A model generated the notes under the pieces. That model was given only the letters and a program-made list of their open reading frames with translations. It made no database searches and was not told where the DNA came from. From IMG/VR virus record IMGVR_UViG_3300046795_000078, positions 1-27,079 of that record: DNA of 27,079 nucleotides; one strand, given 5' to 3'. The translations under genes and the position numbers were made by a program. Of this stretch, positions 1 through 27,079 are shown piece by piece (position 1 is the first letter of the stretch; every line of letters starts with the position of its first letter). The stretch is from a virus (Duplodnaviria > Caudoviricetes).

Positions 1-361
1 CCGCAGCCGCATCCTCGCCCGAGATTTGCAGCAGTCCACTCGCCGACACGACTTCGCGATACTTCTCGACCGCGAGATCGCTGGCCCACCGAATCACGCC
101 GTCCGGCGCGCGATCAGGCTGGATACCCGTCTTGAGTCGGGCATCCAGTAGCCATTGGCACACTTCAGCGATTCCGAGATGGGTGTAAATCCCCGTCGTG
201 AGTGGAAGCGACTGAGCTTTCCGGCTGAAGCCCATACCGAATTGCCCAGCCCGATATTCGATCCACCGAGCCATGTCGCACCCGAGCAGGCCTCGTTCAT
301 GCTCGGACCTCGAAACGATCCACATGGCCGGCGCCGATTCAGTTGTCTCAGGAGTTGTCAT
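1..361 (-). CDS. PD-(D/E)XK / Cas4-like exonuclease, N-terminal part (runs off the left edge)
   Basis: Not in the ORF track. Manual translation from ATG 361 is open to the edge: MTTPETTESAPAMWIVSRSEHERGLLGCDMARWIEYRAGQFGMGFSRKAQSLPLTTGIYTHLGIAE. The S..C..R/W.Y...L..G...H pattern is typical of PDDEXK_1 N-termini. Catalytic residues lie outside the window. Confidence 0.6.
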   Translation of the reverse strand, partial: MTTPETTESAPAMWIVSRSEHERGLLGCDMARWIEYRAGQFGMGFSRKAQSLPLTTGIYTHLGIAEVCQWLLDARLKTGIQPDRAPDGVIRWASDLAVEKYREVVSASGLLQISGEDAAA

Positions 362-492
362 TCAGGCCATCCGCCATCCGCCGCCCGATTCTACGTCGAG
401 AACAATGAGCGACGGCTGTTCTCGAATCTCCCGCCAACCGCTAGCAGACGGGATCTTACCCGGTGGTCCGGGTCAGCCGCCGCCCAACTCAA

Positions 493-900
493 TCACCCGT
501 GTCGCTCCGCTGCCGTGTGCTCCTCGGCCTGGGCGTCCTGCAGCACCTTCTTCCCGCCCGCCAGCATCTCGATCGTCCATTCCACGCCCGCCAGGTCGAT
601 GCAGTCGAACAGCAGCTCCAGCAGCTCGCTGACCTGCCGCGCCTCGTCGATGTCCCTGGCCGGCACCTTCCAGTTCTGGCCGCGCCAGCCTTTGTACTGC
701 CCCGACTTCGGGTCGAGCAGGCTCAAGGTGAACCGGATGCGGATCGACTGGTTGCGCGCGGCGGCGTGCCGGGCGATGGTCAGGAGCGAGCGCTCGGGCC
801 GGCCCCGCAGGCGATCGACGGGCTCGCGCTCGGGCGCGGGATCGGCTGCGTCGGTCTCGGGTTCACGATCAAAGGGCAGCTCGGCGCCCGACTCACTCAC
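493..900 (-). CDS. hypothetical protein
   Basis: Part of ORF 493..1017. GTG 900 is chosen because it lies 6 nt below TATAAG, with TTGACA upstream; the longer version would run through the DnaA-box array. Confidence 0.6.
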   Translation of the reverse strand: MSESGAELPFDREPETDAADPAPEREPVDRLRGRPERSLLTIARHAAARNQSIRIRFTLSLLDPKSGQYKGWRGQNWKVPARDIDEARQVSELLELLFDCIDLAGVEWTIEMLAGGKKVLQDAQAEEHTAAERHG

Positions 901-906
901 ACGGTT

Positions 907-936
907 CTTATAGTGGAACATCTGAACGGATGTCAA
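907..936 (-). promoter_or_regulatory. putative sigma70-type promoter
   Basis: Minus strand reads TTGACA (936-931), N18, TATAAG (912-907), 6 nt, GTG. Confidence 0.5.
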
Positions 937-958
937 GCGGTTCCGGTTGTCTGTCGAG

Positions 959-999
959 TTATCCACAGGTATCCACAGGTTTTCCACAGGTTTTCCACA
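959..999 (+). promoter_or_regulatory. array of four tandem DnaA-box-like 9-mers
   Basis: TTATCCACA (959), GTATCCACA (969), TTTTCCACA (980), TTTTCCACA (991), with a 10-11 bp period. The DnaA box consensus is TTWTNCACA. Confidence 0.7.
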
Positions 1000-1203
1000 G
1001 TCACCCTGCGTGGACATAGGACAGTCCTACGCAACTAATGGTGTTGTGGCAGAACGCAGGCAGATCGCAGTAGGATGCAGCGGCTTTACTGTCGTCGGCG
1101 CACTCGAACAAGCGCCCTGTAACGCGACGAGGCCGGACACTGCTTGAACAGTTATCCGGCCCCCGCTCAACCTCAACCCGCCACAGGTCAGAAGGAGCAG
1201 CTC

Positions 1204-2157
1204 ATGAATAGCACACGTAGGTCGAATGGTCAAGATCTAATCCCAGGCATCTTCCCCCGCTACACAGTCAATCTTCTCCTCGGTGCTGCCGGAGCCGGCA
1301 AGTCCCGGATGCTCACTAGTTGGTGGGATCGTTGGGAGCGCGGCGCCACCATCAACGGACACCAGACCAATCGGCCGACAGGCGGACTCCATTGGCTCTT
1401 TGCTGACCGAACGTGGGAAGAGGACGGTGCGGTCCTGTTCGACGCGTACGGTCGGAGCGCCAAGGACGTCTCCCACTTCAATCTCGCCGAACAAGTCATC
1501 AAGGAGACGAAGAAGTACCCGAACTACGCGACGAAGCTCCTCGAAGAGTGTCTGACTGTTCTCGCCCCGCCTGTTGATTCTCTCGTGTACATCGACCCGA
1601 TCATTCTGTTCGTCAAGGGCAATCCAAATGGATTGCGGGACGTCGCGTGGACGTTGATGGACATCCGACAAATCTGCCAGAGGCTGAAGATCACGGTCAT
1701 TGCGACGCACTACTACAGCAAACAGAAAGCGGGAGGCACGGACCAGTACGCCCGTTCCATTGATCGCGGTTCAGGGTCGGGTGGCTTTGTCGGGTTCGCC
1801 CACACCGTCATGTATCTGGAAGAGCCGACGAAGGACCAGCCGTACCACTTATTCGGGTGGCGCCCGCGGCACGCGCCCGAGCAGACCTTCCCGTTCACGA
1901 TGAACAGCTCTGGCATGTTCGAACCCTACGAAGGGCTGGTGAACGAGAGTCCGAAGCTGGAGTACGACCGTCCGAGTCAGTTGTTCCTGTTGATTCCAGA
2001 CGAAGGTATCGAGACTGGGGATTTGGTCGAGGGCGCGATGGCGGCCTTTGAGATTTCACGGGACACCGTGAATGAGGATCTCAGAATTCTCGACAAGAAG
2101 CGGAACCTCATCGACCGCAGCCGACACGGGTGGGTCTATCGCCGGAAAACCTCGTAA
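1204..2157 (+). CDS. AAA_25 / RecA-fold (RepA-type) helicase-like ATPase with C-terminal winged HTH
   Basis: Walker A GAAGAGKS, Walker B LVYIDP, downstream H..K and GSG motifs, and a C-terminal ISRDTVNEDLRIL..GWVY segment resembling a wHTH. SD AAGGAG precedes ATG 1204. Confidence 0.8.
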   Translation: MNSTRRSNGQDLIPGIFPRYTVNLLLGAAGAGKSRMLTSWWDRWERGATINGHQTNRPTGGLHWLFADRTWEEDGAVLFDAYGRSAKDVSHFNLAEQVIKETKKYPNYATKLLEECLTVLAPPVDSLVYIDPIILFVKGNPNGLRDVAWTLMDIRQICQRLKITVIATHYYSKQKAGGTDQYARSIDRGSGSGGFVGFAHTVMYLEEPTKDQPYHLFGWRPRHAPEQTFPFTMNSSGMFEPYEGLVNESPKLEYDRPSQLFLLIPDEGIETGDLVEGAMAAFEISRDTVNEDLRILDKKRNLIDRSRHGWVYRRKTS

Positions 2158-2166
2158 GTGATGCAA

Positions 2167-2386
2167 ATCGGAGGGCGAAGGCCACTGGTGGGCATCCTCT
2201 CCGACAGTGCGATTGTACGTACAAGATCACTTGCGATCCGACAAGTCGGAAACCTCCGATTATGGTTACCTCTACCATCTGACGCTAACTGAGGCACATA
2301 GTAGGAACGTTCCGACTTGTCGGAAGCCGTCCGACAGGATAAGTCTAGCCGGTTCAGTGAGTTACGGTGAAAACGGAAAAATCGGA
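2167..2386. repeat. iteron-like cluster of TCCGAY/RTCGGA hexamers
   Basis: Nine copies in about 220 bp, including the palindromes TCCGACAAGTCGGA (2237-2250) and TTCCGACTTGTCGGAA (2310-2325). GC is lower than in the flanks. Confidence 0.65.
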
Positions 2387-2427
2387 ACTTCTTGTAGAGG
2401 GTGTTTCGCCCCAGAAAGGAAAACGAA

Positions 2428-2874
2428 ATGGACGTGCAGCGATCGCGTCAACAGTGCCTCATGCTCGTTCGCAAAACCGCCGAGAATTTCGCCGTCATGG
2501 GCCTCGGTACACTCTCGATTGCCTCACACATCGACGAAGCCGCCAGTCGCATCACCTTCGGCTGTCCTGCTTGCGGCCGAACGATCACCTCGTCCTACGA
2601 CATCAACGCCACCGGACCCGACGGCTTGGCCGAACAGAAGGCGGTCTGTACGCTCTACCTGACGCACACGAAACGGTGCCCACTCCTGGCACATCTCCAG
2701 CGGGAATCCGTACGGAACGGGGTTGACTTCAGCGTCCCGTGGTGGGGACAAGGCGAATGGGAGAAGCTGCGTGCGGTCGTCAGTCCTCCCGAAGCCCACG
2801 GCTACCATCCCGAGATGTTGCGTCGTCACCTTGAGGACGTGGCGGATCGGATGAAGCGGCACGATCAGAACTGA
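2428..2874 (+). CDS. hypothetical protein with CxxC
   Basis: ORF 2401..2874; SD AAAGGA precedes ATG 2428; contains CPAC and H...C. Confidence 0.6.
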   Translation: MDVQRSRQQCLMLVRKTAENFAVMGLGTLSIASHIDEAASRITFGCPACGRTITSSYDINATGPDGLAEQKAVCTLYLTHTKRCPLLAHLQRESVRNGVDFSVPWWGQGEWEKLRAVVSPPEAHGYHPEMLRRHLEDVADRMKRHDQN

Positions 2875-3610
2875 GGTCGACAATCTCCGTCCCCGCCGGC
2901 ACACTCCTCGCGACCCCGGCGGGGGTCTTCTCCCCAATCTCTCTGTCGACCAGCCCGCCATGAATCGGGCAGTCCGGGTTGATATAGAACCTGGTCCGGT
3001 ACGGCTTCTTCGCCGGCTTCCCGCCGACTTCTCGCCCATCCCCGTCCAAGTACCGCCCACCGACCGACTGGCCTTGGATCCGACAGAGGCATCCATCCCT
3101 CACCACCGTGTTCCGTGCCGCTCGCCAGCCCTGCGGCGCCATCGCGACCCGCGCCGTCGTCTGGTTCCTGAGCGCGAGCCCCTGCCGATAGGTCGGCACC
3201 CAATCGATCGCCGGCGCCTCGCCATGCCTGTCGGTGATTCCATCCTTGTTCTCGATCGGGAAGACGTAGACGCCGATCCCGAAGGTCGAATGACACGACG
3301 GGCAGGTGAATCGTCCCGTGCGGAAGTTGTACGGGCCGGGATCGAACTTCTTGCGTCGGCCGGGCACCTGTGTCTGTGACCGGCCGACCGAGTTCAGGTA
3401 GAACGTCTCACCACACTGGGGACAACACAAATCGAGCTCGTAGATCCTGGCGAACAGCAGATCACCGTCCAGCTTGTGTGTGAACATCGGGCCTCCTTTC
3501 GGACCCCCCAAGTACGTACCGGTACGTACCGAGAGGGCGAGAGTACTCCTGCCTGCGAGGTACTCTTGCCCTGCGAGGTACTTGTTGCCTGCGAGGTACT
3601 CCTCGCTCAT
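2780..3610 (-). CDS. hypothetical Zn-binding protein
   Basis: Motifs CPQC, CPSC, GCLC...CPIHG. SD GGAG precedes ATG 3610. The 3' end overlaps the convergent gene. Confidence 0.65.
   Translation of the reverse strand: MSEEYLAGNKYLAGQEYLAGRSTLALSVRTGTYLGGPKGGPMFTHKLDGDLLFARIYELDLCCPQCGETFYLNSVGRSQTQVPGRRKKFDPGPYNFRTGRFTCPSCHSTFGIGVYVFPIENKDGITDRHGEAPAIDWVPTYRQGLALRNQTTARVAMAPQGWRAARNTVVRDGCLCRIQGQSVGGRYLDGDGREVGGKPAKKPYRTRFYINPDCPIHGGLVDREIGEKTPAGVARSVPAGTEIVDLSSDRAASSDPPRPQGDDATSRDGSRGLRED
3552..3605. repeat. 3 x 18-bp tandem repeat encoding YLAG units
   Basis: CCTGCGAGGTACT occurs three times at an 18-bp period (EEYLAG-NKYLAG-QEYLAG). Confidence 0.85.
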
Positions 3611-3703
3611 CGCCTGCTCCACGACACCAGGGAACCCACCCGGCGCCGCTTCGATCGTGCCGTTCGTGCCAGTGCCGTCCAGGCTGTAGCTATAATCTGG
3701 GCA

Positions 3704-4183
3704 TCAGTAGTTCCTCCTCATTCGTCCCGTCTCTCGAAACGAGACATAGCTCTCCGCTCCGACGATGATGTGATCGACCAGCTCCAGCTCGAACAGCGCC
3801 ATCAGGGTCTGGAAGTGATTGGTCATGTCGATGTCCGCCCGACTCGGCTCCGGGATGCCGCTCGGGTGGTTGTGCGCGCAGATGATCGCGCAGCTGTTCT
3901 TCTCGCCCACTGCCGCCATGAGGATCATCCGGAGCGATACCTGGATGTCGGTCAGGCCGCCCCTGGCGACTTCCTGGATGCCCAGCAGCCGCCGCTTGGC
4001 GTCGAGGTGCAGCGCCAGGAAGAGCTCCTGCACCTGGGGCCGGAGGATCGGGACGACGACGGCCGCTGCGTCGGCCGCCGTCGCGATCTGTTTGCTGTCG
4101 ACCAGCACCTTCGCGGGGTGTGTCCGGTACTGCACGATCAGCTCGCGGGCGAAGTGCGGGCCGTGCGGGCGCTTCGGCATCAC
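3704..4183 (-). CDS. radC: RadC-like JAB domain protein
   Basis: QE.F..L.LD, AHNHPSG.PEPS.AD and LVDHIIVG motifs. Confidence 0.92.
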   Translation of the reverse strand: MMPKRPHGPHFARELIVQYRTHPAKVLVDSKQIATAADAAAVVVPILRPQVQELFLALHLDAKRRLLGIQEVARGGLTDIQVSLRMILMAAVGEKNSCAIICAHNHPSGIPEPSRADIDMTNHFQTLMALFELELVDHIIVGAESYVSFRETGRMRRNY

Positions 4184-4485
4184 CAGCGACCCTCCGCTTT
4201 GCTGATGACCAGATCGATGTGCTCGCGGTCCTGCTCGGTGAGCGTCCGCCGATCAGCGAATGCCCTGAGCGTGCCGAGCAGATCAGGCGCCGCCGCGATC
4301 AGCCTCGCGTTCGCCTCGCGCTCGCCGTCGTCGGTGGTGATGTCGTTGAAGTCTTCGCCCATCGGCCAGACGCCAGCGACGACGGCGGTACCGTCAGGGC
4401 CGTACACCCGCCGTTCGTCGCCTTCCGAGAGGTTCAGGTCGCCAATCGTCCACGGTCCCTGCGTATGTTTCTGTTGCCTGCTCAT
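4180..4485 (-). CDS. conserved small phage protein
   Basis: Has the common phage pattern KHTQGPW...EANARLIAAAPDLL; its ATG overlaps the upstream stop (ATGA). Confidence 0.8.
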   Translation of the reverse strand: MSRQQKHTQGPWTIGDLNLSEGDERRVYGPDGTAVVAGVWPMGEDFNDITTDDGEREANARLIAAAPDLLGTLRAFADRRTLTEQDREHIDLVISKAEGRW

Positions 4486-4988
4486 TTCTTCTTCGCTCTC
4501 CTTTCCTTCTCCTGTTCCGCCTCTCTCGCCTTCTTCGCCTTCTTCCGCTCCGCTCGCTCCGCGGCGCTCAACTGAAATCCCGGCTTCTCGCCTCGCGCCT
4601 TCCTGGCCGCGGCGCTCGCCTTGCCCTGCTTCTTTCTCGCTTGGGTCGTGAGCTGATCCCGTTGCCGCACGATGAGATCCCCGACCATCGCCGGCAGCAC
4701 GACACGGATCGGGCTGTCGCCCGTCCGCTGCAGGAACAGCGTGAAGCGGGGCCGGGCCTTGTCCTCGTTGCCGCTGACGACTTCCCGCTCCCGTACCGTC
4801 TGGACGATGTAGGTCCGCATCCCGCCGATCCCGAAGGGCGGCGCGATGTTGACGATCGCCGGCTTGGTCTTCAGGACGTGCTTCAGGCCGTCCAGCAGGC
4901 CGAAGGCGCGATCGAACTCGTCGGGCATGGCCGAAGAGCCCACCGACGCGGCGGGCTCTCTGGTGAATCCGGTCCACTCGTCATTCAT
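4482..4988 (-). CDS. hypothetical protein with basic C-terminus
   Basis: Starts MNDEWTGF; ATGA-coupled on both sides. Confidence 0.65.
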   Translation of the reverse strand: MNDEWTGFTREPAASVGSSAMPDEFDRAFGLLDGLKHVLKTKPAIVNIAPPFGIGGMRTYIVQTVREREVVSGNEDKARPRFTLFLQRTGDSPIRVVLPAMVGDLIVRQRDQLTTQARKKQGKASAAARKARGEKPGFQLSAAERAERKKAKKAREAEQEKERRAKKK

Positions 4989-5272
4989 GGCTCGTACTCC
5001 ATCTGTTTCGCAAAATGCAGCAGGCAATCGGGGCAGGTGCAATGTGGATCGGTCGCGCGGTGCCGCTCCGCGATCGCTTCCTCTCGCGCGTCCCGTCTGT
5101 TGTAGGCATCCCGCATCCGCAGGCAGCGGAGGCAGGTCACGACGTCCCACAAGCCGATAATCAATCGGTTGTAGGCGGCATCGCGGTTGTAGACGGAACC
5201 GGCCCCACAGAGGGCCGGCCCGTTGTGCGCGCGATCGTCAGGCTGCGGGTGCTTGGCGAAGTGGATCACCAT
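4985..5272 (-). CDS. Cys-rich hypothetical protein
   Basis: MVIHF..ALCG..VTCLRC..HCTCPDC. Confidence 0.65.
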   Translation of the reverse strand: MVIHFAKHPQPDDRAHNGPALCGAGSVYNRDAAYNRLIIGLWDVVTCLRCLRMRDAYNRRDAREEAIAERHRATDPHCTCPDCLLHFAKQMEYEP

Positions 5273-5274
5273 CG

Positions 5275-5673
5275 TCAGATCCCCCACGGGGCGGCCTGAT
5301 ACCCTGGCAGCTGATCGATTGCGGCGCTGATGATCTTCTGGGTGATGCTGCACGCTTCCGACGTCGTCCAGCCGTCGTGCTCGCAGGCTTGGTACTCGTA
5401 GCACTTCGCCTGCTTGATGGCGGCTGCGGGTTCGAGCGTCGGGTAGCTGCGGAGTCCCTTGGTCGGTGTCGGTCCCGTTCGTTCGATCGGGTCCAACCCG
5501 TCGCCGTACCGAGCGATCATCGATCGGCCGTTCTCGGTCGCCAGCGACTCGAAAATCTGCCGCCAATCGGCTTCGTTCAATTCCTGCTCGCGGAACCGGC
5601 CGTACCGATCGTTCTCGATCCAGAACCGAACCAGTGCTCCGATGTGGTCTTCGCTGCAGATAAATGCGCTCAT
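5275..5673 (-). CDS. conserved hypothetical phage/MGE protein
   Basis: MSAFICS.DHI..L..EN.RS...RY..CYEYQACEH..W..S.A..PW pattern; SD ACAGGAG. Confidence 0.75.
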   Translation of the reverse strand: MSAFICSEDHIGALVRFWIENDRYGRFREQELNEADWRQIFESLATENGRSMIARYGDGLDPIERTGPTPTKGLRSYPTLEPAAAIKQAKCYEYQACEHDGWTTSEACSITQKIISAAIDQLPGYQAAPWGI

Positions 5674-5709
5674 CGTGTGTGCTCCTGTTCTCTCTGCTCC
5701 CTGTTTCGC

Positions 5710-6048
5710 CTAGTCGTCGTCGTCGTCGTCGTCGTTCCCTTCCCTCAATCCGCCCAATTCGTTTTCCCATCGTTCGAGACATCCGTCACACAACAGCTCG
5801 CCGTAGCTGGCGCCTTCAGGCGGCGCCGGAATAGGCAGGCCGCATTGCTCACAGCGGATTCGTTCGGTTCCTTCCGTGAACCACTGGCGCGCGTCGGCCG
5901 GGTCCAGCTCGAAACACGGCTGGATCGTCAGTCCCTTGTCGTCGGTGTCCTCAACGAACAACGTCAGTCCACCCTCATCAATCCCGATCCGCTCGGTGTC
6001 GGTGAACTGCGCCAGCCACTCGCGAAGCTCCTTCACTGTTGCGCTCAT
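5710..6048 (-). CDS. acidic hypothetical protein with two CxxC pairs
   Basis: MSATVKELREWL..CEQC..CDGC; SD CAGGAG. Confidence 0.65.
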   Translation of the reverse strand: MSATVKELREWLAQFTDTERIGIDEGGLTLFVEDTDDKGLTIQPCFELDPADARQWFTEGTERIRCEQCGLPIPAPPEGASYGELLCDGCLERWENELGGLREGNDDDDDDD

Positions 6049-6302
6049 CGTGTCCGCTCCTGTTCCTTCTGCTTGGTTTCGTCGTCCATCCGCCGATACC
6101 CGGCCCGGTGCGCGGCCGTTGCGAACTGCAGCGCACACGTCAGCCGGTCAAACAATCCGTTGTAGCCGCGCCAGCCCTGCCACTTTCGCGGCTGTGCGCG
6201 TTGGGCGTGGTTCTGCCACTCGTACCAGCCTGCGAGCTGGCGATGACACCAGGGGCAGCGAGGACGGTTAGCCGGCATCCCGACAATCGGCGCGCGTTTC
6301 AT
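6045..6302 (-). CDS. hypothetical protein
   Basis: MKRAP..CPWC..; SD CAGGAG; ATGA coupling. Confidence 0.6.
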   Translation of the reverse strand: MKRAPIVGMPANRPRCPWCHRQLAGWYEWQNHAQRAQPRKWQGWRGYNGLFDRLTCALQFATAAHRAGYRRMDDETKQKEQERTR

Positions 6303-6898
6303 CGTTTCCGCTCCTGCTTTCTCCGTTTCCACTCCAACCAGACTGCCGCCTGGAGGTGGCACGGCGAGATGCCGATACCTGCTGCGGCTTGTCGGTACGC
6401 CGTCGCGATCGCGTCGTACTGACTCGTCGTCCGTGGTCCGTCGTCGTCCAGGTCGCCTGTCGCCGCGCCACTCGCGTGCCGATCGATCACGACTGCCCAA
6501 TCGTTTCCGCTCAAGGCTTCGGCGAACGCGGCCACCTTCGGCGCCTTCTCGAAGTAGTCAGCCGGCGAGGTGGCCCGCGCTTTCAGCACCTTCCGCGCGG
6601 TGCGAAGGTTCCGTCTGGTGGCGCCGCCTTCCGGCTTCACTTTCAATCCCTGGATCAACCGCTCCGCGATCGTCCAATTCATCGTCCATTCACACTGCGG
6701 GCTGATGGCGGCGACCACGGCCGCCACGGTGCGGCAGTCGTAGCTCCAGGTCTTCGCGGTGCGGTCGATCAACTGGCGGGCGTCGAGATACCAGCAGCGC
6801 CCCTGCTCGCGGGCGTCTGGCGTCAGGTTCGCCCAGGTGCCCACCAAGCGGGCGCGCATCCGGGCGGTGTCGGCGGGGGTGTAGCGGCGGGCGCTCAT
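6299..6898 (-). CDS. DUF7178-like protein (helical, DNA-glycosylase-like fold suggested)
   Basis: G..WY..A, AAVVAAISP...W..N, PKV.AF, V.IDRHA and Y..AA....P..LQA..W motifs recognised from memory. Confidence 0.7.
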   Translation of the reverse strand: MSARRYTPADTARMRARLVGTWANLTPDAREQGRCWYLDARQLIDRTAKTWSYDCRTVAAVVAAISPQCEWTMNWTIAERLIQGLKVKPEGGATRRNLRTARKVLKARATSPADYFEKAPKVAAFAEALSGNDWAVVIDRHASGAATGDLDDDGPRTTSQYDAIATAYRQAAAGIGISPCHLQAAVWLEWKRRKQERKR

Positions 6899-7065
6899 GT
6901 CCGCCGAATCTCCCGAACATGCTTCGCAAGGTGTGACTGCGCTCCAGCCGTGTTCCGTTTGATGACTTGGTTACAGCGACGACATTGCCACTTCAGTTCC
7001 CAAGTTCCATTAGCGTAGGTGATACGAAAATCACGGAAGTGATCGCGGTATCGCTTTGGGACCAT
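6895..7065 (-). CDS. small C2H2-like zinc finger protein
   Basis: WQCRRC...SHLAKH. Confidence 0.5.
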   Translation of the reverse strand: MVPKRYRDHFRDFRITYANGTWELKWQCRRCNQVIKRNTAGAQSHLAKHVREIRRT

Positions 7066-7131
7066 CCGCCATCCGCCATTTCTGCCGGCCACAAGCGGGC
7101 GCCTGTGGCCGGCTGTTGAAGTTGCCGTCGA

Positions 7132-7509
7132 TTAGAACTCGCCGTCCGCGATCGCCTTCTGTGTGGTCTTCAGTCCGTCCACGTACGCGTCAACGATCGT
7201 CTGCTCACCTTCGCTGCGGGCGTACGCCTCCAGGATCGCGGCCTTGATCCGATCGTGCGCGGTCGTGTCGCTGATCGGCCGGAGCAGCGCGAACGAGCGG
7301 CGCTCGCCGTTCACGCTGTAGCTCCGCGCGGGAAACGTGACGTTGCGGCGATCCTCACGTCCGCTCAGCCGACTCGACCAGATCGAAAACCCGATCAACT
7401 TCAATCCGCTCAGCTCGCCGTCGTGGTCCCCACTATCGAAGTGCAGCTCGGCGTCTGCGAGCTTGCCCGGTGGGTTCCCTGTCGTGGTCGGCGTGATCCT
7501 GATTCGCAT
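7132..7509 (-). CDS. SpoVG-like nucleic-acid-binding protein
   Basis: GKLADAELHF..GLKLIGFSIW..NVTFPAR..RP...I..AILEAY follows the SpoVG pattern; SD ACAGGAG. Confidence 0.7.
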   Translation of the reverse strand: MRIRITPTTTGNPPGKLADAELHFDSGDHDGELSGLKLIGFSIWSSRLSGREDRRNVTFPARSYSVNGERRSFALLRPISDTTAHDRIKAAILEAYARSEGEQTIVDAYVDGLKTTQKAIADGEF

Positions 7510-7700
7510 GGTCGCTGCTCCTGTCTCATTTGCGGGGTTGTGACCGCAAGCCCTATCGAGCTTCCCGCATTACACGGCGCCGGCGGTCGAAGTGGCCGGC
7601 GGCGCCGATCCTCTGCGCTTAGGGCGGCATCCAGGAACCCGTAGCGGGCCTGTGCTGCGGCGATCGCGTTCAGGGTGGCGGGTTGCATCGCGTTAGTCAT
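7410..7700 (-). CDS. hypothetical protein (uncertain)
   Basis: SD AGGAG precedes ATG 7700, but the 3' end overlaps the SpoVG-like gene by 100 nt. Confidence 0.35.
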   Translation of the reverse strand: MTNAMQPATLNAIAAAQARYGFLDAALSAEDRRRRPLRPPAPCNAGSSIGLAVTTPQMRQEQRPCESGSRRPRQGTHRASSQTPSCTSIVGTTTAS

Positions 7701-7920
7701 GGTCGTTGCTCCTAGTGACGCTAGGCGCGTCCTGGCGCGCGTCAAGGTAGGCGTTGGCGAAGTGGGCGGCGGTTCGGGCCGCGCCGTAGATCGTGGTGAC
7801 GGGGCGGAAGGGTCCGCCCCATCGTCCGGCGAGGTAAGCCGCAAGTAGTCGGCGGGTTTCGTCGCCCCAGTGTCCGGCCGCTTTGCGGTATTGCTGCTGC
7901 TGCTGCTGCTGCTGGTTCAC
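7693..7920 (-). CDS. hypothetical protein with N-terminal poly-Q
   Basis: 75-aa ORF filling the gap, with a (CAG)n tract. Confidence 0.45.
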   Translation of the reverse strand: MNQQQQQQQQYRKAAGHWGDETRRLLAAYLAGRWGGPFRPVTTIYGAARTAAHFANAYLDARQDAPSVTRSNDHD

Positions 7921-7930
7921 GGGTTGCGCC

Positions 7931-9028
7931 TCAGAAGTCGAGCACGCGGGAGGCCGCGCGGTCCAGGTCGATCCGCTCGTCCGCGTAGGGGCTCATCTGC
8001 GACAGTCGCGTAAGGCCGTGCACGATTCCCCACGCGGTTCGCGGGTTTCTGTCGTGGCGCTCGGCCATGTCGTACGCGTCGCCGATCTGCTGCTTGGTGG
8101 CGATCTCGCGCTTGAAGAGGGCGTCGATTACTTCGGGCTTGCCGGGACCGAGCTGCCGGACGTGTGCGGCTTGGAGCTTGGCTGTCTCGTCGCGGGCGCT
8201 CAAGTTCGAGTAGTCGTTGAACACCTGCCCGATCCCGCGGTGCCATTCGCGGCGGATCTTGTCGCCGTAATGCCGCATGCTGAACGCCGCGATCGTGCGG
8301 CTGTTCCAGATGATGAAATTCCCGCAGATCCGCTCACACAGGCCGAGGGTCAAATCGAGCCTTTTGGCGCCTACCTCTGAGTTCACGAGCAGGATGAAGC
8401 GGGTCAGATGCTCTCCAGGTGCGGCCGGGTCTGCGATGCCTACGCCTTCGTTCTGCAGACAGATGTAGGCGTCACGGTCGCCGCTGAACCCGACGCAGGG
8501 CTCGCGGTCGCCGCCGAAGTCGCCGCGGCGGTACACCAGCGGGGCTTGCCACTCGGGGTTATTGCTCTGCAGTGCTTGGAGGCGGGCCACGACGTTCGAG
8601 GTGAGGATGCGCGAGTATCCCGGCGAGGTGAGGGCGCGCAGTTCCAGGTGCGCGGGCGTACCGTTCGCGGGACACTGCCGAAGGTAAAGCTGATGACTGG
8701 CGCGCGGCGCTACGCTCAAGCCGTGATTGAGGCAGGCGGCGGCAAGCGTCGAGGGCAGTTGCCGGAGATATGCGGCCGGTGATTTTGCGGCGCCGGCCAA
8801 CTGGTTCAGACTCCAATGGGTCAGATGAGCTACGTTGCCACTCTTCCCGACAACGCCTAAGTCGTTGTCGCCGTGTGAGATAACGCGGATCATGTCGCTG
8901 TCCGTGTCGAGCGTTCTGCACTGATCGGCTTCGGCTTTGAGGTGATCGAGCATCGCGTCGAGGGTGCTGAAGCGCTCGTCGTCCGGGCGTGTACTCCACT
9001 GTTGGTGCATCGTGTAGTTGTTCGCCAT
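7931..9028 (-). CDS. DUF932 family protein
   Basis: QWSTRPDDERFSTL, LTHWS..QL, NSEVG, ERICGN.IIW and T.WG.V.GLT motifs; SD ACAGGAG. Confidence 0.85.
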   Translation of the reverse strand: MANNYTMHQQWSTRPDDERFSTLDAMLDHLKAEADQCRTLDTDSDMIRVISHGDNDLGVVGKSGNVAHLTHWSLNQLAGAAKSPAAYLRQLPSTLAAACLNHGLSVAPRASHQLYLRQCPANGTPAHLELRALTSPGYSRILTSNVVARLQALQSNNPEWQAPLVYRRGDFGGDREPCVGFSGDRDAYICLQNEGVGIADPAAPGEHLTRFILLVNSEVGAKRLDLTLGLCERICGNFIIWNSRTIAAFSMRHYGDKIRREWHRGIGQVFNDYSNLSARDETAKLQAAHVRQLGPGKPEVIDALFKREIATKQQIGDAYDMAERHDRNPRTAWGIVHGLTRLSQMSPYADERIDLDRAASRVLDF

Positions 9029-9173
9029 AACTGCTGCTCCTGTCTGCCGGCGAGTCGTCCAGGTGTCGTCCAGGTCGGATGAGACTGCCGGCTGCCGGTC
9101 GGGATTGGCCGGGCGCTCAGATTACCGCCGGCAGTTGTCAGGTGTCGAGCGGAAAGTGTGAACTGAGAATGAA

Positions 9174-9200
9174 TCTCATTATTCTCTAGAGAATATGAGA
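9174..9200. promoter_or_regulatory. AT-rich near-perfect palindrome (candidate operator)
   Basis: TCTCATTATTCTCTAGAGAATATGAGA equals its reverse complement apart from one indel; it lies upstream of the leftward cluster. Confidence 0.55.
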
Positions 9201-9448
9201 AGGTGTCTCAATTTCTCTAGGAACAACGAACGGCGGGCGGGGCGGGGGTAGGTGCCGATCGCGGTCGACCGTCGAACCTGGGGCATCCTGGCCGGGAATT
9301 ACGTGAACCGTAAGAGTAGGTGTTACGGGGATTCGGCGCTCGTCTGTAATACTTTGTAACATCTGCTGAGTGTGCGATTGTGGTACGCGGTTCCGTGGCA
9401 GCTCGGCGGCGAAGTGGTCTGACCACTGGCCGCCGTTGTCCAGGTGCT

Positions 9449-9511
9449 TCGATGCCGGCGCTCGATGCCGGCGTGTCGAGGGTTCGAGGCGGCGTGTCGA
9501 GGGTTCGAGGC
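9449..9511. repeat. nested tandem repeats
   Basis: TCGATGCCGGCG twice, followed by GGCGTGTCGAGGGTTCGAGGC twice (9470-9490, 9491-9511). Confidence 0.85.
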
Positions 9512-9821
9512 GCCTGGGCGCTCAATGCCGGCGTCCAGGTGCCGCGGCGACCAGGTGAACGAACCAACGACCGAACCCGCGGCGCGGTCCCCTGGGGCTC
9601 GATGCCCGGCGCCGCGGTCGTGGCCGCCGTCGCGTTCGATGTTCCAGGTTGAATGTCCGTCAGAATAGCCCGGCACCCCCGGCGGCGAGGCGCTGTATCC
9701 CGATAACTTTTTTCAAAAAATTTTGGGTGGTCGGATGGTTGTGGATACGGTAGAGTAGAGGCGAACCGAGCGCATGTCAGTGCACTCGGCCCGCACGAGA
9801 CACCGAAAGGAAAGGCTTTCG

Positions 9822-10388
9822 ATGCCTGCCGTAGTATGCGCTCGCTGCCGAGCTGAATTCAAAATCAAACCGAGTGCAGTCGTCGGTGCTCGATACTGTT
9901 CATGGGCGTGTCGTTACCCGGCCGACGCGTCCGTATTCTGGGGGCTGGTAGACAGAGAGAGCGGGCACCGGGTCTCCTACGTAGTTGGCGAATGTTGGCT
10001 CTGGAAGGGGAACCGGGGCGTTCGTGGCTACGGACGATTTTCGCGAAGGCACCGAAACTATCTCGCACATCGCATCGCGTGGGAGCTGATTCACGGCCCC
10101 GTTCCAGTTGGCCTCTTGGTCTGCCACCACTGCGATGTGCCGCATTGCGTTCGACCGACCCATCTCTTCCTTGGAACAGGCAAAGACAATCAACAGGACG
10201 CCGCAAGGAAAGGTCGAATGAGAGGCGAGCGGCATTCCAGGGCGCAACTGACGAATGGACAGGTTGAGGCACTACGGTTGGCGTGGGCACAAGGTCGGAA
10301 CACCGTACAGCTTGCGAAGCAGTTCAGCATCTCGCCGCAGAATGCCTATGCGATTGTTCATAGGAAAAGTTGGCGACATCTGCCATAA
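9822..10388 (+). CDS. HNH (HNH_3-type) homing-like endonuclease
   Basis: CWLWKG, GYG.F, AHRIAW, VCHHCD...CVRP.HLFLGT..DN..D; N-terminal CxxC..CSxxC; C-terminal HTH; SD AAAGG. Confidence 0.92.
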   Translation: MPAVVCARCRAEFKIKPSAVVGARYCSWACRYPADASVFWGLVDRESGHRVSYVVGECWLWKGNRGVRGYGRFSRRHRNYLAHRIAWELIHGPVPVGLLVCHHCDVPHCVRPTHLFLGTGKDNQQDAARKGRMRGERHSRAQLTNGQVEALRLAWAQGRNTVQLAKQFSISPQNAYAIVHRKSWRHLP

Positions 10389-10402
10389 GATGAGCGACTG
10401 AC

Positions 10403-10528
10403 ATGGGCAGCTTCTGGGCCGCCATCGCGAAGTACGCCGTGAAGCTGGCCTTGTATGCGGCAGACCACCCCGATACCGTCATCTCACTGGTGAACACGCT
10501 CAAGCAGCCGAAGGGAGCACCAAAGTGA
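10403..10528 (+). CDS. 41-aa amphipathic micro-protein
   Basis: Manual translation MGSFWAAIAKYAVKLALYAADHPDTVISLVNTLKQPKGAPK. Confidence 0.6.
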   Translation: MGSFWAAIAKYAVKLALYAADHPDTVISLVNTLKQPKGAPK

Positions 10529-10644
10529 CGCCCGGCTGGCCCTGGTGGCTGGAGTACTACGGCGCCTTCTGGGCGGTCCTGGGGTTCGCGGTGGGCGTGC
10601 TGACCTGCGCGTTGAGGGTGCGGACGCCGGTCCGGAGGTCATGA
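10525..10644 (+). CDS. 39-aa single-TM micro-protein
   Basis: GTGA coupling, SD GGGAG; contains WWLEYYGAFWAVLGFAVGVLTCAL. Confidence 0.55.
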   Translation: MTPGWPWWLEYYGAFWAVLGFAVGVLTCALRVRTPVRRS

Positions 10645-10863
10645 GTGGTGGCGGCCGACGACGAAGTCGCACGCGAGCCGCTGCATACGCTGCGGAACGA
10701 GCTGCACGTCGTGAGCGGACGCTACCAGCTGCTGCAGCGGCGGCAGGAACGGCTGCTGGCGGCGCTCGACGCGCTGGTGACGAAGTGGGACCAGGAAAGC
10801 GCGGCGGGCCGGGTCTATGCGGCCCGCCTCGCGGCGGAACTCGCCACGCACCGCGCGCCATGA
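10645..10863 (+). CDS. small coiled-coil hypothetical protein
   Basis: 72-aa ORF with SD GGAGG. Confidence 0.55.
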   Translation: MVAADDEVAREPLHTLRNELHVVSGRYQLLQRRQERLLAALDALVTKWDQESAAGRVYAARLAAELATHRAP

Positions 10864-10904
10864 GCCTGCGGTGTGGGAGAGGCCGCGGGTCGGAGAGGCC
10901 GCAG

Positions 10905-11078
10905 ATGGCAACGGACTACAAGGTCGGCCAGATTCTCGCCATGCTGCAGCGCCTGACGCTGCGCGAGGACCAGGCGGATAAATTGATCCAGGTGATCATC
11001 GAGCGGCTGGAGGATCCGAAGCCCAAGAAGATACCGCCATGTCGGCCGGCCGACCAGTCGGCGGACACGCCACGCTGA
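10905..11078 (+). CDS. hypothetical protein
   Basis: Starts MATDYKVGQIL; SD GAGAGG. Confidence 0.55.
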   Translation: MATDYKVGQILAMLQRLTLREDQADKLIQVIIERLEDPKPKKIPPCRPADQSADTPR

Positions 11079-11083
11079 CTGCC

Positions 11084-11230
11084 ATGATCCTGAACCCCTT
11101 TCGGCTCGCCGACCGCCTCTCGCCGGACGACCGGGAAGCCGCCCTCGCGGTGTGTCACGTCCTCGAAGCCGTGATTATCGGCATCCTCGCCGGCATCACC
11201 ATCGCGGACTGGACACGGACGTGCCTATGA
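11084..11230 (+). CDS. small membrane protein
   Basis: Hydrophobic segment VLEAVIIGILAGITIA. Confidence 0.5.
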   Translation: MILNPFRLADRLSPDDREAALAVCHVLEAVIIGILAGITIADWTRTCL

Positions 11231-11406
11231 CGAACCAGAAGCTCTGGAATGTCGTCCACGTCTTCTCGAAGAGCAGCTTCGAGGACATGGCGGTGGAGCT
11301 GCGGCTGAAGTTGAACGCGCTCGCGGCGGACGGCTGGGAGATCCACACGGTCATCTCCGAAGCGCCGGGGCATATGTTCGTCGTCGCCTGGAGCCGGGCC
11401 GCATGA
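11227..11406 (+). CDS. DUF4177-like small protein
   Basis: LNALAADGWEI motif; ATGA coupling. Confidence 0.55.
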   Translation: MTNQKLWNVVHVFSKSSFEDMAVELRLKLNALAADGWEIHTVISEAPGHMFVVAWSRAA

Positions 11407-11606
11407 CGCTCTACCCGCATACGAAGAAGGACGGCGACTCCTCTCGTCTGTGCTGCAACTCCTGCGGGCGATCAGTCTCGACGCCGTTCTACCCGGTCAA
11501 GACCGACACACCCGACGGCGGACTGATCGTACGCGCGTTCATCCAGTGTCCGGAGTGCATGGACCAGCGCATGGAGCAGGCCGCGGACCGATCGCAGCAG
11601 CCATGA
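11403..11606 (+). CDS. small zinc-ribbon protein
   Basis: CNSC...CPEC; coupled on both sides. Confidence 0.6.
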   Translation: MTLYPHTKKDGDSSRLCCNSCGRSVSTPFYPVKTDTPDGGLIVRAFIQCPECMDQRMEQAADRSQQP

Positions 11607-11689
11607 GCAACTGGCAACTCGTCGCGCTCATCGTCGCCTGCGTCGTCCTGTTCGCCTATGGCTTGTGGGCGGTTGGACGAAAGCCATGA
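11603..11689 (+). CDS. 28-aa single-TM micro-protein
   Basis: MSNWQLVALIVACVVLFAYGLWAVGRKP; ATGA overlaps at both ends. Confidence 0.55.
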   Translation: MSNWQLVALIVACVVLFAYGLWAVGRKP

Positions 11690-11937
11690 GCCCCTTCGGC
11701 CACCGCCACCAGCGCACGGTCACCGCCTCGATCGAGACCGTCATGCTCGAATCGACCAACCACTACGGCGAGACAATGGAGGTGCCCAGCGTCCAGGCGA
11801 CCTGCAGCCAGTGTGATCACCAGACCGAGTCCTACGGGACCGGCGGTGACTCGCGCAGACGGTGTCTCGCGCTGCTCAGAGACGAATGTCCGATGGGCGA
11901 GCGGAACTGGTATGAGGACGAGGACGGGGACGATTGA
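11686..11937 (+). CDS. small Cys-containing hypothetical protein
   Basis: TCSQCDH..SYG...S.RRCL..L..ECP. Confidence 0.6.
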   Translation: MSPFGHRHQRTVTASIETVMLESTNHYGETMEVPSVQATCSQCDHQTESYGTGGDSRRRCLALLRDECPMGERNWYEDEDGDD

Positions 11938-12282
11938 ATGAGGGAAACCTTTACCGACGTGGATCTGGTCGCCGCCGATGCCGCCACAGAGAGTCTGACG
12001 GAAACTCCGGAGAGTCTGACGGAAACTCCTGCGCCAACCACCGAGGTCGTCGGCGATCCGAAGGAGCCGGTCCGCCTCTCGCGCCGCCTGCACGACGCGA
12101 TTCTTGCCTACCGCGCCACGACCGGCAGCCGCTACTACGCGATTGCCAGCAAGGCCGGCGTCAACCGCTCGCTGTTCAGCAGCCTGCTGCACGGCAAGGT
12201 GGTCGGCAAAGGCGACCTGCGGCTGGCGAAGATCGGGAAGTTCCTGGGGCTGCCGCCCGAAGAGTGGGAGGAGCCGGCATGA
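11938..12282 (+). CDS. Cro/XRE-like HTH protein
   Basis: YAIASKAGVNRSLFSSLLHG..L.KIGKFLGL; the N-terminus has a 21-bp tandem repeat (ESLTETP twice). Confidence 0.7.
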   Translation: MRETFTDVDLVAADAATESLTETPESLTETPAPTTEVVGDPKEPVRLSRRLHDAILAYRATTGSRYYAIASKAGVNRSLFSSLLHGKVVGKGDLRLAKIGKFLGLPPEEWEEPA

Positions 12283-12374
12283 CCGAGCTGTGGGAATTCT
12301 TCAAGCCGCTGCTGATGGTCTTCGGCTTCCTGTTGTTCATCGTCGCCTTCAACTGGCTGCTCAACCGGCTGTGA
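12279..12374 (+). CDS. 31-aa single-TM micro-protein
   Basis: MTELWEFFKPLLMVFGFLLFIVAFNWLLNRL; SD GGAGGAG. Confidence 0.6.
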   Translation: MTELWEFFKPLLMVFGFLLFIVAFNWLLNRL

Positions 12375-12390
12375 CGGCCAACTGCCAAAC

Positions 12391-12412
12391 AGCCGCCACA
12401 TAGCCGCCACAT
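12391..12412. repeat. 11-bp tandem direct repeat (candidate binding site)
   Basis: AGCCGCCACAT twice, preceded by a degenerate copy, in intergenic DNA. Confidence 0.6.
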
Positions 12413-12574
12413 AATATTCTGGCAGTGTCCGAATCACCCGAAGATCGCCCCGTTTGACACGGATCTGACCCCCTGGCGTTAGTTAACGACACGATTTCGG
12501 GACTTACGGTGAATTTTCGCTGGTGCGCGGTGGACGGCCTCAGCGCACCGGTACGCCCCCCGGTATAATCGGCC

Positions 12575-12883
12575 CAGGCGGAACGTAGCCGGACCCCGGT
12601 AGGAAACCCATCCGGGAGAAGGCGGGCCAGCACAGGCCGGCTAAGACTGGCTCCAATGCGCGTTCCGCCTGTGTCCCATTCTGGGACACCACGCCTGTCC
12701 TTCCTGATCTTTACAGGATCCCTATAGCCCGCCTCAGCCACAGCCGATACCTCTTCTGGCGGCCGTTTCGTGGGTTGTCTGTGCAGGCAGGTGGCTGGGG
12801 CCGGGACGGTTCGCTCTTCCTTCATTCAATCAGGTGCTCGGCTCGGCTGCCGTCCGGATGTGACGGGGCTGGCTGCGCGCCTG
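12575..12883 (+). ncRNA. candidate structured RNA / long structured leader
   Basis: TATAAT at 12564, followed by four consecutive base-paired domains (see findings). No convincing CDS. Family not recognised. Confidence 0.5.
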
Positions 12884-12907
12884 TGTCAGCGGTTCACGGT
12901 GAAATCT

Positions 12908-13063
12908 ATGCCTCCTGGATCAGCGCTGCTCGTCGTCCTCATGCTCGGTGTCGGATACAGCGTCTACGAAGGCGCGGTGAAGCCGGCTGCCGTGAAGGTC
13001 GCGCATGTCACGAAGGTGACAGGCAAGACCGTCCTGCACCTCGTCACGTTCGGCCACCGCTGA
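12908..13063 (+). CDS. small membrane-anchored protein
   Basis: Hydrophobic N-terminus ALLVVLMLGVGYSVY; TGATG coupling to the next gene. Confidence 0.5.
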   Translation: MPPGSALLVVLMLGVGYSVYEGAVKPAAVKVAHVTKVTGKTVLHLVTFGHR

Positions 13064-13575
13064 TGGTCGAGATGCACGGGCTGCACGCCGGCGACACCCT
13101 GCTCTACAAGGCCACGGGCCTCTATGGTCGTGCGATCTCCCTGCACTCGGGGTCTGTGGTCGGCCACGTCGAGGTCTACGTCGGCGGGGGCTGCTCGGTC
13201 GCCAGCCGCGATCGGCAGGGGGTCGACCGGTATCCGTTTCGAGCCGCCGACCTCATCGACGTGCTCCGGCCGACCACGCCATTCGATCTCGACGCCGCGA
13301 TGACGTGGTTCGATCGATCGGCGAAGGGGCTCAAGTACGGCTGGGGCGACCTGCTCGCGTTCGTCCGCGCCGATGACACCTGGGACCGGCCGGGCATGGT
13401 GTGCAGCCCGTTCGCGACGGCCTTTCTGCGCGCGGGGAAGATCCCGGTGTTTGCCGGCGTGCCGGTGAATAAAATCATGCCGCGTGACTTCCGGCTGGTC
13501 CCCGAATTGCTCGCGGATGTCACGGCGCAGGTCTCGACCACGGTCGCGGACGACTCCGTGGCTCCCGCAGCCTGA
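13063..13575 (+). CDS. permuted papain-like NlpC/P60 (YiiX/YebB-like) amidase/peptidase
   Basis: GD.LLY, an N-terminal catalytic His in GHVEVYVG, G.KY.W, and a C-terminal Cys in VCSPF...P.D. Confidence 0.8.
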   Translation: MVEMHGLHAGDTLLYKATGLYGRAISLHSGSVVGHVEVYVGGGCSVASRDRQGVDRYPFRAADLIDVLRPTTPFDLDAAMTWFDRSAKGLKYGWGDLLAFVRADDTWDRPGMVCSPFATAFLRAGKIPVFAGVPVNKIMPRDFRLVPELLADVTAQVSTTVADDSVAPAA

Positions 13576-13578
13576 GCC

Positions 13579-13662
13579 GTGGATCCTGTGCCGCTCGCCG
13601 GTCTCCTCCTGATCGCACTCTCGGCCGTTCTGCATCTCGTCTTTGCCGGACGGTTCCGGTGA
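13579..13662 (+). CDS. 27-aa single-TM micro-protein
   Basis: MDPVPLAGLLLIALSAVLHLVFAGRFR (GTG start). Confidence 0.4.
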   Translation: MDPVPLAGLLLIALSAVLHLVFAGRFR

Positions 13663-13690
13663 TGCTCGGGTGATGCTCAGGTGATGCTTG
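13658..13690. repeat. 3 x 11-bp tandem repeat
   Basis: GGTGATGCTCG GGTGATGCTCA GGTGATGCTTG. Confidence 0.75.
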
Positions 13691-13786
13691 GTGGACCCAT
13701 CCGCCCGGACATCTGGCAGCACCTGCTCGACCTCGATGCGATCGTCCGCCGCACGCATCTCCCGGCACGGCGTGTAGACTCGGCGG

Positions 13787-14161
13787 GTGAAGATTCTGGA
13801 AACCGCCGCCCGGCGGACGATCCTCGGCGTCCTGCTGCTCCTCCTGAAAGAGCTCAAGCACCTCACCCGCGTCCTCGAAATCGGCGTCGATAGCTTCCGC
13901 CTCGCGCACGGCCAGCGCGCGCAGTTCACCGTCGCCGCGGACGAGTCGACCGAGCCGGCCGACCCGAACGCCGATCGCACGATTCCGCGCTACGAGAACG
14001 ACGAGCCTGAATTCCTCCGTCGCGACCTCCTCGAACACCTCGCCCGCGAACACCACATCGCCTTCGATGACTCCACAGACTTAGTACAGGTCGGGAAGGA
14101 GCTCGGATGGCTGACGTCCTCTGGGGAGTTTGCTCAGCTGCCCACGGGCTATGGTGAGTGA
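13787..14161 (+). CDS. hypothetical protein
   Basis: 124-aa ORF with GC3-rich codons; TAGACT lies 6 nt upstream. Confidence 0.65.
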   Translation: MKILETAARRTILGVLLLLLKELKHLTRVLEIGVDSFRLAHGQRAQFTVAADESTEPADPNADRTIPRYENDEPEFLRRDLLEHLAREHHIAFDDSTDLVQVGKELGWLTSSGEFAQLPTGYGE

Positions 14162-14176
14162 TCTACACTCCGCGTG

Positions 14177-14395
14177 ATGGCTGATCCTGCTCTGCACATC
14201 CTGCGCGGCCGCCACGGTACCACCCGTCCGCAGCGGACCCTTTGTGGTTTCACAGCCGCCGATGTCTCCGTCGTTGGCTGGTACGACCAAGCCACGTGCG
14301 TGGATTGTGTCCGCATCCGCGCATTGGAGAAGCAGGAAGCGCAGCGTCGGCAGCGTCGCACAGCGGCCGGCAAGCGAGCGGCTCGCCATGTCTGA
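14177..14395 (+). CDS. small Zn-binding hypothetical protein
   Basis: H..TLCG..ATCVDC. Confidence 0.55.
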   Translation: MADPALHILRGRHGTTRPQRTLCGFTAADVSVVGWYDQATCVDCVRIRALEKQEAQRRQRRTAAGKRAARHV

Positions 14396-15308
14396 CGAAC
14401 ACACGTCACAGCCGCCGCTCCCACCGCCCTGCCCTCGCCCCGATCGGGTGCTGCACGTCCCGCTGAAGCGCTTCCCGAAGGCACAGGCCGAGGCCGCCGG
14501 TGCCGCGGTCCTCGCCGCCGTCGCGGGCAACCCCCTGCTCTCCGGCTTCCGCAGCGAAAGCGAACATCCGTCCTACCACCATCGTGGCCTGCCCAGGCAG
14601 ATGCCGCCCTCGCGCGCGAACGCCGCCGCCGCGATCACGGGGGCCGAGGAAGCGCAGTTCGCCTCCTTCGAAGTCTCGCTCGGCGGGCGCCAGCAGCTCG
14701 CCGCGCTCCTCTCGGCGGCCGACGTGCCGGCGCGCGATCTCCAGCTCGCCGCGCTCCTGGTCGATCCGGCCAACGACGGCGCCAGCCTGGCGCAGCTCTG
14801 TGCGTTCTCGCGTGTGTCGCTGCGCCGTCTGCTCGATTTCGTCAAGGACGCGGCCCTCATTCGCGGCCAGGTGCACGCGCTGGTCGCCGTCGGCGAGCGG
14901 CTCCCCGAGGTGGCCGCCGGCCTCATGGAAGATGCCGTGCCCGCCGATCGGCCCTGCCCGACCTGCCGCGGGCTGCGTCAACTCCTCGACGATCCGACGC
15001 CGCAGACCCCCAACCCGGTGCCGCGCGTCTGCAAGACCTGCGACGGCACCGGGACGGTCCACTATCATCCCGAGACCGAGCTTCGCAAGGTCGCGCTGCA
15101 GCTCGGGAAGCTGCTCGACAAGCCGGGCTCGACCAACAACGTGTTCGTCGCGACGAAGTTCGGCGACGGCACCGCGCCCAGCTTCAACGCCTCGGTCATG
15201 GAGCTCGATCAGGTGCTCGACGGGAAGACGCGCGATCGATTCGGACGGCGGATCGTCGAGGGCGAGGCGCAGCCGTCTGCGGAGGCGCCGCCCGAGGAGC
15301 ACGCATGA
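14388..15308 (+). CDS. putative terminase small subunit-like protein with DnaJ-type Zn finger
   Basis: Lies just upstream of TerL; HTH-like segment SLAQLCAFSRVSLRRL; CPTCRG..CKTCDGTG. The call is mainly positional. Confidence 0.5.
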   Translation: MSDEHTSQPPLPPPCPRPDRVLHVPLKRFPKAQAEAAGAAVLAAVAGNPLLSGFRSESEHPSYHHRGLPRQMPPSRANAAAAITGAEEAQFASFEVSLGGRQQLAALLSAADVPARDLQLAALLVDPANDGASLAQLCAFSRVSLRRLLDFVKDAALIRGQVHALVAVGERLPEVAAGLMEDAVPADRPCPTCRGLRQLLDDPTPQTPNPVPRVCKTCDGTGTVHYHPETELRKVALQLGKLLDKPGSTNNVFVATKFGDGTAPSFNASVMELDQVLDGKTRDRFGRRIVEGEAQPSAEAPPEEHA

Positions 15309-15499
15309 CGTCGACACGGATGTCGTTCATCACCGGCAGCACCGACGACATTCACGTGCTGCCAAGCAACGAGCCGATTGACGAGTTCCTGAAACACGAC
15401 AAGGCGCGTACGTGCTGGTGTGAGCCAGACCTCAACGAGCAGCCCGATGGCGTGATGATGGTTCTGCACCATCCCGCTGACTCTGTCGAGGAGGAATAA
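15305..15499 (+). CDS. small His/Cys protein
   Basis: IHVLP..H...CWCEP...LHH, a common phage micro-protein pattern. Confidence 0.65.
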   Translation: MTSTRMSFITGSTDDIHVLPSNEPIDEFLKHDKARTCWCEPDLNEQPDGVMMVLHHPADSVEEE

Positions 15500-15500
15500 C

Positions 15501-16766
15501 ATTTATTCCCAGACCCTCGTCGACCGCACCCGCGCCGCGCTCGAAGCGACCTTCGCCGATCGCCTCCCTTCCGGCCTGCTCGACATCCCGCCCGAGGACA
15601 TCCAGGGGTGGCGTGTTCGCCTGGCCGATGTGTTCAACGAGCGGGGCGAGCAGCAGCGCCCGCTCACGCCCGAGGAGCTCTACTTCGTCTTCTCCGAGCG
15701 CACCCGGTCCCGGATCGACTACGCCTACTGGGCCGAGCGCTACTCGACCATCAACCTGGAAGCCTCGACCATCGGCCCGCTCTATCCGCTGTGGGAATCG
15801 CAGCGCCTGATCCTCGCCGAGATCGGCCGCATCCAGCTCGAACGGACCGACTCGCACTACCCCGACGGCGTACTCATCGACATCCTCAAGGCGCGGCAGC
15901 TCGGCGCCTCGACGCTCTGCAGCTCGATCCTCTGCCACCGCACGACGACACACCCGCACACCTTCGGCCTGCTCGCCAGCGACGTGCCCGACAACAGTGC
16001 GTTCCTCTACGACATGTACGAGCGCCAACTCGATCACCTGCCCTGGTGGATGAAGCCGGTCGTCGTCGAACGGGTCAAGAACGACGAGATCGTCTACGAC
16101 ACCGGCGCGCGGCTCTTCGTCGGCGCGAGCAAATCGACGCGCGGGGCCGACAAGCTGAAACGCGATTCGATCGACGGCAAGAAGGGGCAGCTCGGTCGCG
16201 GCCGCACCATCGCCGTCGCGCACCTCTCGGAGATTGCGACCTGGACGAACCCGCAGCAGATCGACAGCTCGTTTCTCCCCACCGTGCCCTACTCGCCGGT
16301 CGCCTTCGTCGCCAAGGAATCGACGGCGCAGGGGTGGGGGCCGCGCAATTACTGGTGCCAGGACTTCCAGATCGCCAAGGCCGGCAAGGGCCGCTTCCGC
16401 GCCATCTTCATTCCCTGGTATGCCGAGTCGAGCAAGTACCGCCTGCCGGCGCCGCTCTCCTGGTCGCCCGCCGACGACACGCTCGCGCACGCGCGTCGGG
16501 CCGAGGAGTACGGGCCGCGCTGGATGCACCGCCGTGTCGCGCTCACCCGCGACCAGCTCTATTGGTACGAGACCGCACGCGAGGAGGCCGACGCCAAGGA
16601 TCTGCTGAGCGACTTCCTGCAGGAATTCCCGGCTGATGACGAGGAAGCGTTCCAGATGGCCGGGCACTCGATCTTCACGGTCAAGACGATCGAGCGGATC
16701 AAGAGTCAGGCACGGCCGCTGTGCGGGATGGTCGAGATCAGCCCGAACCGGCAGCTCGGGGTTTAG
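15501..16766 (+). CDS. terL: terminase large subunit, ATPase domain only
   Basis: Walker A variant LKARQLGAST, GRG.T plus Walker B AHLSE, coupling motif ESTA, FIPWY and QEFP. The proposed start is ATT 15501 after GAGGAGG; the first canonical start is GTG 15630. Confidence 0.88.
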   Translation: MYSQTLVDRTRAALEATFADRLPSGLLDIPPEDIQGWRVRLADVFNERGEQQRPLTPEELYFVFSERTRSRIDYAYWAERYSTINLEASTIGPLYPLWESQRLILAEIGRIQLERTDSHYPDGVLIDILKARQLGASTLCSSILCHRTTTHPHTFGLLASDVPDNSAFLYDMYERQLDHLPWWMKPVVVERVKNDEIVYDTGARLFVGASKSTRGADKLKRDSIDGKKGQLGRGRTIAVAHLSEIATWTNPQQIDSSFLPTVPYSPVAFVAKESTAQGWGPRNYWCQDFQIAKAGKGRFRAIFIPWYAESSKYRLPAPLSWSPADDTLAHARRAEEYGPRWMHRRVALTRDQLYWYETAREEADAKDLLSDFLQEFPADDEEAFQMAGHSIFTVKTIERIKSQARPLCGMVEISPNRQLGV

Positions 16767-16776
16767 ACTGGTCGTC

Positions 16777-17082
16777 ATGCTGACCCGTCGCGCCATGCTT
16801 CGGTCGCTGTTGTCGCTGCCCATCGCGGCGACCCTCGACATCGAGAAGCTGCTCTGGATTCCGGGGCAGATGGTCGTCGTTCCGCAGACCTACGGCGTGC
16901 ACCGGATCATGCTCGACGACATCAACGCGGCCACGCTGCGGATGTGGGTGCCGGCGATCGAACAGTTCTTCACGGCCGATCCGTTCCTGAAGATGTTGAA
17001 AGATCGCACACAGCTCTCGTTCGACGGCCGCACGATCGAAGTGCCGATCCTCTACGATCGGCAGCCGGTGGGCCAGGGCTGA
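16777..17082 (+). CDS. twin-arginine-type leader fused to a major-capsid N-terminal paralog (101 aa)
   Basis: MLTRRAMLRSLL leader; the C-terminal half aligns by hand to the spliced MCP N-terminus (19/49 identities). Confidence 0.75.
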   Translation: MLTRRAMLRSLLSLPIAATLDIEKLLWIPGQMVVVPQTYGVHRIMLDDINAATLRMWVPAIEQFFTADPFLKMLKDRTQLSFDGRTIEVPILYDRQPVGQG

Positions 17083-18062
17083 TGGCTGACTTCATCTCCT
17101 TCCCCCGCGACGAGTCCCTCCTCTCGCTCAACCAGCAAGCCCTCCAGCTCGCTCTGGCCGACGCGCCCTACCGGGTCGCGCCCGGCTACGGGATGCGCTC
17201 GCTCAAGCCTTCAGAGTGGAAATCGCTCCTGGCCGAGCCCGACGACGATGGGCTCTTCGATCGCCTGCTGGTCTTCGAACCTCCCCGCAAAGGGTTCCTC
17301 TACATCGTCTCGGTCGACGTCAGCAACGGCATCGGCCAGGACCGGTCGGTCATCGACGTCATCCGTGTCGCCACCATCCGCGAGCCGAACGAGCAGGTGG
17401 CGCAGTTCGTCACCGACCAGATCGATCCGTCCGACCTCGCCTTCGTCGTCGACACCGTCGGCCGGCTCTACAAGGGCCGCGACGATATGCCGGCCGAGGT
17501 CGCCATCGAGTGCGGCCAGGGACCGGGCATGACGACTCAGGACGTGCTGTTCAAGCAGATCGGCTATCCGAACCTCTACGTCTGGCAGGTGCTCGACAAC
17601 CGCGCCCTGAGTAAATCCTTCACCACCAAACTCGGCTGGTGGACGACCCGGCAATCCCGCCCGATCATCATCCAGGGGCTGCACCACGCGCTGAAAACGG
17701 TCGACCCACATACCGGCGTGCCCGACTTCCGGCTCAACTCCCCGCTCACGATCCGGGAGCTGCGGACCTTCGTCAGCCCTGGTCCGGTGTGGATGGCCGA
17801 AGCCGCCGAAGGCGCCTTCGACGACTGCGTCATGTCGGCGGCGATCGGGAATTTCGTCGCCGAGCGCAAGCAGCAGGGCTACCGCGAGACCATCCACGAA
17901 ACCCGTCGACGCCTCAGCGAAGAGTCGGCCCGGCTGACCGCACGGCGCCAGCAGGATAAGAACCCGGTGACGCCGCAGACGACCGACATCACGGCGGCTG
18001 AACTGATGGGACAGCCCGATCCGTACGAGTCGGAGTGGGAGACCAATCCGCACATGCTTTAG
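17082..18062 (+). CDS. terL: terminase large subunit, RNase H-like nuclease domain only
   Basis: YIVSVDVSNG...D, VAIE, GWWTT..SRP and GAFDDCVMSAAI. The ATG overlaps the upstream TGA (TGATG). Confidence 0.88.
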   Translation: MADFISFPRDESLLSLNQQALQLALADAPYRVAPGYGMRSLKPSEWKSLLAEPDDDGLFDRLLVFEPPRKGFLYIVSVDVSNGIGQDRSVIDVIRVATIREPNEQVAQFVTDQIDPSDLAFVVDTVGRLYKGRDDMPAEVAIECGQGPGMTTQDVLFKQIGYPNLYVWQVLDNRALSKSFTTKLGWWTTRQSRPIIIQGLHHALKTVDPHTGVPDFRLNSPLTIRELRTFVSPGPVWMAEAAEGAFDDCVMSAAIGNFVAERKQQGYRETIHETRRRLSEESARLTARRQQDKNPVTPQTTDITAAELMGQPDPYESEWETNPHML

Positions 18063-18074
18063 AATGCCGGGCGG

Positions 18075-18245
18075 GTGCGAGCCATCGACTTCACGCTCCC
18101 CGTCCGCTTCGCCGCCGACTGCCCGGCGTGCGTCAGCTGTGGCGAACCCTGGTGCCCGGTCCACGACATGCACTACGCCGAGTGTCCGTGTCCGGGACCG
18201 ATGTCCGACCCCGACGATGATGAAGAAGAAGACAAGGACCGGTAA
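18075..18245 (+). CDS. Cys-rich micro-protein
   Basis: Manual translation MRAIDFTLPVRFAADCPACVSCGEPWCPVHDMHYAECPCPGP... Confidence 0.6.
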   Translation: MRAIDFTLPVRFAADCPACVSCGEPWCPVHDMHYAECPCPGPMSDPDDDEEEDKDR

Positions 18246-18387
18246 GAAGAAGAACCCGCAGGACACGACGCTCCGCAACGTGCGCGCGACGAGCAAACGG
18301 ATTGCTGACCTCGCCCTGCGTCTGAGCCGGGTCGAAACGCGTGTCGCCGATCTCGAAGATGCGGTGAATCCTCCAGAGAAAGACTGA
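18217..18387 (+). CDS. small basic coiled-coil protein
   Basis: MMKKK..DTTLRNVRA..LSRVETRVADLE. Confidence 0.55.
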   Translation: MMKKKTRTGKKKNPQDTTLRNVRATSKRIADLALRLSRVETRVADLEDAVNPPEKD

Positions 18388-18390
18388 GCG

Positions 18391-18786
18391 ATGAAGATCA
18401 CCCTCTCGCTCGACGACGATTTCGCAGAGGCGTACACCAAAGAGGCCCAGTCCCGGCGGCTGTCGGTCGCCGCCGTCATCGCGCAACGGCTGCTGACCGC
18501 GCTGCCGCTCGACCCACGGAAGCGTGGCATCGTCATCGGTGACGCGCAGATCCTGCAGGAGCTGGAGTCGATTCTCGGTGGCGGCAGTCTGACGTCCGAA
18601 CGCGACCTCGTTGAGAAGGTCCGCCGCCTCGCCCGGATCAAGTTCGGGGACCACACCTTTTCGATCACGCCAGGGCAGTTCGAGGAGCTCAAGTTCCGCG
18701 CGACCAAAACCGGCCGCTCGGTCGAGCAACTGATCGCCGACCTCTACACGCGGATGTCGCAGGATCTGTTCCGCACGGTCGCTTGA
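18391..18786 (+). CDS. protein with two ribbon-helix-helix-like segments
   Basis: MKITLSLDDD..A..RRLSV..VI and FSITPGQFEELK.RA..GRSVEQLI. Confidence 0.6.
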   Translation: MKITLSLDDDFAEAYTKEAQSRRLSVAAVIAQRLLTALPLDPRKRGIVIGDAQILQELESILGGGSLTSERDLVEKVRRLARIKFGDHTFSITPGQFEELKFRATKTGRSVEQLIADLYTRMSQDLFRTVA

Positions 18787-18800
18787 ACAAGGAGTTGCTG

Positions 18801-19496
18801 ATGATTCGACAGCGACAGAGTGGTCTCTACGTCCTGTTGTTGATGCTGGGGATCTCACTTGGATCGGCCGTCGCGATCTTCGGCCAGCAGGCAACCGTCA
18901 CCTCGACCTATCCGACCATGCCACAGAACGTCGCCCAGTGGTCGGGCACCTCGGTCACCGCCGCCGCCGCGCTCTCCGATACCTCCGGCAACCCGACCGC
19001 GCCGCAGATCGGTGCCGACGGCATGGTCTGGGACACGACGCAGTGGGTCCGGCGCAAGGGCACGGCGCTGGCGACCTTCCCAACGGCCGTCACGCTCACA
19101 TCGAGGAATGCTGTCGGCGCAGCGGTCATGGAGCACTCGTCGCGCTGGTCGGTCATCCACAACCCGGCGGCCAGCTCGCAGGCGACTGCGTCGATCGCCG
19201 CAGAAGGCTCGGTGCGCCACATCGCCGACTGCATCTCGTTCTCGGCGGGTTCGACCACCGCCCCGGCACTGACCGCGCTCACCGTGAACCTGCGCGACGG
19301 GGCGACCGGTGCCGGCACGATCATCTGGACACACGAAGTGGTGATCTCGAACGCGACCGGGCAGAACGTGCTGCCCTACAGCCAGTGCGGACTGAACCTG
19401 CCCGGTACCACGAATACGGCCCTCACGCTGGAGTTTTCGGCGCTGCTGACGAACCTGATTGAGTCGGTCAGTTTGAGCGGCTTCAACCTGCAGTGA
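18801..19496 (+). CDS. Ala/Thr/Ser-rich beta-type protein with signal peptide/TM (possibly virion-associated)
   Basis: SD AAGGAG; hydrophobic N-terminus LYVLLLMLGISLGSAVAIFG. Confidence 0.7.
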   Translation: MIRQRQSGLYVLLLMLGISLGSAVAIFGQQATVTSTYPTMPQNVAQWSGTSVTAAAALSDTSGNPTAPQIGADGMVWDTTQWVRRKGTALATFPTAVTLTSRNAVGAAVMEHSSRWSVIHNPAASSQATASIAAEGSVRHIADCISFSAGSTTAPALTALTVNLRDGATGAGTIIWTHEVVISNATGQNVLPYSQCGLNLPGTTNTALTLEFSALLTNLIESVSLSGFNLQ

Positions 19497-19505
19497 GCTG
19501 AGGAG

Positions 19506-20000
19506 ATGCCCCGCCAGCGCTTCCTCTGCCCCCGCTGCGGCTTCATCGGCGAGGTCTGGTATCCGATGCCGGAGTACTCACCGGCGCACCAGCGGCTCAC
19601 CGCCTATCCGCCCTGCCCGAACTGCGCGATCGAATTCCCGGCGCCGGTCTCCCAGGAGCTGACGCCCTACCCCGAACGCATGACCCACGACCTGCTGACC
19701 GGCGGCACCGGGCTCGACGTCCTCAACGCCACCGGCGACGCCGAGGTCCGGATCTCCTCCCTCTCGGAGATCCGGACGATCGAAAACGAATCGCTGCGCC
19801 GCGCGCGCAACGGCGACGGCAGCCCGATGGTCTTCAGAGGCTTCAGTCAGAACCGCTCCAACCGCCACGTCAACACCTTCAGCGGCACCCCACTCGAAAC
19901 GAACAAACCGGAGAAAATCGATCCCCGCGCGATGCGGACGACGCAGGGCCGGCCGATCACCGCGGCTGCCATCCCCGAGTCACAAGCACCGCGTGAGTAA
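19506..20000 (+). CDS. FmdB-like zinc-ribbon protein
   Basis: MP...F.CPRCG...CPNC; SD GAGGAG; lies upstream of the portal. Confidence 0.65.
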   Translation: MPRQRFLCPRCGFIGEVWYPMPEYSPAHQRLTAYPPCPNCAIEFPAPVSQELTPYPERMTHDLLTGGTGLDVLNATGDAEVRISSLSEIRTIENESLRRARNGDGSPMVFRGFSQNRSNRHVNTFSGTPLETNKPEKIDPRAMRTTQGRPITAAAIPESQAPRE

Positions 20001-20005
20001 CTGAT

Positions 20006-20245
20006 ATGCGCTACCGCAAGAAGGCCGTCGAGTGCGACCTCATCCTGTTCGCCGGGTTTGGCGATCCGCTTCCTGCCGGAGTGGAGGTCCGGATCAACCA
20101 AGGACGGTCTGAGGTCTGGAACGAGCTGCACCAATCGTGGATCGGCCTCGTCGCTGGTGATTTCATCAACGTCTCCACGCCCGGCGACGTGTACCCGATC
20201 AAAGCGGACGTCGTCGCCGCGTCCTATGAACGGATCGCCGAGTAA
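20006..20245 (+). CDS. conserved small phage protein (PGDYG-like)
   Basis: MRYRKK.VE..GDFI...GDVYPIK.DV...SYE. Confidence 0.7.
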   Translation: MRYRKKAVECDLILFAGFGDPLPAGVEVRINQGRSEVWNELHQSWIGLVAGDFINVSTPGDVYPIKADVVAASYERIAE

Positions 20246-22444
20246 ATGGCACCTGCCGTACTCACGTCACTAAGTGCCAACAGGGAAAACCCGCTCCTGC
20301 GCGCCACCGACACCTTCCTCAAGCCCGGCCAGACCACCGGCCCGGTGCACGACTGGATCAAGGAAGCGGTCGCGGAGGGCGAAGCCTTCATGCAGGCTGA
20401 TCCCTGCTGGGACAATATCGATCGCAACGCCGACTACATCCTCGGCCGGCAACGCGCCCTGCAGATCACCGAGCTCAGGCCGGCCTACGTCAGTCACGCG
20501 GTCCTCAACGAAACCAAACGCACACGCAAACGGCACATCTCGGCGCTGACCGACCTCAAGCCGGTCTACGCCTATCGCACGCCGAATCCGAACTTCCAGA
20601 AACAATCCCTTCTCCTCAATCAGCTCACCGTCGTCCACTGGATCAACACCTTCGCCGATCTCGCCCTGGCCGACGCCGCCGACTACGCCTTCGTCGCCGG
20701 CTCCGGTGACATCGTCTGCGAGTACGACCCCTACTACGGGCCGATGGGCGACATCGTCATGAGCGCGCGCGATCCGCGCGACACGATTCCGATTCGCCCC
20801 AGCCGCGACGGCAGCGTTCAAAACTGGTTCGGCATGATCATCCGCGAAGCGCATTCGCTGAACGTGCTGAAGCAGATGTATCCCAACAACCCGGCACTGC
20901 TCCGGCAGTCGGCCTCGCCCTGGGGCGGCGGCGTCTTCACCAAGTGGAAGCGTGCGCTCAACCGGATCATGGGCAGCGGCTCAACCTCGACACTCTCGGG
21001 ACTGACCAAGGTCCACTCCGGCCCATCCACCCTGACCGGCAACGAAGTCATCCTCTACCGCTGCTACATCAACGACGCCTCGATCAACACGACCGCCCAC
21101 AACGTCCTGATGGGCACGGCCGGCGCGTCGTGGTCCTATCTCGTCCCGCCCGGCGGGCGCCTCTATCCGCGCAAGCGCCTCATCGTCGCCACCGAAGCCG
21201 GCATCCTCTGGGACGGGCCGAATACCTACTGGCACGGCATGTTCCCGTGCGCGCGTCTGCAGCTCGATCACGTCCCGTGGAGTTTCTTCGGCGTGCCGAT
21301 CGTCGACAGCAACCTGCCGATCCAGGACGCGATCAACGACCTGCTGAACGCGATGCTCGACGACATCCGGCAGAAGAAGCGCCCGCCGCTGGCCGGCAAC
21401 GCGCGGGTCAGCGAGCCGAAGCTCAAACAGTTCGATCCGCTCAAGCCGAACGCCCGCATCCGCACCGAGGAGCAGGTCGGCACCGGCCTCCAGGTGGTCG
21501 AGATCCCGGATCTCCCGCCCTACACCCTCGAACTGTGGCAGGCGCTCCGGACGGCGTTCCACGAAGCGACCGGCGACTCGACGCTCGATGCGCTGCAGGC
21601 CGCCGCGGCCAACCAGTCGTTCGACCCCGAGCAGATCGAAGCCTTCATGAACGCGCTCAGCCCGGAGATGAAGCTCGAAGGCCGCCGGGTCGAGGTCGGG
21701 CTGCGTGAGCTGGCCGAGATGCAGAAGGCGAACATCTTCCAGTTCTACGACCAGAAGAAGCGGATGGCGATCCTGGGCGACGCCGGCATGACGCTGGCCG
21801 ATTTCGACTACGACCCCGGCAACCTCATCCCGGCCATGAACGCTGGCGATGCCGGCTATCACCCCGAGCTCGATTCCAACCGCGACCAGAAGGACCGGGC
21901 GCAGTTCTTCCTGCAGCTCTTCACCTTCTACGTCACACCGAATTCGCTCCTCGCGCTCAACGCCAAGTCCGAGCAGCTGAAGTATGTCCAGCTCGCGCGT
22001 GCGGGCCTGTGCGACCGCTGGACGCTCTGGGAGAAGCTGGAGATTCCCAACGGCGGCAGCCCGCCGATGATGCTGCTGCCCGCTGATGAGCAGAGCACGC
22101 CGCCCGATCCGGAACTCATGGCGGCGGTCCAGTCCGGCCTGGTGCCGAACATGTCGATCGATCCGAACACGCACCAGCTCCTGACGCTCCGGGTGCCGAC
22201 CACGATCACCGAGCGGCTCCAGGCCGAGATGCAGCTCTTCGGCGGCGGCATGACGGTCGGCCCGGCCGGCTCGTCGGCGTCGAGCGGCAACCCGACCCAG
22301 GGTGGCGGGGGCGGTGGTGGCAGCATGGGCGGAGCCAGAGAGGGCGCCGGGCGGAAGGCGACCGCGCAGAAGTCCCCGTCGATCGAACGGCAGCCGTTAC
22401 CGGGCGGCGGGGAGCGGATCAAGATGAGCGAGTCGCGTCGCTGA
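20246..22444 (+). CDS. portal protein (podovirus/P22-like)
   Basis: 732-aa protein between TerL and the scaffold/MCP; N.T, DP, PW.FFG..IV....PIQ..IN pattern; low-complexity C-terminus. Confidence 0.82.
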   Translation: MAPAVLTSLSANRENPLLRATDTFLKPGQTTGPVHDWIKEAVAEGEAFMQADPCWDNIDRNADYILGRQRALQITELRPAYVSHAVLNETKRTRKRHISALTDLKPVYAYRTPNPNFQKQSLLLNQLTVVHWINTFADLALADAADYAFVAGSGDIVCEYDPYYGPMGDIVMSARDPRDTIPIRPSRDGSVQNWFGMIIREAHSLNVLKQMYPNNPALLRQSASPWGGGVFTKWKRALNRIMGSGSTSTLSGLTKVHSGPSTLTGNEVILYRCYINDASINTTAHNVLMGTAGASWSYLVPPGGRLYPRKRLIVATEAGILWDGPNTYWHGMFPCARLQLDHVPWSFFGVPIVDSNLPIQDAINDLLNAMLDDIRQKKRPPLAGNARVSEPKLKQFDPLKPNARIRTEEQVGTGLQVVEIPDLPPYTLELWQALRTAFHEATGDSTLDALQAAAANQSFDPEQIEAFMNALSPEMKLEGRRVEVGLRELAEMQKANIFQFYDQKKRMAILGDAGMTLADFDYDPGNLIPAMNAGDAGYHPELDSNRDQKDRAQFFLQLFTFYVTPNSLLALNAKSEQLKYVQLARAGLCDRWTLWEKLEIPNGGSPPMMLLPADEQSTPPDPELMAAVQSGLVPNMSIDPNTHQLLTLRVPTTITERLQAEMQLFGGGMTVGPAGSSASSGNPTQGGGGGGGSMGGAREGAGRKATAQKSPSIERQPLPGGGERIKMSESRR

Positions 22445-22524
22445 TGTGTTCCTTCCTCATCGGTGTCCTCGTCGGCGGCGGCATCATTTGGATCGGTCTT
22501 ACCCTCTGGCAAACGCTACGCTGA
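22444..22524 (+). CDS. 26-aa single-TM micro-protein
   Basis: MCSFLIGVLVGGGIIWIGLTLWQTLR; TGATG-coupled on both sides. Confidence 0.6.
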   Translation: MCSFLIGVLVGGGIIWIGLTLWQTLR

Positions 22525-22760
22525 TGAGCCGCATCACCGACCTGATTCAGCGCCACGCCGCGCATCATCACCCGATCGATCTCCACCTGCTCGACGCGAT
22601 CATCTGGCAGGAGCGGTGGTCGGGGTCGCTCACGATTCACTACCACGGTGGTCGGCCGAAGCTGCTCTCAGCCGGCAAGCCGATCGTGGTTGAGGTCGAG
22701 TCTCCGCCTGAACCTCCCGCGCCCGTGTTGGCAGCGTCCTTGACAAACGCCAAGCAATAA
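22524..22760 (+). CDS. small protein, YezD/DUF2292-like
   Basis: WSGSLTIHYHGGRP pattern. Confidence 0.5.
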   Translation: MSRITDLIQRHAAHHHPIDLHLLDAIIWQERWSGSLTIHYHGGRPKLLSAGKPIVVEVESPPEPPAPVLAASLTNAKQ

Positions 22761-22874
22761 GCGGACAGTTCTCGGCTGACAGTACCCGCGCCAACGGGCT
22801 GCACGGACCGCCCAGCATGAGTGGTCCCTCCTGGGGGGTGGCCGGGTCGTTTTTTCGTACGGAGTAATCGAACG

Positions 22875-23201
22875 ATGACACGCAAGTCCGAAGAACTCTC
22901 ATCGTCTGGCGCTCGCGGCGGCGAACCGACCGCCGAAGGCGCAGGCCCGTCGCCGGCCAGCGAACCGGCACCACCCGCAGCGCCGGCACCACCCGCACCA
23001 CCCGCACCACCAGCCACCGAAGCCGTATCTGGCGGTGAGCGTGACTTCGACATCACCCTCAAGAACAACGACAACCCGGACAAGACTGAGACCGTGGTCG
23101 CCCGCGGGATCGACGGTGGGCTCGCCGCGCAGGCCGCGATGCGTGTGCATCCGGGCTGGACGGCCGATCACAGCAAGACGCAGGAGCACACAGCAGGCTG
23201 A
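22875..23201 (+). CDS. Pro/Ala-rich hypothetical protein
   Basis: SD GGAG; PAP repeats. Confidence 0.6.
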   Translation: MTRKSEELSSSGARGGEPTAEGAGPSPASEPAPPAAPAPPAPPAPPATEAVSGGERDFDITLKNNDNPDKTETVVARGIDGGLAAQAAMRVHPGWTADHSKTQEHTAG

Positions 23202-23206
23202 CGCTG

Positions 23207-23380
23207 ATGGCGAATTGGATTGCCGGCGCGATCAAGCACAAAGGTGCGCTGCACAAGGAACTTGGCGTTCCGCAGGGGCAGAAGATCCCGGCAGGCAAGA
23301 TCGCGAAGGCCGCGAAATCCGGCGGCACACTCGGACGGCGCGCACGACTGGCACAGACGCTGAAGTCGTTTCATCACTGA
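23207..23380 (+). CDS. small basic phage protein
   Basis: Manual translation MANWIAGAIKHKGALHKELGVPQGQKIP...GRRARLAQTLKSFHH, a widespread head-region pattern. Confidence 0.8.
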   Translation: MANWIAGAIKHKGALHKELGVPQGQKIPAGKIAKAAKSGGTLGRRARLAQTLKSFHH

Positions 23381-23386
23381 ACGCCG

Positions 23387-23560
23387 ATGCCGCTGACGAG
23401 CAAGAAACAGGCGTTTGATGAATTCAAGGCCGGTACGCTCCACAGCGGCAAAGGCGGACCGGTTGTGAAGGATCGAAAGCAGGCAATCGCGATCGCCCTC
23501 AGTACTGAACGACGCATGAAGGGCAAGTCACAATCCCACAGCCTGGGAGGAAAACGCTGA
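23387..23560 (+). CDS. DUF6496-like small basic protein
   Basis: Manual translation includes EFKAGTLHSGKGGPVVKDRKQAIAIALS. Confidence 0.8.
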   Translation: MPLTSKKQAFDEFKAGTLHSGKGGPVVKDRKQAIAIALSTERRMKGKSQSHSLGGKR

Positions 23561-23891
23561 TGCCAGGGGCAAAGGTGACTACGCCCTCAACAGGCGTCGA
23601 TCGTATTTGGCGAGCAGTTGAGGACCACGTGGTTGGAATGGTGAACGCGCCGTCGAGACTCGCTGATCGTCTCTCGGGAAGGTTACCGTCTCAGATCGAT
23701 CCGATTGACCGTGAAGTCTACCGGTCGCAAGCGGCGCGTGCGATTGACGAGTCCGAACAACGGCAGACCGGGCGGATGTCACGGGATATTCCACTGCCAA
23801 TGGACTATCTGCCACGTTCGTCGTTGCTTGAGAGTACTCGGCCGATCGCACCACTCAAACAGTTCTACCCATTGGGAGGAAAACGCTGATG
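23544..23891 (+). repeat. 19-bp direct repeats flanking one gene
   Basis: TGGGAGGAAAACGCTGATG at 23544-23562 and 23873-23891. Confidence 0.9.
23560..23889 (+). CDS. hypothetical protein
   Basis: 109-aa ORF with SD GGAGG and lower GC3 than its neighbours. Confidence 0.65.
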   Translation: MPGAKVTTPSTGVDRIWRAVEDHVVGMVNAPSRLADRLSGRLPSQIDPIDREVYRSQAARAIDESEQRQTGRMSRDIPLPMDYLPRSSLLESTRPIAPLKQFYPLGGKR

Positions 23892-24038
23892 GCTTTTGGA
23901 TCGATGAGTATGCCGAAGTCCTCGCCGCCCGGCATGAGCGGCAAGAAGCTGGGACCACGCAAGCCAAGCATGAAGGTCGGCGGCATCCGCACGTCATTTA
24001 CGCAAGGCATCGCCACACCGAAGCTGGGCAAGCGGTAG
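23889..24038 (+). CDS. 49-aa basic micro-protein
   Basis: MAFGSMSMPKSSPPGMSGKKLGPRKP...PKLGKR; SD GGAGG. Confidence 0.65.
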   Translation: MAFGSMSMPKSSPPGMSGKKLGPRKPSMKVGGIRTSFTQGIATPKLGKR

Positions 24039-24045
24039 GGGCAGG

Positions 24046-24495
24046 TTGCCCTTCGGTCCGGCTCAACTCGACGGCCCACCGCCAACGCCGGTCACCTCGC
24101 TACCGGCGGCGCGGGAATCCAGCCAGCTTGGTGTGCTCACCGGCGGCACGCCGCCGATGCCCGGCGGGGGCGGACCTGGCGGGCCTGGTGGTCCTGGTGG
24201 TCCGGGCGGGATGCCGCCGGCCGGCCCCGATCTCACCGGCGTGATGGCACTCGGTCAGAAAATCGGCGAAGCCATCCTCATGCTTGCCGGCACGATGCCG
24301 GACGTCGCACCGCAACTCAATCAGGCGCTGGAGCTCGTCGCCAACGCCGTCGCCAGCCATCTCCAGACCCAAGGATCGACGCCGGGTATTCCCGGCACGC
24401 CGGGCGGGAACGCGGGGATGCCGCGTGGCGGCGGCATGGTGCAGGCGGGAGTTCAGTATCCCGGTGGTGGCTTTGGATCGGGCAGAGTAGCGTGA
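24046..24495 (+). CDS. Gly/Pro-rich head-region protein
   Basis: 149-aa ORF starting at TTG, with a helical core flanked by G/P-rich tails. Confidence 0.65.
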   Translation: MPFGPAQLDGPPPTPVTSLPAARESSQLGVLTGGTPPMPGGGGPGGPGGPGGPGGMPPAGPDLTGVMALGQKIGEAILMLAGTMPDVAPQLNQALELVANAVASHLQTQGSTPGIPGTPGGNAGMPRGGGMVQAGVQYPGGGFGSGRVA

Positions 24496-24650
24496 CGTTT
24501 CTCAAGCTGCTCCTCGGCGGACTCATCATGACGGCGGCGTATGGCGGCACACGGTACTGGCTCACACGCGGTAGGGCGCCTGACATCCCGTCAGCGTCTG
24601 GCACCGTCGTCCCTGAAGGTACTGCGGCGGACGGACAGAAGGAGACGTAA
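24492..24650 (+). CDS. 52-aa membrane-anchored micro-protein
   Basis: MTFLKLLLGGLIMTAAYGG...; GTGA coupling. Confidence 0.45.
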   Translation: MTFLKLLLGGLIMTAAYGGTRYWLTRGRAPDIPSASGTVVPEGTAADGQKET

Positions 24651-24655
24651 GTTCG

Positions 24656-25411
24656 ATGGCGCTCCAGACACAACCACAACTGAATACGGCGAAGAAGTTC
24701 CTCGATCTCGTCCTGCAGAAGCTCCCGGAAGAGGAGCGCGCCAGTGCACGCGCGCTCTACAGCCAGGCCCAGGACGAAGCCTCGGCCATCGGCCAGCAGC
24801 TCGCGGCCGGGATCGCCGAGGTCAACACACGCGCACAGCAGCAGGCGGACTGGTGGGAGCGGCACAAGCACCTGGGCGGCGGCAACGGCGACGGCACCAA
24901 CCGGCCGGATCCCAGTCAGCCGAATAACCAGCCGCAGCCGTTCAACCCGACGCAGCTGCTCACCGAGATCGACAAGCGCATCGGCACGGTCGCCGACACG
25001 CTCGCCGGCCAGGGGCTCGCGCTCTCGACCATCCTCCCGACGCTGGTCGCGCAGCACGGGGTGGAATTCGGCGAAGTGCTCGACGCCGAGAAGCTGGCGA
25101 AAGACGCGATCGCCGCCAACATGGACATCAAGGAGTTCTACAAACAGTCGGTTGGTGAGCGGCGCGCGACCAAAGCGAAGGAGAAGTACGACGCCGACAT
25201 CAAGGCGGCGGAAGAGCGGGGACGGCTCTCCGGGCTGACCGAAGCCGGCAAGTCGATGAGCCCCTATCCGTCCACCCGGCAATCCGCCACGACGCTCTCA
25301 GGCTTGCGGATCCCGGAAGCGGAGAAGGCCGCACGCGCCGATCAGTATTCGCTCGATGCGGCGGTGACGACCGCGATGGAAGTCATGCAGAAACAGGCTG
25401 GCTCGGCCTGA
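24656..25411 (+). CDS. putative capsid scaffolding protein
   Basis: Helical, charged 251-aa protein directly upstream of the MCP; SD AAGGAG. Confidence 0.7.
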   Translation: MALQTQPQLNTAKKFLDLVLQKLPEEERASARALYSQAQDEASAIGQQLAAGIAEVNTRAQQQADWWERHKHLGGGNGDGTNRPDPSQPNNQPQPFNPTQLLTEIDKRIGTVADTLAGQGLALSTILPTLVAQHGVEFGEVLDAEKLAKDAIAANMDIKEFYKQSVGERRATKAKEKYDADIKAAEERGRLSGLTEAGKSMSPYPSTRQSATTLSGLRIPEAEKAARADQYSLDAAVTTAMEVMQKQAGSA

Positions 25412-25451
25412 ATCAGATCACCCGCCTGAGTGCAGGGTGAGGAGGAACGTG

Positions 25452-25651
25452 ATGAAGCGAATACGTGCCTTATGGAGACAGGTGATGCGAGCGAGTGATC
25501 AGCGCAGGCTGATTGGACTCGCAATCTGTCTCGTCGCCCTGTACTATCACCCCGAGTTGATGTTCTTCGTGCCTGTGATTGGGCTTGTGAACTTGGATCC
25601 AATCAATACAGCCACGACGAAGAACATCATGCCAGGTTTGGCAGACAACTT
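25452..25651 (+). CDS. major capsid protein, exon 1
   Basis: SD GAGGAGG, ATG 25452; ends ...LDPINTATTKNIMPGLADN(F) and joins exon 2 in frame. Confidence 0.8.
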
Positions 25652-26418
25652 CGAAGGAGCCGCCCGACGGTAACGTCGGTGCGTGAACGTCGCTATATGC
25701 TGGAAGTTCCTGAAGCTCACACCCCTGACAATGGGAAAGCGTGTGAGATAGTCGGCGTGGATCGTCCGACGCTGGATAATCAGCAGGAAAGACTGGTGCG
25801 TCAAGCGCAACTGGCAATGCTCTTCGACTGCGAAGGGTACATCACCGTACGCGTCGTCAATCGGGCGACGAAAGTGAAGCAGCGCAACATCGACATCTCG
25901 CCAATCGTGGGCATGAGCAATGTCTCACACGAGCTGATCGACTGGACCGCTGATGCACTTGAGAAGCTCGGTGTGCCGCGCTACGTGTGGTGGAGCAAGA
26001 AGCACGGCGGTCCGTGGGAGAAACACCTGCAAGGCCGCGTCCTCGTCTACGGATTCAAACGTGTCGAGGTATTGCTTCCGCTCATCCGCCCATTTCTCAT
26101 TGTCAAGGGAAAGCAGGCGGATCTCCTTCAACGATTTATCGACCTTCGAATGATCGCGTGGAGTGGCGGCAGTCGTCAGCGCGATTACTCTGAGGAAGAA
26201 CTTCAGCTTGCGAACACGATTCGCGATCTGAACGTGAAGGGCTACGGCTGGCGTCCAGTATCCTCAACGAGTCTACGCGATGGGTCCGAGCAGCTTCGTC
26301 GGAAGCTCGGTCGGACCGTGATGGACTCTGACCTCCGTACGAAAGACGGAGAGGCAGCAGAAATGACTGCCCGCCAGTCGATTCCGTTTTGATCGATTGG
26401 TCCTAAAGTAACAGCGCG
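25652..26418 (+). mobile_element. group I self-splicing intron (767 nt)
   Basis: Exon ends in U and the intron ends in G. IGS GAAGGAG pairs both exons. P3 GTCGCTA/TACGCGAT, P4 TGCTGG/TCAGCA, P6 AGGA..ACTGG/CCAGT.TCCT, P7 GAGTC/GACTC, P8 GGTCCGA/TCGGACC. Splicing restores DNFFKND. Confidence 0.88.
25679..26392 (+). CDS. intron-encoded LAGLIDADG homing endonuclease (true start uncertain)
   Basis: Single LAGLIDADG-type motif LAMLFDCEGYI; PFLIVKGKQA.LL..F C-terminal motif. Confidence 0.85.
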   Translation: MRERRYMLEVPEAHTPDNGKACEIVGVDRPTLDNQQERLVRQAQLAMLFDCEGYITVRVVNRATKVKQRNIDISPIVGMSNVSHELIDWTADALEKLGVPRYVWWSKKHGGPWEKHLQGRVLVYGFKRVEVLLPLIRPFLIVKGKQADLLQRFIDLRMIAWSGGSRQRDYSEEELQLANTIRDLNVKGYGWRPVSSTSLRDGSEQLRRKLGRTVMDSDLRTKDGEAAEMTARQSIPF

Positions 26419-27079
26419 CTTCAAAAACGACCCACTCATGGAATTCCTCAAGGCGAGGCACCATGTGTATCCCGGAGGTCCGACCATCCAGGAGAATTTT
26501 TTATATAAACCGATGATCGGTCAGGCGTACGCGAAAGGTGTCGGCGGCTTCAACATCAGCAAGCGCCAGACCTTCGCCGGTCTGCTCTTCGGCCCGAAGT
26601 ATTACGAGGTCTCGGTCCCGGAGTACCTGGAAGAAGTCGAAATCGAAGTCAACGGGCCGACCGCCGTGCTCTCGATGGTCAAGACCGACTACGGCAACGC
26701 CGCGCTGACGATGTCGGCGATGCTCGCCATCGACAACTACCAGGGCGGCCAGGATCTCGGTGGTGTCGACCGCACGCTGCACATCAACGGGCTGGCCGAG
26801 CTCGGCGACGGGCTGGCGGCTTCGTGGGACGGCAACACGTATCTCAGCTACGGCAGTCAGACGATCGCGGGCGTCGGTGCAGCGCTCAAGACACCTGTGG
26901 GGCTGGTCGCCGCCAACATCAACGGCGCGATCACCTTCCGTGCGCTGGAGCACACCTATCAGTCGGCGGTCATCGGCAAGGAGCACCCGGTCATCGGCGT
27001 CACGACCAATCGCTGCATGGGCTTCATCTCGGAGTCCTTCCAGCCGCACCAGATCATCGACTCGATTGAGCCGACCATC
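26419..27079 (+). CDS. major capsid protein, exon 2 (runs off the right edge)
   Basis: Missing from the ORF track. Open frame FKNDPLMEFLKARHHVYPGGPTIQENFLYKP..PKYYEVSV..NGPTAVLSMVK..INGL..YG resembles podovirus-type MCPs. Confidence 0.85.

Follow-up and report, generated by a model that had tools for sequence, protein, structure and literature searches.

The window, the whole 27,079-nucleotide stretch of phage DNA that was analysed, carries between the two halves of its large terminase a small gene whose product joins a twin-arginine-type leader to a diverged piece of the phage's own major capsid protein (MCP). The features at this site are as follows.

15501..16766, + strand: large terminase ATPase half (phrog_6681, 5989 and 2; start inferred at ATT 15501, first GTG at 15630)
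16764..16769, + strand: TAGACT, resembling a -10 hexamer, overlaps the stop of the ATPase gene and lies 7 nt upstream of the mini-gene ATG; putative leaderless promoter
16777..17082, + strand: leader-plus-capsid-fragment gene (mini-gene), 101 aa; orthologue at the same site in L001/L003, 80% identity
16777..16836, + strand: residues 1-20, leader of twin-arginine type with RR encoded at 16786-16791 and an uncharged stretch of 11 residues ahead of D21
16837..16884, + strand: post-leader signature D-x-E-x-L-L-W-x-P-G...P, residues 21-36; motif conserved across the family
16912..17055, + strand: cargo, residues 46-93; matches, as a diverged copy, the helices of the MCP N-arm plus the initial strands that follow
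17082..18062, + strand: large terminase nuclease half (phrog_24361; relatives match from residue 1)

The 101-aa ORF described in the first-pass annotation is real and reads as quoted there, and its reported position inside the terminase locus holds, the ATPase half ending at 16766 and the nuclease half beginning at 17082. The ATPase stop (16764-16766) is followed after 10 nt by the mini-gene start, and the mini-gene TGA overlaps the nuclease-gene ATG at 17082, a stop/start overlap which suggests that the two genes may be translationally coupled. Identical contigs in three soil runs (X3, X6 and X8) span the ATPase stop and mini-gene start, arguing against an assembly artefact, and the contig of a relative in run X1 diverges over 16940-17064. 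The layout at the L001/L003 terminase site matches that of the window. In L008, in which the terminase halves are 79-81% identical, the same leader lies directly before the nuclease gene but carries a different tail, one matching an internal segment of L008's own capsid protein (score 44, shuffle maximum 43, 0/5000), a match first spotted by eye and weak by profile (5.4 bits). Approximately 730 extra bases with further small ORFs lie between the ATPase stop and the leader gene of this phage (L008:11135-11865), indicating that the terminase site accepts insertions. The terminase of L012/L013 shows the split at this position too, but no gene separates its halves; the split is therefore older than the insertion and was not caused by the mini-gene, and an intron or frameshift element within a single terminase ORF was set aside for the same reason. 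Thus, the mini-gene is an optional insertion between conserved neighbours, missing in L012/L013 and replaced by another cargo in L008. The leader gene is also absent from all 39.5 kb of G049 (58% complete), while G048 was left out of the absence count because its contig ends inside the terminase.

The -10-like hexamer noted previously is present, but the putative promoter is incomplete, as a sigma-70 scan of 14000-20500 returned no full promoter and no -35 element. TAnnnT recurs at the identical 7-nt spacing upstream of the L001 mini-gene, within different flanks, and is found 5-8 nt upstream of 5 of 52 family genes versus 9 of 329 control genes. No + strand terminator was found 3' of the mini-gene, and the 23 runs listed by a runs search included no RNA dataset. 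The ATPase gene probably uses a non-standard start codon after a strong Shine-Dalgarno sequence, ATT in the window (15501) and in L008 and CTG in L001. Elsewhere, the window contains the following genes, with a Twister-P5 ribozyme at 7532-7617 (- strand) in the leftward gene cluster (39.6 bits against an Rfam gathering score of 37.6).

1144-2157, + strand: AAA_25 gene, domain match
3704-4183, - strand: RadC-like JAB gene, domain match
6299-6898, - strand: DUF7178 gene, domain match
7931-9028, - strand: DUF932 gene, weak domain match
9774-10388, + strand: HNH endonuclease gene, domain match

The capsid gene from which the cargo diverged is split by an intron.

25452..25651, + strand: MCP exon 1, encoding a hydrophobic extension of ~45 aa; the segment matched by the cargo starts at 25593
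25652..26418, + strand: MCP intron, 767 nt, putatively group I-like, with a LAGLIDADG-like ORF at 25679-26392; absent in L001/L003
26419..27079, + strand: MCP exon 2, cut by the window end; the segment matched by the cargo ends at 26506

Residues 46-93 align with the spliced MCP over 49 columns, 19 of them identical, with a single gap, exactly as had been counted by hand, and the local score of 85 lies well outside that of shuffled sequences (mean 27.1, sd 4.2, maximum 49, 0/2000). Exon 1 alone scores 43 (7/2000 shuffles) and exon 2 alone 47 (0/2000), compared to 85 when spliced, and the full capsid match therefore requires removal of the intron, as the earlier reading had claimed. Deletion of 25652-26418 reproduces the junction present in the intronless relative L001/L003. 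HHalign comparison of five orthologue rows with 80 capsid proteins, a check proposed at the outset, gave a probability of 96.3 and an E value of 1.6e-9. The complete MCP of a relative matches phrog_9953 and is modelled as an HK97 fold (pLDDT 86), the model retrieving phage capsids and encapsulins in Foldseek from E 1.8e-9; a PDB sequence search with the MCP relative found 0 entries. Judged by sequence, the cargo is a homologue of the N-terminus of an HK97-fold MCP. It covers ~50 of 348 MCP residues and does not comprise the complete fold with E-loop, P and A domains. The AlphaFold model of the 101-aa protein contains short helices only (pTM 0.31) and has no viral fold match at E≤0.001, and Pfam and PHROGs provide no name for the protein.

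In group I introns the preceding exon ends in U and the intron ends in G, and the MCP intron boundaries show both. Rfam leaves the intron unmatched, even at E 5, and its core may be an unmodelled variant; the LAGLIDADG-like ORF matches PF14528 at E 0.0022, below the cut-off. The MCP extension (25452-25592, + strand), hydrophobic and ~45 aa long, ends in G-x-x-x ahead of a conserved L-D and is possibly a membrane-anchoring propeptide. Hydrophobic N-terminal extensions of low sequence conservation occur in 44 of 120 MCP homologues (P0249-P0368), and the P22-type coats of L016 and L045 have similar ones. Derivation of the leader from this extension was considered and rejected, as the leader profile scores ≤4.2 bits on the extensions and RR is found in only 4 of 44.

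The first 36 residues of the mini-gene product form a separate module consisting of RR, a hydrophobic stretch and D-x-E-x-L-L-W-x-P. R4 and R5 are invariant in all 44 aligned leaders, and D21, E23, L25, L26 and W27 are likewise invariant in the leader alignment (A2), although these motif positions were selected for by the DNA search pattern. The Tat motif reported previously stands in part. T-R-R-A-M-L is present at residues 3-8, placing RR within the first 35 residues with hydrophobic residues at +3/+4, where M replaces the F of the family; the uncharged stretch, however, is too short and no Tat HMM is matched. TATFIND, as given in the accessible part of PMC8047123, asks for at least 13 uncharged residues after RR, a length reached by 99 of 117 family leaders but not by the 11 residues of the window leader, and the window protein matches neither PF10518 nor TIGR01409. 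Within the family, 20 of 48 members match PF10518 below the cut-off (best 21.8 versus 22.7 bits) and 20 of 44 leaders match TIGR01409 at E≤0.1. By consensus the family has a good Tat motif, N-R-R-G-F-L with an uncharged stretch behind it, and its leaders are Ala-rich at positions -6 to -3 before L-D, a composition suggestive of a signal peptidase site. With its 11-residue stretch and lack of an HMM match, the window leader is Tat-like at best by extension from its family.

This leader defines a group of proteins missed by the first-pass annotation; the mini-gene belongs to a large modular family with swapped capsid pieces. A phmmer search yielded 127 clusters at 50% identity, 125 of which carry the leader or a close variant (48-200 aa), P0037 and P0124 lacking it and being removed before cargo counts. 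Searching DNA with a pattern that covered only the post-leader motif gave 47 viral loci, 46 with an ORF (L051 is the exception), and all 46 ORFs have RR 13-23 residues upstream of the motif, although RR was not part of the pattern. Among 7999 candidates, a 41-residue leader profile built from 44 of 50 distinct leaders recovers no fewer than 1776 clusters (90% identity), and its 120 best matches are 84-174 aa long. Tails are exchanged freely behind this leader: 666 of 734 leader pairs at least 80% identical carry tails of different clusters, a number possibly overstated by the strict cluster threshold, and 110 of 286 tails are singletons. Leader-bearing matches in GTDB lie in an Acidobacteria gp7 bin (the protein being that of L003), a Bryobacteraceae bin and an Armatimonadota bin, for which reason the host is likely to belong to the Acidobacteriota, bearing in mind that bins can hold stray phage contigs. 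Two further GTDB matches, L183 and L184, have no RR leader and were regarded as chance hits. The leader was unmatched among cultured phages, as was P0001, and the 33 cultured-phage records matched by the L016 member were matched through its capsid piece only. An Atlas search gave a best feature score of 0.86, to unnamed viral clusters which serve as leads only. RR leaders without D-x-E-x-L-L-W precede virion-like pieces at L163:15638-16290 (- strand), L165:8226-8657 (+ strand) and L144:10825-11103 (+ strand), and among such proteins the L088 tail matches the P22 coat N-terminus while others appear tail-part-like by eye. The class may be wider than the D-x-E-x-L-L-W family.

Where their source can be assigned, nearly all tails are pieces of virion proteins. 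Comparison of 165 tails with 59 profiles of recurrent gene families assigned 62 at ≥10 bits, 57 to MCP, 3 to portal and 2 to phrog_12985-type proteins, with none from a replication or regulatory family and 0/495 among shuffles; 103 of the 165 have no profile match. When 52 distinct locus tails, including that of the window and four found with the full-length query, were compared with 3341 ORFs of 59 records, 16 matched at E≤1e-3 and every best match was a capsid protein (shuffles 0/520). Four capsid profiles recognised 18 of the 52 at ≥10 bits (0/1040 shuffles, 0/52 reversed), capsid matches were confined to the reading frame (19/52 versus 0/260 in other frames), and 43 of 120 proteins found by their leader only scored ≥8 bits on capsid profiles (shuffles 0/1200). 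The capsid family of the tail was that of the phage itself in all 14 cases where this is known. When tails were compared with proteins of the genome that carries them, 20 of 36 matched the MCP at p≤0.01, against 1/34 for portal, 1/31 for terminase, and 1/21 and 0/20 for two other families. Ranked among MCPs, the phage's own was first in 5 of 12 cases, within the top three in 9 and only 6th-8th of 23 in 3. The 43 tails matching P22-type coat fall in four zones (21 at 1-65, 4 at 68-126, 11 at 237-315 and 7 at 332-405), counts which shared ancestry may inflate and which are unrelated to profile conservation (rho 0.07). A Walker A-like, terminase-type pattern occurs in 5 of 286 tails versus 0.005 expected. 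Family D is identified as capsid solely through the neighbours of its profile, SU10_MCP being present in 10% of a single Atlas cluster. Mosaic tails were detected by blastp in P0017 (both MCP ends) and P0120 (MCP and portal), and by eye as two-place mosaics in P0111, P0050 and P0094.

Both parts of the gene are maintained by selection. Homologues exist under purifying selection, dN/dS versus L001 being 0.19 for the whole gene (p 2e-8), 0.13 for the leader and 0.24 for cargo residues 38-94 (p 2e-4), alongside 0.08-0.20 for neighbouring genes. Cargo dN/dS in the pair G010/G023 is 0.08, while the value of 0.31 in G003/G045 is based on too few changes (p 0.1). The mini-gene is 80% identical to that of L001 compared to 88-96% for terminase and portal. 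The cargo is 39% identical to its own MCP, whereas close relatives share 98% identity in their MCP N-arms, and synonymous sites are saturated between the cargo and the phage's own MCP gene, indicating that the capsid copy is old. Sites at which cargo and MCP are identical are preferentially invariant in four orthologues (13/19 versus 10/29 other sites, one-sided p 0.02), and the 101-aa ORF is intact in P0002-P0004. The whole-gene dN/dS shows that the mini-gene is not a decayed duplicate. Neither of the two outcomes which the first-pass annotation had named as fatal to its proposal, loss of significance after shuffling and lack of selected homologues, was observed.

Among 42 leader genes, 27 are on the MCP/portal strand, many adjoining terminase, and 15 are on the other strand. 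Several genomes contain two leader genes, and paired genes with different tails, tandem or neighbouring, are observed at L007:9983-10765, L016:2654-3615, L110:2122-2924 and L149:11361-12038. A tyrosine integrase or resolvase domain is encoded by 4 of 13 near-complete carriers and neither by 9, G002, the closest complete relative, being without both. The absence of both recombinase families from these nine fits a role during lytic growth.

The gene has a two-part anatomy with selection on both parts, its cargo is of capsid origin and from the phage's own lineage, cargos are swapped, and it occupies a position in the packaging operon. As a tentative reading of these features, possible but short of probable, we propose that the protein is a capsid decoy, produced late in infection and directed to Tat, which would tie up a host defence protein that recognises capsid. 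The mini-gene would be expressed together with the late genes, the leader would target the protein to the membrane or Tat translocase, and the cargo would bind a sensor or protease of the host that recognises epitopes on capsid. The bound factor may then be removed from the cytoplasm, by tethering or hitchhiker export, while real capsids form, and cargo turnover would track the epitope read by the local host defence. Assignment of tails to virion-protein classes, likeness of the cargo to the phage's own MCP, selection, in-frame matches and the optional, swappable nature of the gene all count in favour. A short linear capsid peptide activates the Lit protease. In the accessible text of three papers, capsid, portal and terminase are classes detected by host sensors (PMC13581612, PMC13601566, PMC13728456), and Tat can co-export partner proteins according to the available parts of PMC4273604 and PMC8047123. 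Against the decoy, the accessible part of PMC13581612 describes Avs7, 8 and 10 as binding the folded A-domain core broadly, with variable extensions unbound, whereas the cargo derives from the N-arm and is modelled with no confident fold (pTM 0.31), and capsid triggers in one screen needed oligomerization, as summarised in the available part of a review (PMC13728456). A sensor-binding piece could also trigger the sensor instead of blocking it, and the 11-residue stretch, the lack of a Tat HMM match and the 103 of 165 unmatched tails weigh on the same side. A broader form of the proposal, in which phages of soil bacteria, probably with Acidobacteriota hosts, keep a modular library of self-antigen decoys, a constant Tat leader with swapped capsid, portal or terminase pieces, and host pattern-recognition proteins are tethered at or exported through Tat, is doubtful.

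The same observations would be read differently if a membrane-held N-arm piece bound unassembled MCP, diverting the subunits of relatives that co-infect or superinfect, or tuning the phage's own assembly, which we consider unlikely. The N-arm makes inter-subunit contacts in HK97 shells and is the region represented in the cargo, 21 of 43 P22-type cargos are N-terminal without relation to conservation (rho 0.07), and in 3 of 12 cases the own MCP ranks only 6th-8th of 23. A poison usually closest to the phage's own MCP and encoded in its packaging operon would, however, hit its own shells first, prophage-based exclusion cannot be general with 9 of 13 near-complete carriers lacking both recombinases, and the Walker A and portal pieces would have to be explained separately. 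It is quite improbable that the leader is the working part, occupying for example TatBC or another envelope target, with the capsid piece a tolerated passenger from an abundant late template. Leader conservation far exceeding that of any cargo, the tail-swapped pairs (666/734), singleton tails (110/286) and tails without an assigned source (103/165) are as expected of such a passenger; cargo dN/dS of 0.08-0.24, preferential retention of MCP-identical residues (p 0.02), capsid likeness surviving despite synonymous saturation against the own MCP and clustering of P22-type tails in four coat segments are not.

That the protein anchors the phage's own procapsid or packaging machinery to the membrane, or nucleates it, appears very unlikely. 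Such a role is hinted at by the hydrophobic extension of the own MCP and of 44 of 120 homologues, as might befit membrane-linked assembly, and by the 27 of 42 leader genes on the MCP/portal strand, many beside terminase, but the gene is missing at the L012/L013 site and from the 39.5 kb of G049, 15 of 42 leader genes are on the other strand and the MCP extension does not resemble the leader profile (≤4.2 bits). Moreover, cargo is swapped even at the terminase site, to an internal capsid segment in L008, which argues against a fixed anchor. We give equally little credence to full export and cleavage, yielding a capsid-like peptide in the periplasm or medium as a signal or a decoy for envelope defences. 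Family leaders would suit export, 99 of 117 satisfying the 13-residue rule, with Ala-rich positions -6 to -3, and 20 of 44 matching TIGR01409 at E≤0.1, but the window copy fails both length rule and TIGR01409, and reading of capsid or Walker A pieces outside the cytoplasm would seem to lack a reason. Functionless decay of a partial capsid-gene duplication is hardly credible: evolution faster than that of terminase and portal (80% versus 88-96% identity to L001) and divergence of the X1 contig over 16940-17064 are what decay would produce, yet the dN/dS of 0.19 (p 2e-8), intact ORFs in P0002-P0004 and the large family oppose it, and the selection test already refutes it unless the ORF is untranslated.

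Comparison with known systems underlines what is particular to the family. Tat signal peptides (PF10518/TIGR01409) share the invariant RR near the N-terminus and the N-R-R-G-F-L consensus followed by an uncharged stretch, but the window copy has an 11-residue stretch, no HMM match and D-x-E-x-L-L-W-x-P after the leader, and what it carries is a short stretch of virion protein instead of a folded enzyme. The phrog_9953 HK97-fold MCP shares homology with residues 46-93 over the first ~50 residues that follow its hydrophobic extension, but the 101-aa protein lacks the spine helix, P domain and A domain. Like morons and envelope superinfection-exclusion genes, the mini-gene is optional, lies between core late genes and is predicted to be envelope-targeted, possibly with its own promoter; it differs from them in that its stop overlaps the next core gene, no terminator was found, its cargo is virion-derived and most near-complete carriers lack the recombinases tested. 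Fv1 and Fv4, retrovirus-derived restriction factors, likewise represent shortened viral structural proteins that selection has preserved; they are host-encoded, eukaryotic and non-homologous, and the parallel is an analogy only. Ocr, a DNA mimic (PMC12409349), and ICP1 Gp145, an antitoxin mimic (PMC13728456), are, from the accessible text of these sources, comparable as small optional phage genes, with ligand mimicry of a defence protein being proposed here; the copy in our case is of the phage's own structural protein, with a constant leader and swappable cargo, whereas those two mimic DNA or a host antitoxin. A capsid-fragment decoy was not found in the accessible portions of these two reviews, and a preprint (bioRxiv 10.64898/2026.09.13.751334), in its available part, deals with a host fimbrial system and was set aside as not relevant. 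Constant-leader capsid-fragment proteins are undescribed in the full text searched, outside which most subscription papers lie.

Combined, the mini-gene and its family are real, selected and modular, with a putative function, and are apparently undescribed. The literature searched offers no parallel to a constant leader bearing interchangeable, selected pieces of a phage's own structural proteins, and under any reading this architecture can now be assigned to at least 1776 unannotated protein clusters. If one of the rival explanations is true, the family would represent a new route of capsid-assembly interference or of phage manipulation of Tat. If the decoy is true, it would constitute a general means of countering immunity that senses capsid, portal and terminase, in which hundreds of cargos list the epitopes under pressure, and a search for the cognate sensors would become testable. 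Should the decoy library exist, the cargos would map the epitopes read by undiscovered host sensors.
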